Source of the DNA: Planctomycetota bacterium
GTDB taxonomy: Bacteria > Planctomycetota > UBA1135 > GCA-002686595
DNA: 64,000 nt
NCBI GenBank assembly: GCA_041398605.1
Contig: JAWKUK010000026.1
Coordinates: forward strand, 1,207-65,206
Direction: 5' to 3'
How positions within the stretch are numbered: position 1 is the stretch's first letter; the number at the start of each line of letters is the position of its first letter. A model generated the notes under the pieces. The model was not told the DNA's origin and searched no databases. It worked only from the letters and a program-made list of their open reading frames with translations. Made by a program: the position numbers and the translations under genes. Shown one piece after another: positions 1 through 64,000 of the stretch.

Positions 1-14
1 ACCCTGGCCGCTTC

Positions 15-1289
15 GTGTGGCTCGGGTACTGCCTGAACCTCGCCGCGCCCGAGCACCTCGATGACCTCTTGGGCGACCTCGCCGCGGTCAGCGTGCCGGT
101 CCGCGAGCGCCTCCGCTACGAGGGGCCGTTTGGGGTGGGCCTCTACCTGCCCGCCCAGCTCGCGCGCACGCTCGCCAACGACCCGGCGCAGTGCGCGACG
201 CTCGCGGGCTACCTGCGCGAAGAGGCCCTCGTGCCCTTCACCTTCAACGCGTTCCCCTACGGCGGCTTCCAGACCGACGGCGTGAAGCGCGAGGTCTTCC
301 GCCCCACGTGGGCGGACGAGGCGCGCCTCAACTACACGCTCGACGTCGCGCGGGTCGCGGCGCAGGTAGAGAACGCGCTTGGCGGCGTGCGCGACGGCCA
401 CGTCTCGATCAGCACCCACCCCGGCGCGTTCGGCGCCTGGCTGTCCGATCGCTCGCTCTTGCGCCGCTGCGCGGAGGGCTTCGGGCGCGCGGTAGGGGCG
501 CTCGCAGCGCTCGAGGGCGAGGGCGGCCCGCGGACGGTCCTGGCGCTCGAGGCCGAGCCGCGCGCGAGCGCCGGCACGTCGCGCGCCCTCGCTGAGTTCC
601 TCGTCTTCGCGCGCGAGGTCGCGGGCCGCGTTCTGCGCACCGAGCGCGGCCACGACGAGGCCACAGCCGCGCGCCTCATCGATCGCCACCTCGGGACGTG
701 CCTCGACGCGTGCCACGCAGCCGTCGAATTCGAGGCACCTGCTGACGCGCTGCGCCTGGCGCACTTCGCGGGGCCGCTCGGGAAGCTGCAGGTCTCGAAC
801 GCCCTCGCGCTCGTCGCGCCTGGCGCGCATCCGGCGTCCGTCGCGACGCTCTTGGCGCTCGATGAGCCGCGGTACTTGCATCAAACGACGGCGCGGGTCG
901 GCGACGCCCTGTTGCGCGTGGAGGACCTCGGCGAGCTGCGCGCGCTCCTCGACGGGCCGGAGGCCGAGGGCTGGCTCGGCGCCGACGAGTGGCGCTGTCA
1001 CTTCCACGTGCCGGTGGACGCGGCGGCGCTCGAGGGCGGCTTGACGACGACGCGTGCGACCGCGGACGAGCTCGTGCGGCTCGTCGCGACGGACCTGGCG
1101 CACTGGCACGCGAACGAGCTGCACCTCGAGATCGAGACGTACACGTGGAGCGTGCTGCCGGGCGGGGCGCGCACGGGCGACGAGCGGGTCGCAGGGATCG
1201 CCCGCGAGTACGAGCACGTGATCGGCCTCTTGGAGCATGCGGGCTGGGATCGCGACGGCAGCGCGCTCGAGGCACGTGCGACGACTTGA
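15..1289 (+). CDS. xylose-isomerase-like TIM-barrel protein, EboE-like (tentative)
   Basis: 424-aa ORF. The frame is open to the left window edge, so GTG at 15 is only the first visible start. The N-terminus WLGYCLNL..PE and the length resemble the EboE/sugar-phosphate isomerase family by eye. Amino-acid composition is balanced, unlike the overlapping Arg/Pro-rich frames. Confidence 0.45.
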   Translation: MWLGYCLNLAAPEHLDDLLGDLAAVSVPVRERLRYEGPFGVGLYLPAQLARTLANDPAQCATLAGYLREEALVPFTFNAFPYGGFQTDGVKREVFRPTWADEARLNYTLDVARVAAQVENALGGVRDGHVSISTHPGAFGAWLSDRSLLRRCAEGFGRAVGALAALEGEGGPRTVLALEAEPRASAGTSRALAEFLVFAREVAGRVLRTERGHDEATAARLIDRHLGTCLDACHAAVEFEAPADALRLAHFAGPLGKLQVSNALALVAPGAHPASVATLLALDEPRYLHQTTARVGDALLRVEDLGELRALLDGPEAEGWLGADEWRCHFHVPVDAAALEGGLTTTRATADELVRLVATDLAHWHANELHLEIETYTWSVLPGGARTGDERVAGIAREYEHVIGLLEHAGWDRDGSALEARATT

Positions 1290-1483
1290 CCTGGCCGTGA
1301 ACCCACCGTGACCTCGTCGAGGCCCGGACCGGCCTGCATGGGGCAGTGACCTGCGCGTCGCGTCGCGCCGGCTGATTTTTTGGCCGCGGCCCGTTGATCT
1401 TGGGTTGACACGTCCGCGCGACGTCCATATCTTCTCGCCCCTGCTCGTTCGACGGAGCGCTTTGGCGCGCCCAACATCGAGTC

Positions 1484-1561
1484 GGCCCGTTCGTCTAGTC
1501 AGGCCTAGGACACCAGGTTTTCATCCTGGCGACAGGGGTTCGAATCCCCTACGGGTCACCA
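1484..1561 (+). tRNA. tRNA-Glu (anticodon UUC), CCA encoded
   Basis: Cloverleaf read by hand. Acceptor GGCCCGT pairs with ACGGGTC. Anticodon stem is CCAGG/CCTGG with loop TTTTCAT (TTC). T arm is AGGGG-TTCGAAT-CCCCT, followed by discriminator A and CCA. The body closely resembles E. coli tRNA-Glu. Confidence 0.92.
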
Positions 1562-1562
1562 T

Positions 1563-1593
1563 CGAAGCCGCGCCCTCCAAGGGCGCGGCTTCG
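1563..1593 (+). terminator. perfect 13-bp stem hairpin immediately 3' of tRNA-Glu
   Basis: CGAAGCCGCGCCC-tccaa-GGGCGCGGCTTCG starts 2 nt after the CCA end. There is no U-tract, so the intrinsic-terminator call is tentative. Confidence 0.55.
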
Positions 1594-1601
1594 GCCATTC
1601 C

Positions 1602-1702
1602 CGGGGCTTGCATTCTCGGGGCTTGCATTCCCGGGGCTTGCATTCTCGGGGCTTGCATTCTCGGGGCCAGCATCCCGGGGCCTGCATTCCCGGGGCCTTG
1701 GG
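1602..1702 (+). repeat. 15-bp tandem array, about 6.5 copies (CGGGGCTTGCATTCT and variants)
   Basis: Four near-perfect 15-mers lie at 1602-1661, followed by three degenerating copies. The array sits between the tRNA hairpin and the ATG at 1725. It generates the HSRGL x4 artefact at the start of ORF 1608. Confidence 0.9.
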
Positions 1703-1724
1703 CGCGCTATGCTCGCCCGCAGCC

Positions 1725-2471
1725 ATGCAGCGCCCCTCCCTTAAACGCCCCTCGTGTGTCGTTCCGGTCGTGCTCCTCGCGCTCGCGGGGTGTCGGGCCG
1801 AGGCCGATCCCGCGCCCGCCGCCCCCGAGCCCCACCAGGAGACCCGCTCCGCCGTGCCGACCGACATCAACGACAAGTTCCTCGACCCGACGAGCCCGGT
1901 CGAGGAGTGGTCCGCGCGCTGGGAGGTCGAGAGCCGCGAGGTCTTTGCGTGCCGCGACCAGATCGTTGCGGCGCTGGCGCTGCAGCCCGGCCAGGCCGTC
2001 GCCGACGTCGGGACCGGGACGGGCCTCTTCCTCGGGCCGTTCTCACGCGCGGTCGGCGACGCGGGGCGCGTCTTTGCGGTCGACATCGCGCAGAAGTTCG
2101 TCGACCACGTCCAGAAGCGCGCGCAGAAGGAGGAGATGCACAACGTCGTCGCGGTGCTCTCGAACGAGCGCTCGGTCGCGCTCGCGGCGGGCTCCGTCGA
2201 TGCGATCTTCGTCTGCGACGCGTACCACCACTTCGAGTACCACGAGGACATGCTGCGCTCGATCCACAGCGCGCTGCGTCCGGGCGGCCGCCTCGTGATC
2301 GTCGACTTCGAGCGCATCCCGGGCGTGTCGCGCGAGTGGATCCTGGGCCACGTCCGCGCCGGCAAGGAGGTCGTGACCGGCGAGGTGCTCGGCGCGGGCT
2401 TCCGCCTCGAGCGCGAGGTCAAGGTCGACGGCTTCGAAGAGAACTACCTCCTGGTGTTCACGCGCACCTGA
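1725..2471 (+). CDS. class I SAM-dependent methyltransferase, probable lipoprotein
   Basis: Start chosen at ATG 1725 (MQRPSLKR...). Signal peptide with lipobox LLALAGC. SAM motif I VADVGTGTGLF and motif RPGGRLVIVDF. The upstream part of ORF 1608 is the tandem repeat. Confidence 0.8.
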   Translation: MQRPSLKRPSCVVPVVLLALAGCRAEADPAPAAPEPHQETRSAVPTDINDKFLDPTSPVEEWSARWEVESREVFACRDQIVAALALQPGQAVADVGTGTGLFLGPFSRAVGDAGRVFAVDIAQKFVDHVQKRAQKEEMHNVVAVLSNERSVALAAGSVDAIFVCDAYHHFEYHEDMLRSIHSALRPGGRLVIVDFERIPGVSREWILGHVRAGKEVVTGEVLGAGFRLEREVKVDGFEENYLLVFTRT

Positions 2472-2531
2472 GCGCCGGGCGCGGCCCCTCGCGCGCCGCG
2501 CTGCAATCGAGCACCGCGCTCGCCCCCTGAC

Positions 2532-4088
2532 GTGACCCGCCTCGACTGTCCCCATCACCCGTCCCAGGGCGGCGCGTGCCCAGGGTGCGGGCTCTTGGAC
2601 CTCGCCTATGCGCAGCAGCTCGAGGTCAAGCGCCAGCGGCTCGTCGCTGCGCTGGCGCTCTATCCGCACCTCGCGCTGCCGCCCGTCGAGCCGATCGTCG
2701 CCGCCGCGCACACCGCGGCCTATCGCCACCGGCTGAAGCTGCCGGTGCACGTCGAGGCCGCCGGCGGCCACGTCCGCGTCGGCCTCTACGGCGCCCAGCA
2801 CGAGGTCCTCGACACGCAGGATTGTCCGGTGCTCACCGAGCCGCTGCGCGCGCTGCTCAAGCCGATCGTGCGCTGGCTCGCGGGCCGCGACGGCGTGCAC
2901 AGCATCGACCTGCGCGTCAGCCAAGCGACGGGCCAGGGCATGGTCGTGTTCGCGTGCCGCGGCGGCGAGCTGCCCGGCGGGCCGCGCGCGGCCCGCGCGC
3001 TCTTGCGCGAGGTGCCGGCGCTCGCGACCGTCGCGGTGTCGCGCGCGGACCGCGCGGGCAAGCGCGTGATGGGCAGCGCGCCGCGGGTCCTCGCCGGGCC
3101 GCCGCACCTCGAAGAGCGCATCGGCGAGACGCGTTACCAGCTGCACCCTGGCGCGTTCTTCCAGATCGACCCGCGCCAGGCGATCGCGATCCACGGGCTC
3201 GTGCGCGAGATGGTCGGCGCGGCGCCGCGTGTGCTCGACCTCTACGCGGGCGTCGGCGCGTACGGCCTGATGCTCGCGCCGGGCCGCGAGCGTGTGCTGC
3301 TCGTCGAGGAGGTGCCGGAGGCCGCCGCGGCTGCGCGCGCGGTCGCGCCGTCCAACGTCGAGGTCACGCCCGCGAAGGTGCAGGACGTCGCGTTCGAAGG
3401 CGCGTGGGACGCCGCGGTCTTGAACCCGGCGCGCCGCGGCTCGGACCCGGCGACGCTCGCGACCCTCGCGCGCCTCGTGCCGCGCGCGGTGTACGTGTCG
3501 TGCGGCCCGGAGACGCTCGCGCGCGACCTCGACTGCCTCGCGGCGCACGGGCTGCGCGCGGCGCGCATCGTGCCGGTGGACCTCTTCCCGCAGACGCCGG
3601 AGGTCGAGGCGGTGGTGGAGCTGCAGCGCGGCCCGGCCCTCGAGACGTGGCGCGGAGGCGCCCTGCGCGGCCCCTGGCGCGCGGGTGTGGCCGGCCAGTC
3701 CAAAGGCGCGACCGCGTTCTCAGGGGCCACCGGCCAGCCGCGCGAGGTGCTCGTCCTGGCGGTGGGGCGCACGCGCGAACGCGGGACGCTCGAGGGCTCG
3801 CACTACGAGCGCCTCGGCGAGGTCGCGACGCACAGCCTGTTGCGCCTGCGCGTGAAGGGCCGCCTGGGCCGGGCCCTCGCGCGCCTGCGCGCGCTGGGCC
3901 ACCCGATCGCCGGCGAGGACCCGCGCACGGCCCCGTTCTTTGCGGAGCGCGCGGGCCTCGTGCGCCCGTTTGTGCACGTCGAGTCGGACGAGCGCACACA
4001 AGGCGCGCCCCTGCACGGCGACCTCGCCCAAGCCCTCACGCACCTGGGCGGCGTCAAGCGTGGTCGCGGTCGCCGCGGCTCGAGCTAG
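2532..4088 (+). CDS. TrmA/RumA-family RNA (uracil-5)-methyltransferase fused to a C-terminal RluA-like pseudouridine-synthase remnant
   Basis: N-terminal Cys cluster CPHHPSQGGACPGC. Motifs FFQIDP, VLDLYAGVGAYG, LNPARRG, VYVSCGPETLARD and DLFPQTPEVE are typical of RumA/RlmD. The last ~150 aa (VLVLAVGR..., LRALGHPIAGE, VRPFVHVES) resemble the C-terminal half of RluA-type synthases. Confidence 0.7.
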   Translation: MTRLDCPHHPSQGGACPGCGLLDLAYAQQLEVKRQRLVAALALYPHLALPPVEPIVAAAHTAAYRHRLKLPVHVEAAGGHVRVGLYGAQHEVLDTQDCPVLTEPLRALLKPIVRWLAGRDGVHSIDLRVSQATGQGMVVFACRGGELPGGPRAARALLREVPALATVAVSRADRAGKRVMGSAPRVLAGPPHLEERIGETRYQLHPGAFFQIDPRQAIAIHGLVREMVGAAPRVLDLYAGVGAYGLMLAPGRERVLLVEEVPEAAAAARAVAPSNVEVTPAKVQDVAFEGAWDAAVLNPARRGSDPATLATLARLVPRAVYVSCGPETLARDLDCLAAHGLRAARIVPVDLFPQTPEVEAVVELQRGPALETWRGGALRGPWRAGVAGQSKGATAFSGATGQPREVLVLAVGRTRERGTLEGSHYERLGEVATHSLLRLRVKGRLGRALARLRALGHPIAGEDPRTAPFFAERAGLVRPFVHVESDERTQGAPLHGDLAQALTHLGGVKRGRGRRGSS

Positions 4089-4132
4089 GGCGGGCCTGTC
4101 TGCTGCGCCGGCCTGAACCCATCGCCCTCTGT

Positions 4133-4927
4133 TCAGCGGCCCCGGAGGCGCTTCACGAGCCGCTCCGCGCGCCAGCGCGGGTATTGCAGCCAGCCGCGCA
4201 GGGCGCGGCGGCCCGGCGTCCACGCGCGCCACTCCAGCGACGGCGCGCGGTCGCGCGTCACGCACAGGTAAGGCGGGTCGAGGGCCGGGTCGAAGTCGCG
4301 CTGGCGCATGTACTCCAGCACGTACGCCCAGCGCGCCGCGTCCGTCGTGTTCGGGTCCGTCTTGTGCAACAAGAGCGACGAGAAGCACACCACGTCGCCC
4401 GGCTGCGCGGCCACGAAGACCGGCGCTTCGACCTCGCCGGTGTAGCGATAGTGGGTGCCCTCGCGGATGTGCGCCAGCCGGCCACGCAGGTGCGAGCCCG
4501 GCGCGAACCACACGCCGCCGTTCTCCGGCGTCATCGCCGAGAGCGCGACCCAGACCTGGAAGTGCTCGTCCTTCAGCGAGTTGTAGGCGTTGTCCTGGTG
4601 CCACGGGAACTCCGGCGCGCCCGGGCCCTTCGCCACACACTGGTCCCAGCGCAGCCACACGTCATCGTCCGCGAGCGCTGTCACGAGGTCCGTCAGCTCG
4701 CGGCGCGCGACGAGCGCGTGCAGCGCCGGGCTGTGGCGGAAGCAGTTCGAATAGAACTCCATCGCGCCGCGCGTCAGCGGGCTCGCCGCCGGCAGCCGCC
4801 GGCCCGCGTCCACGATCGCCGCGATGGCCGCGCGCACCTCCTCGGCCGACAACACGCCGGGCAGCACGACGAAGCCACGCGCGCGGAACTCCGCCACCCG
4901 CGCGGCGAGCGCGCCCGCGTCGCTCAC
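4133..4927 (-). CDS. phytanoyl-CoA dioxygenase (PhyH) family Fe(II)/2-oxoglutarate oxygenase
   Basis: Motifs FPWHQDNAY (HxD) and LLLHKTDPN. GTG start at 4927 overlaps the TGA of the upstream amidase gene (GTGA). The rest of the 689-aa track ORF is off-frame read-through. Confidence 0.8.
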   Translation of the reverse strand: MSDAGALAARVAEFRARGFVVLPGVLSAEEVRAAIAAIVDAGRRLPAASPLTRGAMEFYSNCFRHSPALHALVARRELTDLVTALADDDVWLRWDQCVAKGPGAPEFPWHQDNAYNSLKDEHFQVWVALSAMTPENGGVWFAPGSHLRGRLAHIREGTHYRYTGEVEAPVFVAAQPGDVVCFSSLLLHKTDPNTTDAARWAYVLEYMRQRDFDPALDPPYLCVTRDRAPSLEWRAWTPGRRALRGWLQYPRWRAERLVKRLRGR

Positions 4928-6033
4928 GGCAGCACGGTGAAGCGCAGGCCCTCGGACAGCCCGACCGGCGCCGCGGGCAAGAGGCCCGGGTCGCGGTACC
5001 ACCACTGCGTGTAGACCGTCGAGCCCGGGAAGAGCCCGCGGTTGACCAGGAAGCCCGACGTGATCGGGAGCTCGAGCCGCCCCGAGCACGCAACGTTCGG
5101 CAGGCCGTTCGAGAAGGCCACCTGCGTGCGCTGCGGCGCGTTCCCGAGGCACAACGTGCCGCCGAAGAACGGGATGTTCGCCGGCTGGTCCGACCACAGG
5201 AGGAGCCCGAACTGCTGCGTCAGGACCTGGTCGCAATACACGACGAAGTCGCTGGCCGCGAACGAGGGCGTGCCCGTGAACCCGATGGCCGGCGTGCAGC
5301 CCGCGGAGCTCGTCTTCGGCGAGCAGTACACGAGGGGCGCGTTCGCCTGCGGCAAGTACGGCGCGAGCCCGAAGTGCCGTTGGAGCGCAAAGAGGTGCGC
5401 CTCCGCCGACGCCTGCCAAGTCGCCGGGCTCGCGAGCACCGACGCGTCGATCGGGCTCGTCAAGAACCCGCCCTCGCTCAGCGACGCCGGCATCGTCGTC
5501 TCGCGCAAGACGTAGAAGTTCGCGGTCTTCGAGCCGCGGTCCGCGAGGCCCAGGCCGAGCAGCAGCTCCTCTTGCACCCGGTCGCGCAGGTCGGCGCTGA
5601 TCGTGCCCGCGGCGTAGCTGAAGGTCTCGGTCCCGTTCGCCGCCGAGCTGGAGAACGCGTTGTGGTGGATCGACACGAAGCGGTCCGCGGGCCACGTGTT
5701 CGCCAGCGTCACGCGGTCCGCGAGGGACACCGTGACGTCCGTCGTGCGCGTCAAGCGCACGTCCCACTCGCCGCCGCCCAGCGGGTCGGCCGTGTCGAGG
5801 TCGAGCAGGTCGCGCAGGCGCAGCGCGACCTCGAGGTTCAGCACCTTCTCGGTCAGCCCGTTCGCGACCGCGCCCGGGTCCGTGCCGCCGTGGCCCGGGT
5901 CGATCACGACGCGATAGGGGCTCCCCGGCCGCGGCGTGGCAGGGGTCGGTTCGAGCGTGCTGAACGCCGCGAGCGCTGCGATGCCGAGCACCGCAGCCGG
6001 CCCCGCGCCGCGCTGGATCATGGAGCGTTGCAT
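4924..6033 (-). CDS. N-acetylmuramoyl-L-alanine amidase (Amidase_3) with extra C-terminal QxWYRD domain
   Basis: Signal peptide. Motifs VVIDPGHGGTDPGA, FVSIHHNA, NGTETF and ANFYVLRETTMPASLSEGGFL are classic AmiA/B/C-type. The final ~140 aa (YCSPK...GCTP...LCLG...TQWWYRDP...) are unrelated to amidases. Confidence 0.85.
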   Translation of the reverse strand: MQRSMIQRGAGPAAVLGIAALAAFSTLEPTPATPRPGSPYRVVIDPGHGGTDPGAVANGLTEKVLNLEVALRLRDLLDLDTADPLGGGEWDVRLTRTTDVTVSLADRVTLANTWPADRFVSIHHNAFSSSAANGTETFSYAAGTISADLRDRVQEELLLGLGLADRGSKTANFYVLRETTMPASLSEGGFLTSPIDASVLASPATWQASAEAHLFALQRHFGLAPYLPQANAPLVYCSPKTSSAGCTPAIGFTGTPSFAASDFVVYCDQVLTQQFGLLLWSDQPANIPFFGGTLCLGNAPQRTQVAFSNGLPNVACSGRLELPITSGFLVNRGLFPGSTVYTQWWYRDPGLLPAAPVGLSEGLRFTVLP

Positions 6034-6093
6034 GGACCCTCAGGATACCCGTCGCGCCAAACCTTGGGCGGACGGTCGGTCCCGGTGCGGGCC

Positions 6094-6210
6094 GCCGAGG
6101 AGATCGTCGGGGTCGCCATCGGCGCGCACATGAGGTCGTGGAACGAGCTCGTCGTGTCCAGCGATGCGACAGCGCCCGCCACGACAGCGCCCACCAAGAC
6201 AAAACCGAAG
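6094..6210 (-). pseudogene. decayed fragment of an alanine/glycine:cation symporter 3' region
   Basis: About 87% nucleotide identity over ~87 bp to 8238-8324 of the intact AGCS gene. Weaker similarity continues after a 36-bp deletion. The translation FGFVLVGAVVAGAVASLDTTSSFHDLMCAPMATPTISSA matches FGFVFGAQ..GAGAVASLDTTISFIDLMFALMAIPTILSA. There is no upstream body of the gene. Confidence 0.75.
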
Positions 6211-6243
6211 GAGCGGTCGCCGGAGGTCAAGGCGCGGGCCCGA

Positions 6244-8040
6244 TCACTCTCCCTCGCGGGCCAGGCGCACCCCGGCGGGCTCGACCGGCCGCCCGGCAGT
6301 GAGCTCGGCGGAGACCCACTCGAAGACCCGCGCGTCGGCCGTGCGGCGCTCGGGCTCGCGCTTCTGCAGCGAGCCGAGCGGCAGCGCGAGGCGCGGGTTC
6401 TGCGCGAATGCCCCGCGATGGCGCGCGAGGAAGGCCCAGTAGAGGTCCGTCACCGGGCAGTCGCGCTTCGGGTCGAACGCACACGCGCCGCAGAAGTCGC
6501 CCATCCGAGCCAAGTACGCCGCACCCGAGACGTAGGGCTTGGTCACCATCGCGTCTCCAAGCGCAGGCGTCCCCATTCCGAGGACGTTCGGCTCGACGAC
6601 CCAGTCGTATGCGTCGGTGTAGGCGACCCAGAACCAGTCGGTGAGCTGGCGCGGCGTGACGTCGAGCAACGTCGCGAGGTTCGACAGCACCATCAGGCGC
6701 TCGATGTGGTGCGAGTAACCCTCACGCCAGACCCGCGCGGTGACGGTGTCGAGGCACGCGAGGCCCGAGGTGGGCGCAGGCGCGCCGTCCCACGCGCCCG
6801 GGAGCTCGCGCCACGGCGCGCGGCTGGACGCGCCGCGCTCGCGCGCGTCGGAGCGAGGCGCGGCGAGCGGCCCGTGGCGCGACACCTCTTGGGGCTCTGC
6901 TGCGACGTCGCTCCTGCCCGCGGCCGCGCCAGGATGCGCAGCGTGCTCTGTCTCTGTGGCGCGGGCTCCGAGCCAGAACGCCTGTGGCAGGGGGCGCCCG
7001 GCGCGCAGCTCGTTCTGCGGCAGGTCGCGCAAGCCGTTGCTCGCCGCGTGCACGTGCCGCACGAACTCGCGCCACCCCAGCACTTGTCGCACGAACCCCT
7101 CGCGCGCGGCGAGCGGCGCGTCGCTCGCGACGACGTCGGCCACGACCTCGCGCGGCGTCAAGAGGTGAACGTTCAGGTACGTCGCGATGCGCGCGTGGAA
7201 GAGGCCGACCTCTCCGGCGCTCATCGCGTCCTCGTACGCGCCGAAGTGTGGCAGGCACTCGGCCAGGAACCACTGCCACGCGCGCAGGGCGTCCGCGCGT
7301 GTGGTCGCGAGGCCCTCCAGGCGCTCGTCGCCGGGGTGTGCGCCGAAGCGCGCGCGCACGAGCGCTTGCACCTCGCGCTCGACCGGTCCGTGCACGAACG
7401 CCGGCGGACGCGGGGCGGGCGGTGTCCCGCGCCATGGCTTGCGGTTCTCCGCGTCGAAGCTCCACTTGCCACCGGCGGGGCCGTCGCCATCCAGCAGGGT
7501 CCCGGTGCGGCGCCGCACGTGCCGGTAGAAGCGATCCATGCGCCACGGCGGGCGCGGACCGACGGCCGCACGGAAGTCCTGGGCGGTCGTCAGCCAGCCG
7601 GCGTGCGGCAGCACGTCGAGGCGGCCGTCCGCGATGAGCGGCGCCAGCTCCTCGCGCAGCTCGTGCTCGGCGGGCTCCATGACGGCGAGCGAGCCGACCT
7701 CCGCCGCGACCCGCGCGAGCGGCGCCGCGAAGCCCTCGCCCTCTGGCGCGACCTCGTACCTCACCGCGACGCCCCGCTGCGCCTGCTCCAGCGCGAACCG
7801 GCGCTGCGCCGCGAGCACAAACGCCAGCTTGCGGCGGTGGTAAGGCCGCCGCGCCGCTTTGTCCGGGCACTCGACGAGGACCAGCCCGACCTCTTCGGGC
7901 GCGTGGTGCGCGAGGGGACCGAATCGATCCGAGAGCTGGTCGTACGGCGCGTACACCCAGCGTCGGCCGTCGGACCCGGCGCGCGGAAGGCGGTGCGCGT
8001 GGGTCGACGCGGCGTGTAGCTGCTCAAGGAAGGCCCCCAT
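6244..8040 (-). CDS. FeS-BCP type cryptochrome/photolyase family protein (PhrB/CryB-like, putative (6-4) photolyase)
   Basis: Family pattern includes YDQLS, KWSFDAENRKP, GAYEDAM, REGFVRQVLGWREF and GYSHHIERLMVLSN. The four-Cys pattern (LACLD ... DFCGAC ... RDCP) is typical of the iron-sulfur bacterial cryptochrome/photolyase group. ATG 8040 is preferred over 8115, which lies inside a tandem repeat. Confidence 0.8.
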   Translation of the reverse strand: MGAFLEQLHAASTHAHRLPRAGSDGRRWVYAPYDQLSDRFGPLAHHAPEEVGLVLVECPDKAARRPYHRRKLAFVLAAQRRFALEQAQRGVAVRYEVAPEGEGFAAPLARVAAEVGSLAVMEPAEHELREELAPLIADGRLDVLPHAGWLTTAQDFRAAVGPRPPWRMDRFYRHVRRRTGTLLDGDGPAGGKWSFDAENRKPWRGTPPAPRPPAFVHGPVEREVQALVRARFGAHPGDERLEGLATTRADALRAWQWFLAECLPHFGAYEDAMSAGEVGLFHARIATYLNVHLLTPREVVADVVASDAPLAAREGFVRQVLGWREFVRHVHAASNGLRDLPQNELRAGRPLPQAFWLGARATETEHAAHPGAAAGRSDVAAEPQEVSRHGPLAAPRSDARERGASSRAPWRELPGAWDGAPAPTSGLACLDTVTARVWREGYSHHIERLMVLSNLATLLDVTPRQLTDWFWVAYTDAYDWVVEPNVLGMGTPALGDAMVTKPYVSGAAYLARMGDFCGACAFDPKRDCPVTDLYWAFLARHRGAFAQNPRLALPLGSLQKREPERRTADARVFEWVSAELTAGRPVEPAGVRLAREGE

Positions 8041-8092
8041 GTGGGGCGGGTTCGCGCGCAGGTGCTGCCCGGACGCACCGCGCCGGCAAGTC

Positions 8093-8144
8093 GGTGCCGC
8101 ATGGGGGTGCCGCATGGGGGTGCCGCATGGGGGTGCCGCATGGA
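8093..8144. repeat. 13-bp tandem array x4 (GGTGCCGCATGGG)
   Basis: Three perfect copies plus one variant lie between the photolyase start and the AGCS stop. Confidence 0.9.
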
Positions 8145-8161
8145 GGGCCCCGCGCGGGCCG

Positions 8162-9604
8162 CTACCGTCCTGCGCCCGCGCGCCGGGCGTCCCAATAGCG
8201 CCGCGTCTCGCGCATCACGGCGTTCGACAGCAGGACCGCCGACAGGATCGTCGGGATCGCCATCAGCGCGAACATGAGGTCGATGAACGAGATCGTCGTG
8301 TCCAGCGATGCGACCGCGCCGGCCCCGATGCTGGCGATGTAGAGCCAGCGGTAGAGGCCCGCGCGCTGCGCCCCAAACACGAAGCCGAAGCACTTGCCCC
8401 CGAAGTACGCGTACGTGAACAAGGAGGAGAGGCTGAAGCACGCGATGCACACCAGGAGGAGCTCGCCGCCAAAGCGCGGATAGACCTCCTGGAACGCCGC
8501 CAATGTCAGCGCGACGCCGCTGCCTTGGACGGTCTCGTGGACCCCGGTGGCCAGCAGCGCGAGCGCCGTCAACGTGCACACGAAGAGCGTGTCGATGATC
8601 GGCCCGAGCATCGCGACGAGGCCCTCGTGCACGGGCTCGTCCGTGCGCGCCGCGCCGTGCGCCATCGCGGCCGTGCCGAGGCCGGCCTCGTTCGAGAACG
8701 ACGCCCGCCGCGCGCCGAGCACGATCAGGCCGCCCAACGCGCCGCCGAACATGGCCTCGCCCCGATAGTGCGTCGGGTGGAACGCGTCCTGCACGATGGC
8801 CCCGAAGAGCCCAGGGAGGGCGCGCGCGTGCTCGACGAGGATCCCGGTGACGAGCACGAAGTACACGACGACCATGAACGGCACGAGCAGCGACACGACG
8901 CGCCCGATGCGCACGAGCCCGCCGAAGATCACGACGGCCGTCAGCAGCGCGAGGGCGGCGCCGATCCAAGGGTGCGCGCTCGCCGCGCGCTCGGGCGCGC
9001 CCGGCGCGACCGCGATGTCCGCGATCGCGCGCGTCAGCTGGTTCGCGTTGAAGATGGGCAGGCAGCCGAACAGCCCCGCGAGCGAGAACCACACGGCGAG
9101 GGGCCGCCAGCGCGGGCCGAGGCCTTCGGTGATGACGTACATCGGCCCGCCTTGCAATTGGCCCAACGAATCACGGCCGCGGTACATGACCGCGAGGGTG
9201 CACTCGAAGTACTTCGTCGCCGTCCCGACGATCGCCGCGATCCACATCCAGAAGATCGCCCCCGGGCCGCCCATCGCGATCGCGACGGCGACGCCCGAGA
9301 TGTTGCCCATGCCGACCGTCGCGGCGAGGGCCACGGACAGCGCTTGGTAGTGGCTCACCTCGCCCGCGGCGCCCGGGCGGTCGTGGCGGCCCGCGAGGAC
9401 CGCCACGGCGTGCCCGAGGTGCCGGAACGGCCCGAGCCCGGAGCGCAAGAGGAAGAAGAGCCCGCCGCCCATGACGATGACCAGGAGCGGCAGGTCCCAG
9501 ATCCAGTCCGAGGCGGCGCGGATCGACTGAGCGACCCAGGCGCAGGCCACTTCATGCCACGGAGCGATCGAGTCCATGGCCGCGCCGGTCCCTTGAGCGA
9601 ACAT
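8162..9604 (-). CDS. alanine/glycine:cation (sodium) symporter, AGCS family
   Basis: Motifs GEVSHYQALSVALAATVGMGNISGVAVAI, GGPGAIFWMW and TKYFECTLAV. The protein is multi-TM throughout. An alternative start lies at 9577. Confidence 0.88.
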   Translation of the reverse strand: MFAQGTGAAMDSIAPWHEVACAWVAQSIRAASDWIWDLPLLVIVMGGGLFFLLRSGLGPFRHLGHAVAVLAGRHDRPGAAGEVSHYQALSVALAATVGMGNISGVAVAIAMGGPGAIFWMWIAAIVGTATKYFECTLAVMYRGRDSLGQLQGGPMYVITEGLGPRWRPLAVWFSLAGLFGCLPIFNANQLTRAIADIAVAPGAPERAASAHPWIGAALALLTAVVIFGGLVRIGRVVSLLVPFMVVVYFVLVTGILVEHARALPGLFGAIVQDAFHPTHYRGEAMFGGALGGLIVLGARRASFSNEAGLGTAAMAHGAARTDEPVHEGLVAMLGPIIDTLFVCTLTALALLATGVHETVQGSGVALTLAAFQEVYPRFGGELLLVCIACFSLSSLFTYAYFGGKCFGFVFGAQRAGLYRWLYIASIGAGAVASLDTTISFIDLMFALMAIPTILSAVLLSNAVMRETRRYWDARRAGAGR

Positions 9605-9657
9605 CGCGGCATGATGCGCGCTCGGGCGCGGCCTGGGAAGCGTTACCCTTGGGGGCG

Positions 9658-10359
9658 ATGGCCGACCAGATCGACTACCGCATCCTCGGCGAGGACTTCC
9701 ACGCCGTCGTGATCACCCTCGACCCCGGCGAAGCCGTGCGCGCGGAGCCGGGCTCGCTCATGTACATGGAGCGCGGGATCGACATGGGCACGTCGATCGG
9801 CGGCGGGCTCTTCGCGGGCCTCAAGCGCAAGCTCGCGGGCGAGGGCTTCTTCGTCACGACGTTCACCAACGAGGACCGCGTCCGCCGCGACGTCGCGTTC
9901 GCATCGGAGTTCCCAGGGAACGTCCGCGCGATCGACCTCTCGCGCGGCGACGTCTATTGCCAGCGCGACGCGTTCCTGTGCTGCGCCTACGGCGTCGAGG
10001 TCTCGGTCGCGTTCACGAAGCGCCTCGGCGCGGGCTTCTTCGGCGGCGAAGGCTTCATCCTCCAGAAGCTCTCCGGCGACGGCCTCGCCTTCATCCACGC
10101 CGGCGGCCACATCGTCGAGCGCGAGCTGGCCGAGGACGACGAGCTCCGCGTCGACACCGGCTGCCTCGTCGGCTTCGAGCGCACGGTCGACTACGACATC
10201 AAGCTCGTCGGCGGCGTGACCTCCAAGATCTTTGGCGGCGAGGGCCTGTTCCTCGCGCGCTTGCGCGGCCCGGGCCGGATCTGGATGCAGACGATGCCGT
10301 TCTCGCGCTTCGCGGACCGCGTCGTCGCGGCGACGCGTGAGGCCACAGAAGAGACGTAG
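9658..10359 (+). CDS. TIGR00266/AIM24 (DUF124) family protein
   Basis: MADQIDYRILGEDFHAVVITLDPGEAVRAEPGSLMYM... and GEGFILQKLSGDGLAFIHAGG are characteristic. The track ORF begins at TTG 9649, and ATG 9658 is preferred. Confidence 0.8.
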   Translation: MADQIDYRILGEDFHAVVITLDPGEAVRAEPGSLMYMERGIDMGTSIGGGLFAGLKRKLAGEGFFVTTFTNEDRVRRDVAFASEFPGNVRAIDLSRGDVYCQRDAFLCCAYGVEVSVAFTKRLGAGFFGGEGFILQKLSGDGLAFIHAGGHIVERELAEDDELRVDTGCLVGFERTVDYDIKLVGGVTSKIFGGEGLFLARLRGPGRIWMQTMPFSRFADRVVAATREATEET

Positions 10360-10465
10360 CGCCCCAAGAGAGACCGGCGGCGACGCGGAGGCTTTGACGC
10401 GTCCGCTCAGCCGTGACCCTGCTCGAGCGCGCTCGAGCGCGAAGCATTGCAGCGAACGAATTCCG

Positions 10466-11770
10466 ATGACACGCATCTCCCGTAGGCAGTTCAGCCAGCT
10501 TGGCGCCCTCTTTCCGTTCCTCGGCACGTCCTTGGGGCGCGCTCCATTCGTGCGCTCGGGGCCGCTGCGCGATCGGCCCCGCCTCGCGGTGATCGGGGTG
10601 TGGAACCGCGGCCGATCGAACCTCGAAGGCGTGCTCGACGCGGAGGGGGAGGTCAAGCTCCTCGCGGACGTCGATTCGAAGCACCTCGGGCTCGCGGCGA
10701 AGCTCGTCGCGGATCGGGGCCAGGCGGCGCCGCAGCTGATGGCCGACTGGCGCGCCGCCCTCGAGCGCCCGCGCGAGCTCGACGGCGTCGTCATCTCGAC
10801 GCCGGACCACCTCCATGCGCCGATCGCGTCCGCTGCGCTCGCGCGCGGCCTCGCCGTGTATTGCGAGAAGCCGCTGGCGCACACGGTCGAAGAGGCGCGC
10901 CTCCTGCAGAAGCTCGCGCACAAGGCGAAGGTGGCGACGCAGATGGGCATTCAGATCCACGCCGGCGACAACTACCGGCGCGTCGTCGAGGCCGTGCGCG
11001 GCGGCGCGATCGGCGACGTGCGCGAGGTGCACGTCCTGTGCTCGAAGAGCTGGTCCGACGGCCGCTACGGCGAGGCCAAGCCCGTCCCGGAGCAGCTCGC
11101 CTTCGACCTGTGGCTCGGGCCGGCGGCGGAGCGCCCCTACACCGAGGGCTTGCACCCCGCGTGGTGGCGCAAGTTCTGGGACTTCGGCACCGGCACCGTC
11201 GGAGACATGGCGTGCCACTGGGTCGACCTCGTGCATTGGGCCCTCGAGCTCGGGCGGCCGAGCGCGGTCACGTCCGTCGGCCCCGAGGTGCACCCGGACG
11301 GCACACCGGCGTGGCTCCACACGACGTGGGAGCACCCCGCCGCCAAGGGGCGGCCCGCGGTCGCCGTGCATTGGTGGGACGGCGGCAAGCGCCCTGAGAT
11401 CGCGCGCGAAGGCTGGAACGACTGCCACATTTGGGTGGGCTCAAAGGGCCGCATCTACAGCACCTACTCGAAGCACGAGGTCGTGCTCGACGACCCGGAC
11501 GCGGCCTACGAGGCGCCCAAGCAGACGCTCGCGAAGTCGCGCGGCCACTACGTCGAGTGGATCCAGGAGATCCAGGGCGGCGAGCGCACGTCGTGCCCGT
11601 TCGACTACTCGGCGCCGCTGACCGAGGCGGTGCTGCTGGCGACCGTCGCGTTCCGCGCGGGCGCGCCGCTCAAGGTCGACGTCAAGTCCGGCGCGGTCAC
11701 GGGCGCGGACGGCGTCGAGGCGCTGCTGACGAAGTCGTACCGCGCGGGCTTCGGCTTGACCACGGCCTGA
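10466..11770 (+). CDS. Gfo/Idh/MocA family oxidoreductase with Tat signal
   Basis: Start at ATG 10466 (MTRISRRQFSQLG, twin-arginine). Motifs LAVIGVWNRG, VVISTPDHLH and YCEKPLAH. The upstream part of the 512-aa ORF is Arg-rich junk. Confidence 0.8.
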   Translation: MTRISRRQFSQLGALFPFLGTSLGRAPFVRSGPLRDRPRLAVIGVWNRGRSNLEGVLDAEGEVKLLADVDSKHLGLAAKLVADRGQAAPQLMADWRAALERPRELDGVVISTPDHLHAPIASAALARGLAVYCEKPLAHTVEEARLLQKLAHKAKVATQMGIQIHAGDNYRRVVEAVRGGAIGDVREVHVLCSKSWSDGRYGEAKPVPEQLAFDLWLGPAAERPYTEGLHPAWWRKFWDFGTGTVGDMACHWVDLVHWALELGRPSAVTSVGPEVHPDGTPAWLHTTWEHPAAKGRPAVAVHWWDGGKRPEIAREGWNDCHIWVGSKGRIYSTYSKHEVVLDDPDAAYEAPKQTLAKSRGHYVEWIQEIQGGERTSCPFDYSAPLTEAVLLATVAFRAGAPLKVDVKSGAVTGADGVEALLTKSYRAGFGLTTA

Positions 11771-11801
11771 GCGGCAGCGGCCACAGGCTGCGCGGCGCGC
11801 G

Positions 11802-12416
11802 TCACGCGTCCGCGAGCAGGTGCGCCGGCAAGTCTGACTCCGCGAGGCGCGCGCGCAGCCGCTGCCAGCGCTTCGCCACGGCCTCAAGCGAGAGGCCGAG
11901 GCGCGGCGCGACCTCCTTGTACGACAGGCCCTCGAGCCCGCAGTGGAGGACGAGCTTCTGCTCTTCCGGCGGCAGGGACGCGACCGTGGCGCGGAAGCGC
12001 GCCAGGCCCTCATCGCGCGCGAGCCGCATCGACACCCCTGTGATGCTGTCGGCGAGCGCGTCGAGGGCGCGCAGCCGCTCGCTGGAGCCGCTGCCAACGC
12101 GCTCGGCGCGCTGGCTCTGCCGCGTGGCCTCCAAGAGCACGTTCTTCGCGATCCTGAAGATCCAGAACCGGAACGGGGTCGACTCGGAGTCAAACCCCTC
12201 CAACTGCCGCCACGCGCGGAACCAGACCTCCTGCACGAGGTCGCCTGGCTCGATCACGGCGCGCTGCTCGGGCCGGATGCGGAGCTCTGCCCAGGTGTGC
12301 AGCGCGGGCGCGATGTGCTCGTAGAGCCGCGCAAAGCCGTCCGCGTCGCCGCCCTGGGCTTCGGACAGCCACTGCGCGGTCACGCCGTCGAGCTCCTCGC
12401 GCGGGGGTCGTTCCAC
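11802..12416 (-). CDS. ECF-type RNA polymerase sigma-70 family factor
   Basis: Region 2 is DLVQEVWFRAWRQLEGFD..FRFWIFRIAKN. Region 4 is LSYKEVAPRLGLSLEAVAKRWQRLRARL. GTG start. No adjacent anti-sigma ORF. Confidence 0.85.
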   Translation of the reverse strand: MERPPREELDGVTAQWLSEAQGGDADGFARLYEHIAPALHTWAELRIRPEQRAVIEPGDLVQEVWFRAWRQLEGFDSESTPFRFWIFRIAKNVLLEATRQSQRAERVGSGSSERLRALDALADSITGVSMRLARDEGLARFRATVASLPPEEQKLVLHCGLEGLSYKEVAPRLGLSLEAVAKRWQRLRARLAESDLPAHLLADA

Positions 12417-12548
12417 GGGGCCATCCTACCCCGTTCCGGCGCACACGCTTGGGCCGACCCCGTTCTGGCGCAAGCGCCTGGACCGCGCCTCGGCAACGTC
12501 GCCGCGGCGTAGGGCCTCGGGAGGCGCGGGGGCTATCCTCGGGGAGGC

Positions 12549-16454
<3,906 letters not shown>

Positions 16455-16486
16455 CCGGAGCCCCGAGATGGGAATCCCTTGCCGGG

Positions 16487-16528
16487 AGTCCAGTGACGGG
16501 AATCCAGTGACGGGAATCCAGTGACGGG
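16487..16528 (+). repeat. 14-bp tandem array x3 (AATCCAGTGACGGG)
   Basis: One variant plus two perfect copies lie in the 233-bp spacer between the kinase gene and the first secreted paralog. A related GGGAATCCC lies at about 16470. Confidence 0.9.
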
Positions 16529-16687
16529 ACGTGTGCAGCGGCTCCCGCGAGCCCGCAGCGGAGAGTCTCGCAGATTTCTGTCCAGGCGCGCCCGGTGGGC
16601 TCACTTGGAAGGGAACACGCAGCGGCCCGTGCAGGCCGTGCGACCCCCTTCGAGACCCGAACCCGCCTCCACGAGGCCCTCCGCGCC

Positions 16688-18451
16688 ATGCAGATCCTTC
16701 GTTCCGCAGCCACGACGTTTGTCGCCGCGCTCGCCCTGCCGCTCCTCGCTGGAGAGGCCTCCGCGCAGACCCGTTACCTCTTCTCGATCGATTGGCAAGG
16801 CGCCACCGTCGGTATGCCGTCGGTCAGCGGCGCGCCGATCACCGAGGGCGACATCCTCGCGCCGAGCACCGGCACCTCGATGCCTGCGCTCGCCGCGCCG
16901 GCGCCGCCGATGATCGCGATCCCGCACGGGCTGGGCGGCCTCGGCCTGGCGACGGGCTGCGCCGGTCACGCGGGCGGCACCCCGTGCAACATCGAGGTCG
17001 ACGCGCTGTCCCGCGGCATCGACTTCCGCTTCCAGCCGAACGTGCCGATCCGTCCTGGTCAGATCCTGTTCTCGGTCGACGAGTACGCGGTCGGGCTGCC
17101 GGCCGGCCCGATGCCGAACGTCGTCAGCGAAGCGCCCTTCGGCGACGGCGCTGCGGACAGCTTCGTCAACCTGGGCCTGATGCCGCCGGCGCCCCTCTCG
17201 CCGATGTTCGGCCGCCACGTCGGCGTGCAGGACGGCGACGGCTTCGCCTCGGGGTCGGGTTACACCTACCCGGGCGTCGGCATCCGCGAGCCGATCGTCG
17301 CGGCGCCGGGCCCGTTCAACGGCGGCGACAACATCGACGCGCTCGACGCCGTCGAGCCGGTCGCTGGAACCACGTTCATCGGGACGTTCTTCAGCCTCGA
17401 CTCGAGCTTCCCCGACTTCATGGACCTCGTGCCGAACACGGGCTCGGCCATCGCGCACGGCTTTGTCGGCGGTGACGTGCTCGTCGCGACGTCCGCCGGG
17501 ACGATGGTCTACGCGCCGGCGACGATGCTCGGCCTCGACCTCATCGGCGGGCCGGACTCCGACGACCTCGACGCGCTGATCCTCGCCGAGACGGGCGCGC
17601 CGGGCTACCAGCCCTCGTTCCAGCCCTACGATTGGATGTCGCCGAACGCGGACATGCTGATCTTCTCGGTGCGCCGCGGCTCGGCCGTCATCGGGATGCC
17701 CGACAGCATGTTCGGCCTGCCGATCCAAGAGGGTGACCTCCTGATCCCGCCGATCCCGACCGCGCTCGGCGGGGTCTCGCCCTTCCCCGCGATCTTCATC
17801 GCCGCGGAGAACCTCGGCCTCTCGACGCTGCGCTTTGCCGGCACCGCCGACGACCTCTGCGCCGCGGACGCCTTGCACCGGCACCTCTTCGACTGCGACG
17901 GGGACGGCGTCGAGGACGCGATCGGCATCGCCGCCTTCGGGGTCGCGGACACGAACATGGACGGGGTGCCGGACTCCTGTGTCTCGGGCCCGGTCGGCAC
18001 GCCGTACTGCTTCTGCACCGCCGCCGCCTCGCCCTGTGGGAACGCGTACGCCCTCGGCGGGTGCCTCAACGCGACCGGCACCGGCGCGGTCCTCTCGGGC
18101 TCGGGTTCGACGAGCGTCGGCGCGGACAACCTCGTGTTGACGACGACGGGGATGAACCCCGGCGGCTTTGCCCTGAGCTTCATGAGCGTCGGGATGGTCG
18201 GTCCGCTGCCGGTCCAGAACGGTCTGCTCTGCGCTGGTCCGAGCATCTGGCGCCTCGGCCTCTACCCGACTGGTCCCGGGACGGCGAGCTTTGGGCCGGG
18301 CCTCGTCGCTCTGACCGCGGGCAACCCGCCGGCTGGCCAGATCACGGCCTTCGCCACCTGGAACTTCCAGACCTGGTACCGCGACCTCGGCGGCCCCTGC
18401 GGCGGCGCCTCGAACTTCTCGAACGCGCTCACGGTGACCTTCGTGCCCTGA
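16688..18451 (+). CDS. secreted protein of unrecognised family, tandem paralog 1 (FSxDWQG/ITEGDIL modules + acidic DxDGxGVxD/NxDGVPDxC motif + C-terminal QxWYRD domain)
   Basis: Start at ATG 16688 with signal peptide MQILRSAATTFVAALALPLLAGEASAQ. Composition is strongly coding-like. It is collinear with the next gene over its whole length. Confidence 0.8.
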   Translation: MQILRSAATTFVAALALPLLAGEASAQTRYLFSIDWQGATVGMPSVSGAPITEGDILAPSTGTSMPALAAPAPPMIAIPHGLGGLGLATGCAGHAGGTPCNIEVDALSRGIDFRFQPNVPIRPGQILFSVDEYAVGLPAGPMPNVVSEAPFGDGAADSFVNLGLMPPAPLSPMFGRHVGVQDGDGFASGSGYTYPGVGIREPIVAAPGPFNGGDNIDALDAVEPVAGTTFIGTFFSLDSSFPDFMDLVPNTGSAIAHGFVGGDVLVATSAGTMVYAPATMLGLDLIGGPDSDDLDALILAETGAPGYQPSFQPYDWMSPNADMLIFSVRRGSAVIGMPDSMFGLPIQEGDLLIPPIPTALGGVSPFPAIFIAAENLGLSTLRFAGTADDLCAADALHRHLFDCDGDGVEDAIGIAAFGVADTNMDGVPDSCVSGPVGTPYCFCTAAASPCGNAYALGGCLNATGTGAVLSGSGSTSVGADNLVLTTTGMNPGGFALSFMSVGMVGPLPVQNGLLCAGPSIWRLGLYPTGPGTASFGPGLVALTAGNPPAGQITAFATWNFQTWYRDLGGPCGGASNFSNALTVTFVP

Positions 18452-18783
18452 GCGGGATGGACGGATCGCAGACCGCCTCACACGGGGCGGGTCGGACCCC
18501 CGCTCGCCCCGGGGTCCACGTGTCCCGCCCGGCGACCCTTCGATGCAGCCCCCAGCGGGGCACGGAGGGCGCCGGGCGGGCGCGTTTCTTCGATTCCCGG
18601 TCCAGAAGCCGGCGGCGCGTGCATTTGGGTGCGGGGGGCCTGCGCCGAGCGAGGCTGTCCATTCCCGAGACGCCTCTCCGCAGCGAAATGGAACCTGGAC
18701 CGCGCTGCGACGCTCCACTTGTGCGCCTTCGAGCGGAGCGGCGCTCGCACCCGTAGACTCGAACAGCCCACCTGCACACTGCC

Positions 18784-20577
18784 ATGCACCGAGCCACCCG
18801 ATCGCGACTCTCGTGCGGCCTGCAAGCCGCCCGCTTCGCTCTCCCTGCCGCGCTGCTCGCGACGCAAGCGAGCGCCCAAGTGCCGACCGAAGTGACGTTC
18901 TCCGTCGACTGGCAAGGACCGTTGATGGGCGTGCAGTCCAGCACCGGCCTGCCGATCACCGAGGCCGACCTGCTGAGCCCGGGTGGCGCGATCTTCAACT
19001 CCGGGACGCCGGGCATCCGCATCCCGGGCGCGTTCCTCTCGCGCTACTCGACCTGTGTCGGCCACGCCCCTGGTGTGTCGTGCGGCGTCGAGCTCGACGC
19101 GCTGTCGTTCGGCAGGGACGCGCGTCTGCGTCCGACGGCCGCGTATCAGTTCGACCTGCTCTTCTCTGTCGACGAGCACGCGGTCGGCGCGCAGGGGCCG
19201 TTCGCGCCCAACGTCGCGACCGAGGCCGCCGCAAACGAGGCGGCGGGCGACGTCTTCATGCGGCGGTTCACCGGCGCGGGTCCGTTCCAGCCCGGCGCAG
19301 GCTTCAACTTCGCGGTCATCGACGGCGACGGACAGCGCAGCACCTCCGGCGCGCTGTATCCGGGGCTCGGGCTCAAGGAGCCGATCCCCGCGACGCCGAC
19401 CGTCCCAGAGCTCGGGGACAACCTCGACGCGTTCGACATCGGGCCGCCGCCGACGGTCGGAACGCGGACGTTCTTCTCGCTCGAGGGTGGCCTGCCCGAC
19501 CCGCGCGAGCCCAACGTCGCGATCACGAACTCGGCCGGCTTGCAGCCGGATCCGAACGGCACGTTGTCGTTCAACGGCGCAGACGTCTTGGTGATCGACA
19601 ACGCCGGCGTCGTGTTCTTGTACGCCTCCTCGGATCAGCTCGGCCTGTCGGGCAACGGCTTCGACGACATCGACGCGCTGATGGTCGTCGAGAACGGCGT
19701 CGCGGGGTATCAGCCCTCCCTCGTGCCGTATGACTGGATCCAAGGCGCTGGCGGCGGCCCGCGCGACCTCGTGCTCTTCTCGGTGCGCCGCGGCTCGGCG
19801 ATCATCGGCATGCTCGACAGCCAGTTCGGGATCCCGATCACGGAGGGTGACATCCTCGGGCCGCCGCTCGGCGGCACGATCGGGCAGCGCCCTTCGATCT
19901 TCATCGCGGCGGAGTCGCTGGGCCTGCAGACGAGCCGCGGCCAGTTCTTCGAGGCCGGCGACGACCTCGACGCGCTCGACATGCGCGATGACACCGAGGA
20001 GCCGTTCAAGGACTGCAACGAGAACGGCGTCGAGGACGGCCTCGAGGTGTCGAGTGGGAGCTCGCCCGACATCGACGGCAACGGCGTGCCCGACGAGTGC
20101 GAGTCGGCAGGCGAGGCGTTCTGCGACTGCGACACCGCGGCGGAGGCGGCGTGTGGGAACATCTCCGTGACGGGCCGTGGGTGCGTCAACAACACGGGGG
20201 TCGGCGCGCGCCTGATCGGCACGGGGACGAGCTCGGTCGCGACGGACGCGCTGAAGCTGACCGCCTCTTCGATGACCCCGAACACCTTCGGCGTCGTGTT
20301 CATGGGGATGACGGCGGGGTCGGCTGTGCCGCCGTTCAGCAACGGCCGCGTGTGCGTCGGCGGCTCGACCCGGATCAAGATCGCGCCGACAGGCCCGACG
20401 GGCTCCTTCGACTACGGCCCTGGCATCCTCGCGGATATCTCGCTCTTGCCTTTGCCGCCTGTGGTCACGCCTGGCTCGACGTGGGGCTTCCAGGTTTGGT
20501 ACCGAGACATCGGCGGCCCGTGCATCGGCGGCGTCTCGAACTTCACCAACGCGTGGCGCGTGCTGTACACGCCTTGA
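18784..20577 (+). CDS. secreted protein of unrecognised family, tandem paralog 2
   Basis: Signal peptide ends ...LLATQASAQ. It shares with paralog 1 the motifs FSVDWQG, PITEADLL, FSVDEHAVG, GDNLDAFD, DDIDALM, PYDW, LFSVRRGSAIIGMLDSQFGIPITEGDILGPP, IFIAAESLGL, DCNENGVEDG..DIDGNGVPDEC and FQVWYRDIGGPC..SNF. Confidence 0.8.
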   Translation: MHRATRSRLSCGLQAARFALPAALLATQASAQVPTEVTFSVDWQGPLMGVQSSTGLPITEADLLSPGGAIFNSGTPGIRIPGAFLSRYSTCVGHAPGVSCGVELDALSFGRDARLRPTAAYQFDLLFSVDEHAVGAQGPFAPNVATEAAANEAAGDVFMRRFTGAGPFQPGAGFNFAVIDGDGQRSTSGALYPGLGLKEPIPATPTVPELGDNLDAFDIGPPPTVGTRTFFSLEGGLPDPREPNVAITNSAGLQPDPNGTLSFNGADVLVIDNAGVVFLYASSDQLGLSGNGFDDIDALMVVENGVAGYQPSLVPYDWIQGAGGGPRDLVLFSVRRGSAIIGMLDSQFGIPITEGDILGPPLGGTIGQRPSIFIAAESLGLQTSRGQFFEAGDDLDALDMRDDTEEPFKDCNENGVEDGLEVSSGSSPDIDGNGVPDECESAGEAFCDCDTAAEAACGNISVTGRGCVNNTGVGARLIGTGTSSVATDALKLTASSMTPNTFGVVFMGMTAGSAVPPFSNGRVCVGGSTRIKIAPTGPTGSFDYGPGILADISLLPLPPVVTPGSTWGFQVWYRDIGGPCIGGVSNFTNAWRVLYTP

Positions 20578-20592
20578 GCGCGCAGCGCTCTG

Positions 20593-20624
20593 GCCGCGCG
20601 CGGGACGCTCGTGTCGCGCGCGGC
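20593..20624. terminator. 10-bp GC stem hairpin between convergent genes
   Basis: GCCGCGCGCG-12 nt-CGCGCGCGGC lies in the 60-bp gap between the paralog 2 stop and the ltaE stop. It is a possible bidirectional terminator with no U-tract. Confidence 0.5.
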
Positions 20625-20637
20625 AACGCGGCGTTGC

Positions 20638-21699
20638 TCACAAGAGGCGGCGCAGCGCGGCGACTGCGGCGTCGATGTCAGCGGCCGTGACGTCCAGGTG
20701 GGTCACGAGGCGCAGGCGCGCGCCGCCGGTGCACAGGACGCCCGCGGCCGCCAGGCGCTCGACGGCGCCCGGGGCCTCGAGTGGACCCCTGTCCGACACC
20801 TTGTCTGGGTCGAGCTCGACGAAGACGATGTTCGTCTCGGGCGGTTGCACGCGCACGCCAGGCAGCCCTTGCAGCCCGTCGGCCAGCGCGCGGGCGTTGG
20901 CATGGTCGAGCGCGAGCCGCTCCACGTGGTGGTCGAGCGCGTACAGCGCCGCCGCTGCGAGGACGCCGGCTTGGCGCAGCCCTCCGCCGACCATCTTGCG
21001 GATGCGCTGAGCGCGCCCGATGAGCTGGCGCGTGCCGACGAGGGCTGAGCCGATCGGCGCGCCGAGGCCCTTGCTGAAGCACACGGAGACGCTGTCGAAG
21101 TGGCTCGCGATGCGCGCCGCCGCTGCGAACGGGTCGCCGCCGCTGGCGACGGCCGCATTGAAGAGGCGCGCGCCATCGAGGTGCGTCGCGAGCCCAGCGC
21201 GGCGCGCGAGGGCGGTCGCGTCTTCGATGTAGTCGAGCGGCAGGACGTGGCCGCCCCAGGTGTTCTCGAGCGTCAAGAGCCGCGTGCGCGCGTAGTGCGG
21301 GTCGTCGGGCTTGATCGCGGCTTGGATGTCTGCGAGCGGGATCGAGCCGTCGGGCGCCTGGGTGAGCGGCTGCGGTTGGATGCTGCCGAGCACCGCGGCC
21401 CCGCCGCCTTCCCACCGATAGGTGTGCGCCATCTGACCGACGAGGTACTCGTCGCCGCGCTCGCAGTGCGCCATCAGCGCGCAGAGGTTGCTCTGTGTGC
21501 CGCTCGGCACGAAGAGCGCGGCCTCCTTGCCGAACAGCGCGGCGACGCGCGCTTGGAGCGCGTTGACCGTCGGGTCATCGCCAAAGACGTCGTCGCCGAC
21601 TTGGGCCGCCGCCATCGCGGCGCGCATCCCGGCGGTCGGGCGCGTGACGGTGTCGCTGCGGAGGTCGATCACGGTGGGGGGCGGCGCGAGAGGGGACAC
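20638..21699 (-). CDS. ltaE: low-specificity L-threonine aldolase
   Basis: Motifs [45 protein letters not shown] (PLP Lys) and GGGLRQAG. The start is uncertain. GTG 21699 gives a typical length, while the track ORF extends to ATG 21792. Confidence 0.85.
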
Positions 21700-22094
21700 C
21701 CGGCCGAGTGTAGCGGTCGAGCAGCCGCGGCGCGCCGCCTGGCGTCGCGCGCCGGCCTCGCCGCGCGCCGGCCTCGCGGTGCGCTGGCCCATCTCGGTGG
21801 TCCCGCTCGGTCGCGCGGTCGGGGAGGCCCGCGTGTCACGTTGCAGTGTGGCGGTCAGGGCCCGAGCGGACCGGGGCCGGCGGCGAGGTGTGGCCGTGGG
21901 CGCTCGAGCAGACGTGCATGACCGCCCCCGAGCTGCCCGCGATCACCCTCCATCGCTCCCAAATCAAAGCGCTTGCCAACGGCCCTGCGTCGACCCTGCG
22001 TCGGCGCACCCGTCGTCCTCGAGCGCGCAACTGGAGCGCGCGGCGGGCATCACGGTCCAGGGAGCCGCTACACTCCGCGCCCTAGGGCCTCCGT

Positions 22095-23219
22095 TTGACC
22101 GAATCTACACTCCCTGCGCGCGGCGCGCCCCGCGCACGCGCGTCCGCCCCGCCCTCCGTGGTGCTCCCGCTCGCGCTGCTCGCCGCGCTCGTGGCGCTGC
22201 TCGCGTGCGCGACGCTGCAGGTCGGCAGCGGCGTCGGCGTGACGCTCTCGTTCTCCAGCGTCGCGCGAGGCTTGCGCGCGTGGATCGGCGCTGGCGCGCC
22301 GCTCGAGGGCGCCCTGCAGGTGCTCTTCGAGCAGCGCCTCGTCGACACCGCAGCGGCCGCGCTCGTCGGCGCTGGGCTCGCGCTCTCGGGCGGGCTCTTG
22401 CAAGGCGTCTTTCGCAACGACCTCGCGTCGCCCGGGTTGCTCGGGATCAGCTCCGGCGCGACGCTCGGCGCGGCGGCAGGGGTGATCCTGATCGGCGGCG
22501 GGCTCGGCGGCGCCGAGGCGCTCGGTGTAGCGGGCTTGTTCGGCCCGGCGCTCGTCTCGAGCTTGGCCTTCATCGGCGCCCTGGCCGTCTCTGGCCTCGT
22601 GATGCTGCTCGGCACGCGCGGCGGCCGGATCTCCGTGCCGACGCTGCTCTTGCTCGGCGTCGCGGCCAACGCGTGCCTCGGGGGCGTCCTGGCAGCGCTG
22701 CAAGAGGTGCTCTTCGAAGAGGACTACGAGCTCTCGCGGGCCGTCTTCTCATGGACCTTCGGCAACCTCGCGGACCGGACCTATGGGCAGGTCATGACGC
22801 TCCTCATGCTGATACCACTGGCCGCCCTCGTGGTGCCCTTCGTCGGCCGTGAGCTCGACTTGATCGCCGGCGGTGAAGAGGACGCGGAGTCGCTCGGCGT
22901 CGACACGCGCCGCATGAAGCTGCTCGCGGTCGGCGGCGCTTCGCTCGCGGCGGCGGCGGCGGTCGCAGTCGCGGGCCAGATCGCGTTTGTGGGCCTCGTC
23001 GTGCCGCACATCCTGCGCGGCGCGCTCGGGCACTCGCACCCGCGGCTCTTGCTCGCGTGTGTCCTGGGCGGGGCGGCGTTCCTCCTCGGCGCAGACCTCG
23101 TCAATCACTCGCTCCTCGGAGCGCGCGCGCTGCGCCCCGGCGTGATGCTGTCGCTGATCGGCGGGCCGTTCTTCCTCGCGCTGGTCCTGCGCAGGCGGGC
23201 GGAGGTGCGGACTTGGTAG
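22095..23219 (+). CDS. FecCD/BtuC-family iron-chelate (or cobalamin) ABC transporter permease
   Basis: Multi-TM protein. Motifs [54 protein letters not shown] and GGPFFL. TTG start. Confidence 0.82.
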
Positions 23220-24031
23220 CCCTGGTCGTGCGCGGCCTCGAGTTCGCCTATCCGGGCGGCGCGCCGGTCCTCTGCGGCGTCGACCTCGACGTGCGCGCGG
23301 GGGAGGTCGTCTGCCTCATCGGCCCGAACGGCGCGGGCAAGAGCACGCTCCTGCGGCTCTGCGCGGGCCTCATCGAGCCGACCGCGGGCACGGTCTCGTT
23401 CGCAGGTCAGCCGCTGCGCGACCTGCCCTTGCGCGCGAGGGCGCAGCGCATTGGCGTCGTGCCGCAGGCGCTCCGCGCGCTGCCGGCGATGCGCGTACGC
23501 GACTTCATCGCGCAGGGTCGCTACGCGCATCGCGCGCGCTTCGCGCGGTCGACGCCCGCGGACCACGCGGCGATCGAGCGCGCCCTCGACGAGGCCGACA
23601 TTCGCGCGTTCGCCGAGCGCCCGCTCGAGGAGCTCTCGGGCGGCCAGCGCCAGCGCGCGCTCGTCGCGCGCGCGTTGGCCCAGGAGCCCGAGCTCGTCCT
23701 CGTCGACGAGCCGACAAACGCGCTCGATCCGCGCCACCAATTGCAGGTCTTCGGGCTCGTCGCCGGGCTCGGCTGCCGCGGCCGCGCGGCGCTCGCGATC
23801 ACGCACGACCTGAACCTCGCGAGCCAATTTGCCACGCGCATCGCGCTGCTGGACGCGGGCCGGATCGTCGCCGACGGCAGCGTGCACGAGGTCCTGCGGG
23901 CGGACGTGCTCGAGCCCGTCTATCGCACGCGCTTTGAGACGGGAGCGGCCCCCGTCGCCGGCTGGGGCGAGCCGCGGCCGTGGGTGCTGCCCTGGGACGC
24001 GCCCGCGCGTCCCGACGTCACTCGGCCGTGA
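23213..24031 (+). CDS. ABC transporter ATP-binding protein (FecE/BtuD-like)
   Basis: Walker A is GPNGAGKST, the signature is LSGGQRQR, and Walker B is LVLVDEPT. The start is uncertain: TTG 23213 overlaps the permease stop, and GTG 23228 is an alternative. Confidence 0.82.
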   Translation: MVALVVRGLEFAYPGGAPVLCGVDLDVRAGEVVCLIGPNGAGKSTLLRLCAGLIEPTAGTVSFAGQPLRDLPLRARAQRIGVVPQALRALPAMRVRDFIAQGRYAHRARFARSTPADHAAIERALDEADIRAFAERPLEELSGGQRQRALVARALAQEPELVLVDEPTNALDPRHQLQVFGLVAGLGCRGRAALAITHDLNLASQFATRIALLDAGRIVADGSVHEVLRADVLEPVYRTRFETGAAPVAGWGEPRPWVLPWDAPARPDVTRP

Positions 24032-25982
24032 GCACGAGGGCGCTCGTCTGGAAGTCGTGCACGACGAGCTCGAGGTTCGTCGTGCCGCGGAAGGTGTTCC
24101 AGCGCGGCGTGTAAGCGAGGTGCAGCGGGCGCCCGAAGTCCAGCTCGCCCGCGCGGTGTGCGAGCCCGAAGGCCATCGCCTTGAACGTGCGCGCGCCGCG
24201 GCGCAGGCGCAGCATCAAGTGCGTGCCGTCCGCGCCGACGACGCGCGGCGCCTCGTCGATGCGCACGTCGCGCGCGAGCAGCAGCGGCTTGCGGTTGCGC
24301 TCGCCGAACGGCTCCAAGCGATCGATCTGGCGCATCAGGACCTCGTCGAGGGACGCGAGGCAGAGCTCGGCGTCCAGGACGAGCTCGCGCGGCCCGGGCG
24401 GGTTCTGGGCCAGCACGCCGCGCGCGTGCGCGGCGATCGCGTCGCGCAGCGCGTCGATGCGGTCGGCGCGCACGTCGCAGCCGGCGGCCTGCGCGTGCCC
24501 GCCCCAACGCTCCATCTCGGCGTCGCCGCCGCGCATGAGCTCCAGGACGTCGAGGCCCCGCGCCGAGCGCGCGCTGCCGCGGCCGACCTCGCCGTTCAGG
24601 CCGATCACGAGCGCCGGGCGGTCGAAGCGCTCCGCCAACCTGCCGGCCACGATCCCGACGACACCCTGGTGCCAGCCCTGGCCGGCGAGGACCAGCATCG
24701 GCCATGCGTCCGCGTCCTCGAAGCGGGCCGCTTCGGCGAGCGCTTGTTGCAGCACCTCGCGCTCGACCCGGCGCCGTGTTTGGTTCAGCTCGTCGAGCAC
24801 GGCGGCGGCGCGGCGCGCCTCGTGGTCCTCGGTCGCGAGCAGGACCTCCAGCGCGCGCGCGGCGCTGTCCATGCGGCCGCTGGCGTTGATGCGCGGCCCG
24901 ATCTGGAAGCTGATGTCCTCGGACGACAGCGCGCGGCCCGCGAGCCCAGCGAGGTCGAGCAGCGCGCGCACGCCAGGCGTCGGGCGCTGGGCGAGCGCGC
25001 GCAGCCCGTGGTGGGTCAAGAGGCGGTTCTCGCCGACGAGCGGGACGACGTCGCAGATCGTCGCGAGCGCGACGTAGCCCATCGAGTCGAACAGGAACTG
25101 CCGCAGGTCGTCGCGCACGCGCTGCGCGCCGGTCAGGCGTTGGCAGAGCGCCCAGGCTAGCTTGAACGCGACGGCGCTGCCGCACAGCTCGCGGAACGGG
25201 TACTCGGAGCCCGGGAGCTTCGGGTTCACGATCGCGACGGCGCCCGACTCTGGGCCCGGCAAGGGCGGCGCGCCAGCTCCTTGCGGCGGCTCGTGGTGGT
25301 CCGTGACGATCGTCTCGATGCCGTGCTCGTACAGCGCGGCGATCGTCTCGCCCGCGGACGTCCCGTTGTCGACCGAGATGACCAGGGTGGCGCCGACGCT
25401 GCGCGCCTTGGTGACGGAGTGCGGCCCGAACGAGTAGCCGTCGTCGATGCGGTGCGGGACGTGCCAGTCGACGCGCGCGCCGAGGTGGCGCAGGAGCCGC
25501 ACGAGGATCGCGGTGCCTGTGATTCCATCGACGTCGTAGTCGCCGTGGACGAGGATCACTTCGCGCTGCTCGAGGGCGCGCACGACGCGCTGCACAGCGG
25601 CCTCCATCGACGGGAGCGCCAGCGGATCGTGCAGCCGGTTCAGGTCGTGCGAGAGCATGTCCTGCGCGGCCTCAATCGAGCGGGCGCCGCGCCCGACGAG
25701 GAGGCGCGCGACGACCTCGGGGAGGCGCTCTTGGGTCACGAGGCGCGCGCGCGACTCGGCTGCTGCGGCGTCGCCAGCGCCGAGGAGGCGCCAGCGCACG
25801 GGCGCGCGCCCGCTGGCGCGTGCTGCGCCGCCGGCGGCTGGGGCTCCCGTGCCGTCCGCGGGCTCAGGGGACGCCGGAGTGGGGGAATCAGAGGGGTCGC
25901 CTGCGACCTTGGATCCGAGCGGGAGCGCCATCGCCGCCCACCATAACGAGTCCCTTGCCCCGCTGGGGCTGGCCTGCTTCAT
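24018..25982 (-). CDS. recJ: single-stranded-DNA-specific exonuclease RecJ
   Basis: DHH motifs ILVHGDYDVDGITG, ISVDNGTS and VTDHHEP, plus DHHA1-type GGHAQAAG. Confidence 0.9.
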   Translation of the reverse strand: MKQASPSGARDSLWWAAMALPLGSKVAGDPSDSPTPASPEPADGTGAPAAGGAARASGRAPVRWRLLGAGDAAAAESRARLVTQERLPEVVARLLVGRGARSIEAAQDMLSHDLNRLHDPLALPSMEAAVQRVVRALEQREVILVHGDYDVDGITGTAILVRLLRHLGARVDWHVPHRIDDGYSFGPHSVTKARSVGATLVISVDNGTSAGETIAALYEHGIETIVTDHHEPPQGAGAPPLPGPESGAVAIVNPKLPGSEYPFRELCGSAVAFKLAWALCQRLTGAQRVRDDLRQFLFDSMGYVALATICDVVPLVGENRLLTHHGLRALAQRPTPGVRALLDLAGLAGRALSSEDISFQIGPRINASGRMDSAARALEVLLATEDHEARRAAAVLDELNQTRRRVEREVLQQALAEAARFEDADAWPMLVLAGQGWHQGVVGIVAGRLAERFDRPALVIGLNGEVGRGSARSARGLDVLELMRGGDAEMERWGGHAQAAGCDVRADRIDALRDAIAAHARGVLAQNPPGPRELVLDAELCLASLDEVLMRQIDRLEPFGERNRKPLLLARDVRIDEAPRVVGADGTHLMLRLRRGARTFKAMAFGLAHRAGELDFGRPLHLAYTPRWNTFRGTTNLELVVHDFQTSALVLTAE

Positions 25983-26000
25983 TCGCCAGGATTGGCGCCG

Positions 26001-27458
26001 TCACTTTGGACCCACCGACGACAGCGGTCGATCCGCTGTGCGGGCGCATGTGCGGGGGGACAGCGCGCCCTCATCTTCAGCGGAGAGCTCGCGCACGAGC
26101 TCTTCGATGGCGCGTGTGTAGTGCGTCTGCTCGCCGGTGCTCTTCACGAGTGACTGTACGCCGTTCGCGACCCGCTGCGTGGCGTCGAAGAGCGCGCTGA
26201 GGGCGCGCTCAGCACCGTCCGCTTGGTCCAGACCTTGGTGGACCGTCGCGCGCGCGCGGTCGAGCGCGGTCGAGATCGACCCCGTCTCCCGGGTGAGCCC
26301 GGTCGTGATCTTCGCGATCTTGTCGGCGGCCTCAGCAGAGCGCCCCGCGAGCGCGCGCACCTCATCGGCGACGACCGCGAAGCCGCGCCCATGCACGCCA
26401 GCGCGCGCCGCTTCAATGGTCGCGTTCAAGGCCAAGAGGTTCGTCTGGTCGGCGACGTCCGCGATCAGGCTGGACGTCTTGCTGATATCGCCCGCGGCTT
26501 CAGCGAGGCGCGCCATGACGTCGTCGACGCCGTCGAGCGACGAGTCCATCGAGCGCACGGTGGTCAGCGCGCGTTCGATCGTCCGGCTGCTCTCTGCGGC
26601 GAGGCCGGTGCTCTCGGAGGCGCGTTCGCCGAGCCCGTGCATCGCGTTGAGGAGGGCCTCTGCGGTCGCGTCGAGGCCGCTGATCTGTGCTGCGATCTCG
26701 CGCACGGCCGCCTTGGCTGCGTCGGTGCCCTCTTGGACGCGCTCCTCCGCGCGCACCTTCTCTTCCGCAACGGCCAGCCGGAGCGCCTCCGCGCGCTGCG
26801 CCTCGGCTTCGATCTGCTTCATCTCCGTCAGCGAGCGCTGGACCGTCAGGCTGAGGAACGCGACCTCGAGGATCAAGTACGTGGCGTGCTCCAGGACGCG
26901 CAGGAGCGCTTCGGTCGTGACCCCGTCGCTGCCGGTGATGCCGAACACCGACATCGGCGCGAAGATACCGCGTACGACGTGGTCGACCGCGATCACCGCA
27001 GTCGCAGCGAAGAGGACGCGGACATCGCGATACGCCGCGAGCATCGCGACCGAGACGAAGATCCCGAAGTGGGTCTCGATGTGACCGCCGGTCAGGTGGA
27101 TGAACAGGCTCGCGAACGTCATCTGCGCCACCGCGACCGCGATTCGGGTGCGCTGGGCGTCGGGCTCGTTCCGGATGAGCATGCGCGGCACGAGCGCGCT
27201 CGGGACGCCGATCAGGAGCGCGACCCACACATGAATGTGCGTGCTCCACTCCAAGCCTGCGTAGGCGCGCGGCGAGATGAGCCAGGCGAGCGCCAGCGCG
27301 ACGACCGCCTCGATCGCGAGCACCTTCGCGAAGATGTCGTGCGCGCTGCGCTGCACGCGCGCCAGGGCGGGGGCGAAGTCCGTGATCGGCGCCGCCATGG
27401 CTTGCGTGTGCGACGGGGCAATTGCCGACGAAGCGGCGGGCTGCGCGGAGGCGCTCAT
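26001..27458 (-). CDS. methyl-accepting chemotaxis protein with six-TM His-rich membrane sensor region, no periplasmic domain or HAMP
   Basis: Start ATG 27458 (MSASAQP) overlaps the upstream TGA. The signalling hairpin is [38 protein letters not shown]. The N-terminal half has six hydrophobic spans with [12 protein letters not shown]. Confidence 0.85.
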
Positions 27459-28192
27459 GGCGTGGACGCGGTGGGGGACGTGAAGAGCGCGCAGCCGCGC
27501 GCGCTCGTCGTGGTGCATGAACGTGACGCGGTGTCGGCTCCGATCCCGGCTGGCTCGAGCTCGTTCAGCGCAGCGTGGAGCAAGGTGAGGCCACGGCTCG
27601 GGCCAGCGTGCCCGCGGGCCTCGGTCAAGCCGCCTTGGAACCGGAGCGCGCCGGCGGAGTCGTACAGCGCAAGGGTGCCAGAGCGCTCGGCCCCGAGCGC
27701 ACGCGCGAGCACACCGTCGCGATCGATGACCGCTTCGATGTCGTCGCGGGCCTGGACGCGGTCCCAGAGCGCGCCCTCGGCGAAGCCGTCCGGCGCCCCA
27801 GGCGGGACGACAAAGAGGGCGAGCCAGCGGACCTTGGGCGTGGTCGGTCCGGCCAGTGTCGCGAGCTGGTCGAGCTCGACGAGCGAGCAGGGGCACTTCG
27901 GATGCAGGACGATCAGGCCCAGCGGGGCGCCCGCGCGGGCCCCCTCCGGCGCGTCTCGATGCCTGTCGAGCGCCGCCGACACCTCGGCGGGCAGGCGCGC
28001 CGGCGCGAGGGGCACCGCGGCGCCCGAGGCGCCGTGGGCCGCGAGCGCCGCGCAGCCGAGCGCCAGCGATGCGAGCCAAATGCGCACCGCCAACGTCCGC
28101 GCGCGCGCGGCGCTGGGATCGCCGATGGGTGGGTGCGGTGGCCTGGCCTGGGGCATTCTGGTCTGTGAGCGAGGGGGATAGAGGGCTCGCAC
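27455..28192 (-). CDS. secreted thioredoxin-fold-like protein with CPC motif (family uncertain)
   Basis: Signal/lipobox is WLASLALGC. Motifs [11 protein letters not shown] and [17 protein letters not shown]-terminal CxxxxxxxC. An alternative start lies at 28156. Confidence 0.6.
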
Positions 28193-28302
28193 GCGGGGTC
28201 TCGTTGGGATCGGCCGCCAGCGGCCGGCACCTGGAGCCCGCGCGGTGGGGCCTCGCGCGCGGCATCGGAACGAGGCACCCGTTAGAGTGACGGGCCCAGC
28301 CC

Positions 28303-29730
28303 ATGACGCCGCGCGACACCGAACCCGAAGCGAACCCGTATCGGCTCCTGCCCAAGGTCGACGAGGCCCTGCGGGAGCCGGCCATCGCCGCGCTGGAGCC
28401 CGCCCTCGGGCGTGAGGTCCTGCGCGCCCTGGTCCAGGCGGCCATCGAGGGCTGGCGCATGGCGGTCGCCGGCGGCGCGCTCGATGCCGCGGGGGTGGCG
28501 GCCCGCTGCGCCGAGGGCGCGCTCGCGGCCGAGGTCGCTCGCGCGGCGCGCCAGGAATCCGGCCGCGGGGTCACGCCCTGCGTCAACGCGACGGGGGTCG
28601 TCCTGCACACGAACCTCGGCCGCGCGCCCGTGCACCCCGAGGTCGCCGACGCGATGCGCGCCGCGGCCCTCGGCTACTGCGTCCTCGAGGTCGACCGGTA
28701 CTCCGGCAAGCGCAACGAGCGCGACGCGCGCCTGGGCGTGCTGCTGACCCGCCTCACCGGCGCCGAGGCGGGCATCGCCGTCAACAACTGCGCGGCGGCG
28801 GCGTTCCTGATGATGCAGACCTTCGCGGGCGGCCGCGAGGCGATCGTCAGCCGCGGCGAGCTCGTCGAGATCGGCGGGTCGTTCCGCGTCCCGGACGTGA
28901 TGCAGCGCGCGGGCGCGCGCCTCGTCGAGGTCGGCACGACCAACCGCACGCGCCTCGCTGACTACGCGCGCGCGATCGGGCCCGCGACCGGGCTCCTGAT
29001 GAAGGTGCACACGAGCAACTTCCGCGTCGTCGGCTTCACCGAAGAGGTCGAGCCCCGTGACATGGCCGCGCTCGCGAAAGAGCACGGGATCGTTTCGGCG
29101 TGGGACCTCGGCTCGGGGCGCGCCGAGCCTGCGGGCGCGCGAACGCTCGACGTCGTCGGTGACGAGACCGTCGTTCGGGAGGCGGTCGCGTCCGGCGTCG
29201 ACGCGGTCTGCTTCTCGGGGGACAAGCTCCTCGGTGCGCCGCAGGCCGGCCTGATCGTCGGGTCCGCGGCGGCCATACGGGAGCTGCGCAAGAACCCGAT
29301 CTATCGCGCCGTACGGCTCGACAAGGTCGCGCTGGCGGGGCTCGAGGCGACCCTCGGTCTCTTGCTCAACGGCCGCGGTGACGAGCTGCCGACGCGGCGC
29401 ATGTTGTTGGCCGATGTGGACGAGCTCGCGCCCGCTGCGCAGCGGATCGCAGCGGCCCTCGGCGCATTGCCGTCGTTCTCCGCGGACGTCGTCCCCGCCG
29501 AGTCACAGCCGGGCAGCGGCAGCGCGCCCACGGTCTTCCTGCCGACGTTGGCCGTCCGCGTGCGGCGGAGCGGGGTCAGCGCCGAAGCGCTCGCGAGCGA
29601 GCTGCGCGCGGGGGACCCGCCGGTGTTCACCAGGGTCCAGGATGACGCGGTGTTCCTCGACCCGCGCGCGCTCCTGCCCGGCGACGAGGCGCGCCTGTGC
29701 GCCGCGTTCCGCGCGCTCGCGTCTGCGTAG
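28303..29730 (+). CDS. selA: L-seryl-tRNA(Sec) selenium transferase
   Basis: Motifs [27 protein letters not shown], and [17 protein letters not shown] (PLP Lys). The length is ~475 aa. Confidence 0.88.
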
Positions 29731-29772
29731 GCGGAAGGAAGAAGCCGCGCCGTCGACCGTCGGAGGGCCCGT

Positions 29773-31119
29773 ATGGAACCAGACGCTGGGGGCGCGCAGG
29801 CGGCGCGGACAGGTGAGGCGTTCGAGGCCCGGCGTCTGCGCCTCGCGCGCGGCGAGGCCGTCGTCGGCGTCGTCGGGCTGGGCGCGGTCGGCCTCTCGCT
29901 CGCGACGCTGCTCGAGCGCGCGGGTTACGGCCTCGTCCTCGTCGACCGCGACGCCGAGCGCGTCGCGCGCCTGCGGGCCGGCGACGTTCCGTTGCGCTTC
30001 TTGGGCGCCGACGTCGAGCGGGCGCTGCGCTCGCCGCGGCTGCGCACGATCACGACCGAGTCGGGCTCGCTCGCGCCGTGCGACGCGGTCTTGATCGCGG
30101 TCCCGACGCCGCTTGGGCCACTGCGCGAGCCGGACCTCGGACCTGTCTGCGCGGCCGCGGAGGCGCTCGCGCCGCACGTCGCGGCGGGCGCGCTCGTCGT
30201 GTTGGAGTCGACGACTTGGCCGGGCACGACCCGCGAGCTGCTCGGCGCGCGCCTGCCGCATTGTTACCTCGCGCATTCACCGGAACGCCTCGACCCTGGC
30301 GCGCGCGCGGAGGACCCCTTCGGGTACGCGGTGCCGAAGCTCGTCGGCGGCGACGGACCTGCGGCCCAGGCCCTCGCGCTGGCGCTCTACGCGCGCACGT
30401 TCGCGACGGTCGTGCCGGTCGCCTCGCCGGACGTCGCGGAGGCCGCGAAGCTCGTGGAGAACGTCTATCGCGCCGTGAACATCGCGCTCGTCAACGAGCT
30501 CAAGGTCGCCTTCGAGGCGCTCGGGCTCGACGTCTGGCAGGTGCTCGATGCTGCGGCGACCAAGCCGTTCGGCTTCACGCGCTTCGATCCCGGCCCCGGG
30601 ATGGGCGGGCACTGCATACCGATCGATCCGTTCTACCTCGCGTGGGCCGCGCGGCGCGTCGGCGCCGAGACGCGCTTCGTCGAGCTCGCAGGTGAGATCA
30701 ACCGCGCGATGCCCGCGTTTGTCGTGCGGCGCACCGCGGAGGCGCTCACGGCGCGCGGCGGCAGCCTCGCGGGCGCGCGTGTGCTGCTCCTGGGCTTGGC
30801 CTTCAAGCCGGACGTCGACATCACCGAGGAGTCCCCCGCGCTGGCCCTCTACACGCTGTACAGCGCCGCCGGCGCGGAGGTGCGCTTCTCGGACCCGCAC
30901 GTGCCGCGCGGGCCGCGCACCCGCGAGGTGGACCTCTCGCACCTGACTTCGACGCCGCTGGACGACGCGGCGCTCGCGTGGGCGGATGTCGTGGTCATCG
31001 CGACCCATCACCGCGCGTTCGACTGGGACTTCGTCGCCGCTCGGGCGGCCCTCGTCGTCGACACGCGGAACGCGCTACGGTCACGGATGGGCGATGACCC
31101 GCGCTACGTGCGCGCCTGA
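29773..31119 (+). CDS. nucleotide-sugar dehydrogenase (UDP-glucose/GDP-mannose dehydrogenase family)
   Basis: Rossmann motif VGVVGLGAVGLSLA. Motifs ESTTWPGTT, KLVENVYRAVNIALVNE, GGHCIPIDP and LGLAFKPDVDI. Confidence 0.85.
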   Translation: MEPDAGGAQAARTGEAFEARRLRLARGEAVVGVVGLGAVGLSLATLLERAGYGLVLVDRDAERVARLRAGDVPLRFLGADVERALRSPRLRTITTESGSLAPCDAVLIAVPTPLGPLREPDLGPVCAAAEALAPHVAAGALVVLESTTWPGTTRELLGARLPHCYLAHSPERLDPGARAEDPFGYAVPKLVGGDGPAAQALALALYARTFATVVPVASPDVAEAAKLVENVYRAVNIALVNELKVAFEALGLDVWQVLDAAATKPFGFTRFDPGPGMGGHCIPIDPFYLAWAARRVGAETRFVELAGEINRAMPAFVVRRTAEALTARGGSLAGARVLLLGLAFKPDVDITEESPALALYTLYSAAGAEVRFSDPHVPRGPRTREVDLSHLTSTPLDDAALAWADVVVIATHHRAFDWDFVAARAALVVDTRNALRSRMGDDPRYVRA

Positions 31120-31230
31120 CCTGGGCGCCGTACAGCGCGGCGCGAGCTCCGGCTCGGGCGGGGAGCGCGGCGCCGAACCAGGCATTCCTGGCTTGCTTCG
31201 CGCGCGCCTGCGACCCACGATGCGTGATGT

Positions 31231-32169
31231 ATGGAGTGCGCGCTCGTCTACAACCCCGTCGCCGGGCGAGGTCGGGCCGCGCTCCTCGCGCGTGAGGCCC
31301 GTGAGCGCCTCGAGGCCGGCGGTTGGCGCGTCCGCGAGGGGCGCAGCGAGCACGCTGGCCACGTCCGCGAGCTCGCTGCGACGCTCGGCCGGGAGGTCCC
31401 GATCGTCGTCGTCGTGGGCGGCGACGGGACGCTGCGGAAGGCGGCCGAGGGCGCGTTGACCCTCGCCGCGCGGCCGACGCTCGGCTTCCTGCCCCTCGGC
31501 AACGCCAACGTCATGGCGCGCGAGCTCCGCATCCCGCTGCGCACGGCGGACGCGGTCGAAGTGCTGCTCGCCCGCGAGGAGCGCGCCCTCGATGTGCTCG
31601 AAGCCAACGGCCGCGTGGTCCTCGCCATGGTCGGCGTCGGCTATGACGCGCGGGTCGTGCGCATGGTCGGGGCGGCGCGTCAGCGCCCGTGGCTCGGCAA
31701 GTGGTACCGCGTCCATGCGGACTCGCTCTATGCCGCGACGGGGGCGGCCGCGCTGTTCGAGTGGGACCCGCCGCGCTTTGAAGTGCGCGCCGACGGCAAC
31801 CGCCTCGCCGGGCGCTATTGCGCGGCCGTGCTGTCGAACGTCGAGACGTACGGCAAGGGGTGGGCGGTCACGCCCGGCGCCGACCCGACCGACGGCCTCA
31901 TCGACTTCCAGGCCCGCAAGCGCTGCGTCGCGCCGTGCGGCGCGCTCGCCTTGGCGGCGTCGTCGATGCGCGCGCGCGTCCCCAATTGGCTCGCCGATTA
32001 TGGCCGCGCGAGCCAGTTGGAGCTGCAGTCCGACCGGCCGCTCGTCTGGCAGGCAGACGGGGACCTGATGGAGGCGGCGCAGCGCCTCGTCGTGCGCGTG
32101 CGCCCGCAGGCGATCCGCGTCCTTGCGCCGCCAGCGCGCGCGCTCGCGGGGCTGCCGGCCGCGGGCTGA
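31231..32169 (+). CDS. diacylglycerol/lipid kinase family protein (YegS/BmrU-like)
   Basis: Motifs LVYNPVAGRG, VVVVGGDGTLR and LGFLPLGNANVMAREL. Confidence 0.82.
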   Translation: MECALVYNPVAGRGRAALLAREARERLEAGGWRVREGRSEHAGHVRELAATLGREVPIVVVVGGDGTLRKAAEGALTLAARPTLGFLPLGNANVMARELRIPLRTADAVEVLLAREERALDVLEANGRVVLAMVGVGYDARVVRMVGAARQRPWLGKWYRVHADSLYAATGAAALFEWDPPRFEVRADGNRLAGRYCAAVLSNVETYGKGWAVTPGADPTDGLIDFQARKRCVAPCGALALAASSMRARVPNWLADYGRASQLELQSDRPLVWQADGDLMEAAQRLVVRVRPQAIRVLAPPARALAGLPAAG

Positions 32170-32217
32170 GGGGCCCCGTGGGCGGCGTCCGTGGCGCGCG
32201 CTCGCGCCCGCCACGGC

Positions 32218-33486
32218 TCACGCGAGGTCGTACTTCGTCGTCGCTTCGAGCTCGCGGCGCTTGGCGCGGAACTCGGCGCGCAGCTTCTCCAGCAGCTCGG
32301 CGCGGCGCGTGAACAGGCGATAGCCCTCGCGGTCGCGCAGATAGCCCTCGGCCTCTGGGTGGCGCCGCCGCAGCTCCTCGGGGCCGAGCTCCTCCTCGAG
32401 GGCGGCGAGGCGCGCGCGCTTCGACAAGAGCGCCTTGGTCATGATCGGCATGACCATCGAGTAGTCCGCCTGCATCGACTCCGTCGTGCGCTTGTAGGCG
32501 TCCTTGTCGACCTTACCCCAGGTGACCGCTTCCGCCGGCGGGCACGATGACAGCGACCCGTCCGTCACCGGCGCGGTCGTGATCTGGATGTCGTACAGAT
32601 AGCCATCGATGTCATCGAGGCCGAGGATCTGCGACAGCGCAGGCTCGGGCTGCAGGTTGAAGTTCTTCGGGACGCCGCCGCCGAGCACGAGCGTGCCCAG
32701 GGCCTTCGTGGCGCTCTCCCGGATCCCCCACAGGTGGTAGGCGCAGCTCTCGAAGACCTCGGCGTGCACATCGAGCTCGAAGCGATAGTTGAGCCAGCCC
32801 TCATGCGCCATCGCCCAGAGCTTCATCGCGTTGAGGAACACCGAACCGTCGCCAGGCGCGCCGACGAAGATCGGGATCGCCTTGCGCTCGCAGAGCGCGA
32901 GGAGCCCCTCCGGCGCGCCGTTCTTCTGCTCCTGGCGCGCGTAGCGCGCGCCGAGGCGGTGGCGCAGCTCGGTGCCCGTCATCCGGTGCTGGAACTCGGG
33001 CTCCAGGAGGATCGCGCTCAGGAACTGGTCCTGGCCGAGCAGGACGTTCTCGTCGAACCCGACGTCGGTGATGCGGATGATCCGGTCATCCCGCAGCGCG
33101 CCGTCGTCGCCGAAGATGGGCACCTCGTGGAACGGGTGCTCCTGGGCGTCGTCGAGGGCGCGGTGTCCGTCGTGGTAACAGACGGCGTCGGTCGTCGAGA
33201 CGAGGCAGAACCAGCCCGTGTCCAGCAGCGGGTTCAGCCAGGCGAGGTGCTGGCCCGAGGCCGTGACCGGGCCTGCGATCGCCAGGGTCATGGGGACCCC
33301 CTCGCCGATCGCCTGGTCGAGGAGGGACCAGACGCGGCGCATGTAGCCGCCCCCAAAGCTCGGGAAGCAGCCCTCGAGCAGGTGGTCGAGGTGCTTCACT
33401 TCGAGCACGGAGCGGTGGACGAGCTCGCGCCCGGACTGGGCGCAGGCGCCGGCGCGCGGCGGCGGATCCTTGCGGGTGGGGCTCAT
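32218..33486 (-). CDS. deoxyhypusine synthase-like protein (DHS/homospermidine-synthase superfamily) with ~70-aa C-terminal coiled-coil extension
   Basis: Motifs TLAIAGPVTASG, LVSTTDAVCYHD, LVLGGGVPKNF and PAEAVTWGKV (catalytic-Lys motif conserved). The tail is ARLAALEEELGPEELRR...LEKLRAEFRAKRRELE. Confidence 0.8.
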   Translation of the reverse strand: MSPTRKDPPPRAGACAQSGRELVHRSVLEVKHLDHLLEGCFPSFGGGYMRRVWSLLDQAIGEGVPMTLAIAGPVTASGQHLAWLNPLLDTGWFCLVSTTDAVCYHDGHRALDDAQEHPFHEVPIFGDDGALRDDRIIRITDVGFDENVLLGQDQFLSAILLEPEFQHRMTGTELRHRLGARYARQEQKNGAPEGLLALCERKAIPIFVGAPGDGSVFLNAMKLWAMAHEGWLNYRFELDVHAEVFESCAYHLWGIRESATKALGTLVLGGGVPKNFNLQPEPALSQILGLDDIDGYLYDIQITTAPVTDGSLSSCPPAEAVTWGKVDKDAYKRTTESMQADYSMVMPIMTKALLSKRARLAALEEELGPEELRRRHPEAEGYLRDREGYRLFTRRAELLEKLRAEFRAKRRELEATTKYDLA

Positions 33487-33711
33487 AGGTGCGGGAGTCT
33501 AACGGCTCCTGCGGCCCGCTCCCTCTCCTAGGGCCCGGCCCCAGGGGGGCCTGCCGCCCGTCGCTGAGCGTCCCAGTCCGGGAAACCCCACGTCCGAGCG
33601 CGGTTCCCGAGTGCGGGAAATCCCTCCCTCGATGGGAATTCTCACACAGCGGGGCGCTCCGATCGGCCGAAGAGGTCAGGAACGATTGGTTCCGGGCGGG
33701 CAAAAGGGAGA

Positions 33712-34311
33712 ATGGCGGCAGCTCACTCTCCTGACTTCGGCCCCGTCCAGGGCCCTCTCACCAGCACTCACATGACGCGCTTCACCGACCCGGCCCAGGC
33801 CGCCTACTCGGTCCAGGACTATTCCGGCACCCCGATGATCGAGGGGGTCGAGATCGTTCAGCTCTGCCGTTTCAACGATGACGGCGGCGCGATGACCGAG
33901 CTCGGGCGCCTCGACGGCGGTCTGCACAAGGACCTGCCCGGCTTCGAGGTGCGGCAGATCAACTACAGCGTCGTCGAGCCTGGCGCCATCAAGGCGTTCC
34001 ACCTGCACAAACGCCAGACCGACGTTTGGTACGTACCCCCGAGCGACAAGATCTTGCTCGTCCTCGCCGACGTGAGGGCGGGTTCGAAGACCGAGGGGCT
34101 CGTGCGCCGCATCGTGCTCGGCGACGCCAACTCGCGCCTCGTGCGCATTCCTCCGGGGGTCGCGCACGGCTGCAAGAACCTGCGGGTCGCGGCGCCCTCG
34201 AGCATCATCTACTTCGTCGATGTCCAGTTCTCTGTGGACGCCACGTGCGACGAAGGGCGCTTGCCGTGGGACCACTTCGGCGCGGCGGTTTGGGAGGTCG
34301 AGCGAGGATGA
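33712..34311 (+). CDS. dTDP-4-dehydrorhamnose 3,5-epimerase-like cupin
   Basis: Motifs IEGVEIVQL..DDGGAMTEL, KAFHLHKRQTDVWYV and RIPPGVAHGCKN. An alternative start at ATG 33772 gives ~179 aa. The stop overlaps the next ATG (ATGA). Confidence 0.72.
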   Translation: MAAAHSPDFGPVQGPLTSTHMTRFTDPAQAAYSVQDYSGTPMIEGVEIVQLCRFNDDGGAMTELGRLDGGLHKDLPGFEVRQINYSVVEPGAIKAFHLHKRQTDVWYVPPSDKILLVLADVRAGSKTEGLVRRIVLGDANSRLVRIPPGVAHGCKNLRVAAPSSIIYFVDVQFSVDATCDEGRLPWDHFGAAVWEVERG

Positions 34312-35309
34312 CCGACCCCGGCGCGAGCCTCGGCGCGGGCGCGCTCCAGCGTTCGTTGCTCGACACGATCGGCGACACGCCGATCGTGGAGCTCCGCCAT
34401 TTCTGCGACGAATCGAAGGGGCGCATCTTTGCCAAGCTCGAGTCGCGGAACCCGAGCGGCTCGAAGTACGATCGCGTCGCGAAGCAGGTCATCGGGGACG
34501 CGCGCGCCGAGGGCCGCCTCGGGCGCTGCCAGACGGTGGTGGCTGCGGTGGAGGGGGTCGGCGCGCTGGCCTTCGCACAGGTCTGCGCCATCATGCGGCA
34601 CCCCTTCAGCGCGGTGATCTCTCGCGCGGCCTCGGGGGTGCCGGTCGCTGCGCTCACGGCGCTCGGTTGCGAGGTGATTTGGGTCGATCAGGATCCGACC
34701 AGCCCGCCTGGGCGTTTGACCCCGCTCGACCGGGAGCTCACGCAGCGGAAGGCGGACGAGGTCGTCGCCATCACGGGCGCGTTCGACCCGCAGCTGCTCA
34801 CGAACCGCAGCGCGTTCCGCGCGCATCGCCTGGGCACCGGCCAGGAGATCGTGCGTCAGGTCGGCGGCGAGTTCGGCGCCTTCGTCGACTTCGTTGCGAC
34901 CGGCGCGACGCTCGCCGGCTGCGCCGCCGCGTTCCACGAGTTCGACGCGACGATCCGTTGTTTCGCGGTGGAGCCCAAGGGGGCCGCGACGCTCTCCGGC
35001 GAGGCGGCCTACCTGGACGACCACGGCATCGACGGAGGCGGGCTCGGCCTCCCAGTGCTGCCGCTCCTTTCGCCTGAGCGCCTCGCGGGTATCGTCCAGG
35101 TCACGCGCCAGGATGCTCACAAAGCGGCGGTCGAGCTCGCGCAGAAGGAGGGCATCCTGTGCGGGCTCTCTGCCGGGGCGAGCCTCGTCGCGGCGCGCTC
35201 CCTCCTCGACGCAGAGTGCTTCGGTGAGTCGATCGTGATCGTCGTGAGCGACAATGGTGTCGTGCCGACGTCGGAGTCGCTGGCCGGGCGGCTGGCCGAC
35301 GCCGCCTGA
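34308..35309 (+). CDS. cysteine synthase/PLP-dependent beta-replacement enzyme family protein, atypical motifs
   Basis: IGDTPIVEL...IFAKLESRNPSGSKYDR, with fold-type II PLP architecture throughout. ATG 34308 overlaps the TGA of the cupin gene. Confidence 0.72.
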   Translation: MTDPGASLGAGALQRSLLDTIGDTPIVELRHFCDESKGRIFAKLESRNPSGSKYDRVAKQVIGDARAEGRLGRCQTVVAAVEGVGALAFAQVCAIMRHPFSAVISRAASGVPVAALTALGCEVIWVDQDPTSPPGRLTPLDRELTQRKADEVVAITGAFDPQLLTNRSAFRAHRLGTGQEIVRQVGGEFGAFVDFVATGATLAGCAAAFHEFDATIRCFAVEPKGAATLSGEAAYLDDHGIDGGGLGLPVLPLLSPERLAGIVQVTRQDAHKAAVELAQKEGILCGLSAGASLVAARSLLDAECFGESIVIVVSDNGVVPTSESLAGRLADAA

Positions 35310-35364
35310 TCGTCGGCCAGCTGAGCAGCGTTGCCTGACCCAGCACAGGCGTCGGCGTCGCAGG

Positions 35365-36711
35365 TCAACCGCGCTCGGTGACCTCGATCATGTTCTCGAG
35401 CGCAGTGCGCGCTTCGCGTACGAGCTGCGCTCGTTCGGCTTCGCTTTGGCGTTCGCGCAGGCCCGTGCGCTCATGGACGGCGTCGCCCGGCAGGACGCGG
35501 TTCGCCTCCGGCGGCGTGCCTTTGCGCAGCAGATCGAGCATGCCCGCGAGGTGCGGCGGGTCGTTCCTGCTCATCGTCGCGCAGCCGCAGCCCGCGACCC
35601 CGAAGCCTTCGGCGGGGATGTCCGCGAGGTGCACGATGCGCACGCCGCGCTGCGCGCCGAGGGCGACCGCGTTCCGTACGAAGTGACCCTCGGTGCCGAT
35701 GACGAGCTTGTCGCCGGGCTGGGCATCGAGCACCGCCTGCCAGAGGTAGTTCGTGCTGCCCGAGCCGTCCGCGGCGCGGACGACCTCCAGCGGAGACTCG
35801 GGGTGCACGAGCACGCGCCAGCCGCGCGCTTGCCACCACTGGACCATCTCAGGCTTGAAGATCGTGTGCACGCCGCAATACGAGCCCCAGAGGATCATCT
35901 CAGCGGCATCCAGCGCTGCGACCCCGCCTTCGATCGTGCCGTCGTCGAGGCTGTAGCCGGCCCCGTGCCGCTGCGGATCGGGCAGCGCCAACAGAGACGA
36001 CTGCGGCATCCCGAGCCGATCCGCGACGTTGCGTCCGAGGTGCTGGTCGGGCACGAAGAAGAGCTTCTTCCCGGTCTTGCGCGCCCAAGCGACGATCTTG
36101 TGCGCGTTGGAGCTCGTGCACACCGCGCCGCCCGTTCGTCCCGCGAGCGCCTTGATGCGGCCGGACGTGTTCATGTACGCGACGACGACGAGGTCGTCCC
36201 CGTAGCGTTCGATCAGCTGGTCGGCGATGGGCTCGACGAGGTAGTCCTTCGCCAGCATCTCCATCGTGCAACCGGCCTTCGGGTTCGTGATCCAGACCTC
36301 TTGGTGCTCGTGCGCCAGGATCGCGACGGTCTCGGCCATGAAGTGCACCGCCGACTCGACGATGACCCGCTTCTCCGGGTTCCGCGCCGCCTGCAGCGCG
36401 AGCACGTAGCTGTCCGACACGGCGCCGCCGTAGCGCTCGACGAGCTTCACGATCTCGCCGCCCATATAGAAGTGCGCCAACAGCAGGAGCGCGTCGCCGA
36501 AGTGCTGCTTGGCGGGCAAGGCGTAGCGATCGAGCCAGGGCAGGACCGACTCCGGCTTGCGGTCGGGCAACGCGAGGTATTCCTCGGCGTACGGCTGGAA
36601 CTCGGGCTGGTACCAATCGAGGGGCAGGTCGGTCTGGCAGATCGGGATGCCGGGCTCCAACGCGATCCCGGTCGGTCCGACGTGGTGCAGCGTGCGCGAT
36701 GAATCTGTCAC
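35365..36711 (-). CDS. nadA: quinolinate synthase NadA (long form)
   Basis: Motifs LLLAHFYM, ESAVHFMAET, GCTMEM, VAYMNTS, VCTSSNA, FVPDQHLG, WGSYCGVH and CATMSRN. GTG start at 36711 (VTDSSRT); the upstream track ORF is junk. Confidence 0.82.
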   Translation of the reverse strand: MTDSSRTLHHVGPTGIALEPGIPICQTDLPLDWYQPEFQPYAEEYLALPDRKPESVLPWLDRYALPAKQHFGDALLLLAHFYMGGEIVKLVERYGGAVSDSYVLALQAARNPEKRVIVESAVHFMAETVAILAHEHQEVWITNPKAGCTMEMLAKDYLVEPIADQLIERYGDDLVVVAYMNTSGRIKALAGRTGGAVCTSSNAHKIVAWARKTGKKLFFVPDQHLGRNVADRLGMPQSSLLALPDPQRHGAGYSLDDGTIEGGVAALDAAEMILWGSYCGVHTIFKPEMVQWWQARGWRVLVHPESPLEVVRAADGSGSTNYLWQAVLDAQPGDKLVIGTEGHFVRNAVALGAQRGVRIVHLADIPAEGFGVAGCGCATMSRNDPPHLAGMLDLLRKGTPPEANRVLPGDAVHERTGLRERQSEAERAQLVREARTALENMIEVTERG

Positions 36712-36886
36712 TAGGTGTGGTCTCCGGGGTCGCGGGCTGCCGATTGTAGGTCGGGCGCCGCGCGCGGCCAGGTTTGGTCCCTTTCCATCGACCAGCCTGC
36801 GTCCGCGGGGTCCTGTTTCGTAACCTCCGGGCATCCTGACGACCTCCCGTGGCGGAGGCCGCGCTCCTGCTCTTCGCCCCAAGCCG

Positions 36887-39058
36887 ATGCACGTCACGCC
36901 TGCGCTCTCCTGTCTTCGCGCGCTCCGTCCCCGCGTCCTCGGTGTCGCCGTGGCCCTCGTCGCGGCGGTGTCCGGCGCTCTCTCGCTCCCGAGCTGCTCG
37001 ACGCCGCCGCCGCCGCCCGAGCCCGAGGTCGTGCCGGACCCCTTCGATACGGTCACGCCGACCGCGGGCGAAGCGCTGCGCATCACGCGGGACACGCGCG
37101 TCGCGCCCGGCCAGTACGTCGTCCCCGCGACGGAGGAGGGCGCCCTCGTCCTGGAGGGCCTCAGCGGCGTCACGCTCGACTTGAACGGCGCGGACCTGCG
37201 GGGCGCGGCGGCGGGTACGGACCTCGACCGCTGCGTCGGCCACGGCATCGTCGTGCGCGGCTGCAGCGACGTCACGATCCGCAACGGCACGCTCGGCGGC
37301 TACAAGGTCTGCGTCCTCGTCGAGGACAGCGTGCGCGTCACGCTCGAGGACCTCGCGTGCGCGGGCTGGTTCGGGATGCGCCTGCGTTCGACGAGCGCAG
37401 CCGAAGACGGCAGCGATTGGCTCTATCCCCACGAGAACGACGCGGGGCAGTGGAACGCCAACTACGGCGCCGCGCTCTCGATCGTCGGCGGCGAGGGGCA
37501 CGTCGTTCGTCGTTGCCGCGGGCGCAAGGGCCAGAACGGCATCCTCCTGAACCGCGTCGAGCGCGCCAACGTCTACGACAACGACTTCTCGTTCCTGTCG
37601 GGCTGGGGCCTCGGGATGTATCGCGCGAGCGAGAACGTCGTGGCGCACAACTGGTTCGACTACTGCGTCCGCGGCTACAGCCACGACGTGTACTGGCGCG
37701 GCCAGGACTCGGCCGGGATCCTGATGTTCGAGCGCTGCTCCCGCAACCTCGTCGCCTACAACAGCGCGACGCACGGCGGCGACGGCGTCTTCCTCTACGC
37801 TGGGCAGGACCTCGTGGAGGGCCGCGCCGTGGCGCGCGGCGAGGGCGACCCCGGCGGCAGCGACGGCAACGTCTTCCTCGGCAACGACCTGCGCTACGCG
37901 GTGGCCAACGCGTTCGAGGCGACGTTCTCGCTCGAGAACGTCCTCATCGAGAACGACCTCTCCGGGTGCCACATGCACGGCGTTTGGGGGGGCTATTCCA
38001 CGCAGCTCTTGATGCTGCGCAACCGGATCGACGGCACGCGCGGCGGCGGCGTCACGATCGAGCACGGCCAAGAGTGTTACATCGTCGCGAACGAGCTCTC
38101 GGACAACGAGATGGGGGTCGAGCTCTATTGGGACGAGGACCCAGGCCTGGTCGGCGGCCCGCTCGGTCGCCAGCGCGACACGTCGAGCCGGGACCATTGG
38201 ATCGTCGGCAATACCTTCCGCGACAATGTCCTCGACCTGCGCCTCTCGCAGTCCACGGGGATCGTCATCCACGACAACAATTGGCTCCCTGGCAACCGCG
38301 AGGCGTACATCGAGGGCCTCGCTGCGGCCGATGACCCGACGCGCGGCGAGGCGACTGTGCGCGCGTGGTTCTTCGACCTCGAGGGGCGAGCGCCGAGCGG
38401 CAACGTCAAGGACGTGACGCTCTCGCCTTGGACCGGCGAGCTGCCCGACATGGTGCGCGCGTGGAGCGCGTGGACGCCGCCGTCGGTCGAGGGGACGCTC
38501 ACGCCCCGCGGCGAGGACCGCGGGCTCGTCGTCGGCGGCCTCGAGTCGATCGTCATGGGGGAGTTCGGCCCCTGGGACCACCGCGCCGGTGAGCCGCGCC
38601 CGAAGCAGCGCAAGCCCGGCGGCCTCGTCGCGGACGCGACCTGGCGCGCGCGTTGGTTCCGCTGGGACCCTGCGGTCAGCGACCCGCGCACCAACGAGCC
38701 CGCGTGGCGCGCGGCGTCCACGGAGCCCCTGGTCGAGGCCGAGGTGCCCACGTTTGTCAACCCCTTCGGGGGCAGCGAGCGCGTGAAGCGCGCCGTCGGC
38801 AACGACCACTTCGGCCTCCTGGCTTCGACCTCGGTCGAGCTCGCCGAGGGCGGCGCCCACGAGTTCATCGTCGTGTCGGACGACGGCGTGCGCCTCTTGG
38901 TCGACGGCGAGGTCGTCTTCGAAGATTGGAGCCACCACGCGCCGAAGCGGGACGTCGTCCCCGTCACGCTCGAGGCCGGCCCGCACTTCGTCCAGGTCGA
39001 GTACTTCCAGATCCAGGGCGCGCTGGCCCTGCTCCTGGAGCTCGAGCGCGCGCACTGA
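36887..39058 (+). CDS. lipoprotein with right-handed parallel beta-helix repeats and C-terminal PA14-like domain
   Basis: Lipobox is LSLPSC. Repeated beta-helix rungs include GIVVRGCSDVTIRNGTL, GILLNRVERANVYDN, VFLGNDL and IENDLSGC. The C-terminal EFIVVSDDGVRLLVDGEVVFEDW...VQVEYFQ is typical of PA14. Confidence 0.72.
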   Translation: MHVTPALSCLRALRPRVLGVAVALVAAVSGALSLPSCSTPPPPPEPEVVPDPFDTVTPTAGEALRITRDTRVAPGQYVVPATEEGALVLEGLSGVTLDLNGADLRGAAAGTDLDRCVGHGIVVRGCSDVTIRNGTLGGYKVCVLVEDSVRVTLEDLACAGWFGMRLRSTSAAEDGSDWLYPHENDAGQWNANYGAALSIVGGEGHVVRRCRGRKGQNGILLNRVERANVYDNDFSFLSGWGLGMYRASENVVAHNWFDYCVRGYSHDVYWRGQDSAGILMFERCSRNLVAYNSATHGGDGVFLYAGQDLVEGRAVARGEGDPGGSDGNVFLGNDLRYAVANAFEATFSLENVLIENDLSGCHMHGVWGGYSTQLLMLRNRIDGTRGGGVTIEHGQECYIVANELSDNEMGVELYWDEDPGLVGGPLGRQRDTSSRDHWIVGNTFRDNVLDLRLSQSTGIVIHDNNWLPGNREAYIEGLAAADDPTRGEATVRAWFFDLEGRAPSGNVKDVTLSPWTGELPDMVRAWSAWTPPSVEGTLTPRGEDRGLVVGGLESIVMGEFGPWDHRAGEPRPKQRKPGGLVADATWRARWFRWDPAVSDPRTNEPAWRAASTEPLVEAEVPTFVNPFGGSERVKRAVGNDHFGLLASTSVELAEGGAHEFIVVSDDGVRLLVDGEVVFEDWSHHAPKRDVVPVTLEAGPHFVQVEYFQIQGALALLLELERAH

Positions 39059-39071
39059 CGCGGCGTCGGCC

Positions 39072-39779
39072 TCAGCGCGCTTCGACGCGGCCGCTCCCGA
39101 GCACGCGCACGTCGCGCTCCTGCGGGGCACCGAGGTACGTGACGTCGCCGCTGCCGTGGACCCGGGCGCGCAGGTCAGCGACCCGACCGAGGTCGGCGTC
39201 GCCGCTGCCGGCGATGTCGACGTCCACGCTCTGCACGTCCAATGCGCGCGCATCGAGGCTCCCAGAGCCGGAGATCTGGATCTCGATCCGCTCCAGGGCG
39301 CCAGACAGCGCGATGTCGCCGGAGCCCGCGATGGACGCGGTGAAGTCCGTGGCGTCGAGCCCCTGCACGGTGACGTCCGCAGAGCCGAGCACGCGCACGG
39401 CCGCGAGCGCAGGCAGCGTGACCGTGACGTGCAGGTCCCGCTCGAGCTCGTAGCGGCCAGCGCTCATGCGGACGACGAGCGCGTCACCGTCGACCTCGGT
39501 CTCGACGTACGGCAGGATGTTCTGGTCGCCAAAGACCGTGACGCTCGACGTGGTGCCGACCTCGACCGACACGTCGATGGCGCCCGCAGCGGTCACCACG
39601 TCGACGCCGTCGAGCGAGAGCGCGCGCGCCTCCTGCCCCGCGATTCCGTCGCCGTGGACGCGCGGTCCCGAGCTGCCGTCACCGATGCGTAGCGTGCGCC
39701 ACCCCTCGTCATCGATGTGGAAGACGCAGCCGGCGAGGGAGAGGGCGGCCCATGCGGGCCAGATGGACTTGCGGGTCAT
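39072..39779 (-). CDS. DUF2807 (GIN-type head) domain lipoprotein
   Basis: Lipobox is LSLAGC. Repeated G-S-G-D/S units: LGSADVTVQG, IAGSGDIALSG, ISGSGSLDA, IAGSGDADL, VHGSGDVTYLG and LGSGRVE. Confidence 0.75.
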   Translation of the reverse strand: MTRKSIWPAWAALSLAGCVFHIDDEGWRTLRIGDGSSGPRVHGDGIAGQEARALSLDGVDVVTAAGAIDVSVEVGTTSSVTVFGDQNILPYVETEVDGDALVVRMSAGRYELERDLHVTVTLPALAAVRVLGSADVTVQGLDATDFTASIAGSGDIALSGALERIEIQISGSGSLDARALDVQSVDVDIAGSGDADLGRVADLRARVHGSGDVTYLGAPQERDVRVLGSGRVEAR

Positions 39780-39885
39780 ATCAGGGCTTCGGGCTGGGGC
39801 TCACACACCCCTACGCGCGGGCTCGCGCGCCATTTCTCGCCGCAGCGCCCGGCGCGCGGGGCCCCTTGCAGGGCTCACTCAAGGC

Positions 39886-39950
39886 GCCGCTTGGCGGGCC
39901 GCTTGGGGGCCACTTGGCGGGCCGCTTGGCGGGCCGCTTGGGGGCCACTG
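39886..39950. repeat. 12-bp period tandem array, about 5.5 copies (GCCGCTTGGCGG / GCCGCTTGGGGG / CCACTTGGCGG)
   Basis: Read directly from the sequence. It lies in the 226-bp spacer between the HDAC-family stop and the DUF2807 start (both on the minus strand). Confidence 0.85.
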
Positions 39951-40005
39951 AGTGGCGATGTCGGGGGCCCACATGGGAAGGCCACAAGGAGGGCCGGGCA
40001 CGACC

Positions 40006-40985
<980 letters not shown>

Positions 40986-40989
<4 letters not shown>

Positions 40990-42413
40990 CGCCGCGGGCT
41001 GTCGGTCTCGGGGAGGCGGAACACCTCGGCGTACTTCGACTCGAGCATCTCGGCGAAGTCGCTATGGCGCGCGAGGTCGTGCAGCGCGGACTGTGAGATC
41101 GGCGCCTGGTCGAGGTACTCGGCGGCATCCTTGAACTTGCCGGTCAACGCCAGGGACCGCGCGAGCCCGATGAAAGGCGCGGCTGACCGAACGCCGTTGC
41201 GCTCGTTCTGGAGCTTGAGCGCCTCGCGCCAGTCGCGGATCGCAGCGACGTGGTCACCGACCAAATAGTTCAGCTCTGCGCGCCCCTCATAGGCCTGCGA
41301 GGAGTTGCGGTTGGCTCGGATCTCCGCCTCGAAGGGATCGAACAACACGCGCCGGGCCCCGCGGTCCTTCATGCGCGCGAGGTACACGAGCGCAGCGCGG
41401 CGCACGCCTTGGTCGAGCGACTCACGCAGGCCTGCGAGCTCGCGCTTGACGGCGCTCGGCGGCTTGACGTCGTTCTCGCGGAGCGTCTCGAGCAAGGCCA
41501 TCTTGGCCTCCCGAGAGACGTTGTCGCGCGCGGCGAGCTGGATCGCGGCTTCGACGGCGTCGTCGTCCTCGAGCGTGCTGGGGACCGCCTCGAGGAACGC
41601 CGCGATGCGGCTCGCGAGCACGGCGCCGCGCGGCGTCGCCGCCAACGCGAGGATCGCGCCCCCCGCGTCCGCGACGCGCACGTCGATCAATGCGTCGAGG
41701 GCGCCCTCCGCAGACGCCATGTCTCCGTTCTGCAGCGTCTCGATCAGGATCGCGCTCGCAGCGGGGCCCCCGAGCCGCGCGAGGGCGCGCAGCGCCGCGA
41801 GCCGCACGGGGCGGTAAGGGTTGGACGCTTCATCGGCGGTCTCCAGCGCGAGCGCCTCCAAGGCCGGGGCGACACGGTCGCGGTCGGTCGACGTGCTGAG
41901 CACCTCGATGGCGTTCAGGCGTCCGAGCAACGTCGCGGAGCGCGCGCGCTCCAAGAGGGTCTCCGTCACCGACGTCGAGCCGAGCTGCGACAGCGCTTGG
42001 GCGACCTTCTCTGCGCGGAAGATCGGACCTCGACCCGCGCCTTCCCCAGGGTCGAGGAACTGCACCAGCAGCGGCGCCGCGTCGCTGCCAAGGGACACGA
42101 TCTGGCCCACGATGCGCTCGGCGCGCTCGTCGCGGGCGCGCCGCTCGAGCTCGTCGAGGGATTGGATCGCGGCCTGGATCCTCGGCAGGAGCTCGGCGTG
42201 GACCTTCTCGCGCTGCGCGCGCGCTTCAGCGAGCAGCTCTTCGAGGCTGCGTCGATCCCCCGCGAGGGTGGCGTGGGGGGCTGCCTCGGCGTGCGCCCGA
42301 ACGAGGCCGGGTGCGGCCGGCGGTGCAGGAGGCGCTGCAGGGGCTGCAGGGGCTGCCGCCGCGCCGCTGGGCGCGCAGACCGCTGCCAAGGCAAGGAGAG
42401 CTCGGACGTCCAT
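40986..42413 (-). CDS. secreted HEAT-repeat/TPR-like protein
   Basis: Signal peptide, then a PA-rich linker. HEAT-like units include APLLVQFLD, RLNAIEVLS, RLAALRALARLGG and RRAALVYLARM. The C-terminus is TPR-like (YEGRAELNYLVGDHVAAIRDWREAL). Confidence 0.65.
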
Positions 42414-42803
42414 CGTGGGGATGCTACCCCACGCGGCGGGCGCGGCCTACACGCGGCGGCATGGGCACGAGCTCGAGCCCCTCGGCGGAGCGCCGGACCC
42501 GACCGTGAGCCCCTGCGGCGCTCGCCCCGCCTTGGGCAGTGCCGTCCGAGGCGGGCGCTGCGCTCCCCTGACCCGTTTCCGGGGCAAGCGCGGGGGCAGA
42601 GTCCGGGCCGGGCCCGTAGATGAGCCTCAAGCGCAGACGATGTCGGAGGATCCAGGATCTCACGGGAGTTCCCTCGTACAGAGGTCCTTCGGCCGGGATC
42701 CCGGGGTCCCTGGCGGGGATTCTCGAATCCTCTCTCGCCGGGGCACCCCCGGGTACCCTCCGCGCCCGCCAGCGGGTGCAATGGTGGGTCCACCGCGCCC
42801 AGC

Positions 42804-44768
42804 TTGGCGCTCGCAACCGTGCCGCCCACGACCCTAGACCCGAGCCGTCACCCGCACCCGGTCCCTGAGGCCAGCCCCGCGGCCGCCTACGACGTTGTCG
42901 TCGTGGGGGGAGGCCACGCCGGCGTCGAGGCGGCCTACGCCGCGTCGCGCCTCGGCGCGCGGGTGGCGCTCGTCTCGTTCGACCTGGCGAAGATCGGGGA
43001 GATGAGCTGCAACCCCGCGATCGGCGGGCTGGGCAAGGGGCAGATCGTGCGCGAGGTCGACGCGCTCGGCGGCGCGATGGGCCGGGTCGCGGACGCGACC
43101 GGGATCCAGTTCCGGATGCTCGGCACGGGCAAGGGCGCCGCCGTGCGCTCGCCGCGCTGCCAGTCGGACCGCCACCGCTATCGCGAGGAGGCGACGCGCC
43201 TCGTGCGCGCGGCCCCTGGGGTCGAGCTCGTCGGCGGCGGCGCGCAGCGGCTGATCGTCGAAGAGGCCCGGCACCCGCGCGGGCCGCGGACGCCGTGGGT
43301 GCGCGGCGTCGTCCTGGAGGACGGCCGCGAGCTGCGCGCGCACGCGGTCGTGCTTACGACGGGCACCTTCCTGCGCGCCGTCATGCACACGGGCGAGCAG
43401 CAATCGAGCGGCGGTCGCGTCGGCGAGCGCAGCGCCGACGGCCTCTCGGGCGACGTCGAGCGCCTCGCGCTGCGCCTCGGCCGTTTGAAGACCGGCACGC
43501 CGCCGCGGCTCGCCGCTGAGAGCGTCGACTTCGCGCGCCTCGAGGCGCAGCCTGGCGACGCGCACCCCGAGCCGTTCTCGTTCCGCACGGACCGCGCGGA
43601 CTTCCCGCGGCTGACGCAGGTCGCCTGCCACATCACGTACACCAACGAGCGCACCCACGACATCATCCGCGCCAACGTGCACCGCGCGCCGATGTATGCC
43701 GGGCGCATCCAGGGGGTCGGCCCGCGGTACTGCCCGTCGGTCGAGGACAAGGTGATGCGCTTCGCCGACAAGGACCGGCACCAGGTCTTCATCGAGCCCG
43801 AGGGCCTCGACACCAACGTCCTCTACGTCAACGGCGTCTCGACGTCGTTGCCCGCAGAGGTGCAGGAGGCGTTCCTCGCGACGATCCCCGGCCTCGAGCG
43901 CGCGGTGTTTCTGCGCCACGGCTATGCCGTCGAGTACGACTTCGTTGAGCCGAGCCAGCTCGCCGACACGCTGGCGCTGCGCGACGTCCCGGGGCTCTTC
44001 CTCGCAGGCCAGATCAACGGCACGTCGGGCTACGAAGAGGCCGCTGGACAGGGGCTGATCGCGGGCGCAAACGCCGCCCTGTGGACGCAGGATCGCGCGC
44101 CGTTCGTGCTGCGGCGCCACGAGGCGTACATCGGCGTGATGGTGGACGACCTGATCGTCACGAGCCCGAAGGAGCCCTACCGCATGTTCACGAGCCGCGC
44201 GGAGCATCGGCTCTTGCTGCGGCAAGACAACGCCGATCGCCGGCTGGTGCGGCGCGCGGTGGAGGTCGGCCTCGCGCCGCCGGAGCACCTCGCGCTCCTG
44301 GAGCGCAAGGAAGCGGCGATCGACGCCGCGCGGCGCTACTTGCGGGCGCACTTCGCCGTGGGCGGGCGGTCGTTGGAGGAGGTCCTGCGGCGGCCTGACG
44401 TGACCTACGCTGCGCTCGCGGCGGAGCACGGGCCGCTCGCGGCGCTGGCGCTCGATCGCGACGCGGCCTACGCCGTCGAGGTCGACGTCAAGTACGCGGG
44501 GTACCTGGAGCGGCAAGAGGAGTCGGTCGCGCGGCTCGCGCGCCAGGAGGACGTCGAAATCCCGGCGGAGCTCGACTATGCGTCGCTCACGTCGCTCGGC
44601 ACGGAGGCGCGAGAGAAGCTCGCGCGCCTGCGCCCGCGGACGCTCGGGGCCGCGGCGCGGATCGATGGCGTGCGCCCTCCCGACGTCGCACTTGTCGCGA
44701 TCCACGTCGACCGCATGCGCCGCGCGCGCACCGAGCAACCAGGCAATGCCGCGCCAAGCGACGCCTAA
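42804..44768 (+). CDS. mnmG: tRNA uridine-5-carboxymethylaminomethyl(34) synthesis enzyme MnmG (GidA)
   Basis: Motifs YDVVVVGGGHAGVEAA, MSCNPAIGGLGKGQIVREVDALGG, GPRYCPSVEDK, GQINGTSGYEEAA and YAGYL. TTG is the only in-frame start. Confidence 0.92.
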   Translation: MALATVPPTTLDPSRHPHPVPEASPAAAYDVVVVGGGHAGVEAAYAASRLGARVALVSFDLAKIGEMSCNPAIGGLGKGQIVREVDALGGAMGRVADATGIQFRMLGTGKGAAVRSPRCQSDRHRYREEATRLVRAAPGVELVGGGAQRLIVEEARHPRGPRTPWVRGVVLEDGRELRAHAVVLTTGTFLRAVMHTGEQQSSGGRVGERSADGLSGDVERLALRLGRLKTGTPPRLAAESVDFARLEAQPGDAHPEPFSFRTDRADFPRLTQVACHITYTNERTHDIIRANVHRAPMYAGRIQGVGPRYCPSVEDKVMRFADKDRHQVFIEPEGLDTNVLYVNGVSTSLPAEVQEAFLATIPGLERAVFLRHGYAVEYDFVEPSQLADTLALRDVPGLFLAGQINGTSGYEEAAGQGLIAGANAALWTQDRAPFVLRRHEAYIGVMVDDLIVTSPKEPYRMFTSRAEHRLLLRQDNADRRLVRRAVEVGLAPPEHLALLERKEAAIDAARRYLRAHFAVGGRSLEEVLRRPDVTYAALAAEHGPLAALALDRDAAYAVEVDVKYAGYLERQEESVARLARQEDVEIPAELDYASLTSLGTEAREKLARLRPRTLGAAARIDGVRPPDVALVAIHVDRMRRARTEQPGNAAPSDA

Positions 44769-44778
44769 CGTGCGCCCG

Positions 44779-45540
44779 TCACTCGGCCTTGAACTCTTCG
44801 ACGCTGATCGCCTTCATCGAGTACACGCCCGACGAGAGGCCGAACTCGTCCTCGATGCGCCCGACCTTGAGCGTGCCGCGGACCGTGATCGGCAGGTACG
44901 GGTAGAGCTTGCACGCGCGATCACCGTCCATCTCGACATAGATCCACTCGTCGGGCCGCGGCGCGCCGCCGAAGCAGCAGCTCATCAGGTCGCGCACCAA
45001 CATGAAGACCTTGATGTCATCGGTCTTCGGCTTGTACTCGAGGGGGATCATGTAGCCGACGACCGCGGCCTCCTTGTCCCCGAGCGCCTTGATCTCGTCG
45101 GGGAACGTGAACGATTGGGCGCGCTCGCTCGTCGGCGTGAACAGATAATCGAGCAGCGCGTCCAGGTTCACGCCGGCGAGCGACAGCATGCGGAACGTGA
45201 CGAGGTTCTCGATCTGCGTCGACGCGTGGGCCGAGGGGTCCGCCTTCAAATTGGCCGCCGCATTGGCGTCGACTGAGCCGACCACCAGCGTCTCCGCGCT
45301 CGGCTGCGCGGCGGTCGAGCCCGAAGCGCTGGGCCCGTCCTCGTCGCCGCCGGACGTGTCCTCGACCGGCACCGTCGCCACGCCCTGCGCCGCGTCTTCC
45401 GCCCGCAGCTCTTCGGTGAAGCCGGCGCCGCGTTGCGCGACGACCACCGAGCTGCCCTCCGCGTCCGACGGGGCGCCGCTCGAGCAGCTTGCGGAGAACA
45501 GGAGCGCCGAGAGCAGCGCGAGTCGGGACAGATCGAGCAT
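44779..45540 (-). CDS. DUF3299 domain lipoprotein
   Basis: Lipobox is LLFSASC. The C-terminal VVGYMIPLE...FMLVRDLMSCCFGGAPRPDEWIYVEM...VRGTL is characteristic of the family. Confidence 0.75.
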   Translation of the reverse strand: MLDLSRLALLSALLFSASCSSGAPSDAEGSSVVVAQRGAGFTEELRAEDAAQGVATVPVEDTSGGDEDGPSASGSTAAQPSAETLVVGSVDANAAANLKADPSAHASTQIENLVTFRMLSLAGVNLDALLDYLFTPTSERAQSFTFPDEIKALGDKEAAVVGYMIPLEYKPKTDDIKVFMLVRDLMSCCFGGAPRPDEWIYVEMDGDRACKLYPYLPITVRGTLKVGRIEDEFGLSSGVYSMKAISVEEFKAE

Positions 45541-45678
45541 GGCAGAAGATGGGCCTCGAGGTGGGGATCCGGCAAGGGCGAAGCCTGGGATTGTGCGCCC
45601 CCCGCCCTGCTTGTCGGACCTTTACCGTACCGCGCGCGACCGTTGCATGAATGTCCAACCGTCGTGCTGTGGCACAGC

Positions 45679-45748
45679 GAGGCGGATCACTCGCCTTCGC
45701 GCAGCGTCGCGTCGAGGCGGATCACTCGCCTTCGCGCAGCGTCGCGTC
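45679..45748. repeat. 35-bp perfect tandem duplication spanning the stop codon of the M28 peptidase gene
   Basis: GAGGCGGATCACTCGCCTTCGCGCAGCGTCGCGTC occurs at 45679-45713 and again at 45714-45748. Confidence 0.95.
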
Positions 45749-48130
45749 GATGCGGTCCGCGAGCGCGTTGAGGCGCGCCGCGACGCGCCGTAGGCGCTCC
45801 AGCTCGATCACGACTTGCTTTGCGTCGCCGTCGTTCAACGCCTTACGCAGGCCCGGGAGCGGCCAGGAGGCGTATCCCGACGTCTCGTCGGGAGCCACGT
45901 ACAGGTTGCGGAACCATGGGCGGCCCGGGAGCCCGGCCTCGTCGAGCCACGCCCGGGGCCAGGCGTGCACGAGCTCGTCGAGCGCGCGGCGCTGTCCCTC
46001 GATCGCGACGAAGCTCGGCGCGCGCGCGTCGAGCGTCTCGTCGAGGGTCGCTGCCCGCGCTGCGAGCGCCTCAAAGACCGCGGCCACCTGGAGGATCCCA
46101 GTGCGCGTCGGGTCAGCGTCCGCCGGCGCCGCGGCGTCCTCGGTCTCGGAGGCTGCGGGCGGGGCCGGCCCTGCGAGGGCGATGAGGTGCGCGCGGGCCG
46201 CCTCCGGCCCTGCGGTCAGCGCGATCGACGCGAGCGGCGCCTCGGCGGCGCGCGCCGCAACGACGGCGGTCGCGCGGGCGATCATGCGCGCCGACGCGTA
46301 GTCCGAGCCGACGGTGCTGCGGTACCACGTCAGGTCATCGTAGATGGAGTGGTAGGCCGTGCCCTGCGCGCCGCCCGCCGAGAGGTTCACGCCGGGGATC
46401 CCCGTCAGGGCCAGGAACGGCGCGTGGTCGGAGCCGCCGCCGAGCTCGCCGAACGGCGCCGCGACCTGCCTATCGGCCGCTGCCGAGGGCGCCCACGCTT
46501 CGAGCACCGAGCCGCGGTACACGATCGCGCCGCTCGCGGCATTCATGGGGGGGCCGGCGCCCTCCGGGGCGGCGTCCGCACGCTGCGGCTGCGGCACCGA
46601 CGCCAGCGCGTCCGCGACGAGCGCGCGCGCCTCGGGCGTGGCCGCAGCGCCGAAGCTGAGGCCGTTCGCGGCCGCATCCAAGTTGATGTAGAGCAGCCCG
46701 TCGCGCGTCAGCTCCGCGCGGCGCGCTTCGACGTACTCCGCGCTGCCGATGATCCCGAACTCCTCGGCGCCCCACGCGGCGAACGTGATCGAGCGGCGCG
46801 GCGGGCCGTGCAGGCGCGCGTCCTCGGCGAACACGCGCGCCGCTTCGAGCACCGCGATCAACCCGCAAGTCGGATCGCTCGCGCCATAAGCCCACGCGTC
46901 GTGGTGGCAGCCGATGTAGACGCGCGGTCCGAGCGCTCCCACGCGCGGGTCGTCGTTCGGCCCGAGCGCCAACGGGCGCGTGCCCGAGCGGTCCAGCTGG
47001 GCGTCTCTGCCGCGCAGGGTCGCGAGGACATTGGCGGTGCGCACGAGCCGACGCTCTTGACGCACGGTCAAGCGCGCGCGCACCTCTGGGCCGCCGGTCA
47101 GGCGATAGCGCACGGGCAGCCCGCCCTGCCAATCCTGCGGCGCGCTCGCGCCGCGCATCGGGCCGAGCAGTTGCAGCGCGGCGGCCCAGCCGATCGGCTG
47201 GACCGGGATGCGCGGCAGCGCGAGGCCCTCGGGGTCGAGGCGCGCCGCGTCCTCGGTCGCTTCGATGTTCGGCGTCAGCGGATCGCCGATCCACGGCAGG
47301 GTCAGGATCGAGCCGCGTTGGATGCACGTGTCGTTCGCCCAGCCGCCCTCGGGCCATGCGAGCCCTTTGCCGTAGCCCGAGTCGCGCGGGTCGGTGTAGA
47401 TGACGAGGCCCGCCGCGCCGGCCTCCTCGGCGTACTTCGCCTTGTAGCCGCGGAAGTTGCCGCCGTAGCGCGCGACGACGATCTTGCCCGAGCAGTCGAC
47501 GCCGAGCTGCGCGAGCGCTTGGAAGTCCTCGCGCCGACCGTAGTTGGCGTAGACGAGCTCGCCCTCGACCGTGCCGCTGCCCGAGTACGCGTTCCAGCCG
47601 AAGTCGAGGCCGTCCGCCGACGACGTCGGGACCCCGGGCAGCGCGACCTCTTTCAGCGGCAGCTCGACCCGCGCGGGCGAGACGAGCTCGAGGCGCGCTT
47701 CGAGCGGCTGGGGGAGGTAAGCGACGAAGGGGTGCAGCTCGACCTCGAGGCCGAGGCGCGCGAACGCGTCGGCGAGCAGGCCGATCATGCGTTGGTCACC
47801 GGGCGACCCCGCGACGTGGGGGAACGACGCGACGCTGTCGTGCCACTCCGCCAGCCGCTCGGGCAGGATCGCGGCGAGCAAGCGCGCCTCGCGCTCGACC
47901 TGCGCCTGGGCGTCCTCGGCGGGCCAACGCTCGAGCCCCCGCGGCGGGGCTTGGTCCTGCGTCGGCGAAGGGTCCTGGGTTGGCAGGAGGGCCGGGGTTG
48001 CCAGCGGGGCCGGGGGTGGCAGCGGAGGCTGCGCCGGCGCGCCCGCGACGGCGAGCCAGAGCAGCGCGCCGTTGGCGGCGCAGGCTCCAAGTCGCGTCCG
48101 GTGGGACGCGGCGACAACGTTCGTCTGCAT
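45722..48130 (-). CDS. M28-family metallopeptidase with PA and transferrin-receptor-like dimerisation domains (glutamate carboxypeptidase II-like)
   Basis: Start ATG 48130 with signal peptide. The PA-domain segment is GKIVVARYG. M28 motifs are GCHHDAW and FAAWGAEEFGIIGS. The C-terminal helical region is PLPGLRKALNDGD. Confidence 0.8.
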   Translation of the reverse strand: MQTNVVAASHRTRLGACAANGALLWLAVAGAPAQPPLPPPAPLATPALLPTQDPSPTQDQAPPRGLERWPAEDAQAQVEREARLLAAILPERLAEWHDSVASFPHVAGSPGDQRMIGLLADAFARLGLEVELHPFVAYLPQPLEARLELVSPARVELPLKEVALPGVPTSSADGLDFGWNAYSGSGTVEGELVYANYGRREDFQALAQLGVDCSGKIVVARYGGNFRGYKAKYAEEAGAAGLVIYTDPRDSGYGKGLAWPEGGWANDTCIQRGSILTLPWIGDPLTPNIEATEDAARLDPEGLALPRIPVQPIGWAAALQLLGPMRGASAPQDWQGGLPVRYRLTGGPEVRARLTVRQERRLVRTANVLATLRGRDAQLDRSGTRPLALGPNDDPRVGALGPRVYIGCHHDAWAYGASDPTCGLIAVLEAARVFAEDARLHGPPRRSITFAAWGAEEFGIIGSAEYVEARRAELTRDGLLYINLDAAANGLSFGAAATPEARALVADALASVPQPQRADAAPEGAGPPMNAASGAIVYRGSVLEAWAPSAAADRQVAAPFGELGGGSDHAPFLALTGIPGVNLSAGGAQGTAYHSIYDDLTWYRSTVGSDYASARMIARATAVVAARAAEAPLASIALTAGPEAARAHLIALAGPAPPAASETEDAAAPADADPTRTGILQVAAVFEALAARAATLDETLDARAPSFVAIEGQRRALDELVHAWPRAWLDEAGLPGRPWFRNLYVAPDETSGYASWPLPGLRKALNDGDAKQVVIELERLRRVAARLNALADRIDATLREGE

Positions 48131-48252
48131 ACAGCGCGCGGGTATCTGCGATGGGACCCCGGATCGGGGACATCGAGGATACCCGCGCGGAGCAGGTCGC
48201 AGTCGGAGGACCTCAGGCAAGGCTCGAGCCGTGGCTCGAGCGCCCCCGGGCG

Positions 48253-48543
48253 TCACGCCTTCGCTTTGGCCTTGACCGGCTTGATCACACCGGCCTTGAG
48301 CAGCGTCGGGTAGGCGCCGTTCTTCGTGATCGTCCGCAGGGCACGCGTCGAAACGCGGACCGTCACGAAGTCCTGCATCTCGGGCACCCAGATGCGCTTC
48401 TTCTGCACGTTGACCTTGTAGGTGCGCTTGGCGCGCCCCGTGGTCTTGAGGCCGACGCCACCCTTCTTCTTCGGGAGACCGCGGCGGGCGATGGTGCCGC
48501 CGCTGCGGGTTCCTGCACCCGTGATCTGACAGACGCGAGACAT
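48253..48543 (-). CDS. rpmB: 50S ribosomal protein L28
   Basis: MSRVCQITGAGTRSGGTI...KRTYKVNVQKKRIWVPE is the L28 signature. It has a Lys/Ala-rich C-terminal tail. Confidence 0.92.
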   Translation of the reverse strand: MSRVCQITGAGTRSGGTIARRGLPKKKGGVGLKTTGRAKRTYKVNVQKKRIWVPEMQDFVTVRVSTRALRTITKNGAYPTLLKAGVIKPVKAKAKA

Positions 48544-48726
48544 GGTGGACTCCGGACGTTCGGAAGGGGCCCCAAGGCTGGGGCCGATGGCATCAAGTGG
48601 TGTGCGACGGAGCCCAGGCGCGCGCGCGCCCTCCGTCGACGTAGGGCCGGAGAGGTTAGCGAGGGCCCGGCGGATCCGCCAGGAGCCGGCGCCACAAAAT
48701 CCGATCCGTCGGCGGGCCCAGGGCCC

Positions 48727-49821
48727 TCATTCGCCCCAGATGCGGACGGTGACCCGGCCCTTGGAGTCGATCCAACCCCGGTACATGCCCGAGCTGTTGA
48801 AGGGGGCTGCTGCGCGCCCGGCGGGGGTCAGGGCGATCCAGCCGCCCTCGCCGCCGCGCTCGGTCAGCTCCGCGAGGGTGCCCGCCGAGGCCGCACCGAC
48901 GTCCTGGCCCGCGTGCAGCATCCGGGCATGGACGTCGTGCGCCACCGCGCCGCGCAGGAAGAACTCCCCGTGGCCCGTGCACGAGACCCCGACCGTGCGG
49001 TCGTCCGCCCAGGTCCCCGCGCCGATGATCGGCGAGTCGCCCACGCGGCCGAAGCGCTTGTTGGTCATGCCGCCGGTGGAGGTCCCCGCCGCGAGCCGCC
49101 CGGCGCCGTCCCGCGCGACGCAGCCGACGGTGCCCAAGTAGGCGCGTGGCGCGGCCGCGCTGCCCGCGGCGGTGCGCGCCTCGTCGGCGAGCGCCCGCTC
49201 GAGCGCCTGGCGCCGCTTCTCGGTCGTGAACCACCCGTTCGGCACGAGCTCGAGCCCGAGGTCCGCCGCGAAGCGGTCCGCGCCTGCGCCCGCGAGCAGG
49301 ACGTGCGGCGTGCGCTCGAGCACCGCCCGCGCCAGCTCGATCGGGTGGCGGACGGTCGTCACGCCGGCGACGGCCCCAGCGGCGACGCCGTCTCGGCCGC
49401 TGCCGACCATCAGCGAGGCGTCGAGCTCGTGCCGCCCCTCATGCGTCAGCACGGCGCCGCGCCCCGCGTTGAAGAGCGGCGAGTCCTCGAGGATGCGGAT
49501 CGCCGCGATCACGGCGTCCTCGGGCGCGCCGCCGCCTTGCAGCGCCGCGTGGCCGGCGCGCAGCGCGGCCTCGAGCGTCGCGCGGTACTCGGCCTCCAGC
49601 TCTGCGGGCATCTCCGCGCGGTCGAGCGTCCCAGCGCCGCCGTGCACGATGAGCACCACATCGTCCGCGAGGTCCAGCGTCTGCCCGGCGGGGGAGACGA
49701 GCGCCGCGTCGCGCGAGGCGGCGCTCTGGTTCGGCGCCGAGGCGCAGGCAGGGAGCAGGGCCAAGGCGGCGAGCGCTGCCGCGTGACCGACCGGCGCGAA
49801 GATCGAGGAGGGCGTACGCAT
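48727..49821 (-). CDS. isoaspartyl peptidase/L-asparaginase (Ntn hydrolase, Asparaginase_2), lipoprotein
   Basis: Lipobox is LLPACA. Motifs IVHGGAGT, nucleophile GTVGCVARD and GDSPIIGAG. Confidence 0.85.
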   Translation of the reverse strand: MRTPSSIFAPVGHAAALAALALLPACASAPNQSAASRDAALVSPAGQTLDLADDVVLIVHGGAGTLDRAEMPAELEAEYRATLEAALRAGHAALQGGGAPEDAVIAAIRILEDSPLFNAGRGAVLTHEGRHELDASLMVGSGRDGVAAGAVAGVTTVRHPIELARAVLERTPHVLLAGAGADRFAADLGLELVPNGWFTTEKRRQALERALADEARTAAGSAAAPRAYLGTVGCVARDGAGRLAAGTSTGGMTNKRFGRVGDSPIIGAGTWADDRTVGVSCTGHGEFFLRGAVAHDVHARMLHAGQDVGAASAGTLAELTERGGEGGWIALTPAGRAAAPFNSSGMYRGWIDSKGRVTVRIWGE

Positions 49822-49862
49822 CGACCCAGGGTATCCGAGTCCTGCGCCTGCGCCTCCTTGGA

Positions 49863-50783
49863 TTAGCGCACGCGGTGATACCGGACGGGCGAGCCGTCCG
49901 GGTTCGCCGGGAGCTGGAGGATGCGGGCGCGTGCGAGGATGCGCCGCGCGATGTCGAACCAGATCCCGCGCAGCTTCGCGGGCGAGAGCCCGCCGGCCTC
50001 GATCGCCTCGAGCTGTTTGACGAGGCCCTGGGCGCGACCCTCCTGAGCGACGGCGTAGGAGCGGGCCTCGCTCAGGATCTGGTTCGCGAGCGCCTCGGCG
50101 TTCTGCAGCTCGCGCAGGCGCACGCCGCGCGCCTCGACGAGCAGCCGGTCAGCCTCCGCGCGCGCATCGGTGACGCTGTTGAACGAGTGGATGACCATCA
50201 GCGGCGGCGCGGTGTTCAGCACCTCGACGGAGGTCACGCGCACGCCGATGCCGAGCGCGTCTGCCGCGGCCTGGATCCCGTCCCGGGCGCGCACCTGCAG
50301 CCCGGCGGCGCCCGGCGCGAGCACGTCTCGCACAGGCGTCCGCGCGACGAGCTCGGAGAGGACCTTCTCGCCGATCCGTCTCAGCGCGAAGGAGCGGTGG
50401 CCGAACTCGCCCTCGTTGTCGGCGACGTGAAAGAGCCACGCGGCGGGGTCCTCGACGCGATAGAGCACGTTCGCGCGCAGCTCGACGATGTTCGTGTCCC
50501 CGGTCAGCCACTGCACCTCGTTCGGCAGGGGGTCGATGCCGCGCTCGGCGTCTTTCAGGCGATAGCCGATGGGCATGCGCCGCATGAGGCCGACGTCGAC
50601 GCGCTCGACGCGTTCGAGCGGCCAGGGCAGCTTCAGCGCGACGCCAGGCGCGACGACGCGCGCGGCGCGGCCGTACCGCAGCACCACGCCGCTCTCGCCC
50701 GCGGCGACGGTCGTCACGCCGGTCGATAGCCACGCCAGGAGCGCGAGCGCGACGAGCGCCAGCCGGATGCGGCGCGCGCTCAC
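49863..50783 (-). CDS. SPFH/band-7 protein, HflK/HflC-like
   Basis: GTG 50783 overlaps the upstream TGA. An N-terminal TM is followed by GESGVVLRYGR..APGVALKLPWPLERVERVDV, LTGDTNIVEL and a long coiled coil. Confidence 0.8.
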   Translation of the reverse strand: MSARRIRLALVALALLAWLSTGVTTVAAGESGVVLRYGRAARVVAPGVALKLPWPLERVERVDVGLMRRMPIGYRLKDAERGIDPLPNEVQWLTGDTNIVELRANVLYRVEDPAAWLFHVADNEGEFGHRSFALRRIGEKVLSELVARTPVRDVLAPGAAGLQVRARDGIQAAADALGIGVRVTSVEVLNTAPPLMVIHSFNSVTDARAEADRLLVEARGVRLRELQNAEALANQILSEARSYAVAQEGRAQGLVKQLEAIEAGGLSPAKLRGIWFDIARRILARARILQLPANPDGSPVRYHRVR

Positions 50784-51694
50784 TCCTTCTGGCCTCCGCT
50801 GAGCGGCGCCGGGGCGCCGAAGAGGCTGGCGTCGAACACGCGCAGGAGGGGGTGCTCCGACGTCATGATGATCTCCGTGTCGCCTTGGGTGGCGTCGAAC
50901 AGCTCCGCCGCGCGCAGGAGCTCGACGAGCTCGGGGTACGTCTCGCGCGCAGTCGCTTGCAGCTCCGCCGCGCGGGCGGTGGCGGCGCCCCGGATCTCGA
51001 GCGCTTCTTCGTTCGCGCGCGCGATGCGCTCCGCGACCTCGGTCTCTGCGCGGGTGCGGATGTCGCTGGCCTCGGCGCGCCCGCGGCTGCGGATCTCCTC
51101 GGCCTCCTGCTCGCGGTCGGAGCGCATGCGCTCGAAGATCTGGTCCTTGTTGGACTGCGGGAAGTTGATGCGCTTGATGCCGGCGAGCTCGATGTGGACG
51201 CCCGAGTCGTCGGCCGCGACGCGCCGGCGGACCTCCGCGGTGAGCTCTTCGGCGACGGAGTCGAGCGTTCGTTCGCGCTCGTCGATCGAGACGAGGTCCG
51301 CGATCGGGCCCTTGTTCAGCACGTCCGTGACCGACGACTTCAGGACGCTCGTGAGGCTCAGCTCCGCGGCTTCGCGCGTACGCAGCCGGACCAGGAACGA
51401 CTTCGGATCTTCCACGCGCCACGCGACGAACGCGTCGACGATGATGTTGCGCTGGTCGCGTGTCAGGTACTCCGCGGGCGTCGGGTCCAAGAGGTGCACG
51501 CGGCGGTCGACGCGCGCGACCGTGTCGATCGGCGCCGGCCACTTGACGTGGAGCCCCGCGTCCACGATCACGCGCTTGGGCGCGCCGAAGCGGTGAACGA
51601 CGGCGGCCTCGCCCTCGGTGACGGTGAATGTGGCGCTCCACGCCGCTGCTGCGGCGAGGCCGCCGAGCAGCCAGAGGAGGGTGGTGAACTTCAT
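50780..51694 (-). CDS. SPFH/band-7 protein, HflC-like
   Basis: ATG 51694 (MKFTTLLWLL). Motifs TEGEAAVVHRFG, GLHVKWPAPIDTV, YLTRDQRNIIVDAFVAWRV and FERMRSDREQEA. Confidence 0.82.
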   Translation of the reverse strand: MKFTTLLWLLGGLAAAAAWSATFTVTEGEAAVVHRFGAPKRVIVDAGLHVKWPAPIDTVARVDRRVHLLDPTPAEYLTRDQRNIIVDAFVAWRVEDPKSFLVRLRTREAAELSLTSVLKSSVTDVLNKGPIADLVSIDERERTLDSVAEELTAEVRRRVAADDSGVHIELAGIKRINFPQSNKDQIFERMRSDREQEAEEIRSRGRAEASDIRTRAETEVAERIARANEEALEIRGAATARAAELQATARETYPELVELLRAAELFDATQGDTEIIMTSEHPLLRVFDASLFGAPAPLSGGQKE

Positions 51695-51789
51695 GGGCCG
51701 TTCAAGGGAGTGGCGCGAGCGTGGCGCAAGGGCGGGCCCCGGCGCGAGCTTGGTGACGAGTGTCGGCGCGGTGCATGGGGGGGCGCGCG

Positions 51790-53976
51790 TCAGCGCTCGC
51801 GGCGGTCGGTCGGCGCCTGGAAGATGTCCTGTGGAGGGGTCGGGACGTTGCCGCCGCGCGAGCGGTCGTACGTGTCGATGAGGACCTTGTCGAGCAGGAT
51901 CAAGAGCGTGCGCCCTGAGCCAGTGCGCGCGGAGAGCGTGCGCTCGAGCTGATCGAGCCACAGCACCGCGGCCGTCGCGCGGGGGCGCGCGGCCCAGACC
52001 TCCCCGAGCGCGCGCAGGGCGCCGGATTCACCGGAGGCGCGCGCGGTCTCGCGCAGCGCGTCGGCCTCCGCGGTGCGCACGGTTGAGAGCGCGGTGTCCT
52101 CGGCGTTCGCGCGCTTGATCGCGATCGATTGGCGCGTGCGGTTGACGGTCGTCACGCGCTCCTCGGAGGCGCTCGCGACGTCGCGGAAGGCCGTGTGGAC
52201 GCGGCCGGGGGCGTGGGCGCTGCGGATGTCGACCGCGAGCACCTCGCAGCCGAGGGCCAGCGCCGAGCTGCGCTCGCGCAGCCGCGCGACGACGAGCGCT
52301 TCGAGCGCATGGGTCGAGTCGTTCAGGACCTCGCGCCAGGAGAGCTTGGCCGCGGCCGAGCGCAGCGCGCCCTCGGCGAGCGCGCCAACGAGCGCGTCCG
52401 GGTCCTCGTGCCCGAAGCGCCACGACTTGGCGTCGAGCACTCGATAGCGGACGGTGTAGCCGATCGACAGGATGTACTCGTCGCGCGTCAGGACCTCGGC
52501 CTCCGCCGCGAGCCGCTCGTGTTCGACGCGGGCGCGCACTGGGTCGAGCGCGCCGAGGTCCTCGTTCAGCCCTTCGTCCTCGCGGAAGCCGTAGCTGCGC
52601 AGGCGGAGCTCGCCGACCGCGACGGTCTCGAGGCGCGTGAACGGCCACGGGGCGTGCCAGCGAGCGCCGGGCCCCTCGATGGTGTCGAGCACGGCGCCGA
52701 AGCGCACGAGGAACCCGGTCTCGCCCGGCCGCACGACGGAGAGCCCGGTCGAGGCGTAGGCGGCGCCGAGCGCCAGCACGGCGGCGCCGCGCACCGCAGG
52801 CGAGGTCGGGTCGAAGCCGAGCGGCCGCGTCACGGTGCCGAGCGCGCGCGCGAAGCGCAGGTCGACCCGTTGGCGCAGCGCCGAGCGCAGGACGAGCAGC
52901 GCGACGACGGCGCCCGCGATCGTCGCGAGCGCGCCGTGTTGGACATCCTCGGCGCCGACTTGCATCGCGGTCGGGTCGAGCCCGAGGAAGGGATACAGCG
53001 CGTTCACGAGCGCCCCGAGCGCGAGCGAGCAGGCGGCGATCGACGCGAGGTAGACCGCGAGCACTTGGCGGCCGAGGAGGCTGCGCACCACGAGGATCGT
53101 CGCGATGTTGGTCGCGGGTCCCGCGAGCAAGAGGACCAGCGCCGCGCCGGGATCGAGCCCTTTGGCCATCAACGCCGCGGCGACGGGCGTCGTCGCGGAC
53201 GCGCAGATGTAGAGCGGGACGCCGGCGACGAGCATCGCGAACATCGCGGGCCAGCCCTTGAGCAGCGTCCCTGCGCCGAAGAAGTCGTCGGGCACGAGGA
53301 CGACGATCAGCCCCGCGAGCGCGAACCCGAGGACAAACCAGGGCGCGAGGTCGTCGAGCAGCGTGCCAAACGAGTAGCGCATGGCGCGGCGCACGACGTT
53401 GCCCTCGCCCTCGGCGGGGTCGTGGACGTGCGTATGCGCGTGGTCATGCGCGTGGTCATGCCCGTGGTCATGCCCGTGGTCAAGCCCGTGGTCATGCCCG
53501 TGCGCTTCGCATGCGACGGCGGCGGGCTCTGCGGCGGGCGCTTCGTCGCCTGCGCGCCCATGCTTGACGAGCCCGTTGACGAGGACCCCGGACACAAACG
53601 CCGTGAAGAACGCCGCGATCGGCCGCAGGATCGTCATCAGCGGGTCCATCAAGGCCCACGTGACGCCGACCGATTCGACGCCGATCTCCGGCGCGGAGAT
53701 CAGGAACGAGGTCGTCGAACCCTTGCTCGCCCCCGAGCGCCGTAGCTGCGTCGCCGTCGGGATGACCGAACAGCTGCACATCGGCAGCGGCACGCCTAGC
53801 AGCGAGGCGATCGTGACGGAGCGCACGTCGTTGCCGCCGATGTGGCGCACGATCCAGCGGTCGGGGATGAGCGTCTTCAGGAGCCCGGCGATGACGAAGC
53901 CGAGCAGGAGATACGGGCCCGAGGACGCGAGCACGAACCAGATGGCGCCGAGCCAGTCTGCGAGGAAGCTGCCCAT
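51790..53976 (-). CDS. fusion protein: UPF0718/DUF318 (SO_0444-like Cu/Zn) permease with His-rich loop + C-terminal SPFH/band-7 domain
   Basis: The N-terminal ~400 aa carry GVPLPMCSCSVIP, FLISAPEIG, the loop HGHDHGLDHGHDHGHDHAHDHAHTHVHD and a second permease half. A TM is then followed by GETGFLVRFG..WHAPWPFTRLE..LTRDEYILSIGYTVRYRV and a coiled coil. Confidence 0.8.
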   Translation of the reverse strand: MGSFLADWLGAIWFVLASSGPYLLLGFVIAGLLKTLIPDRWIVRHIGGNDVRSVTIASLLGVPLPMCSCSVIPTATQLRRSGASKGSTTSFLISAPEIGVESVGVTWALMDPLMTILRPIAAFFTAFVSGVLVNGLVKHGRAGDEAPAAEPAAVACEAHGHDHGLDHGHDHGHDHAHDHAHTHVHDPAEGEGNVVRRAMRYSFGTLLDDLAPWFVLGFALAGLIVVLVPDDFFGAGTLLKGWPAMFAMLVAGVPLYICASATTPVAAALMAKGLDPGAALVLLLAGPATNIATILVVRSLLGRQVLAVYLASIAACSLALGALVNALYPFLGLDPTAMQVGAEDVQHGALATIAGAVVALLVLRSALRQRVDLRFARALGTVTRPLGFDPTSPAVRGAAVLALGAAYASTGLSVVRPGETGFLVRFGAVLDTIEGPGARWHAPWPFTRLETVAVGELRLRSYGFREDEGLNEDLGALDPVRARVEHERLAAEAEVLTRDEYILSIGYTVRYRVLDAKSWRFGHEDPDALVGALAEGALRSAAAKLSWREVLNDSTHALEALVVARLRERSSALALGCEVLAVDIRSAHAPGRVHTAFRDVASASEERVTTVNRTRQSIAIKRANAEDTALSTVRTAEADALRETARASGESGALRALGEVWAARPRATAAVLWLDQLERTLSARTGSGRTLLILLDKVLIDTYDRSRGGNVPTPPQDIFQAPTDRRER
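53438..53502 (-). repeat. 12-bp coding tandem array (~5.4 copies) encoding (H-D/G-H-x) repeats of the permease loop
   Basis: GCGTGGTCATGC/CCGTGGTCATGC units, read directly from the sequence. Confidence 0.9.
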
Positions 53977-53979
53977 GGC

Positions 53980-55134
53980 TCAGGCCCCTCCGACTTCGTG
54001 CACGAGGTACATGATCGTGACGCCGGCGCAGAGGAGGCCGATCTTGAGGAACACGTCCTCGCGGTGGTGGAACACCTCGGGCAAGAGCTCACCGATGCAC
54101 ACGTAGAGGAAGGTACCCGCTGCGAGCGCGGTCAGCACGGCGATCCCGCCGGTCCCGAAGAGCGCTGTGACTTGGTGCCCTAGGAGGAGCCCCAGCGGCG
54201 TGACAAAGGAGAACGCGATCACCATGGCGAGGACGCGGCGCGGGTCGGGCGAGCTCATCGAGAAGACCGACGCGAGGCTGAAGGACTCGAAGCCCTTGTG
54301 CGCGAGGATCGCCCACAGCATCACCGACGCGATCGCTTGGTTCTCCGCGACGGCGGCCAGCGCGACGCCCGAGGTGAGCGAGTGCACCGTCAACCCGACG
54401 AGGGCTGCCCAGCCGACGGCGCGGTGTCGCTGGGACTCGCGGCTCGGGGCGGGCCGCGGCGCCGGCTCGCTGTGCCCGTGCTGCCCGTGCCCATGATCGT
54501 GCCCGCGCCCATGGTGCCCCAGCTCAGCATGTTCGTGCCCAGCATGCTCGTGCCCAACATGCTCGTGCCCAGCATGTTCGTGCCCAGCATGCTCGTGCCC
54601 GCCGGGCCCAGCGCCGCAGCCTGCCTGGTGCGGGTGGTTGTGTCGACCCGGGACGATGAGCGCCTCGACGAAGTACACGCCCACGACGCCGAGGAGCACC
54701 CAGAGCCAGACGCTGGACGACCCGTGGGAGTGGCCGTGGCCGGCGGCGGCCGCGCCGCTCCCTGACGCCGTGCCCGCCTGCGGCGCGGCGCCCTGCGCGG
54801 CGCCCTGCGCGGCATCCTGCGCCGCAGCGCCAGGGTCCGAGGGCGCGCCCTGGTGCTGGCTCGCCAAGTGATCTGGCACGCCATCACCGTTGTGGTCGTG
54901 CATCGCCGCCTGGCCGGGCGCGTCGCCGCCGAAGTTCGGGCCCCAGATCAGGTCCGCGTGCGCCGTCCCCGCGACCGCGCCCACCATCGGCAAGAGGTGC
55001 AGGAAGACCGCGCCCAGGAACACCCCCGACGCCAGCGCGAGCGCGGCGTGGAACTGCCGATCGCTCCACTTGAAGAGCAATGGCAACGCGCCGCCCAGGA
55101 GGCCGACGGTGAGGATCGATACGAACTCCAGCAT
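53980..55134 (-). CDS. ZIP-family metal transporter with very long His-rich cytoplasmic loop
   Basis: N-terminal TMs with LHLLP. The loop is GHEHAGHEHAGHEHVGHEHAGHEHAELGHHGRGHDHGHGQHGH. The C-terminal half carries HSLTSGVAL, HKGFESFSL and GTFLYV. The stop lies 3 nt before the next ATG. Confidence 0.82.
   Translation of the reverse strand: MLEFVSILTVGLLGGALPLLFKWSDRQFHAALALASGVFLGAVFLHLLPMVGAVAGTAHADLIWGPNFGGDAPGQAAMHDHNGDGVPDHLASQHQGAPSDPGAAAQDAAQGAAQGAAPQAGTASGSGAAAAGHGHSHGSSSVWLWVLLGVVGVYFVEALIVPGRHNHPHQAGCGAGPGGHEHAGHEHAGHEHVGHEHAGHEHAELGHHGRGHDHGHGQHGHSEPAPRPAPSRESQRHRAVGWAALVGLTVHSLTSGVALAAVAENQAIASVMLWAILAHKGFESFSLASVFSMSSPDPRRVLAMVIAFSFVTPLGLLLGHQVTALFGTGGIAVLTALAAGTFLYVCIGELLPEVFHHREDVFLKIGLLCAGVTIMYLVHEVGGA
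54526..54600 (-). repeat. 15-bp coding tandem array x5 encoding (GHEHA)5 of the ZIP loop
   Basis: AGCATGYTCGTGCCC occurs five times in perfect register. Confidence 0.92.
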
Positions 55135-55241
55135 GGGGGGGGGCGCGCGCGGCCCGAGAGAGGGTGCACGATCGTGCCCAGCCGTCGCTACGGCGGAGCG
55201 CTCGATTCGATAGGGGCGGCAGTGTTGTTACGCTCGTTTCG

Positions 55242-55967
55242 ATGACCCCCTCGGACCCAGCGCTCACTGAGCCCGCCGGCCTGCCGCCGCTCGTGGGCGG
55301 CTGGGAGCGGCGCGAGCACCCGCTCGAAGGCGCCTCGAGCGCGCGCCCGGTCACCCTGTGGGTCCCGCGGGCGCCGGACGCGCTCCTGGACGACGCCGGC
55401 GTCATCGAGCGCAGCCAGTTCCACGACGTCATGCCGTACTGGGCGTGGCTCTGGGACTCCGCGCCGCGCATGGCGGCCCTCGTCGCGCGCGCGGCGTGGC
55501 CCAGCGGCGCGCGGGTCCTCGAGCTCGGCGCGGGCCTCGGCCTGTGCGGCCTTGTCGCAGCGCGGCTCGGGTGCGCGGTCACCTTGTCCGACCACGACCC
55601 GTTGGCGCTCGCGGCGCTGCGGGTGAACGCGGACGCCAACGGGCTCTCCGATGTCGCCGTTTGGGACCTCGACTGGCGCGCCCTGGAGGGGCTGCCGCCG
55701 GGCGAGGCGTCGCGCTTCGACGTGGTGCTCGGCTGCGACGTCGTCTACGAGGCGCAGGCCCACGGGCCGGTGCTCGACGTCTTGGAGCGCTGCCTCGCCC
55801 CCGGCGGCGAGGCGTGGATCGCCGACCCTGGTCGCACCCGCGCGCCGTCGTTTGTGCGGCGCGCCGAGGCGCGCGGCTTCAGCGTCGAGGTGCGGGACGC
55901 CGCTGGCGCGCCTGCGGCGCTCGCGCCGAGCGAGTTCCGCCTCATGGCGCTGCGCGCTCGCGCGTGA
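55242..55967 (+). CDS. class I SAM-dependent methyltransferase (Methyltransf_16 / protein-lysine MTase-like)
   Basis: Start ATG 55242. Motifs YWAWLWDSA, RVLELGAGLGLCGL, VTLSDHD and VLGCDVVYE. Confidence 0.72.
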   Translation: MTPSDPALTEPAGLPPLVGGWERREHPLEGASSARPVTLWVPRAPDALLDDAGVIERSQFHDVMPYWAWLWDSAPRMAALVARAAWPSGARVLELGAGLGLCGLVAARLGCAVTLSDHDPLALAALRVNADANGLSDVAVWDLDWRALEGLPPGEASRFDVVLGCDVVYEAQAHGPVLDVLERCLAPGGEAWIADPGRTRAPSFVRRAEARGFSVEVRDAAGAPAALAPSEFRLMALRARA

Positions 55968-55970
55968 CGC

Positions 55971-56687
55971 TCAGGCGCGCCCGCGGTTCCGTGGCAGATG
56001 CCGGCGCGCGCCGCCCTCGAACGGCGTCCAGAGCCCCGCTTCCTTGCCCAGCGCCTTGACGGCGTCGTTGGTCCACACGTTGCACGTGCGGAACAGGTGG
56101 TAGGAGCCGCTGCCCTCGAAGAAGCGGTCGCTGCCGTAGTAGCCGGGGTGGTCGATCCGCTTGGGGCGGCCCGCGGCGTCGCGCGCGAAGCTACGGTCGA
56201 GGAAGTCGACGAGCCGCGCGTACGCCTCGCTCGAGACCCGCAGCAGGTGCACGTCGTCGCTCTCGGCCGGCGGCCCGCTGTAGGGCGTGACGTGCATCGC
56301 GGTGGCGCTGGGCCAGAAGACCGCGTGGAGCGCGGTCCCGACCGTGAGGTCGTCCCAGGTCGGCGTGTCGAGGAAGAACCCCCGGTCGCCCCAGCCAAGG
56401 CCGACGTAGCCCGTGCTGGGGACCCACAGGTCGCCCTCGAACCACGCAGGCCAGTCGCGCGCGGGGTCCTGGGCGGGGAGCCAGAGGTCGACGTGCACGC
56501 CGTTCGAGACGAGGTAGATGTCGATCGTCCCTTCGAGCGGGTCCGCGCCGCGGTTCACTGGGATCCGCGCGCCGAGCGCGCTCGCGGCCGCGTAGGCGAG
56601 GCCCAGCGCGATACAGGCCAAGAGCCCTCGCAGCGGCCACTTCAGCCAGCGGCGGAGCCGCTTCAGGAATGCGCTCATCGGCGTCAT
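55971..56687 (-). CDS. TIGR02117/DUF2459 family protein
   Basis: An N-terminal TM is followed by IYLVSNGVHVDLWLP, GLGWGDRGFF and the C-terminal YHLFRTCNVWTNDAVKALG, which is characteristic of the family. Confidence 0.72.
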   Translation of the reverse strand: MTPMSAFLKRLRRWLKWPLRGLLACIALGLAYAAASALGARIPVNRGADPLEGTIDIYLVSNGVHVDLWLPAQDPARDWPAWFEGDLWVPSTGYVGLGWGDRGFFLDTPTWDDLTVGTALHAVFWPSATAMHVTPYSGPPAESDDVHLLRVSSEAYARLVDFLDRSFARDAAGRPKRIDHPGYYGSDRFFEGSGSYHLFRTCNVWTNDAVKALGKEAGLWTPFEGGARRHLPRNRGRA

Positions 56688-56903
56688 CTTGCTCAGAGGG
56701 TGTCACGCCGGACGGTGCGGCGCGTCGGATGGATCGCTAGGCCATGGCTACGCGCCGGACGTCGGGTCATTGCTCTCCTGGCTCTTGGAGCCCTTGTAGC
56801 TCTTGTGTGCGCAGGCCGAGCTCCGCCTCCGCCCGCGACGCCCGGATCGGCGAGCGCGGCAGGTCGGGCCGCGGGGCAGGCTCCGGGGACCGCTCGGCGG
56901 AGT

Positions 56904-57875
56904 TCAATCCATGAGGTGGCACGCGACGCCGTCGCGGAGCTCGGGGCGCTCCAGCCGGCATCGGTCGCCAGGCACGGACGCGCGCGCGAAGCACCGTGGA
57001 TGGAACGTACAGCCCGAGGGCGGCGTGAGCGGCGACGGCACGTCGCCCTCCAGCAAGATGCGCTCGCGCGTACGCTCGACGTCGGGGTCCGGGTGGGGGA
57101 CCGCAGACAAGAGCGCCTGTGTATAGGGGTGCTGTGGGCGCTCGAAGAGCGCGTCGCGCTCGGCGAGCTCGACCACCCGCCCGAGGTACATCACCGCGAC
57201 GCGCTGTGAGATGTGGCGCACCACGGCCAGGTCGTGCGCGATGAAGAGGTACGCGAGCTCGAAGCGCTCCTGCAGGTCGCGCAACAGGTTGACAATCTGG
57301 GCCTGGATCGAGACGTCGAGCGCGCTCACAGGCTCGTCGCACACGATCAGCTCCGGCTCGAGCGCGAGGGCGCGCGCGATCCCGATGCGCTGGCGCTGGC
57401 CGCCTGAGAACTCGTGCGGATAGCGGTAGAGGTGCCGCGGATTCAAGCCCACCGCGTCGAGCAGCGCCATCGAACGCAGGCGCCGCGTGCGCGGCTTGCC
57501 CATGCGGTGGACCCGCTGCGGCTCCATCAGGATCGACGCCACCGTTTGCCGCGGATCGAGCGATGCATAGGGATCCTGGAAGATCATCTGCATGCGACGC
57601 CGATAGGGGGCGCGCGCCTGGCGCGACAACGTCGTCAGCTCCACCCCGTCGAAGCGCACGGAGCCGCTCGTCGGGGCGTGCAAGCCCATGATCGCGCGCG
57701 CCGCCGTCGACTTGCCGCAGCCCGACTCGCCGACGAGGCCGAGCGTCTGCCCGCGCTCCAGTGTGAAGCCGATCCCGTCGACGGCGCGCAGCACCTCGGC
57801 GGGCGCGCCGAACAGTCCGCGGTGGCCGACGGGGAAGTGCTTGGTGAGGCCCTGGACCTCGAGCAACGGGCTCAT
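56904..57875 (-). CDS. peptide ABC transporter ATP-binding protein (OppF/DppF-like)
   Basis: Walker A is GESGCGKST, the signature is FSGGQRQR, and Walker B is [12 protein letters not shown]. The C-terminal oligopeptide-type Cys motif is [10 protein letters not shown]. The ATG overlaps the upstream TGA. Confidence 0.88.
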
Positions 57876-58909
57876 CGTGCCTCCCCTTGGGTGTTGAAGC
57901 TCGCGCCCAAGCTACCGGCCGCCCGCGCCGCTTCGACGCGCCCGATCTCGAAGCACGCGGCGGTGCGGTCGAGCGCGACGCTCTCGCGCAAGGGCGCTTG
58001 CGCGCGACAGCGCTCGGACGCGAAGCCGCAGCGCGGCATGAAGGCGCAGCCAGCAGGCAGCGCAGCGAGGTCGGGAGGCTGGCCTGGGATCGACAGGAGC
58101 CGCGCGTGCGGGTCGCCCGCGAGGCGCGGCACGCTGCCGAGCAGCCCGAGGGTATAGGGGTGCCGCGGGGCCTGGAAGAGCGGCCCCGTCGGCGCCGTCT
58201 CGACGAGCCGCCCCGCGTACATGACGTTGACGCGGTCCGCCATCCCAGCGACGACGCCGAGGTCGTGCGTCACGAGCACGATCGCGGTGCCGTGCTTCTC
58301 TTGGAGCGCCTTCATCAGCTCCAAGATCTGCGCTTGGATCGTGACGTCCAATGCGGTGGTCGGCTCATCCGCCAGCAGCACCTTGGGCTCGCACAGGAGC
58401 GCCATCGCGATCATGACGCGCTGGCGCATGCCGCCCGAGAGCTCGTGCGGGTATTGCTTCAACCTCCGCTCGGGCTCGGGGATGCCGACGTCCGCGAGGC
58501 CCGCCGCAGCGCGCCGCGTCGCTTCGCGCCCGCGCGCGCGCTCGTGCACCTCGAGCACCTCCGTTAGCTGTCGGCCGATCGTCAACAGCGGGTTCAGCGA
58601 CGTCATCGGGTCCTGGAAGATCATCGCGACCTCATTGCCGCGCACCTTGCGCAGCGCCTTTGGCGACAGCGCGGCCAGGTCGCGCCCGCCGACGGCGAGG
58701 CGCCGCGCGCTGACCGTGCCTGGCGGCGTCGGCACGAGGCCCATCAGCGCGAGGTTCGTGACGGACTTGCCCGAGCCCGACTCGCCGACGAGGCCCAGTG
58801 TCTCGCCCGCTGCGAGCGTGAATGACACGCCGTCGACCGCGCGCACGGCGCCGTGGTCGGTGTGGAAGGTCACGCAGAGGTCCTCGACCTCCAGGATGGG
58901 CTCGCTCAC
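57872..58909 (-). CDS. peptide ABC transporter ATP-binding protein (OppD/DppD-like)
   Basis: GTG 58909 ([11 protein letters not shown]) overlaps the upstream TGA. Motifs [27 protein letters not shown] and [10 protein letters not shown]. Confidence 0.88.
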
Positions 58910-60303
58910 GACTTGCCTCGTTGCTTGGGGTCCAGCGCGTCGCGCAAGCCGTCGCCGAGCACGTTCAACGCGAGCAGCGTCGAGCCCATGGCGAGCGCCG
59001 GGAAGACGACGAGCCACCAGTAGGTGTCGATCGGCGTGATCGCCTCCGTGCCGTCCTTGGCCAGGACGCCCCACGAGACCTTCGGCGGCTCGATGCCGAG
59101 GCCGAGGAAGGAGAGGAACGCCTCGAACAGCATCACCGCGGGGATCGTCAGTGTCAGGTACACGATCACGATGGAGAGCACGTTCGGCACGAGGTGCCCA
59201 AACAGGATCCGCGGCGTCGACGCGCCCATGACGCGCGCGGCCTCGATGAACTCGGAGTTCTTGAGCGCGAGCACTTGGCCGCGGACCACACGCGCCATCG
59301 TCAACCAGTAGATCGCGCCGATGACGACAAAGAAGATCACCTCGCGGTCGATCCCGTACGAGTCCTCGAGCTCCGTGCGGTACTCGTTCACGATCGTGAT
59401 CAAGAAGATCACGACGAAGATGAACGGCAGCGAGTAGAGGACATCGACGATGCGCATCATCAGGTTGTCGATGCGGCCGCCGAGGTAGCCGGACAGGGCG
59501 CCGTAGGTCACGCCGATCAAGAGCGACGTCGCCGCGGCCATCAGCGCGACGAGGATCGAGGTGCGGCTGCCCCAGAGGATGCGCGCCAAGAGGTCGCGCC
59601 CCTGCGGATCCGTGCCGAGCCAGTTGCCGGTCTGCCCGAGGCCAAAGAGGTCCGCGCGCGCGCTCAGCAGCGCGCGGTCGAACCGGCCGAGCTCCCAGTA
59701 GCCGTTCTCGTGCCGGACCTCGACGAGCCGGAGCCCGGTCCTTGGCGCGCCAGGCGGCAGCTCGATCACGGGGAACTCGCTGATGACGCGCGCGACGGCG
59801 CGCTCGAGGCGTTCGGGGTCCGCGAGGTCGAGCGGCGCCGCAAAGTACGCGGCGTCCGCCCGGCGCTCGTAGCTGACGGCGACGTCGAGCTCTTGCGCGA
59901 CGCGCTGCGCGAAGTCCGCGGCGTCGAGCGCGCCCGCGACCTGGGCCACGGAGCGGTGCCGCCAGCCGTCATTCCACCAATTGGCGCTGCGGCGCGTCGC
60001 GGCGGTCCCCGGCTCCGGCGTCGTCTCGGGCACGAGCGCTGCGCCCCACGGCCACGCGGGCCGCGCCGCCTTCGTGCGCAGCGACAGCGCGACGGGCGAG
60101 GGCAATGGCAGCAACGGCACGAGGATCGACGTCAGCCCGAACACGGCGAGGAACACGAGCGCGATGAAGCTCGGGCGGCTGCGCCGGAGGCGCCGCCAAG
60201 CGTCGCGGCCGAGGCTCTCGCCTTTGAATTGCTTGGCTTCAGCGGCCAGCCGCACGAGGCTCGCCTCGCCCAGCTCCCAGCGGGTCTCGGTGTGGCGCGC
60301 CAT
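58906..60303 (-). CDS. peptide ABC transporter permease (OppC/DppC-like) with ~185-aa loop insertion after TM1
   Basis: The core carries GTDPQGRDLLARILWGSR, the EAA-type loop SEFIEAARVMGAS, and ALDPKQR at the C-terminus. Confidence 0.85.
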   Translation of the reverse strand: MARHTETRWELGEASLVRLAAEAKQFKGESLGRDAWRRLRRSRPSFIALVFLAVFGLTSILVPLLPLPSPVALSLRTKAARPAWPWGAALVPETTPEPGTAATRRSANWWNDGWRHRSVAQVAGALDAADFAQRVAQELDVAVSYERRADAAYFAAPLDLADPERLERAVARVISEFPVIELPPGAPRTGLRLVEVRHENGYWELGRFDRALLSARADLFGLGQTGNWLGTDPQGRDLLARILWGSRTSILVALMAAATSLLIGVTYGALSGYLGGRIDNLMMRIVDVLYSLPFIFVVIFLITIVNEYRTELEDSYGIDREVIFFVVIGAIYWLTMARVVRGQVLALKNSEFIEAARVMGASTPRILFGHLVPNVLSIVIVYLTLTIPAVMLFEAFLSFLGLGIEPPKVSWGVLAKDGTEAITPIDTYWWLVVFPALAMGSTLLALNVLGDGLRDALDPKQRGKS

Positions 60304-61320
60304 CTACTCGTCCTCCAGGGAGATACGCGGGTCGAGCAGCGTGTACGCGATGTCCACGATGGTGTTCAGGGCGTAGACGAGGACCGTGTAGAGGATCGTC
60401 ACGCCCATCGCGAGCGTGTAGTCGCGGTTGAGGGCGCTGTTGATGAAGTGCGAGCCGGTGCCCGGGATGAAGAAGATGCGCTCGATCACCAGGCTGCCCG
60501 TCAGGATGCCGGCCGTCGCCGGGCCGAGGTACGACACGACCGGCAAGAGGCCGCCCTTGAGCGCGTGCCGCATGACGACCGTGCGCGGCGCGAGGCCCTT
60601 GGCATGCGCCGTGCGGATGTAGTCGTGGGACAGGACCTCCAGCATGCCCGTGCGCGTCAACCGCGCGATGTACGCCGCGTACACGAGGCCGAGGCAGAAC
60701 GACGGCAGCAGCATGTGCCGGATCGAGCCCCAGCCCGCGACGGGCAGCAGGGGGATCATGAACACGAAGAGGATGATCAAGAAGCTCGCGATGACGAAGT
60801 TCGGCAGCGCGATGCCGGCGGTCGCGGCGAGCCGGAGCGAGACGTCGAGCAGCGATCCTGGGCGCAGCGCCGAGGCGATCCCGGCCGAGACGCCGAGCGC
60901 CAAGGCGAACATCAGCGCCATCAGGCCCAAGAGGATCGAGATCGGCAAGCTCTGCGCGAGGATGTCGTTGACGCTGAAGTCCTTGTACTTGAACGACGGG
61001 CCGAAGTCGCCGGCCAGGACGCCGCCGAAGGCGTCGACGTCCGGCCCGGTCCGGACGACGTGGAACCCGGCGTCGTCGGTCACGAAGAGCGCGCGGCGCT
61101 CGTCGAGGTTGAAGGGGCCCACGTAGTGCGCGAACTGGCGCCAGATCGGCCAATCGAGGTGGTAGCGGGCCTCGATGTTGGCCTTGATCGCGGGGTCGAT
61201 CGCCCGTTCACCGTCGAACGGGCCCCCGCGCACGGAGCGCATGAGCGTGAAGCTGACCAGCATCACGGTGAAGACCGTGATGACAAACCAGATGAAGCGG
61301 CGGATGAGGAAGCGCAGCAT
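60304..61320 (-). CDS. peptide ABC transporter permease (OppB/DppB-like)
   Basis: MLRFLIRRFIWFVITVFTVMLVSFTLM is followed by the EAA loop DYIRTAHAKGLAPR and the C-terminus DPRISLE. Confidence 0.88.
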   Translation of the reverse strand: MLRFLIRRFIWFVITVFTVMLVSFTLMRSVRGGPFDGERAIDPAIKANIEARYHLDWPIWRQFAHYVGPFNLDERRALFVTDDAGFHVVRTGPDVDAFGGVLAGDFGPSFKYKDFSVNDILAQSLPISILLGLMALMFALALGVSAGIASALRPGSLLDVSLRLAATAGIALPNFVIASFLIILFVFMIPLLPVAGWGSIRHMLLPSFCLGLVYAAYIARLTRTGMLEVLSHDYIRTAHAKGLAPRTVVMRHALKGGLLPVVSYLGPATAGILTGSLVIERIFFIPGTGSHFINSALNRDYTLAMGVTILYTVLVYALNTIVDIAYTLLDPRISLEDE

Positions 61321-61328
61321 GGCTCGGG

Positions 61329-63152
61329 TCAGCGCGCCTGCCCGGCGCTCTCGGGGCTGGACGCCGCGGCGCGCCGGGCGCGCTCCGCAGGGGAGTACAG
61401 GCCCGCGCGCGGGCCGGTGGCCTCGACGAGCGTGTGCAGGCCGTCGGCGGGGTACGCCGCGCGCTTCGCCGCGAGCTCTCTGTCGTCCATCCAGTACCAG
61501 AACTGCGGGAAGTGCTCGTCCTTCAGGTTGCTGTAGAAGCCGCCGAAGCGCGGCGAATAGACGTCCTGCGTCGCGTAGCTGTAGATGGGCAGGATCGGCA
61601 GCTCCTCCATCAGGAGGGCCTCGGCCGCGCCGAGCAGCGCCATGCGCTGCGTCGGGTCGAGCTCGCGCGCCGCGGCGCGCACCAGGCGGTCGTACTCCGC
61701 GTTGCTCCAGCCCGTCTTGTTGTTCTCACCGCCCGTCACGAAGAGGTCGATGAACGTGTTCGGGTCCGCATAGTCGCCGATCCACGCGGAGCGCGAGACG
61801 TCGTACCCGAGGTTCGACTGCGTATCGAGGTACACCTTCCACTCCTGGTTCAGGAGCTTCGCGTCGATCCCGAGCTCACGCGACCAGGCGTCCGCGATGA
61901 CGAGCGCGATGTCGCGGTGCGCCTCGCTCGTGTTGTAGTGGATCTCGAGCGTCGGGAACGGCTTGCCGCCCGGGCCGAAGCCCGCCTCGGCCATCAGCCG
62001 CTTGGCCTCCGCGCGGTCTGCGGCGGCGTCCGTGACGGGCTCGTTGGCGTCGCTCGCCGTCGCGGCCGTCCGCATGCTGGCGCGGGTGTAGCCTGGGAGC
62101 CCCGGCGGCACCAATGACAGCGACGGGAGCTGCCCGGACTTCGTGATCATCTCGCAGATCTGCCTGCGCGGAATCACGAGCGCGAGGGCGCGGCGCACGC
62201 GCTTGTCGTCGCAGGGGGGCTTCGTGACGTTGACGCGATAGAAGTAGGAGCCGAGGTAGGGCTCCGGCACGAAGTCCTCGCGCGGCACGAGGTCCTGGAC
62301 GACGTTGGACGCGATCCGGTCGATGTAGTGCACCTCGCCCGTGAGGTACATGTTCAGCATCGTCGTGTACGACTCGACCGCCAGGACGTCGATCGTCTCC
62401 AGCGCGATCTCGTCCCGGTTCCAGTAGTACGGGTTCTTGCGCACCCGAATGCGGTCGTTGATGCGGCGGAACTCGACGATGTAGGGGCCGTTGCAGACGA
62501 GGCGCTCGGGCTTGACCCACTCCTGGCGCCACGTCGAGGGGAAGTCGCGCTGCGCCTCCTCGATGCACTTGCGATTCACGGGGAACTGCGCGTAGAACGC
62601 CATGATCTCCATGAAAAACGCGGTGGGGGCGTCGAGCTCGAAGCGCACGGTGTAGTCGTCGGGGGCCGTGATGCCGACCGTCGAGAAGGGATGCACGGGG
62701 TCGCCGTTTGCGTCGACGTCCAGCGTGAACGCGCGCGCTCCCTTGACGTACCAGAGCTGGTAGGCGTACTCGGCCGCGGTCTTGGGGCTCAGGAAGCGCT
62801 CGTACGACCACATGAGGTCCGCAGAGGTCAGCGGGTCGCCGTTGGACCAGCGCGCGTTCTTGCGCAGGTAGAACGTGTAGACGAGGCCGTCGTCGCTGAT
62901 GTCCCAGCGCTCGGCGAGGGCCGGCACTGGCTCCAGCGTCTTCGGGTGGCTGATCACGAGCCCCTCGTGCAGCATCCGCATCACCCGCCCCTCGGGGATG
63001 CCGGTCACGGTCGCGGGGTCCAGGGTCTGGATCTCCGTGCCGTTGTTGAAGACGAGGTCCGCAGGAGGGAGCGACGTGCCGCGGGTCGCTGCGACCGCTG
63101 CGGCGAGGACCAAGGCGAGGAGCGCGAGGGCGCTGATGGCTCTCAAGTTCAT
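61329..63152 (-). CDS. ABC transporter substrate-binding protein, family 5 (peptide/nickel, OppA/DppA-like)
   Basis: Start ATG 63152 with signal peptide MNLRAISALALLALVLAAAVA. Motifs FNNGTEIQTLDPA, WSNGDPLTSADL, NPYYW and WIGDYADP. Confidence 0.85.
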   Translation of the reverse strand: MNLRAISALALLALVLAAAVAATRGTSLPPADLVFNNGTEIQTLDPATVTGIPEGRVMRMLHEGLVISHPKTLEPVPALAERWDISDDGLVYTFYLRKNARWSNGDPLTSADLMWSYERFLSPKTAAEYAYQLWYVKGARAFTLDVDANGDPVHPFSTVGITAPDDYTVRFELDAPTAFFMEIMAFYAQFPVNRKCIEEAQRDFPSTWRQEWVKPERLVCNGPYIVEFRRINDRIRVRKNPYYWNRDEIALETIDVLAVESYTTMLNMYLTGEVHYIDRIASNVVQDLVPREDFVPEPYLGSYFYRVNVTKPPCDDKRVRRALALVIPRRQICEMITKSGQLPSLSLVPPGLPGYTRASMRTAATASDANEPVTDAAADRAEAKRLMAEAGFGPGGKPFPTLEIHYNTSEAHRDIALVIADAWSRELGIDAKLLNQEWKVYLDTQSNLGYDVSRSAWIGDYADPNTFIDLFVTGGENNKTGWSNAEYDRLVRAAARELDPTQRMALLGAAEALLMEELPILPIYSYATQDVYSPRFGGFYSNLKDEHFPQFWYWMDDRELAAKRAAYPADGLHTLVEATGPRAGLYSPAERARRAAASSPESAGQAR

Positions 63153-63449
63153 CAGGCGGTGGGGGCGTGCGGGATGGGCATGGGCCGAGCCTAAGGGTTC
63201 GCGCTCGGGGGTGCACGCCTGCGGGAGTGCTGGAAGCGTGTAAGGCGGCGCCGGGCCCCGTCCAGGATCGGGCCGGACCCGTGCGCGACGCGCAGCGCGG
63301 ACTCGAGGAGCGTGACACCGGCCGCAGCGCGCGGCCCGAGACCGCGCGTCCAGTCCGAGATCTCCCCTCGTTCTCGGGGCTTCGATCGACCATGAGAGCG
63401 CCGCGTGGCCCACAATGCCGAGCCGCGCAGCCCCGGATCCCCCAATCGC

Positions 63450-64000
63450 ATGACCCAACCCGCATCGCCCAACGCTAGCGCCTCACCGCGCGGCGCGAGC
63501 AGCGAGGGTGACGCCGTCGCCCTGCCGGTCTCCGAGCGCATTCGCCAGCGGCTGCAGGCCGCTGGACGGCGCCATCACGCCAACGACAACATCGCGGCCT
63601 TTGTCCGCGAGGGCGAGCTGGATGAGCTGCAGGTGGAGGTCGCTGGCAAGCTGCACGAAGTGCTGCGCGCGCTCGTGATCGACACGGACAGCGACCACAA
63701 TACGCACGAGACGGCCAAGCGCGTCGCGAAGATGTACCTGCAGGAGATCTTCCGCGGCCGGTTCCACCCGATGCCGCCCGTGACGGAGTTCCCAAACGCG
63801 GAGCGCCTGAACGAGCTGATGATCGTCGGCCCGATCACGGTGCGCAGCGCCTGCTCGCACCACCTGTGCCCGATCTTCGGGAAGGTCTGGATCGGCCTCT
63901 TGCCCAACGAACACTCGAACCTGATCGGGCTCAGCAAGTATGCTCGCATCACAGACTGGATCATGAGCCGCCCGCAGATCCAAGAGGAGGCCGTCACCAT
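63450..64000 (+). CDS. folE: GTP cyclohydrolase I FolE (3' end beyond window)
   Basis: Hand translation from ATG 63450. It gives ...HHANDNIAAFVREGELDELQVEV...DSDHNTHETAKRVAKMYLQEIFRG...ITVRSACSHHLCPIFGKVWIGLLPN..LIGLSKYARI..SRPQIQEE. It is absent from the ORF track because no stop is reached. Confidence 0.85.
   Translation, partial: MTQPASPNASASPRGASSEGDAVALPVSERIRQRLQAAGRRHHANDNIAAFVREGELDELQVEVAGKLHEVLRALVIDTDSDHNTHETAKRVAKMYLQEIFRGRFHPMPPVTEFPNAERLNELMIVGPITVRSACSHHLCPIFGKVWIGLLPNEHSNLIGLSKYARITDWIMSRPQIQEEAVT

Follow-up and report, generated by a model that had tools for sequence, protein, structure and literature searches.

What does a bacterial cell wall amidase have in common with two secreted proteins of quite different build encoded further along the same contig? 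The stretch of planctomycete DNA analysed here (64,000 nucleotides, hereafter the window) encodes all three, each with a signal-peptide-like N-terminus read from the sequence. The original prediction was that they end in the same Cys-rich domain, always placed at the extreme C-terminus and resembling a sorting or anchoring signal. The locus raises the question of whether such a domain exists and, if so, what role it plays. The features concerned are listed in Table 1.

Table 1. Window features carrying, or adjoining, the shared C-terminal domain (positions are those of the window).
Feature	Position	Strand	Details
Secreted N-acetylmuramoyl-L-alanine amidase with C-terminal tag domain	4924..6033	-	369 aa; signal-peptide-like N-terminus
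Amidase_3 catalytic domain	5383..5910	-	residues 42-217; Pfam match
Amidase C-terminal tag domain	4933..5331	-	residues 235-367; HMM 72.8 bits, E=8e-20, profile 2-135/136
Paralog 1, secreted protein	16685..18451	+	588 aa; C-terminal tag domain
Paralog 1 C-terminal tag domain	18047..18442	+	HMM 86.3 bits, E=6e-24, profile 5-136
Paralog 2, secreted protein	18784..20577	+	597 aa; 43% identity to paralog 1, full length
Paralog 2 C-terminal tag domain	20167..20568	+	HMM 112.6 bits, E=4e-32, profile 3-135

The catalytic part of the amidase matches Amidase_3 (PF01520) over profile positions 1–172 of 174 (E = 2.1e-46; 158.6 bits against a cut-off of 27) and contains the motifs DPGHGG, E62, HHN and SEGGF, which we read as the family's zinc-site and catalytic positions. 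The gene is transcribed in situ: wastewater metatranscriptome contigs span positions 4840–6017 at ≥99% identity, and none of them lies upstream of 6025. Paralog 1 consists of an unrecognised head domain (zero matches to Pfam or NCBIfam), acidic DG-rich loops, a Cys-rich lead-in and the C-terminal domain. The paralogs share 43% identity from end to end and so amount to a single independent case.

Compared pairwise, the tails of the window proteins are only marginally similar. BLASTP aligned the amidase tail with that of paralog 2 over 106 residues at E = 0.003, and the match to paralog 1 was limited to the final 27 residues (E = 0.18). The check originally proposed, an HMM scan of the whole genome, was run with a profile iterated on the six-frame open frames until convergence. 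It found the domain in 352 open frames, one copy each, and gave zero matches at E ≤ 10 in 64,127 reversed frames. The three window copies scored 73–113 bits (E-values of 8e-20 to 4e-32), confirming that their proteins share a C-terminal domain. The motif columns first picked out are invariant in a three-way alignment (C6, G23, G61, C64, G66, Q112, W114-Y115-R116-D117 and the final P), and the coordinates given for the amidase were correct, its final 140 codons (4927–5346) containing the domain envelope (4933–5331). Tagged proteins number about 350, roughly 8% of coding-like frames of at least 100 aa. Public genomes were scanned with an 8-sequence core alignment of the domain, and public databases hold 20,451 matches to its profile. 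At the level of sequence the case is decided by the profile, the pairwise comparisons giving little support by themselves. That the likeness arose by chance or from composition in a genome of 70% G+C, the reading that the weak BLASTP values would favour, is already refuted by the profile scores, the reversed-frame control and the database matches, and two structure models with pLDDT values of about 95 or above also speak against it.

The domain is about 136 residues long and is confidently predicted by AlphaFold to be a beta-sandwich in two models (pLDDT 94.9 and 97.9); the former, an AlphaFold2 model, is that of the amidase domain and is all-beta. C64 is conserved in 98% of copies and the N-terminal cysteine is nearly invariant in alignments. 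Further conserved stretches are the N-S-T-G, G-G-S-Q-G and R-D...S-N-F-T loops. The amidase copy belongs to a divergent subtype with five cysteines, three beyond the conserved pair. The consensus ends in [LV]x[VI]TF followed by one or two polar residues, with no hydrophobic or membrane helix. As had been supposed, the domain has no catalogued match: 110 copies were scanned against Pfam and NCBIfam at E ≤ 1 and none gave a hit. No paper describing it was found, nor any solved relative by sequence or fold. Foldseek searches of the PDB with both models returned nothing at E ≤ 0.001, the best TM-scores (0.33–0.45) being to generic immunoglobulin-like domains; adhesin repeat domains were also among the weak structural neighbours, and the T9SS CTD was not in the top 50 matches of either model. 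Sequon-like motifs are frequent (N-S-[TS] in about 82% and N-[FL]-[ST] in about 96% of copies). Reading the domain as an N-glycosylation tag is unsupported, STT3/PglB being missing here and in 19 of 21 genomes that were tested.

The predicted placement was borne out genome-wide: signal-peptide proteins whose cargo is unrelated have the domain at their very end. The outcome that would have told against it, a mostly internal domain, was not seen: in 331 of the 352 frames the domain ends 15 residues or fewer from the stop codon, and there are no tandem copies. Among 299 complete C-terminal copies, the final conserved Phe is followed by one residue in 226 and by two in 69. The domain is C-terminal in 97 of 97 copies from other genomes, and nearly always so among the best 150 of the 20,451 database matches. 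Most tagged frames begin with what looks like a signal peptide ending in A-x-A-Q (250 of 352 by a crude rule); an estimate of the tagged share of the whole secretome was dropped because this heuristic is too crude (positive for 1,444 of 4,353 frames). The rule is not strict, since about 15 of the 352 copies (about 4%) are internal or lie directly behind the signal peptide. Their layouts include signal peptide–domain–FGE-sulfatase, signal peptide–domain–FG-GAP repeats, signal peptide–domain–PSCyt1-like and cargo–domain–FG-GAP repeats, and at least one is kept in another genome. We know of no C-terminal secretion signal with N-terminal or internal placements of this kind, and these conserved copies speak against a cleaved signal restricted to the C-terminus.

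The cargo of the tagged proteins falls into 105 unrelated clusters. Cargo regions sampled from 116 proteins match 55 Pfam families, including FG-GAP, Kelch, LamG, C-type and legume lectins, CBM96, M14, M43 and S8 peptidases, sulfatase and endonuclease I. This mix of beta-propellers, lectins, peptidases, sulfatases, a nuclease, an esterase and the window amidase is the usual composition of a surface and secreted proteome. Since part of the cargo already consists of lectins or carbohydrate-binding modules, it is improbable that the tag just adds a further substrate binder. For 93 of the 105 clusters there is no tag-less paralog in the genome, and about 4 of the roughly 68 sulfatases bear the tag. 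Median tag identity is 37% across unrelated cargo and 43% across related cargo, and 209 of 305 tags have their closest relative on cargo of an unrelated kind, a pattern that suggests a shuffled module under a single common constraint. The fusion of amidase and tag domain is retained in about 23 protein clusters, with domain identity as low as 56%. The genome has no Amidase_3 gene besides that of the window, and it could be thought that this sole copy is a housekeeping periplasmic enzyme and its tag hence periplasmic. This reasoning breaks down, because Amidase_3 of any sort occurs in 4 of the 17 genomes of the family, which makes the amidase an accessory enzyme.

The genome belongs to the Saltatorellus clade, and the cultured Saltatorellus ferox Poly30 also has the domain. 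This Saltatorellus subtype is expanded in one family. Some relatives have just 1–8 copies, on single hydrolases; such relatives would fit a plain binding module as well, and count against an address tag. A cargo homolog from another family of the same order (51% identical) carries a distantly related domain in the same place, and one cargo family bears either the Saltatorellus-type domain or this second type, depending on the genome. As judged from the profiles, the Saltatorellus-type domain is a branch of a wider planctomycete family of C-terminal domains (type 2). Alignment of the two by hhalign (A6, type 2; A5, Saltatorellus type) gave a probability of 97.5% (E = 5.5e-12, 119 columns) in a test that is partly circular, since the members of A6 after the first were chosen through weak matches to the Saltatorellus-type profile. 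The first member, found via its cargo, gave a 95.7% match to the rest of A6 and, alone, no match to A5. The type-2 HMM matches 62 of the 352 copies in the genome and zero reversed frames. The two types sit in the same place, are of similar size and follow one cargo logic. They differ in their motifs, type 2 showing G-x-G-C...L-G-N...G-G-T-L-L...Q-A...D without the N-S-T-G and F-Q-x-W-Y-R-D signatures, and in their spread, type 2 spanning about 20 families of the phylum and the Saltatorellus type being abundant in one. The wider family was found in 59 of 301 sampled genomes (242 non-carriers), again from about 20 families. An expansion confined to one family holds for the Saltatorellus subtype alone, as 'poor' genomes of the same family have 12–44 type-2 matches.

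We tentatively prefer to read the domain as a modular address tag recognised by one shared, putative envelope partner. Tag-bearing proteins would be exported via the Sec pathway with an ordinary signal peptide, and in the periplasm the domain would fold as a beta-sandwich that a disulfide between its two nearly invariant cysteines probably stabilises. The putative partner would recognise the folded domain and may move the cargo through or onto the outer membrane, leading to secretion or surface display. The domain would then be functionally like the cargo C-terminal domain of the T9SS, though unrelated to it in sequence. T9SS type A CTDs, of roughly 70–100 residues, are likewise single folded beta-sandwiches at the extreme C-terminus of Sec-exported proteins (with about 15 exceptions among the 352 copies here); they too are carried, in particular lineages, by tens to hundreds of unrelated secreted or surface proteins per genome, and the kinds of cargo agree (peptidases, glycan-active enzymes and adhesin-like beta-propellers). 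Unlike them, the present domain has about 136 residues, two conserved cysteines and about 4% N-terminal or internal copies; SprA is absent, and neither the window proteins nor the 110 scanned copies match the T9SS CTD models (TIGR04183/PF18962) at E ≤ 1. The original likeness to sorting and anchoring tags survives as regards placement and copy number, in that the domain, like PEP-CTERM/exosortase, MYXO-CTERM and LPXTG signals, is C-terminal on many signal-peptide proteins and shows lineage-specific expansion. It does not hold as regards form, because those tags are a short motif, helix and basic tail cut by membrane enzymes, whereas this one is a folded domain of 136 residues that ends in a beta-strand and has no membrane helix.

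A co-distributed sortase-like or secretion component, which the original prediction proposed to look for, was not found among SprA, exosortase, secretins or neighbouring genes. SprA (TIGR04189) scored below cut-off in 13 of 13 genomes of the family and order, in a search whose 14 control genomes include none with a T9SS, and an HMM for Por_Secre_tail found nothing in the six frames of the genome; on these two absences the T9SS was rejected as the machinery. Exosortase (PF09721) had no match in the genome. As a system that the tag might have replaced it was rejected, its distribution being weakly complementary (3 of 11 tag-rich against 6 of 10 other genomes). The genome has eight secretins, which are possible outer-membrane routes for tagged cargo; their number shows no trend, with 5–11 in tag-rich and 5–7 in tag-poor genomes. 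The neighbour survey yielded no receptor-like or scaffold candidate recurring beside tagged genes. The sole large family of conserved neighbours, 60 ECF-sigma-like fusion proteins, is regulator-like and was rejected as machinery.

Somewhat less probable, but a serious possibility, is that the domain serves as a module which holds or docks its cargo non-covalently at a common envelope polymer or scaffold protein (peptidoglycan, a surface glycan, lipopolysaccharide or a scaffold), with export by a general route. The models would be SLH, LysM and choline-binding modules or the dockerin–cohesin pair. Such a module would suit a domain that works at either protein end and also internally, as the conserved non-C-terminal copies indicate, and that is predicted with confidence to be an autonomous beta-sandwich. 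A non-catalytic module C-terminal to an amidase is what is classically seen in wall-targeted hydrolases; here the arrangement is kept in about 23 clusters, and the few-copy relatives have the domain on single hydrolases. Like SLH, LysM, SPOR, AMIN, PG_binding_1 and choline-binding repeats, the domain is non-catalytic and occurs on amidases and surface proteins at either protein end. Known wall-binding modules are, however, usually tandem and variable in position, whereas this domain is single, with a tail nearly fixed at one or two residues and a far higher copy number, and none of the 110 scanned copies matches the HMMs of SLH, LysM, SPOR, AMIN, PG_binding_1 or CW_binding at E ≤ 1. As an accessory enzyme, the amidase provides no argument for a periplasmic, wall-bound role. 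Dockerins show a comparable pattern: each protein has a single one, most often though not invariably at its C-terminus, and the up to about 200 cargos of a genome dock to one surface partner, much as the present domain is found singly on many different cargos. A dockerin is a calcium-binding duplicated helix-loop of about 70 residues, in contrast to an all-beta domain without a match in Pfam, PF00404 included, and unlike cellulosomes the tagged genes have no cohesin-like scaffold candidate or repeated receptor-like protein beside them.

It is unlikely that the domain is a ligand-binding module (a lectin, carbohydrate-binding module or adhesin) that recognises substrates, surfaces or prey cells outside the cell and plays no part in sorting. 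Its predicted beta-sandwich has the size typical of binding modules, its weak structural neighbours are adhesin repeat and immunoglobulin-like domains, and it occurs on hydrolases (S8, M14 and M43 peptidases, sulfatase, esterase and amidase). Yet many of the approximately 350 tagged proteins are non-enzymes and several are already lectins or carbohydrate-binding modules; a strict single copy with a fixed C-terminal end would not be expected of substrate binders, and no carbohydrate-binding family was matched by sequence or structure. Less probable still is a structural, folding or oligomerisation cap, spread by duplication of 3′ gene ends and having no targeting or binding role. Movement of the domain, stop codon and terminator as one cassette could explain the tight tail length, but the domain is conserved over unrelated cargo and in about 20 families of the phylum, which speaks for an interaction held in common and under selection, the non-C-terminal copies are conserved too, and no likeness to trimerising jelly-roll folds (C1q, TNF) was found.

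Whichever role applies, one unannotated domain marks about 350 exported proteins in a single genome, and its relatives mark at least 100 proteins in many other planctomycete genomes. The domain merits a family entry of its own, as tens of thousands of database records now read 'hypothetical protein'. To our knowledge, no route has been described that moves folded planctomycete proteins to the surface or outside the cell. It is a rather doubtful, though far-reaching, proposal that the domain and its wider family are the cargo signal of an undescribed route that takes Sec-exported proteins, already folded, through the outer membrane or onto it. Such a pathway would be present in about one-fifth of Planctomycetota genomes, would handle roughly 7–8% of all proteins in the Saltatorellus clade, and would match the T9SS in function while being made of unrelated parts. 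Members of this clade have been described as shape-changing and fusing (PMC11032199), which gives their envelope proteins a special interest, and a fully sequenced, cultured carrier exists in Saltatorellus ferox Poly30. If the domain is indeed an address tag, it would in one step define the set of surface and secreted proteins in these bacteria, and would provide a handle for finding the putative machinery.

The three genes of the window that share a C-terminal domain, referred to here as the tag, are the amidase gene and paralogs 1 and 2. The amidase has a full-length Amidase_3 domain (residues 42-217; Pfam, E=2.1e-46), followed by about 140 residues without a match in Pfam or NCBIfam. Paralogs 1 and 2 share 43% identity from end to end, and their heads match no family in either database; because they are one family, the window alone provides two independent cases. 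The motif columns described in the original prediction were kept in a three-way C-terminal alignment (the N-terminal Cys, G-x-L-C-x-G, Q-x-W-Y-R-D and the final Pro). By pairwise BLASTP, the similarity of the amidase tail to those of the paralogs is weak (E=0.003 with paralog 2; E=0.18 over 27 residues with paralog 1). The short Cys-rich lead-in that stands just before the tag in both paralogs is missing from most tag copies in the genome.

Features in the window and, where a contig label (C3 to C30) is given, elsewhere in the same genome assembly (G000)
Feature	Position	Strand	Remarks
Amidase gene	4924..6033	-	369 residues; signal-peptide-like start
Paralog 1 gene	16685..18451	+	Secreted protein
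Paralog 2 gene	18784..20577	+	Secreted protein
Cys-rich lead-in, paralog 1	17999-18046	+	YCFCTAAASPCGN...
Cys-rich lead-in, paralog 2	20116-20166	+	FCDCDTAAEAACGN...
1,301-residue gene	12549-16454	+	Directly upstream of the paralog pair; kinase-like N-terminal part, membrane segment, long repeat-rich C-terminal part
Phytanoyl-CoA dioxygenase-like gene	4133 to ~4900	-	Starts near the amidase stop codon; likeness judged by eye (motif WHQDNAYN)
FGE-sulfatase tandem group	C7:57889-72842; also C30:51767-53599 and C4:82218-83198		Includes several truncated or frameshifted fragments
Secretin-domain genes (examples)	C3:245892-246389; C26:93858-94391; C26:104754-105287		Outside the window
ECF-sigma-like paralog (example)	C9:18949-21699	+	Outside the window

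The tag domain is real, and its three window members belong to a very large family. An HMM seeded with paralog 2 was iterated over a six-frame translation of the whole assembly (a MAG of 6.99 Mb in 60 contigs, 70.6% G+C, 88% complete), with frames taken from stop to stop and start codons guessed. This genome scan, proposed with the original prediction, converged on 352 open frames with exactly one copy each, roughly 8% of the 4,353 coding-like frames of at least 100 aa by a rough count. Reversed frames of the genome gave zero matches at E<=10 with the same HMM. The window copies (72.8, 86.3 and 112.6 bits) lie in the lower part of the genome score range (median 156 bits), and no further copy was found on the window's contig. 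Among 1.84 billion cluster representatives, a profile built from 75 diverse copies matched 20,451 proteins at E<=0.001 and 3,798 at E<=1e-30.

The profile spans 136 positions. Its N-terminal Cys is nearly invariant in the alignments, and is followed by an N-S-T-G motif (N 92%, G 92%), G20 (98%), an L-P motif (P 92%), G-G-S-Q-G-x-L-C-L-G-G (G 97%, C 98%), R71 (95%), G107 (96%), W-x-F-Q-x-W-[YHF]-R-D (Q 93%, W 91%, R 99%, D 96%), S-N-F-[TS] (N 92%) and a last strand ending in T-F. The pair of conserved cysteines, together with the export signals, makes a disulfide between them likely. An N-x-[ST] motif is conserved at two sites of the profile (positions 8-10 and 127-129; CLNATG and SNFSNA in paralog 1). 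Both look like glycosylation sequons, and in the second S and T alternate in 96% of copies; STT3/PglB is absent, which leaves both motifs without a known enzyme. AlphaFold2 gave confident all-beta models for the amidase copy (pLDDT 94.9, pTM 0.88) and a core copy (pLDDT 97.9, pTM 0.92). Foldseek found nothing in the PDB at E<=0.001 for either model, the best TM-scores (0.33-0.45) being to generic immunoglobulin-like domains, adhesin repeat domains and LPMO-like sandwiches. Searched with the profile, PDB sequences gave no match, and 110 copies compared singly with Pfam and NCBIfam at E<=1 gave scattered noise only.

The domain had been described as always C-terminal, and this describes most copies: the tag ends within 15 residues of the stop in 331/352 frames (within 5 in 314), and in 97/97 copies from 80 loci of other genomes it is C-terminal. 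In the 299 C-terminal copies that match the profile to its end, the last conserved Phe is followed by one residue in 226, two in 69 and another number in 4. The word 'always' does not hold, since N-terminal and internal copies exist, including a conserved arrangement. Behind a signal peptide, the domain precedes FGE-sulfatase (a tandem group of about 7 genes), FG-GAP repeats or a PSCyt1-like region, the last seen again in one unrelated database protein; in three paralogs it lies between cargo (the rest of the protein) and FG-GAP repeats. These copies are genuine, not artefacts, so the tag prefers an end of the mature protein and does not require the C-terminus.

The cargo regions preceding the tag fall into 105 BLAST clusters (sizes 70, 28, 24, 13, 9 and smaller, with 62 singletons). 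The large clusters are mostly without a Pfam match, the others being FG-GAP or Kelch propellers and beta-helix proteins. That the cargos are unrelated, as first claimed, is borne out by the 55 Pfam families in a sample of 116 cargo regions, among them Laminin_G_3, CBM96, C-type and legume lectins, M14/M43/S8 peptidases, sulfatase, endonuclease I, GSDH and NIDO. A crude rule finds a signal-peptide-like start in 250/352 tagged frames, typically ending A-x-A-Q. For 93/105 clusters the genome has no tag-less paralog, the main exception being the sulfatases (about 4 tagged versus about 64 untagged homologs). Median tag identity is 37% (up to 80%) between unrelated cargos versus 43% within a cluster, and for 209/305 tags the nearest relative sits on unrelated cargo (about 284 expected by chance). 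Tag relationships therefore follow cargo weakly, the pattern to be expected of a module that is shuffled under a single shared constraint.

Public carriers of this Saltatorellus-type (core) domain are planctomycete MAGs and Saltatorellus ferox Poly30 (NZ_CP036434); the G+C content of about 70% agrees with the published value for the Saltatorellus clade (PMC11032199). Contigs with a planctomycete tag at 64-65% identity also occur in public MAGs labelled Paracoccaceae and Klebsiella, and are probably mis-binned. Most genera of the same GTDB family have at least 131 core-type copies and a few have 0-4; other families of the order have 0-8, and only 24/301 genomes of a phylum sample carry the type. 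In low-copy genomes the tag ends an S8 peptidase, an esterase-like protein, a Kelch protein, a beta-helix protein and metalloproteases. The largest cargo family has a single homolog beyond this GTDB family (51% identity, from another family of the order), and its C-terminus is formed by a distinct domain of comparable size that joins a set of weakly similar planctomycete C-terminal domains (hhalign 95.7%). The profile of this set (type-2) aligns with the Saltatorellus-type profile at 97.5% probability (E=5.5e-12), a partly circular comparison because most members were picked through weak matches to the first profile. In this genome type-2 recovers 62 of the 352 copies and 7 further C-terminal ones, with nothing on reversed frames; it finds 12 to at least 150 copies in 20/23 genomes, including those poor in the first type, and occurs in 59/301 genomes of the phylum (about 20 families). 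By these profile comparisons, the window's domain is a lineage-specific offshoot of a broader family of C-terminal domains in planctomycetes.

The co-distributed sortase-like or secretion component first envisaged did not emerge. SprA, the T9SS translocon, was below cut-off in 13 genomes of the family and order (TIGR04189; no T9SS-bearing positive control), T9SS tails (Por_Secre_tail) were absent from the six frames of this genome (again no positive control), and exosortase is absent from it and weakly anti-correlated with the tag across genomes. Secretins number 8 here, representing many potential outer-membrane channels, and 5-11 in relatives; they are equally plentiful in genomes with few tags. 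The recurrent neighbours of tagged genes are ECF-sigma-like fusion proteins, probably regulators. About 60 such paralogs lie within 4 kb of tagged genes genome-wide, each combining sigma-70 regions 2 and 4 with a membrane segment and a long beta-rich extracytoplasmic part, suggesting a dedicated regulator for many of the tagged genes.

Contigs of four wastewater metatranscriptomes cover 4840-6017 of the amidase gene at >=99% identity, crossing the junction of catalytic domain and tag. None reaches upstream of 6025, a limit more in keeping with a transcript than with DNA contamination. One contig spans 4600-4954, so the dioxygenase-like gene and the amidase may be co-transcribed. The amidase is the sole Amidase_3 gene of the genome, and any Amidase_3 occurs in 4/17 genomes of the family, making it an accessory enzyme; it possibly acts on the walls of other cells.

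One copy per protein, a near-fixed C-terminal end, exported cargos that number in the hundreds, are unrelated and in many cases are lectin- or adhesin-like, cargo families that exist only tagged, and a conserved module swapped between cargos together argue for a module that is recognised, and the tag is probably an address tag in the broad sense. By analogy with the T9SS CTD, it may, tentatively, be a signal for transport of cargo across the outer membrane or onto it. A module for docking or retention, like dockerins or SLH domains, is a rather doubtful alternative: copies at N-terminal and internal positions speak for it, as do the low-copy genomes, but the strict terminal geometry and the sheer proteome share of tagged proteins favour a signal. 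Plain substrate binding is improbable, fitting poorly with cargo that is already a lectin or carbohydrate-binding module, and a purely structural role, a poor fit with the conservation, is very improbable. The domain lacks a model in Pfam and NCBIfam as well as a relative of solved structure, and neither papers on Saltatorellus nor a full-text search for planctomycete sorting domains yielded literature on it. C-terminal tags on secreted proteins are a kind with well-known analogues; this one is undescribed as a family and possibly also as a pathway. As an address tag, it would be recognised, once Sec has exported the cargo, by a single shared partner.

Follow-up and report, generated by a model that had tools for sequence, protein, structure and literature searches.

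Since 2012, gene order has been used to predict that certain ECF sigma factors of Planctomycetes are linked to kinases. To our knowledge, none of them has been given a target gene, promoter or signal, and EcfP and EcfK are the only characterised examples that we know of, with a switch that is closed to the sigma factor described here.

The ECF groups that are linked to Ser/Thr kinases (STK) lack anti-sigma factors (PMC7826278; PMC8999054), and direct phosphorylation, including that of a linker site, has been demonstrated for EcfP and EcfK (PMC8999054; PMC13147305). EcfP of Vibrio parahaemolyticus, which belongs to group ECF43, is activated by PknT through direct phosphorylation (PMC8999054). 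In ECF43 sigma factors the acidic DxxD of region sigma2.2 is replaced by uncharged residues, and a conserved phospho-Thr (QTTA) is present (PMC8999054; PMC13147305). EcfK of Xanthomonas citri, also an ECF43 member, is activated by the kinase PknS in the control of the T6SS, with its targets encoded beside the regulators, and has a second activating phosphosite, T106, in the linker between sigma2 and sigma4 (PMC13147305). The planctomycetal groups ECFSTK1-4 (ECF59-62) and ECF217 are found beside Ser/Thr kinases without a co-encoded anti-sigma factor and retain a DAED-like motif, and their mechanism is listed as unknown (PMC7826278; PMC8999054). In the literature that we found, these groups are defined by the pairing of sigma factor and kinase, and no conserved target family or promoter is described for them, whereas the locus reported here has a third conserved component and a defined candidate promoter. 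Membrane kinases with the same order of cytoplasmic Pkinase domain, one TM segment and periplasmic WD40 repeats have been catalogued in Planctomycetota, including the Saltatorellus clade; in the passages of that survey considered here, no such kinase is tied to an ECF sigma factor or to secreted neighbours (PMC11032199).

The window, i.e., the whole stretch of 64 kb that was analysed, comes from a Planctomycetota MAG related to Saltatorellus ferox and holds a four-gene block of sigma factor, kinase, parA and parB. The features of the block are as follows:

11802-12416, minus strand: ECF sigma factor, 204 aa, GTG start (PF07638, PF04542, PF08281; GC3 0.93; sigma-70 family in the NCBI annotation of the MAG)
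12417-12548, unstranded: sigma-kinase spacer, 132 bp, divergent, without the family promoter motif in the PWM scan
12423-12428, minus strand: TAGGAT, resembling a -10 hexamer, 6 nt before the GTG start of the sigma gene
12549-16454, plus strand: single-pass Hanks-type Ser/Thr kinase, 1301 aa (GC3 0.93, Pfam Pkinase, AlphaFold, orthologue alignment)
13260-13286, plus strand: degenerate catalytic loop HRDITPGII (K242T, N245I; G235V just upstream), from the orthologue alignment
14097-16376, plus strand: tandem beta-propeller sensor, periplasmic, aa ~517-1276 (AF2 model and Foldseek)
16470-16529, plus strand: tandem repeat of 14 bp, GGGAATCCAGTGAC x4.3, 5' of the promoter motif of parA
16579-16608, plus strand: family promoter-like motif TGTCCAGGCGCGCCCGGTGGGCTCACTTGG, with -35 TGTCCA, 17-nt spacer and -10 CACTTG, 109 nt upstream of parA
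16688-18451, plus strand: parA, secreted protein of 587 aa, predicted signal peptide with cleavage between A26 and Q27
18569-18593, plus strand: GCGCC-GGGCG-GGCGC, a terminator-like stem with GTTTCTTCGA after it, in the gap between parA and parB
18599-18628, plus strand: second copy of the motif, GGTCCAGAAGCCGGCGGCGCGTGCATTTGG, with one mismatch, 185 nt upstream of parB (22.9 bits)
18784-20577, plus strand: parB, secreted paralog of parA, 597 aa, 43% identical to parA
20593-20624, unstranded: GC-rich hairpin without U-tract, where the parB and threonine-aldolase genes converge

It is clear that the four genes are real, given that their GC3 is 0.91-0.93 versus 0.67-0.78 in the overlapping shadow ORFs. 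As stated in the original prediction, the sigma and kinase genes diverge across the 132-bp spacer and no anti-sigma ORF adjoins the sigma gene, past the stop codon of which only a convergent GFO oxidoreductase gene is found, 31 bp away. The kinase, parA and parB probably do not form one operon, because parA and parB are each preceded by a promoter-like motif and the gaps before them measure 233 and 332 bp, respectively. The terminator-like stem 3' of parA is by itself not above chance (one found versus 2.2 expected). A hairpin does exist at the end at which the block was said to be closed (-41.5 kcal/mol, z = -1.6), but it is ordinary for its composition, with 19 of 200 shuffles folding equally well, and has no U-tract; it carries no weight and was dropped as a meaningful terminator. 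The 14-bp repeat is missing from the spacer of locus L001, the closest orthologous one compared. No sigma70 consensus promoter was found between 11500 and 21000, and the known RNA families gave just sub-threshold chance matches in the block.

The sigma factor is of the ECF (group 4) type, having sigma2 and sigma4 domains alone in about 200 aa, and its best match is PF07638 (Sigma70_ECF). It scores 88 bits against TIGR02937 (cut-off of 43) and 69.2 bits against TIGR02984 (Sig-70_plancto1, Planctomycetaceae-specific subfamily 1), which is below the curated cut-off of 183.75. The proposed analogy with ECF43 and EcfP/PknT holds only in part. As for EcfP, a sigma factor without an anti-sigma factor stands beside a membrane Hanks kinase (38 of 39 loci), but the feature that defines ECF43 is absent: the acidic sigma2.2 motif is intact in the window (EPGDLVQEVW), (D/E)PxDxVQEVW is found in all 23 aligned orthologues, and the sigma factor of S. 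ferox Poly30 likewise keeps (D/E)PxDxVQE. For this reason, activation would not proceed by the ECF43/EcfP switch. The locus also differs from EcfP/PknT in its sensor, which is a tandem WD40 propeller, and in its candidate targets, a secreted family here and polymyxin-resistance genes for EcfP. It differs from EcfK/PknS in the ECF group, in the periplasmic domain, which is TPR and not WD40 in PknS, and in the target, which is a secretion machine for EcfK and a family of secreted proteins here. The resemblance to EcfK lies in the sigma2-sigma4 linker, where D123/T126 and S/T129 are invariant in the 23-way orthologue alignment, the invariant Thr and the Ser/Thr being putative phosphorylation sites.

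The position of TAGGAT suggests a leaderless sigma transcript made from a housekeeping-type promoter. Indeed, TAnnnT occurs 4-9 nt before the sigma start in 63 of 89 orthologues versus 17 of 1780 random positions, and the gene looks constitutively transcribed. The family promoter motif is above threshold in 1 of 75 sigma-kinase spacers (PWM scan), so that the usual autoregulation signature of ECF sigma factors, which would tie the motif to this sigma factor, is missing.

Homologs of the paralogs co-occur with the sigma-kinase pair when the neighbourhoods are searched from either side. With the paralogs as seeds, sigma and kinase orthologues lie immediately upstream in 22 of 80 genome loci, from 22 different assemblies. 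With the sigma factor as seed, the divergent kinase is present in 38 of the 39 deduplicated metagenome loci with room for it, and a family gene lies beyond the kinase in 13 of 17 loci with enough flank, the other four being without one. When the coding-like ORFs (100 aa or longer) from 46 linked loci were clustered all-vs-all, the kinase (42), the sigma factor (42) and the family (34) were the only genes to recur; neither a hidden anti-sigma factor nor a phosphatase was found in this clustering, in which the frequent extra clusters are antisense shadow ORFs. Thus, no classical anti-sigma factor, which had been named as evidence that would count against the prediction, recurs in the neighbourhood. 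The closed genome of S. ferox Poly30 has the sigma factor, the kinase and a parB-like gene adjacent and two dispersed family copies elsewhere. In this strain the sigma factor is P0293, and the TGTCC motif precedes the family genes Poly30_42140 and Poly30_09770. In three loci (L016, L017, and L026) the order is rearranged to parB <- kinase, sigma -> parA, with all four genes kept.

This two-way synteny, the lack of which had likewise been named as counter-evidence, the rearrangement and the closed genome bear out the view that sigma factor, sensor kinase and exported proteins are one functional unit. The linkage within the compact block also stands, but not its closure, since the paralogs are partly dispersed and share a motif, which indicates a regulon and not a closed cassette. 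On balance, and with moderate confidence, we favour the reading that a kinase-controlled sigma factor drives a dispersed regulon of secreted proteins and that this constitutes a conserved envelope-signalling module of Saltatorellus-related Planctomycetota; every regulatory arrow in this scheme is one that we infer.

The two paralogs (43% identity, E = 8e-120) both have signal peptides to be cleaved between AxA and Q and, as anticipated, fall outside any family. Neither has a match in Pfam or NCBIfam, none of 26 family members matches Pfam at E <= 1, there is no significant PDB sequence match for the family (best profile match E = 0.66), and the best Foldseek match of a paralog model (pLDDT 81.5) to the PDB has E = 4e-3 and TM <= 0.15. 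An exhaustive search for the family gave 243 clusters at 50% identity (E <= 1e-30). In ParA, an N-terminal domain that contains internal repeats (aa ~28-400) is joined through a Cys-bracketed, double Ca-loop-like linker (aa ~402-431) to a C-terminal domain, which is a Cys-rich beta-sandwich and ends in FQTWYRD... The linker, DCNxNGxEDxxDI...DxDxxGxPDEC, corresponds by pattern to two DxNxNGxxD-type loops, is found in 20-30 copies in giant proteins and is encoded alone by small ORFs, giving mini-proteins of ~75 aa. The loops resemble those of dockerin and EF-hand type, but no Pfam model, whether dockerin, EF-hand or TSP3, matches the linker even at E <= 1. Ca binding and a Cys-Cys staple are put forward here from the pattern as putative, and the family products are probably exported, Ca-binding proteins of the surface or the extracellular space. 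A third paralog, P0012, is present in this MAG. The linker motif had also been ascribed to the C-terminus of the kinase in some lineages; this was wrong, as the C-termini lack the motif and the peptide comes from separate mini-ORFs.

A two-block promoter-like motif, TGTCCR-N17-CAnTTGG, precedes parA, parB, the dispersed paralogs and small ORFs for the linker module, the latter in 21 cases. The copy before parA is the sole exact match in 64 kb (expected 0.14) and scores 38.9 bits by PWM; the PWM scan gave two strong matches in the window, at parA and parB. In 1.36 Mb there are 55 exact matches, 26 of them within 300 nt upstream of family genes, and 59 of 121 family genes score above the 99th background percentile (PWM, leave-one-out scoring). 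Most genes of the parB clade and the linked genes of several lineages have no recognisable motif before them. Sites in divergent lineages were taken with a core-anchored regex, a PWM scan with the -35 alone being too noisy there. Another candidate promoter, GGAAC-N16-18-CGT/CTCC, had been seen by eye upstream of parA and parB and was rejected, as dyad enumeration did not recover it.

The tail of the -10 block co-varies with residue 84 of the sigma factor, which in the window is the F84 of FRFW in sigma2 (FR[x]W across the family). F or Y at this position pairs with TT(G/A)(G/T) in 17 loci, while with A, L, P or R the tail is CTGG, GGAG or GAAG, a pairing found in 6 loci that represent 4 non-sister lineages. 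Of 115 sigma columns, just 2 distinguish the TT from the non-TT group, on a basis of ~7 versus 4 lineages and with the residue-84 column spotted before being tested. In the underlying table, the non-TT site of L019 was read by eye and a match in L038 was set aside as probably spurious. S. ferox Poly30, which stands outside the table, fits the rule. The fact that the motif co-varies with a sigma residue suggests that the sigma factor switches the family genes on, and together with the promoter specificity it supports our inference that the secreted proteins are its output.

The kinase consists of a conserved N-terminal region of ~90 aa, a catalytic domain (aa 91-400; Pfam Pkinase aa 99-370), one hydrophobic segment (aa 412-430), taken as the TM segment, a helical stretch after it with coiled-coil character as judged by eye, and the propeller. 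The description as a single-TM Hanks-type kinase is thereby confirmed, as is that of ~800 aa of WD40-like propeller, for which Pfam gives a firm match only at aa ~951-1301 (PF00400, 62 bits). The AlphaFold model of aa 471-1301 (pLDDT 73.6), which rests on a comparatively shallow alignment, is all-beta at aa ~517-1276 with ~68 strands, and Foldseek aligns it with tandem WD40 propellers (2YMU, Utp/WDR proteins including Utp21, and Apaf-1) at E <= 1e-22 over ~800 columns.

Sequence change in the propeller far outpaces that in the catalytic domain (39% versus 78% identity to L001 by tblastn), as expected of a partner-binding surface, and the family proteins, and possibly the mini-proteins, could be its periplasmic or surface partners or ligands, in the manner of accessory sensor proteins, instead of, or in addition to, being targets of the sigma factor; this would then be why they are retained beside the kinase. 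This placement on the input side would suit the parB clade, which branches deeply, is nearly always linked to the sigma-kinase pair and keeps its place directly downstream of the kinase, in the same direction, in the rearranged loci too; being usually without a motif of their own, its genes may be co-transcribed with the kinase. Nonetheless, many family genes lie scattered a long way from the kinase, those of parA type follow the sigma factor and not the kinase in the rearranged loci, and the promoter that is specific to the family varies together with a sigma residue, so that we regard this explanation as unlikely. It is similarly doubtful that a different sigma or transcription factor reads the TGTCC motif, with the pair regulating other genes and the adjacency reflecting a looser shared role in the envelope. 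The absence of the motif upstream of the sigma gene and the fact that over half of the genes with the motif lie apart from the pair would agree with such a reader, but the sigma factor and the kinase are the sole regulators that recur beside family genes, each assembly has one such module beside several motif-bearing genes, the motif is unlike TTGACA/TATAAT, and the co-variation at position 84 of sigma2, Poly30 included, points to this sigma factor.

The window kinase and its orthologues have the motifs GRGGQG (G-loop), VALK (the VAIK Lys), REAE (the alphaC Glu), HRD, DFG, and APE. HRD(I/V)KPxN is found in 22 of 22 kinase orthologues, and the changes at the catalytic loop (K242T at the Lys, N245I at the Mg-binding Asn, G235V just upstream) are private to this MAG; its closest relative, L164, reads HRDIKPG before the contig ends. 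The original term (pseudo)kinase is therefore apt for this MAG, from which the catalytic Lys and Asn are gone, but not for the family. In this MAG the kinase switch would be either broken or working without catalysis. The latter raises the possibility that the kinase sequesters the sigma factor at the membrane like an anti-sigma factor, through the N-terminal ~90 aa or a surface of the kinase domain, with phosphotransfer dispensable or secondary. The 1301-aa ORF is otherwise intact (GC3 0.93), the N-terminal region is kept in at least 14 orthologues and matches no known domain, and a sigma factor with an acidic sigma2.2 should be intrinsically active and would need restraint. However, all 22 other orthologues and L164 retain every catalytic residue, so that catalysis is selected for across the family; the substitutions arose recently and may reflect decay or a consensus error, and no similarity to anti-sigma domains was found in the kinase, which makes control of this kind quite improbable. 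That the gene order is merely inherited by descent is largely refuted and hardly credible, for although all loci come from one Planctomycetota lineage, the linkage holds from either seed and at sigma identities down to ~45% while the flanking housekeeping genes vary, and rearranged loci retain all members.

In the favoured scheme of a kinase-controlled sigma factor, the sigma gene would give a constitutive leaderless mRNA from a housekeeping-type promoter, so that control would be post-translational. The propeller would sense an extracytoplasmic cue, upon which the kinase would activate the sigma factor, more likely at the invariant Thr126/Ser129 of the sigma2-sigma4 linker, as at T106 of EcfK. 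RNAP with this sigma factor would then start transcription at the TGTCC promoters of parA, parB and the dispersed paralogs, and the products, probably Ca-binding surface or extracellular proteins, would be exported. Given that the window kinase is without two catalytic residues, the proposed phospho-switch may not operate in this genome. A bolder version, to which we give little credence at present, is a self-referential envelope circuit, in which the fast-evolving tandem propeller would sense the products of the sigma factor's own regulon, as feedback or as self/kin sensing at the cell surface. The regulon would comprise secreted proteins together with mini-proteins of ~75 aa, all having a Cys-stapled double Ca-loop module in common. 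The sigma factor would be switched via its sigma2-sigma4 linker, or by sequestration without catalysis, and not by the sigma2.2 mechanism of ECF43, and the repeat domain of the family, ~400 aa long, would have a new fold.

For the question of the kinase-linked ECF sigma factors of planctomycetes, the locus offers a third component that is conserved, a candidate promoter for which the specific pairing of F/Y84 with TT is falsifiable, and a natural kinase-dead allele. The module is also carried by S. ferox Poly30, a cultured strain whose genome is closed, and it marks out a large family of secreted proteins that is without match to Pfam, NCBIfam or a solved fold.

The block of interest consists of a sigma factor gene, a kinase gene and two paralogous genes for secreted proteins, here called parA and parB:

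11802-12416, minus strand: ECF sigma factor of 204 aa (best Pfam match PF07638), with sigma2 and sigma4 domains
132-bp spacer between 11802-12416 (minus) and 12549-16454 (plus): divergent intergenic region
12549-16454, plus strand: Hanks kinase of 1301 aa, with a Pkinase domain at aa 99-370 and one hydrophobic segment at aa 412-430
16688-18451, plus strand: parA, with an AxA|Q signal peptide
18784-20577, plus strand: parB, 43% identical to parA (E = 8e-120), with an AxA|Q signal peptide

The window has a G+C content of 72% and therefore contains long ORFs in every frame, and real genes were told from shadow ORFs by a third-position GC of 0.91-0.93. The coordinates agree with the divergent sigma/kinase pair of the original prediction, which had also claimed that no anti-sigma ORF adjoins the sigma gene; indeed, the sole gene past its stop, at a distance of 31 bp, is convergent and encodes a GFO-family oxidoreductase. 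The two paralogs were likewise borne out as tandem secreted proteins outside known families, given that both have signal peptides and neither matches Pfam or NCBIfam. The hairpin proposed to close the block exists at 20593-20624, but is not special for its composition (z = -1.6). Between the kinase stop and the promoter-like motif of parA, a 14-bp tandem repeat (GGGAATCCAGTGAC, 4.3 copies, 89% matches) occupies 16470-16529; it is absent from the closest orthologous spacer (L001) and might be either an array of binding sites or a microsatellite that is neutral.

The gene neighborhood was explored from both sides. With the paralog family as seed, 80 loci were gathered from species-representative genomes, and tblastn places orthologues of the sigma and the kinase directly upstream in 22 of them (sigma identity 46-81%). 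Each of these 22 is from a separate assembly, and many of the assemblies also carry one or two unlinked family loci. None of the three housekeeping flanks compared by tblastn (GFO, threonine aldolase, FecCD) is conserved, and the upstream amino-acid carrier has a match only in L001, the closest locus. Conversely, among 80 metagenome loci seeded by the sigma, after removal of duplicates, a divergent kinase is found in 38 of the 39 with room for it, and a family gene follows the kinase in 13 of the 17 whose flank reaches 5.7 kb or more; the four loci without one have the most divergent sigmas (44-49% identity). Clustering of coding-like ORFs in 46 linked loci returned only the kinase (42 loci), the sigma (42) and the family (34) as recurrent genes, which together form a conserved module. 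The commonest order is the sigma on the minus strand, the kinase on the plus strand, a family gene and often a second one. In the closed genome of the cultured relative Saltatorellus ferox Poly30, the sigma (P0293), a WD40 kinase of 1319 aa and a parB-like gene (46% identical, E = 3e-127) adjoin, and two more family genes are found amid unrelated housekeeping genes.

Some neighbors were also noted. The gene right after the Poly30 sigma (L163, 10687-12036) encodes a non-family protein of 449 aa with a Nudix-like N-terminus (by eye) and hydrophobic C-terminal segments; it has no Pfam match, and the other loci showed no such gene. In L037 (10884-11837), L049 (13831-14784) and L030 (16752-17642), another Hanks kinase gene (catalytic domain about 40% identical) is found a few kb past the family gene, on the other strand. 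The GFO oxidoreductase flank (10232-11770) is shared only with the closest relative, metagenomic locus L164 (1405-2694; sigma 87% identical), and the surroundings of the module therefore turn over quickly.

The secreted family is large, with at least 805 matches in a word-indexed search, 243 clusters at 50% identity (E <= 1e-30, exhaustive search) and several copies per genome. ParA is identical to the hypothetical protein R3F49_22510 of a Planctomycetota MAG, and its relatives belong nearly all to Planctomycetota MAGs and to Poly30. The few family-bearing contigs binned as Paracoccaceae, Vicinamibacterales, Paceibacteria or Bacteroidota MAGs (L003, L013, L048, L078, P0042) are probably mis-binned planctomycete contigs rather than a sign of wider distribution. 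The proteins have an N-terminal domain of about 400 aa with internal repeats (hhalign probability of 97.6%, E = 4e-12, for R1 versus R4 and 93% for R3 versus R4; R2 is too divergent to call), a linker of about 30 aa (DCNxNGxEDxxDI..G.S.D.D..GxPDEC) and a Cys-rich beta-sandwich ending in FQxWYRD. The linker, which is repeated 20-30 times in some giant proteins, reads as two putative Ca-binding-type loops bracketed by cysteines. No Pfam match was found at E <= 1 among 26 members, the family profile found nothing among PDB sequences, and no PDB fold matches the family model (pLDDT 81.5) better than at E = 4e-3 (TM <= 0.15). A neighbor-joining tree places parB-type genes in a deep clade, nearly always linked to the sigma/kinase pair, and parA-type genes in a larger one that mixes linked with dispersed copies. 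A single parB-clade gene counts as unlinked, in L069 (10001-13751), where a parA-like and a parB-like gene stand in tandem and the 10 kb upstream contain neither sigma nor kinase.

Furthermore, 21 small ORFs (66-134 aa, mostly 73-76) encode only a signal peptide and a single linker module, DCNxNG(I/V)ED..DIA.G.S.D.D..G(V/I)PDEC, for example at 5133-5351 of L043 and at L034 8387, L037 6955, L068 9599, L119 6208 and L056 9489. These mini-ORFs are found right behind the kinase stop in many linked loci, or upstream of some unlinked family genes; none is present in the window.

Enumeration of dyads upstream of family genes gave TGTCC-N21-TTGG as the top one, which is exact in 10 of 36 regions versus at most 6 in shuffled sets. 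The consensus from 27 sites, (A/T-rich)TGTCCRG-N-[GT][CT]CAnTTGGGAGTG, reads as a putative -35 element TGTCCR, a 17-nt spacer and a -10 element CAnTTG, and Rfam holds no family accounting for these regions. The promoter-like elements of the block are the following:

12423-12428, minus strand: TAGGAT, a -10-like box before the sigma start, with the TAnnnT pattern of the orthologues
16579-16608: motif 109 nt upstream of parA, 38.9 bits, the only exact match in the window (0.14 expected)
18599-18628: motif 185 nt upstream of parB, 22.9 bits

The motif is specific to the family. Of its 55 exact matches in 1.36 Mb of locus sequence, 26 fall in the 300 nt before a family gene, whether linked or not, and the others are mostly antisense inside family coding sequence or upstream of mini-ORFs, which it usually precedes. 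When PWM scores were computed leave-one-out, 59 of 121 family genes came out above the 99th percentile of the background, and the only strong sites on both strands of the window are the two before parA and parB. That the family proteins act instead on the input side, as partners of the kinase propeller, is unlikely.

The motif also co-varies with the sigma. Downstream of the kinase or sigma, the anchor TGTC[CG]-N18/19-CA[CT] was located and the next four bases were read. Sigmas with F or Y at residue 84 (FR[x]W, in sigma2) go with TT(G/A)(G/T) in 17 loci of about seven lineages, and those with L, P, R or A go with CTGG, GGAG or GAAG in six loci of four lineages that are not mutual closest relatives. 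Only two of 115 ungapped sigma columns separate both promoter groups, the second being a hypervariable linker column, and Poly30, which was outside this table, follows the rule with F84 and TTGG-type motifs. In E. coli sigmaE, the corresponding segment presumably lies beside the loop that contacts the -10 element. Since column 84 was spotted before its test, the co-variation lends moderate support to the putative reading of the motif by this sigma; recognition by another factor is improbable.

The sigma gene itself appears to be expressed differently: the PWM scan found no motif in 74 of 75 sigma-kinase spacers, and a TAnnnT hexamer lies 4-9 nt before the aligned sigma start in 63 of 89 orthologues versus 17 of 1780 random positions. 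Such a box points to a housekeeping-type promoter with a leaderless mRNA, and hence to post-translational control of the sigma, which is probably not autoregulated. A similar box, TATCCT, occurs 9 nt before the kinase ATG (12528-12533).

The original prediction compared this control with that of ECF43. The sigmas of this group, EcfP and EcfK, lack the acidic DxxD in sigma2.2 and are activated by Thr phosphorylation there (PMC8999054; PMC13147305), whereas other kinase-linked ECF groups keep the acidic motif and are uncharacterised (PMC8999054; PMC13147305; PMC7826278). All 23 sigma orthologues have (D/E)PxDxVQEVW; ECF43 membership therefore fails and the EcfP switch is not simply transferable. 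The TIGR02984 score of the sigma is far below cut-off. In the sigma2-sigma4 linker D123 and T126 are invariant and S/T129 nearly so, and by analogy with T106 of EcfK, T126 and S/T129 are candidate control sites.

In the kinase, the firm Pfam WD40 match is confined to the last 350 aa or so. Nonetheless, the predicted WD40-like propeller of about 800 aa is supported by the AlphaFold model of aa 471-1301 (pLDDT 73.6), which is all-beta with about 68 short strands and matches solved tandem WD40 propellers over about 800 columns (E <= 1e-22). Judged from identities to L001 (39% versus 78%), the sensor domain is evolving much faster than the catalytic domain. After the last blade (16350-16454), every orthologue has a conserved tail, WP(V/I)DP(L/V)P..A..PR(E/D)L, with a short charged helix behind it.

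The (pseudo)kinase label fits only the window copy, with HRDITPGII in its catalytic loop versus HRD(I/V)KPxN in 22 of 22 orthologues. Its changes Y96N, L150I, G235V, K242T and N245I (5 of 64 catalytic-domain columns invariant in the others) are private; the closest genome relative has none of the five, and the kinase of the nearer L164 keeps Y96, W110, G235 and K242, its contig stopping before position 245. The loss is therefore recent and private. The copy may be a genuine pseudokinase or one beginning to decay, or the consensus may be wrong; the ORF is otherwise intact. The cytoplasmic N-terminus (aa 1-90; 12549-12818; ..FDFVADFLDD..LTSYLARYPGHEEAIALEYLRL..), which 14 or more orthologues conserve, has no domain match and could be a sigma-docking element. 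Control of the sigma by non-catalytic sequestration is quite improbable, with such a candidate element on one side and the catalytic loop of the orthologues on the other.

Linkage of sigma, kinase and secreted proteins was thus recovered from both seeds and in a closed genome, in keeping with the conserved unit that had been proposed. A different arrangement occurs in L016, L017 and L026, where parB and the kinase point one way and the sigma and parA the other (parB <- kinase | sigma -> parA), and all four genes were therefore kept through rearrangement; inheritance of gene order by descent without functional meaning is extremely unlikely.

The sigma-kinase pairing is of a known kind (PMC7826278; PMC8999054; PMC13147305), as is the WD40-kinase architecture (PMC11032199). 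Within an incomplete coverage of the literature, no published description was found of the secreted third component without Pfam, NCBIfam or solved-fold match, nor of the mini-ORFs, the family-wide promoter and its pairing with a sigma residue. The reading that we favor, to which we give slightly better than an even chance, is that the sigma would be made constitutively and controlled, through sensing and phosphorylation, by the propeller-bearing kinase. It would then drive the transcription of parA, parB, dispersed paralogs and mini-ORFs from their TGTCC promoters, and the products would serve as exported, probably Ca-binding, surface or extracellular proteins.

Follow-up and report, generated by a model that had tools for sequence, protein, structure and literature searches.

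Examination of the window, that is, the entire 64,000-nucleotide stretch of DNA considered here, revealed two adjacent genes, par1 and par2, encoding exported members of a planctomycetal protein family in which a new N-terminal head domain is joined to a C-terminal cassette. In the preferred reading, to which a probability of about 0.42 is assigned, the two arose by an ancient duplication and are binding proteins of the surface or envelope, modular in design (head plus cassette), that would serve in an envelope-signalling pathway involving an ECF sigma factor and a kinase.

The par1 and par2 genes encode exported tandem paralogs

The features considered here are listed in Table 1. The original prediction was confirmed overall, with both ORFs being found on the plus strand where they had been placed and with all of the motifs quoted from them (FS[IV]DWQG, PITE[GA]D[IL]L, DALS, LFSVDE, LFSVRRGSA[VI]IGM, IFIAAE.LGL and the DC..DG...GVPD.C segments) being located. 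Although the par1 ORF can be extended upstream without a stop codon to a GTG at 16595, the 587-residue form is also that of the public annotation (P0261), while par2 corresponds to database entry P0001. GC3 was 0.93 and 0.91 in the par1 and par2 frames, respectively, whereas the two remaining plus-strand frames gave 0.53-0.65. The antisense ORFs at 16601..18718 and 18478..19743, both on the minus strand, are best explained as high-GC artefacts. As the two proteins are collinear from end to end, with 43% identity (E=8e-120), their description as tandem paralogs was upheld.

Table 1. Features of the par1/par2 region (positions in the window)
Feature	Position	Strand	Remarks
ECF sigma factor gene	11802..12416	-	204 aa; divergent from kinase gene; Sigma70_ECF E=1.4e-15, Sigma70_r2, Sigma70_r4_2
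Ser/Thr kinase gene	12549..16454	+	1301 aa; Pfam matches to Pkinase (residues 99-370) and to WD40/beta-propeller families
14-bp tandem repeat x4.3 (GGGAATCCAGTGAC)	16470..16529		kinase-par1 gap; TRF score 92, 89% matches
par1	16688..18451	+	587 aa from ATG; family member; annotated 'hypothetical protein R3F49_22510'
par1 signal peptide	16688..16765	+	residues 1-26, by eye; A-S-A before predicted cleavage site
par1 four-repeat N-domain	16769..17887	+	collinear with par2 N-domain
par1 Cys-clamped double acidic loop	17891..17980	+	DCDGDGVEDA...DTNMDGVPDSC
par1 Cys-rich C-terminal domain	17981..18448	+	46% identical to par2 C-domain
Terminator-like hairpin and T-rich tail	18569..18593	+	between par1 and par2; consensus scan
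ECF-promoter-like GGAACC-N15-CGCT	18690..18714	+	70-95 nt upstream of par2 ATG
par2	18784..20577	+	597 aa; family member; annotated 'hypothetical protein R3F49_22515'
par2 signal peptide	18784..18876	+	residues 1-31, by eye from sequence
par2 repeat R1	18889..19113	+	residues 36-110; FSVD, ADLL, C91-C100, ELDALS
par2 repeat R2	19147..19443	+	residues 122-220; FSVDE, GDVF, DGDG, GDNLDAFD; most diverged
par2 repeat R3	19468..19689	+	residues 229-302; FFSLE, ADVL, YASSDQLGL, DDIDAL
par2 repeat R4	19768..19986	+	residues 329-401; LFSVRRGSAIIG, EGDIL, IFIAAESLGL, DDLDALD; best conserved
par2 Cys-clamped EF-hand-like loop pair	20011..20103	+	D410-C411...C439-E440
par2 C-terminal Cys-rich beta-sandwich	20104..20574	+	six invariant Cys; ends FQVWYRD...SNFTNA..V.YTP

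The signal peptides claimed for both proteins were borne out by direct reading of the sequences, which offer a basic N-terminus, a hydrophobic core and an A-x-A motif, with no lipobox, as befits substrates of signal peptidase I. Cleavage is predicted by eye before a Gln preceded by A-S-A, following MQILRSAATTFVAALALPLLAGEASA in par1 and MHRATRSRLSCGLQAARFALPAALLATQASA in par2, and the family consensus retains an xAxAQ pattern ahead of FSxD. In the AlphaFold2 model, the par2 signal peptide was assigned a pLDDT of about 50, with a helix at residues 20-29; Cys-11 of par2 is not conserved and lies outside any lipobox. Sec export is predicted, with the envelope or surface being the putative location. 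Both proteins are very acidic (pI of about 4.05; 47-64 acidic residues), rich in Gly and Pro and almost devoid of Lys. Ten Cys residues are invariant in the family alignment, and the pair is probably stabilized by disulfides and Ca2+.

The head is a new domain composed of four repeats

Only the N-terminal ~370 residues are specific to the family. When Pfam and NCBIfam were searched with par1 and par2, no match was obtained at E<=1, nor did 67 family members yield a consistent Pfam match even at E<=10. A PDB sequence-profile search found nothing, and comparison of the N-domain with PDB and BFVD using Foldseek returned no neighbour (best TM 0.18). With neither profile nor fold searches having placed the N-terminal region in a characterized family, the assignment to an unrecognized family stands. 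The head is, as such, new, with no known family or solved structure resembling it.

The original prediction further held that a module is duplicated within each protein. Such duplication is real and far beyond chance, but hhalign profile-profile comparison revealed four serial copies rather than two. R1 and R4 aligned at 97% probability (E=1e-11; 71 columns), R3 and R4 at E=5.7e-8, and R2 and R3 at E=3e-4, with R2 sharing only the ordered motifs FSVDE, GDVF and GDNLDAFD with R1 and R4. Each unit spans ~70-100 residues and presents, in order, FSxD, [GA]D[ILV][LF], xxLGL and D[DN][LI]DA[LF]. AlphaFold2 folded the N-domain alone as a confident single domain (pLDDT 94.8; pTM 0.94; for full-length par2, 91.9 and 0.86), in which each repeat contributes about four beta-strands. 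The invariant Cys-91 and Cys-100 of R1 comprise the top covarying pair in MI-APC analysis, which also connected the DAL strands of different repeats (218-399, 300-400 and 109-220) and DAL with FSxD strands (38-109, 301-330 and 37-220). Judged from covariation and repeat order only, the head would be a compact, all-beta domain of ~370 residues in which the four units form a closed arrangement, with their DA[LF] strands packing together in the core.

Four serial repeats of about four strands each recall the four-bladed propeller of hemopexin-like proteins, just as the mutually covarying D-A-[LF] strand found in every repeat is reminiscent of hemopexin, whose channel is lined by inner strands bearing DAA. 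The head repeats are, however, about twice as long. Moreover, Foldseek propeller matches to the head reached at best TM values of 0.15-0.18, with E values of at least 1, falling under the TM 0.5 criterion; no hemopexin domain appeared among the best 50 matches listed, and Pfam Hemopexin matched none of the 67 family members.

Residues D62, E103, D156, D180, E199, D215, D295, D328, D356 and D393 of the head are invariant acidic positions, with R335, W318 and Y280 also being conserved. Counter to the reading of the head as a binding domain, the invariant Asp and Glu residues, together with R335 and W318, could equally form a catalytic site.

Acidic loops and a Cys-rich domain form a shared C-terminal cassette

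The acidic Cys-bracketed segment had been likened to Ca2+-binding loops. In support of this, the EF-hand loop pattern (D, N/D, N, D and E/D at positions 1, 3, 5, 9 and 12) fits the segment twice; against it, the thresholds for Dockerin_1, TSP_3 and EF-hand families were not reached. The par1 segment scored below threshold with EF-hand_5 (E=0.094) and TSP_3 (E=0.24; 11.6 bits versus a cutoff of 25), the isolated par2 segment matched nothing in Pfam, TSP_3 included, and Dockerin_1 (PF00404) was matched neither at E<=1, nor at E<=10 across the 67 members, nor with isolated segments. Two 12-residue loops follow one another, with Asp or Asn at positions 1, 3, 5 and 9 and Glu or Asp at position 12, a layout shared with the Ca2+ loops of dockerin type I/EF-hand domains and of thrombospondin type-3 repeats. 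In the par2 model, the first loop leads into a short helix (residues 418-424), whereas the second ends in only a short one at 437-439. In par2, D410, C411, D418, D429, P436, D437 and C439 are invariant in the family, while N412, N414, G415, N433 and G434 are at least 90% conserved. In contrast to those known loop types, the segment comprises only ~30 residues, is clamped by one predicted disulfide (C411-C439) and has no known cohesin partner. Relatives carry the same Cys-bracketed loops beside genuine TSP_3 or Dockerin_1 matches, and the loop module is found alone in other phyla. The pair is best described as EF-hand/dockerin-like, resembling those families rather than being a proven member, and would bind Ca2+.

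The Cys-rich domain that follows gave no Pfam match at E<=10 when that of par1 was used as query. Foldseek matches of full-length par2 to FN3/Ig-type beta-sandwiches (~115-135 columns) were attributed to this domain, which is probably a beta-sandwich of ~150 residues with three disulfides. Together, loops and Cys-rich domain make up a cassette common to many unrelated exoproteins, including Peptidase_S8 subtilases, GSDH sugar dehydrogenases, legume-lectin plus GSDH proteins, FG-GAP and TSP_3 proteins, and giants of 2160 residues. In all ten exoproteins examined, from one clade, the cassette occupied the extreme C-terminus. In this, and in being a small beta-sandwich as judged from the FN3/Ig-like matches, it parallels C-terminal sorting regions such as the T9SS C-terminal domain (CTD) of Bacteroidota and PEP-CTERM/exosortase signals, and the head can exchange it for PEP-CTERM. 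It is, however, larger than the T9SS CTD (~150 residues plus loops) and Cys-rich, and neither par1, par2 nor the isolated segments matched Por_Secre_tail/TIGR04183 or any other Pfam or NCBIfam sorting domain. The cassette could also be a carbohydrate-binding module, counter to its reading as an anchor.

The family is seen only in Planctomycetota and carries alternative tails

Hundreds of family members of ~590 residues were found, all in Planctomycetota and including the cultured Saltatorellus ferox Poly30, with 800 database proteins matching the par1 N-domain at E<=1e-3. Several copies of near-constant length are found per genome, often in tandem. Elsewhere, PEP-CTERM directly follows one head (the second half of P0241) or two (P0185), dockerin-like tails are attached to the head in P0180, P0212 and P0257, and FG-GAP, P_proprotein and Dockerin_1 accompany it in P0187 and P0211. 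Because PEP-CTERM or dockerin-type tails are used elsewhere, the head can be considered as exchangeable cargo. This recalls the NCBIfam concept of 'choice-of-anchor' families, where one extracellular N-domain is combined with alternative tails (here, Cys-rich cassette, PEP-CTERM or dockerin-like), although no NCBIfam model of any kind matches the family.

Genes for an ECF sigma factor and a Ser/Thr kinase lie upstream

The kinase encoded upstream of par1 contains one predicted transmembrane helix near residues 410-430, where the hydrophobic stretch WAATIGVSAIALVVGLAASLV follows RRWCRR, and C-terminal WD40 propellers. A kinase gene lies directly upstream of a family gene on the same strand at 11 loci, and the order ECF(-)/kinase-WD40(+)/family gene(+) is seen in this window and at L004, L005, L006, L007, L012, L014, L018, L027, L032 and L085, with the ECF homologs at equivalent positions in these ten loci sharing 46-65% identity. 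In L009 and L003, the kinase gene is found at the locus edge and 5 kb upstream, respectively. Wider synteny (RecJ) is retained in only five of the loci with this order, and between genomes the partners now share no more than 41-65% identity; across loci, the kinase ectodomain retains 25-32% identity versus 52-64% for the kinase domain. Counter to the assumption of a common pathway, the ECF/kinase pair adjoins no more than roughly one in three family loci, and two thirds of the family genes do not lie next to a kinase gene.

ECF groups linked to kinases, planctomycetal ones among them, have been described (PMC7826278), and kinases of the Saltatorellus clade bear periplasmic WD40 arrays (PMC11032199). 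The present pair resembles such modules (ECF43, ECF59-62 and related groups) in the conserved adjacency of an ECF sigma gene and a Ser/Thr kinase gene across genomes (PMC7826278) and in the C-terminal WD40 array, for which a periplasmic location is predicted (PMC11032199). A targeted literature search found no description of a conserved third gene for a secreted family in these modules.

The putative promoter element upstream of par2 differs by one mismatch from GGAACC-N15/16-CGTC. Exact copies of the latter were found 50-110 nt before the ATG in 7 of 45 family genes, versus 1.65 expected, a motif not linked to the neighbouring sigma factor in particular; as their sites are near-identical, L009 and L010 are not independent among the seven. 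Of the two loci compared, L086 retains the sequence GGAACCTGG, whereas L085 does not. No ECF-type motif was found upstream of par1, nor was a GGAACC-type motif found in ECF-kinase intergenic regions, with the ECF and kinase genes apparently relying on -10 boxes of the housekeeping type (TAnnnT) and not on an autoregulated ECF promoter. The 14-bp tandem repeat has no conserved counterpart in the corresponding gaps of L085 and L086. Evidence for the terminator-like hairpin is weak, given one site versus 1.4 expected in shuffled sequences.

Possible roles of the family

Planctomycetes are known degraders of glycans, and the head could be a new secreted enzyme, for instance a peptidase or a lyase or hydrolase acting on polysaccharides, targeted by a CBM-like or dockerin-type cassette as in modular CAZymes. 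Although true enzymes (Peptidase_S8 and GSDH) bear the same cassette, the fusion of the head to P_proprotein and Dockerin_1 is an arrangement common in secreted hydrolases, and invariant acidic residues are many alongside R335, W318 and Y280, this is unlikely. No similarity to an enzyme family or fold was detected in Pfam, NCBIfam, PDB profile or Foldseek searches; no conserved His is present, nor any Ser-His-Asp or metal-binding motif; the conserved residues (FSxD, GDIL and DAL) recur at the same position in each repeat, as structural or Ca2+-binding repeats do more typically than a single active site; and no conserved CAZyme or transporter genes were found near family loci.

It is less likely still that par1 and par2 provide the extracytoplasmic input to the kinase, docking on its WD40 ectodomain to switch on the ECF sigma factor in what would be a three-part analogue of FecA-FecR-FecI. 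The gene order kept despite the divergence of the partners would suit such a role, as would the fast evolution of the ectodomain, expected of a partner-specific interface, the predicted placement of ectodomain and exported proteins alike in the periplasm or envelope (PMC11032199) and the housekeeping-type -10 boxes, consistent with post-translational activation (PMC7826278). The many family genes lacking an adjacent kinase and the several paralogs per genome argue otherwise, however, and ECF-type motifs before some family genes are no less compatible with a role as output. Least probable of the alternatives is that the proteins are abundant structural components of the coat around the cell or of a matrix that holds aggregates together (S-layer-like or serving cell-cell adhesion), and that they bind no small ligand specifically. 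S-layer and matrix proteins often have loops of the Ca2+ type, the composition and the multiple paralogs of near-constant length would fit, tandem pairs could mean hetero-oligomers, and Saltatorellus is a shape-changing organism that gathers into large aggregates (10.1101/817700); still, large proteins that combine several domains, FG-GAP propellers included, also contain the head, which is unusual for lattice proteins.

In the preferred reading of par1 and par2 as binding proteins, the head would be the functional part, acting in ligand binding in the manner of a lectin or adhesin rather than as an enzyme, while the cassette would offer a common handle by which proteins are retained at the cell surface or delivered to it. 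The divergent ECF gene, the gene for the membrane kinase, whose WD40 region is predicted to face the periplasm, and the family genes form a conserved unit. In this reading, par1 and par2 would act in an envelope-signalling pathway, the simplest role for them being that of its regulated output.

Two tandem genes for exported proteins

The two tandem plus-strand ORFs of the original prediction, here termed par1 and par2, were found at precisely the positions assigned to them, and all of the motifs quoted for the two proteins were present. The collinearity claimed for the pair was likewise borne out by an end-to-end alignment (43% identity, E=8e-120), as was the presence of signal peptides, with both N-termini comprising a basic stretch, a hydrophobic core and A-S-A ahead of the predicted cleavage site. 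Against a G+C content of ~72% in the window, GC3 reached 0.93 (par1) and 0.91 (par2) in the coding frames, as compared to 0.53-0.65 in the other two same-strand frames; long ORFs antisense to the two genes are best explained as high-GC artefacts. As such, par1 and par2 are real paralogous genes encoding exported proteins. Public records place both in a Planctomycetota MAG. The mature proteins present a pI of ~4.05, 15% Gly, 8-10% Pro, 10-11 Cys and 0-4 Lys; par1 contains no Lys among its 561 mature residues.

Features of the window and of related loci (L numbers denote loci in other genomes)
Feature	Location	Strand	Description
tRNA-Glu	1484..1561		anticodon TTC; sole Rfam or ARAGORN match in the 64-kb window
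ECF sigma gene	11802..12416	-	divergent from kinase gene; Sigma70_ECF E=1.4e-15
ECF-kinase intergenic region	12417..12548		
Ser/Thr kinase gene	12549..16454	+	Pkinase at residues 99-370; WD40 propellers
WD40 ectodomain	13869..16451	+	within kinase gene
Tandem repeat GGGAATCCAGTGAC	16470..16529		14-bp unit, 4.3 copies, 89% matches; in 234-bp kinase-par1 gap
par1	16688..18451	+	587 aa from ATG; 'hypothetical protein R3F49_22510'
DDLCAADAL	17865..17885	+	R4 motif of par1
ECF-like element	18690..18714		GGAACC-N15-CGCT, upstream of par2
CCGTAGACTCGAAC	18740..18760		~30 nt upstream of par2 ATG
par2	18784..20577	+	597 aa; 'hypothetical protein R3F49_22515'
PLP enzyme gene	20638..21792	-	beta-eliminating-lyase/threonine-aldolase-like; Pfam E=1.6e-101
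FecCD-type permease gene	22095..23219		assigned from synteny
ABC ATPase gene	23057..24031		assigned from synteny
Repeat R1	par2 residues 33-112		FSxD F39; [GA]D[ILV][LF] D62; D[DN][LI]DA[LF] around 103-107
Repeat R2	par2 residues 118-222		F127; D156; around 212-217 (same motifs)
Repeat R3	par2 residues 225-306		F231; D267; around 294-299 (same motifs)
Repeat R4	par2 residues 322-403		F332; D356; around 392-397 (same motifs)
Cassette	par2 residues ~409-597		
par1-like gene	L002 8020..9765		
Cassette carrier	L062		Peptidase_S8
Cassette carrier	L053		glucose/sorbosone dehydrogenase (GSDH)
Cassette carrier	L048		legume lectin + GSDH
Cassette carriers	L046, L050, L051		FG-GAP proteins
Cassette carrier	L049		TSP_3 protein
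Cassette carrier	L041		730-aa protein w/o family assignment
Cassette carriers	L044 520..7011, L047 457..7011		giants, ~2160-2180 aa

The N-terminal domain comprises four repeats

The N-terminal ~370-aa domain of par1 and par2, referred to as the head, had been described as containing a module duplicated internally. When a 67-member alignment of the family was cut into segments and these were compared profile to profile, the repetition was retained, although the two copies gave way to four serial ones, R2 being degenerate. R1 matched R4 over 71 columns with 97% probability (E=1e-11), R3 matched R4 with 95% probability (E=5.7e-8) and R2 matched R3 (E=3e-4), such that the head consists of four serial copies of one unit; alignment of R2 with R1 or R4 was limited to the terminal motifs. 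In each unit, the motifs FSxD, [GA]D[ILV][LF], xxLGL and D[DN][LI]DA[LF] appear in this same order, and the AlphaFold2 model predicts four main beta-strands. In the par1 lineage, Cys replaces the central Asp of the R4 motif DDLDALD, yielding DDLCAAD, with this residue being the eleventh, unpaired Cys of par1; the equivalent R4 motif of the par1-like L002 protein reads DDLCALD.

Alignment-based AlphaFold2 modeling returned a pLDDT of 91.9 and a pTM of 0.86 for full-length par2, and a pLDDT of 94.8 and a pTM of 0.94 for the head alone (residues 33-408). Mean-field DCA (346 sequences) was discarded, its signal consisting mainly of artefacts from conserved columns and gaps; MI-APC on variable columns (344 sequences, effective number 295) was therefore used instead, with the invariant C91-C100, the top pair, serving as a sanity check. 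Contacts were obtained within repeats (331-357, 357-398, 228-270, 123-160 and 158-175), between the DAL strands of different repeats (218-399, 300-400 and 109-220), and between a DAL strand and the FSxD strand of its own or other repeats (38-109, 301-330, 37/38-220 and 107/109-229). Together with the pTM of 0.94, these contacts indicate that the head would form a single compact domain with its four DAL strands clustered in the core, in a topology beyond the resolution of MI-APC. The arrangement suggested by covariation recalls a closed, propeller-like structure of pseudo-four-fold symmetry, and the DAL strands bring to mind the DAA inner strands found in hemopexin domains. Still, the head was not assigned as a propeller, since no propeller superposed in a Foldseek search of the PDB, where the best TM, to six-bladed propellers, was 0.18.

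Searches for known relatives

Neither par1 nor par2 matched Pfam or NCBIfam at E<=1, a Pfam search with the 67 aligned members at E<=10 revealed only six unrelated singletons, and isolated segments yielded nothing usable in Pfam or NCBIfam. A sequence-profile search of the PDB returned a single, spurious match (E=1). With the full model, Foldseek recovered only generic FN3/Ig-type beta-sandwiches from the PDB over ~115-135 columns (e.g., the PelI N-terminal domain, LILRB and AA9), matches attributed to the C-terminal domain. With the head as query, nothing was found below E=0.48 in the PDB or below E=0.4 in the PDB and BFVD, so that the absence of a structural neighbor refers to the PDB and to viral models. 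The family was thus rightly considered unrecognised, with the head having no Pfam-A or NCBIfam model, no PDB-profile relative and no structural neighbor in the PDB or BFVD. Literature searches yielded no description of the family, and the C-terminal cassette and three-gene unit considered below likewise appear to be undescribed. Such undescribed families of secreted proteins are frequent in Planctomycetota.

Distribution of the family

A phmmer search with par1 of 1.84 billion cluster representatives returned 3,503 proteins at E<=1e-3 and 259 at E<=1e-30. Word-indexed searches listed hundreds of ~580-610-aa proteins containing no Pfam domain, with every named one being hypothetical or uncharacterised. 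The named sources were nearly all Planctomycetota MAGs from marine, lake, groundwater and soil settings, with a few bins labelled Bacteroidota, Chlamydiales or plain 'bacterium'. One source is the cultured 'Planctomycetes bacterium Poly30', i.e., Saltatorellus ferox (10.1101/817700), in which at least three copies were found (Poly30_09770, Poly30_42140 and P0096). In species-representative genomes, where one genome can hold several family loci, full-length matches were limited to contigs labelled Planctomycetota or to unclassified 'uncultured bacterium' MAGs. An apparent head in an Ignavibacteria MAG (L055) was rejected, as the match covered no more than the Ca2+-loop module, with a true dockerin after it; the head is therefore not shown outside Planctomycetota. 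Tandem pairs recur (L002, L009, L032, L033, L085 and L086) and, in nearer relatives, a par1-like copy lies upstream of a par2-like copy. The duplication is therefore old and has been retained.

Interchangeable tails and a shared C-terminal cassette

The tails that follow the head are interchangeable. PEP-CTERM directly follows a single head in protein P0241 (second half) and two serial heads in P0185, dockerin-like C-termini are found on P0180, P0212 and P0257, and P0187 and P0211 combine the head with FG-GAP propellers, a P_proprotein domain and Dockerin_1. Conversely, the cassette, namely a Cys-clamped pair of acidic loops and a Cys-rich C-terminal beta-sandwich, is common to unrelated exoproteins, matching their extreme C-terminus and forming the protein end in 10/10 readable cases. 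The two giant carriers open with short QQ[VFA]DAISREFT[IL] repeats; long arrays of ~110-aa repeats and TSP3-like CPxDPxK repeats also precede the cassette.

The acidic segment had been likened to calcium-binding loops. Both loops indeed match the EF-hand pattern, with D410, D418, D429 and D437 being invariant in the 67-member alignment and C411/C439 forming the clamp; at the same time, the segment fell below threshold for the Pfam Dockerin_1, TSP_3 and EF-hand models. By itself, this loop module of ~30 residues is far more widespread than the cassette, occurring in Phycisphaerae, Verrucomicrobiota, Latescibacterota, TA06 and Poseidoniales archaea, and can stand before true dockerins (L055). 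The C-terminal domain of the par1-like L002 protein is of another subtype, lacking the CxC...PCGN...GC cysteines while retaining NSTG and the terminal FQxW[HY]RD...SNF motif. The domain therefore exists in at least two or three subtypes, which are swapped between orthologs.

A conserved ECF sigma factor/kinase pair

When all ORFs of 38 family loci were clustered, one recurrent neighbor emerged, a Ser/Thr kinase of 1200-1350 aa. In the window, a single hydrophobic helix after RRWCRR is followed in this kinase by a coiled-coil-like stretch and WD40 propellers. The order ECF sigma gene (-), kinase gene (+), family gene (+) is shared by the window and L004, L005, L006, L007, L012, L014, L018, L027, L032 and L085; in L009, the kinase lies at the locus edge and in L003, 5 kb upstream. 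Across these loci, identity is 46-65% for the sigma factors, 52-64% for the kinase domains and 41-51% for the family proteins. As wider synteny (RecJ) is retained in only five loci, the three-gene unit is conserved beyond general gene order. The pair is absent at about two thirds of family loci. WD40 ectodomains are merely 25-32% identical between the window and L004-L032, the presumed sensor part evolving much faster than the kinase part. Kinase-linked ECF groups, including planctomycetal ones, are known (PMC7826278), and for kinases of the Saltatorellus clade, a periplasmic location of the WD40 arrays has been predicted (PMC11032199). Nothing evident ties the genes downstream of par2 to the family, and their order is ordinary synteny; the slot of the lyase gene is taken by a Peripla_BP_2 gene in L003 and L085, where FecCD and ABC genes are annotated.

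Upstream of family genes, G[GA]AAC-N15-18-CGT[CT] was detected in 7/45 cases, as compared to 1.65 expected from the background rate, with the nearly identical sites of L009 and L010 being counted among the seven but not independent. Six of the seven read GGAACC-N15/16-CGTC, with L029 reading GGAACG-N14-CGTC; all seven are coding-strand sites positioned 146-219 nt upstream of the mature N-terminus. At the par2 ECF-like element, GGAACCTGG is conserved in L086 and not in L085, and the region upstream of par1 contains no ECF-type site. The nearby CCGTAGACTCGAAC, also conserved in L086, contains a TAGACT box; this sequence may serve as a -10 element of housekeeping type that either competes with the ECF-like element or supplements it. 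A search for autoregulation showed the ECF-type motif to be absent from the short (~1-130 bp) ECF-kinase intergenic regions of the window and L004, L005, L007, L012, L014, L018 and L027, where conserved TAnnnT-type boxes lie near the two start codons, with TAGGAT or TAGCAT next to the ECF gene and TAGAAT, TAGACT or GACAAT next to the kinase gene. These boxes suggest housekeeping transcription of both signalling genes that is leaderless or nearly so. A sigma-70 promoter scan returned no sites, and a single terminator-like hairpin was within chance expectation. The orthologous intergenic regions of L085 and L086 lack the 14-bp repeat found upstream of par1, and this repeat was therefore not read as a regulatory array. 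As a whole, the regulatory motif evidence is only suggestive.

Discussion

The family appears to comprise modular exoproteins, of which the head, the cassette and the three-gene unit seem to be new aspects. Par1 and par2 would be disulfide-bonded, Ca2+-binding proteins of the surface or envelope, in which the head presumably binds rather than catalyzes and the cassette acts as a retention or sorting handle, with both proteins possibly being the output of the ECF/kinase pathway. A further-reaching reading, to which a probability of about 0.15 is assigned, holds that the cassette is an unrecognised sorting or surface-attachment signal of Saltatorellus-clade Planctomycetota, filling the role of the T9SS C-terminal domain in Bacteroidota, and that the head is a new-fold surface receptor of a three-component pathway of surface protein, WD40-kinase and ECF sigma factor, a pathway that would parallel FecA-FecR-FecI signalling while using unrelated parts.

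There are three main rivals. The family protein could be a new enzyme with a CBM-like tail. Alternatively, it could be a co-sensor docking on the WD40 ectodomain of the kinase, or a structural coat or aggregation protein.

Whichever applies, the head, the loop module and the C-terminal domain are three cell-envelope building blocks outside Pfam-A and NCBIfam, occurring in poorly understood planctomycetes that change shape and form aggregates. Because it is a confidently predicted domain with no structural neighbor in the PDB, the head is well suited both to structure determination and to the definition of a new family. The cassette marks a set of exoproteins that includes proteases, dehydrogenases, lectins and integrin-like proteins, and may show how the Saltatorellus clade sorts or anchors its surface proteins. 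Planctomycetota possess many orphan kinases, and for one of these the link to the ECF/kinase pair offers a candidate partner or target, with its role in signalling being testable in cultured S. ferox Poly30. The significance would be greater were the cassette a sorting signal or the head the surface receptor of the kinase.

Follow-up and report, generated by a model that had tools for sequence, protein, structure and literature searches.

A planctomycete gene block encoding an SO_0444-family metal exporter fused to an HflK-type SPFH protein

Gene content and arrangement of the block

The DNA that was analysed is a stretch of 64,000 nucleotides from a member of the Planctomycetota, which will be referred to as the window. 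Four co-directional genes on its minus strand make up the block described here. The first of these (53980-55134) codes for a 384 aa metal importer of the ZIP family (PF02535, 131.3 bits compared to a cut-off of 35.1), and the second (51790-53976) for a protein of 728 aa, in which an ArsP_1 permease domain (PF03773, aa 21-325) and a Band_7 domain (aa 414-615) are part of the same polypeptide. These are followed by genes for an HflC-like SPFH protein of 304 aa (50780-51694; PF01145, 93.7 bits) and a second, free HflK-like SPFH protein of 306 aa with a GTG start codon (49863-50783; PF01145, 60 bits). The HflK-type part of the fusion protein and the free HflK-like protein are designated below as K1 and K2, respectively. 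The mechanically delimited ORF of the HflC-like gene extends to a GTG at 51961; its homologues align from the sequence MKFTT, which corresponds to the ATG at 51694.

The ZIP protein is an 8-TM protein with a His-rich loop between TM3 and TM4, where 21 of 83 aa are His, and a further loop containing 8 His in 93 aa. These counts, together with the 14 His within a 72-aa loop of the fused permease, bear out the extreme His-richness pointed out in the initial annotation. Against the ZupT equivalog profile the protein scores 23.9 bits (cut-off 252), and it is thus not a ZupT equivalog.

The ZIP and fusion genes are separated by only 3 nt (TGA GCC ATG), and the stop codon of the HflC-like gene shares the sequence GTGA with the GTG start of K2, giving an overlap of 4 nt. 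The earlier description of the four genes as tightly packed holds for both of these junctions, but a 95-nt spacer, read from the sequence (51695-51789, minus strand), lies between the fusion and HflC-like genes and the block is therefore looser at this point than the description implies. In other genomes the latter two genes overlap or are up to ~85 nt apart, and start and stop codons often overlap in the related loci. No internal terminator-like site was seen inside the four-gene block, and the genes may be co-transcribed as a single operon.

Upstream of the ZIP gene, only ~30 nt are present before a divergent methyltransferase ORF. No conserved metalloregulator operator of the Zur, ArsR or CueR type was found in this region, upstream of position 55134, where a Zur or CueR box had been envisaged; a sigma-70-like promoter was likewise not found for the block. 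A perfect 12-bp palindrome, GCACGATCGTGC (55166-55177), was considered as an operator and rejected, as it was not significant and was unconserved in 20 other upstream regions. A role in anti-phage defence was also rejected, since none of the four proteins matched the PADLOC models of such systems.

The fusion protein and its SPFH partners

The permease part of the fusion protein (aa 1-368; 52873-53976, minus strand) scores 378.6 bits against NF033936, the profile for SO_0444 family Cu/Zn efflux transporters (curated cut-off 300), with aa 13-364 aligning to positions 2-349 of the 351 in the profile; its score with PF03773 is 160 bits. In the AlphaFold2 model of the fusion protein (pLDDT 81.8), this part consists of two repeats of four TM helices, each with broken helices, followed by TM9, which is the ArsP_1 fold and the same 4+4+1 topology as described for SO_0444 of Shewanella oneidensis (Q8EJL9; PMC7176098). 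A CxC motif in TM2, in the form of CSCS (aa 67-70), does not vary among 76 homologues, and C258 also forms an invariant column in the homologue alignment. The fused permease thus belongs to the SO_0444 family and is a predicted Cu/Zn exporter. The initial annotation had treated the two transporters of the block as equivalent Zn/Cu-type proteins; this view could not be maintained, as the permease is of the efflux type and ZIP is an importer. Shewanella requires SO_0444 for Zn and Cu tolerance, and an efflux phenotype is known only for this member of the family (PMC3219624), with induction data available for Nitratiruptor (PMC10092412). The metal context is also similar, with an ArsR-type regulator upstream of the block in one related locus (L002), compared to the ZntR-type SO_0443 in Shewanella (PMC3219624). 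In contrast to the characterised SO_0444 members, which are stand-alone proteins of ~350 aa, the C-terminus of the window protein runs into a whole HflK-like protein and its gene lies beside that for a ZIP importer.

As in SO_0444, the central loop of the permease is His-rich. Its disordered His/Asp/Glu-rich part (aa 139-193; 53398-53562, minus strand) was recognised from composition and from pLDDT values, which are below 50 at aa 152-186; the loop contains 14 His and 14 Asp/Glu, compared to family averages of 6.9 and 13.8, respectively, and a CC motif is present in it in most relatives. The fusion junction (aa 369-411; 52744-52872, minus strand) is formed by two helices in the AlphaFold2 model, viz. 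an Arg-rich linker helix (371-386) followed by an HflK-type TM anchor, TM10 (393-411). From TM parity, the His-rich loop should face the same side of the membrane as the SPFH domain. The positive-inside rule gives no clear answer for the permease on its own (4.6 vs 5.1 Lys+Arg on the two sides), and its orientation is based solely upon the Arg-rich linker (a mean of 5.3 Lys+Arg in 28 aa in the 76 homologues) and the analogy with ATPase and CDF fusions that are described below.

The remainder of the fusion protein (aa 412-728 and the stop codon; 51790-52743, minus strand) comprises an HflK-like SPFH domain (PF01145, 54 bits), a 70-aa coiled-coil helix and a C-terminal tail, and the model displays the entire HflK architecture of TM anchor, SPFH domain and long coiled coil. 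Its best PDB match by both sequence and fold is E. coli HflK (7vhp_E, 9cz2_XA, 7vhq_E), which is also the best PDB match of K2 by phmmer, and K2 shares 27% identity with the fused HflK domain. The HflC-like protein, whose gene is flanked on both sides by HflK-like genes, contains an N-terminal TM helix, an SPFH domain and a 73-aa coiled-coil helix, and its best match is E. coli HflC by phmmer (7vhq_G/7vhp_G, E 2e-24) as well as Foldseek (7vhq_G, E 3.5e-20). The two AlphaFold2 models (pLDDT 81.8 and 86.6) thus have E. coli HflK and HflC as their top fold matches. However, all three proteins score under the equivalog cut-offs: K1 and K2 reach 102.5 and 128.8 bits with TIGR01933 (HflK; cut-off 159.4), and the HflC-like protein, with 124.6 bits, falls just under the value for TIGR01932 (HflC; cut-off 134.4).

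The known system that is most similar to this trio is the HflK/HflC-FtsH complex of E. coli (PDB 7wi3, 7vhp, 9cz2). Both have an N-terminal TM anchor, SPFH domain and long coiled coil in each subunit, and adjacent hflK-like and hflC-like genes, and the window proteins may also share its alternation of HflK- and HflC-type subunits. In contrast to the two paralogues in E. coli, the window block contains three, in the order K1-C-K2, of which K1 is fused to a 9-TM metal permease. A further difference is a His at the SPFH2/coiled-coil junction (motif 'DVH[PA]P'), which is retained in 97 of 98 exporter-fused HflK domains and absent from the canonical HflKs that were compared; for the window trio, FtsH is only a candidate partner.

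Conservation of the block and fusions with other exporters

The block was compared with 25 other loci of the Planctomycetota type, including 19 GTDB species genomes, one of which is that of the cultured species Saltatorellus ferox Poly30. The fusion gene accompanied by HflC-like and HflK-like genes was found in all 25 wherever the contig allows, and K2 is present in every related locus that could be assessed; exporter::HflK + HflC-like + HflK-like thus constitutes the invariant core. A ZIP gene is common but can be missing: it lies directly upstream of the fusion gene in 22 of 24 other assessable loci (23 of 25 when the window is counted). In one genome its position is taken by an ABC/MacB-FtsX/DUF3299 gene set resembling the ZrgBCE zinc-uptake ABC system; DUF3299 corresponds to ZrgE of the Zur-regulated ZrgABCDE system (PMC9817125). 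With this genome included, an importer is co-encoded in 24 of the 25 assessable loci, window included (ZIP in 23, ZrgBCE-like in one).

The flanks of the block are unrelated between lineages, which indicates that the conserved unit is the block itself, and its recurrence in 25 other loci with unrelated flanks places the arrangement far beyond chance. The conservation of the block, which the initial annotation had proposed to survey, is observed across divergent genomes, and the block is not strain-specific. These results bear upon the explanation that the neighbourhood is coincidental, hitch-hiking through shared ancestry, and that the fusion is an artefact of annotation or assembly. Wider synteny (an asparaginase, L28 and an M28 peptidase) is indeed partly a lineage-level feature, but the block survives where the flanks differ, a single uninterrupted ORF encodes the fusion in the window, and the same architecture is found in at least 120 independent protein clusters (clustering at 90% identity) from isolates and many assemblies, with 40-74% identity to the window protein. 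As the same fusion also occurs in three unrelated exporter families (see below), we consider this explanation to be extremely improbable.

Among the 150 representatives (50% identity) closest to the fused SPFH half, ArsP_1 permeases are the fusion partner in 69, P1B-ATPases in 17 and CDF proteins in 16, with the latter two kinds of fusions coming from Acidobacteriota, Armatimonadota and Planctomycetota. At least 118 clusters of ATPase::HflK proteins are present, and a CPC motif is found in 121 of 122 cases. In both the ATPase and CDF modules an HflC-like gene follows the fusion gene. Of the three ATPase loci, two then have a second HflK-like gene, as do all four CDF loci that extend far enough. 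An adjacent importer was not seen in the ATPase and CDF modules examined, and the CDF::HflK modules lie among housekeeping genes (gyrB-gyrA). As the three kinds of fusions share the HflC-like partner and mostly also the second HflK-like gene, these comparisons strongly support a coupling between metal exporters and an HflK/C-type assembly. The suggestion that the SPFH paralogues are tied to metal transport is thereby considerably strengthened: the exporter is covalently fused, and two unrelated exporter families are likewise fused to HflK-like domains that belong to the same clade. In a neighbour-joining tree, the ArsP-fused domains cluster together and those fused to ATPases and CDFs are interleaved with free HflKs; in view of this interleaving, we claim only three partner families and not a number of fusion events.

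The C-termini of P1B-ATPases and CDF proteins are cytoplasmic. The HflK anchor fused to them should therefore cross the membrane from the inside to the outside, so that the SPFH domain would be periplasmic, like that of E. coli HflK.

Possible function of the block

The explanation that we favour, and consider to be probable, is that the block represents a conserved operon whose products form a membrane complex for metal homeostasis, with the exporter tethered to an HflK/C-type ring. We infer its co-assembly, periplasmic orientation, stoichiometry and any effect upon transport as follows. The SO_0444-family permease is C-terminally fused, with the Arg-rich linker presumably in the cytoplasm, to a complete HflK-type protein (K1), which together with the HflC-like protein and K2 would form a hetero-oligomeric ring or dome of the HflK/HflC type at the periplasmic side of the inner membrane. 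This would keep the exporter within the membrane patch that the ring surrounds, or at the edge of this patch, with K2 probably occupying HflK positions without the bulky transporter, and the putatively co-transcribed ZIP protein (or the ZrgBCE-like importer in one genome) would work with the complex. Such a complex would probably serve to confine and control the export of metal, by keeping the exporter penned in or by offering it to a caged FtsH, and the window version would be the planctomycete form of a class (metal exporter::HflK + HflC (+ HflK)) that also includes P1B-ATPases and CDFs. The gating of metal transport by an SPFH cage, as suggested in the initial annotation, would be pure conjecture. 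Several observations weigh against the favoured explanation: the presence of an importer and an exporter in one operon looks futile unless they are post-translationally regulated, all three SPFH proteins score under the HflK/HflC equivalog cut-offs, a gap of 95 nt follows the fusion gene, no conserved upstream operator is present, and the vicinal Cys residues that many relatives have in the central loop are better suited to a reducing cytoplasm than to the periplasm implied by TM parity.

The role of FtsH has to be considered separately. Its hallmark motifs (Walker A and HExGH) are absent from all frames of the 64-kb window, which agrees with the earlier statement that no ftsH is present here. 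However, the hflKC genes of E. coli, which belong to the hfq-hflX-hflKC operon, are not linked to ftsH either, and the missing gene, which had been read as a sign of FtsH independence, is uninformative in this respect. The ATPase- and CDF-fused HflK domains from other phyla score 160-200 bits, over the TIGR01933 cut-off of 159.4, and FtsH may thus well be a partner. The SPFH trio could accordingly represent this lineage's own HflK/HflC that cages FtsH, with the fused exporter brought next to the protease, which would regulate its turnover or serve in quality control, in which case exporter abundance should track metal status and the cage would not be dedicated to transport. This explanation overlaps with the favoured one and differs from it mainly in the central role of FtsH. 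It accords with the label 'FtsH protease activity modulator HflK' that many fused HflKs carry at NCBI, and with the CDF::HflK modules lying amid gyrB-gyrA, as expected of a housekeeping complex. The P-type ATPase MgtA of Salmonella is a substrate of FtsH, which also counts in its favour. More generally, FtsH proteolysis of membrane proteins is under HflK/C control (PMC12048511). Nevertheless, we regard it as rather unlikely, as the window SPFH proteins have diverged and do not reach the equivalog cut-offs, a second HflK paralogue that E. coli-type HflK/C does not need is retained in almost every module, the conserved His distinguishes the exporter-fused HflKs from canonical ones, and, as weak evidence, no ftsH lies in the window. 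The HflK-FtsH contact Arg191 was discarded as a marker, since this position, as numbered here, is an Ala in chain E of PDB 7vhp and the numbering is inconsistent; the conserved Arg near the mapped position is part of a general SPFH 'ALR' motif.

A storage or buffering function can also be envisaged, in which Zn or Cu would be pumped into the closed lumen of the dome, bound there by a loop of acidic, His and Cys residues and by conserved His arranged in a ring, and retrieved on demand by the importer. The common membrane side that TM parity gives to the His-rich loop and SPFH domain, the co-encoded importer in 24/25 loci and the near-invariant His of 'DVH[PA]P' are in keeping with this possibility, which is entirely conjectural and appears improbable to us: HflK/C assemblies can adopt an open, nautilus-like structure (PMC12048511), no importer gene adjoins the ATPase and CDF modules examined, and the exporter could sit either inside or outside the ring. 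A broader form of this idea, that in several phyla HflK/HflC-type periplasmic domes with tethered SO_0444, P1B-ATPase or CDF exporters are dedicated metal-handling chambers, where Zn, Cu or Cd is released into an enclosed part of the periplasm lined by acidic His-rich loops and a conserved His ring and the planctomycete ZIP recovers the metal, is also unlikely. If true, bacteria would possess in such a dome an equivalent of a zinc-storage compartment, and it would be the first case of an SPFH cage into which a defined client is built.

With regard to the favoured tethered complex, it is of interest that SPFH domes can enclose channels or transporters, as seen for human stomatin with AQP1 and UT-B (PMC12407830; PDB 9zd2). 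The stomatin dome, prohibitin/m-AAA and erlin similarly are SPFH rings or domes that enclose a membrane patch with specific channels, transporters or a protease. However, these associations are non-covalent and eukaryotic, and homo- or hetero-dimeric in subunit type, whereas the client in the window is genetically fused, and the system, as known here from its genes, is bacterial, metal-specific and has three paralogues. The bacterial SPFH-NfeD operons (QmcA-YbbJ, PDB 8z5g; PMC2636767) are also conserved operons for an SPFH protein and a membrane partner, but they are of the stomatin/QmcA subtype; the block described here is of the HflK/C subtype, and an NfeD domain is absent from it and from the related loci examined.

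A literature search (SO_0444/UPF0718/ArsP with SPFH; HflK with P-type ATPase; P1B with SPFH) yielded no description of an exporter::HflK fusion or of this operon, in agreement with the initial annotation, and permease or transporter fusions are not mentioned in a survey of prokaryotic SPFH proteins (Hinderhofer 2009; PMC2636767). What SPFH cages (HflK/C, prohibitin, stomatin, flotillin) do to the proteins that they surround is an open question, and bacterial clients other than FtsH have so far been hard to define. Here the gene fusion itself names the client, and the three partner families have unrelated transporter folds, with soft-metal export as their sole common property. These results suggest an unrecognised layer of Zn, Cu and Cd homeostasis in Planctomycetota, Acidobacteriota and Armatimonadota. 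Saltatorellus ferox Poly30, which is cultured and has a complete genome, provides a tractable system, which could reveal the effect of an SPFH ring on a transporter (confinement, regulation or degradation) and the reason for keeping a second HflK. Hundreds of proteins that are presently annotated as 'FtsH protease activity modulator HflK' or 'Cu+-exporting ATPase' are chimeras of the kind described here.

The four-gene block and the permease-HflK fusion

Gene calls in the window, which has a G+C content of ~72%, were based upon an ORF listing and translation, and domains were assigned by Pfam and NCBIfam scans. The block (49863-55134, minus strand) begins with a gene for a ZIP transporter (53980-55134; 384 aa), which matches PF02535 with 131 bits against a cut-off of 35.1. 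It is followed by the gene for a 728 aa fusion protein (51790-53976), an HflC-like gene (50780-51694; 304 aa counted from the ATG at 51694) and a second HflK-like gene (49863-50783; 306 aa, with a GTG start). The N-terminal 365 aa of the fusion protein score 378.6 bits with NF033936, the "SO_0444 family Cu/Zn efflux transporter" model with a curated NCBIfam threshold of 300 bits, and its C-terminal part is a Band_7/SPFH domain whose nearest relative is HflK. The fusion protein is 100% identical to one from a Planctomycetota MAG. Both transporters contain a His-rich loop, with 21 His in 83 aa in the ZIP protein and 14 His in 72 aa in the permease. The genes, junctions and loops are as described in the initial annotation, and its view that the genes are tightly packed holds for the ZIP/fusion junction (a 3-nt gap, TGA GCC ATG) and for that between the HflC-like and second HflK-like genes (a 4-nt overlap, GTGA), but not for the fusion/HflC-like junction, where the gap is 95 nt in this genome.

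By both sequence and fold, the best PDB match of the fusion and of the second HflK-like protein is E. coli HflK, and that of the HflC-like protein is E. coli HflC. Although these are the nearest structures, all three SPFH proteins of the window fail to reach the curated equivalog cut-offs for HflK and HflC, and hence they are referred to here as HflK/C-like.

In an AlphaFold2 model of the fusion protein, based upon a 76-sequence alignment (pLDDT 81.8), the permease part consists of two 4-TM repeats with helices that are broken at the invariant CSCS (aa 67-70) and PLYIC (C258) sequences, and the central loop (aa 139-193) is disordered, acidic and His-rich. After a ninth TM helix (aa 349-368) comes a linker helix that is rich in Arg (aa 371-386) and then the tenth TM helix (aa 393-411); the SPFH domain is next, and the coiled-coil helix is 70 residues long (aa 594-663). 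As the 4+4+1 layout of the permease is the same as that published for SO_0444 (Q8EJL9; PMC7176098), the fusion is predicted to comprise the permease and, appended to it, a complete HflK-type protein including its own TM anchor. By TM parity, an argument that depends on the predicted TM count, the N-terminus, the His/Cys loop and the SPFH domain would share one side of the membrane, with the linker on the opposite side. Due to the richness of the linker in Lys and Arg (mean 5.3 in 28 residues across the fusion family), the sequences favour placement of the linker in the cytoplasm and of the SPFH domain in the periplasm, in agreement with E. coli HflK. A CC motif is common in the central loop of the fusion family, and such a motif would be unusual in the oxidising periplasm.

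Conservation of the block in other genomes

The PF03773 plus PF01145 architecture was present in at least 120 protein clusters (clustered at 90% identity), which are 40-74% identical to the window protein and almost all from Planctomycetota. A scan for the SPFH half, covering one genome per GTDB species, found a match in at least 19 species, this number being a lower bound as the scan relied on one peptide pattern. All 19 are labelled Planctomycetota or merely "uncultured bacterium", and they include one cultured carrier, Saltatorellus ferox Poly30 (CP036434).

The species scan, look-ups of single homologues and a tblastn synteny analysis together provided 25 loci in addition to the window. 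Every one of them has the HflC-like gene after the fusion, each of the 24 that reach far enough then has the second HflK-like gene, and ZIP is the gene directly upstream of the fusion in 22 of the 24 assessable loci. Start/stop codon overlaps are frequent within the block in these genomes. The downstream run of asparaginase, L28 and M28 peptidase genes is common only to a Saltatorellus-like subset, and the flanks in other lineages are unrelated: the block of L002 has ArsR on its upstream side and purH/guaA on its downstream side, a mechanosensitive-channel gene is found in the flanks of L026 and L028, and a GST gene in those of L027. Because the flanks are unrelated between lineages, the target of selection is the block itself. 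A survey across genomes had been proposed in the initial annotation, and these 25 loci with their differing flanks indicate that the block is not strain-specific.

Locus L025 is without an importer gene, and in L004 ABC, MacB-FtsX and DUF3299 genes are found in place of ZIP. In this 6.4-Mb genome (L004 5423-7941, and L005), the ABC ATPase, the MacB-type FtsX permease and the DUF3299 protein resemble ZrgC, ZrgB and ZrgE, respectively. In the ZrgABCDE system for zinc uptake, which is regulated by Zur, DUF3299 is ZrgE (PMC9817125). It seems that in L004 the zinc importer has been displaced by another, non-orthologous one.

Fusions of other metal exporters to HflK-like domains

When the SPFH half alone was searched against 1.84 billion cluster representatives, many of its relatives were ~580-660 aa or ~990-1030 aa long, and these were identified by Pfam and NCBIfam scans. 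One class consists of heavy-metal P1B-type ATPases fused to HflK (TIGR01525, 535-611 bits versus a cut-off of 346), in which 121 out of 122 proteins have CPC as their TM6 motif and an N-terminal HMA domain is lacking. In another class, CDF transporters with HxxxD motifs in TM2 and TM5 are fused to HflK, and the linker plus HflK substitutes for the cytoplasmic C-terminal domain. The closest 150 representatives comprised 69 ArsP_1-fused, 17 P1B-ATPase-fused and 16 CDF-fused proteins, 5 with N-terminal extensions of no matched family, and 43 free proteins or fragments. A dedicated search for the ATPase fusion gave at least 118 clusters of this kind among its best 120; the hosts of the fusion are Armatimonadota (including Candidatus Fervidibacter), Acidobacteriota (Blastocatellia, Thermoanaerobaculia) and Planctomycetota.

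An HflC-like gene follows the fusion in every ATPase and CDF locus examined, contig permitting. A second HflK-like gene is present in the ATPase loci L029 and L031, two loci with fusion proteins that show 42% and 74% identity to one query protein, and in the CDF loci L032, L034, L035 and L036; in the ATPase locus L030 a 247-aa gene without a Pfam match is found instead. Three unrelated transporter folds, for which soft-metal export is the sole shared trait, each carry an SPFH subunit of one kind at the cytoplasmic C-terminus, and they do so in modules of one kind. This recurrence constitutes strong comparative evidence for a functional coupling of metal exporters to an HflK-type SPFH module, and exporter-SPFH coupling can be regarded as well supported. 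The C-termini of P1B-ATPases and CDFs are cytoplasmic, and hence the anchor of an HflK fused to them must cross the membrane outward, which fixes its orientation.

The fused domains also share a His residue where SPFH2 meets the coiled coil, within the motif DVH[PA]P (H588 of the window fusion; 52213-52215, minus strand). It is present in 97 of 98 fused HflK domains (66/66 ArsP-, 17/17 ATPase- and 14/15 CDF-fused), and in the alignment it is missing from the second HflK-like and HflC-like proteins of the window and from free HflKs with a canonical N-terminus. This conserved His separates exporter-fused from canonical HflK domains; a role for it in metal binding, possibly as a ring of ligands in the assembled dome, is speculation.

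The ZIP, SO_0444/ArsP_1 and HflK/C-type SPFH proteins are known families, and SPFH domes that associate with channels or proteases are likewise known. A literature search found no description of a covalent exporter-HflK fusion, of its three-paralogue module, or of convergence over three exporter families, all of which appear to be undescribed, as the initial annotation had supposed for the operon. The chimeras are annotated simply as "HflK" or "Cu+-exporting ATPase" in current databases, and the present annotation thus conceals them.

Two HflK-like proteins, P0231 (556 aa) and P0283 (561 aa), carry an N-terminal extension of ~260 aa without a Pfam match, which may be a fourth kind of fusion partner.

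Putative assembly, regulation and neighbouring genes

Based upon the observed gene content, fusion, conservation and folds, we propose that K1 (the fused HflK-like part), the HflC-like protein and K2 (the free HflK-like protein) would together form a ring or dome of the HflK/C type at the periplasmic face, by analogy with the HflK/HflC assembly and its 24 alternating subunits (PDB 7wi3, 9cz2; PMC12048511). The exporter would be kept within, or at the edge of, the membrane patch enclosed by the ring. The retention of free K2 almost everywhere suggests that not every HflK position can bear a bulky transporter. Three readings of this ring may be considered. It could confine or organise the exporter, in the way that the stomatin dome acts on AQP1 and UT-B (PMC12407830), or it could create a compartment in the periplasm that receives the exported metal. 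In the third reading, the ring would bring the exporter to FtsH so that exporter turnover is regulated; this reading gains weight from the ATPase- and CDF-fused HflK domains, which exceed the HflK equivalog threshold, and from the location of some modules among housekeeping genes. No FtsH hallmark was found anywhere within the 64-kb window, as was noted initially, but the argument drawn from this absence is invalid, because hflKC is not linked to ftsH in E. coli either. The mechanism is directly testable in a cultured organism.

The presence of an importer and an exporter in one putative operon needs explaining, and post-translational control via the His-rich loops could possibly reconcile them. 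No conserved operator was found upstream of the block when the window was compared with the other loci. A perfect 12-bp palindrome, GCACGATCGTGC (55166-55177), precedes the ZIP start by 32-43 nt, overlapping with the GTG of a divergent methyltransferase ORF. It was rejected as an operator, since it lacks significance (in 6 of 100 shuffles the count was at least as high) and other loci do not share it. This class I SAM methyltransferase gene (55164-55967, plus strand; best Pfam match Methyltransf_16) and the upstream gene for a DUF2459/TIGR02117 protein (55971-56687, minus strand) are not kept beside the block in other genomes.

Downstream of the block, all on the minus strand, are genes for an isoaspartyl-peptidase/asparaginase_2 protein with a lipoprotein-like signal (48727-49821), ribosomal protein L28 (48253-48543) and a PA/M28/TFR_dimer peptidase (45722-48256). 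This run (45722-49821) is kept in L001, L006, L007, L009, L012, L017, L019 and L022-L024; M28 peptidases are zinc enzymes, and the run could reflect either functional linkage or lineage synteny.

Other neighbours were noted at particular loci. A ~990-aa protein with only faint DUF3604 and Reg_prop matches is encoded directly upstream of the ATPase fusion in L029 (3013-5985) and L031 (1555-4521), and a Redoxin/AhpC-TSA plus NHL-repeat protein of ~510-540 aa immediately upstream of ZIP in L026 (4629-6161) and L028 (4502-6121). In L002 (1470-7111), and also in L003, an ArsR/SmtB-type HTH_5 regulator precedes the block. These loci are from a marine MAG labelled Gemmatimonadetes, a label that may be unreliable because all other carriers are Planctomycetota, and farther upstream they contain an AbiEi/AbiEii toxin-antitoxin pair and an IS66 fragment.
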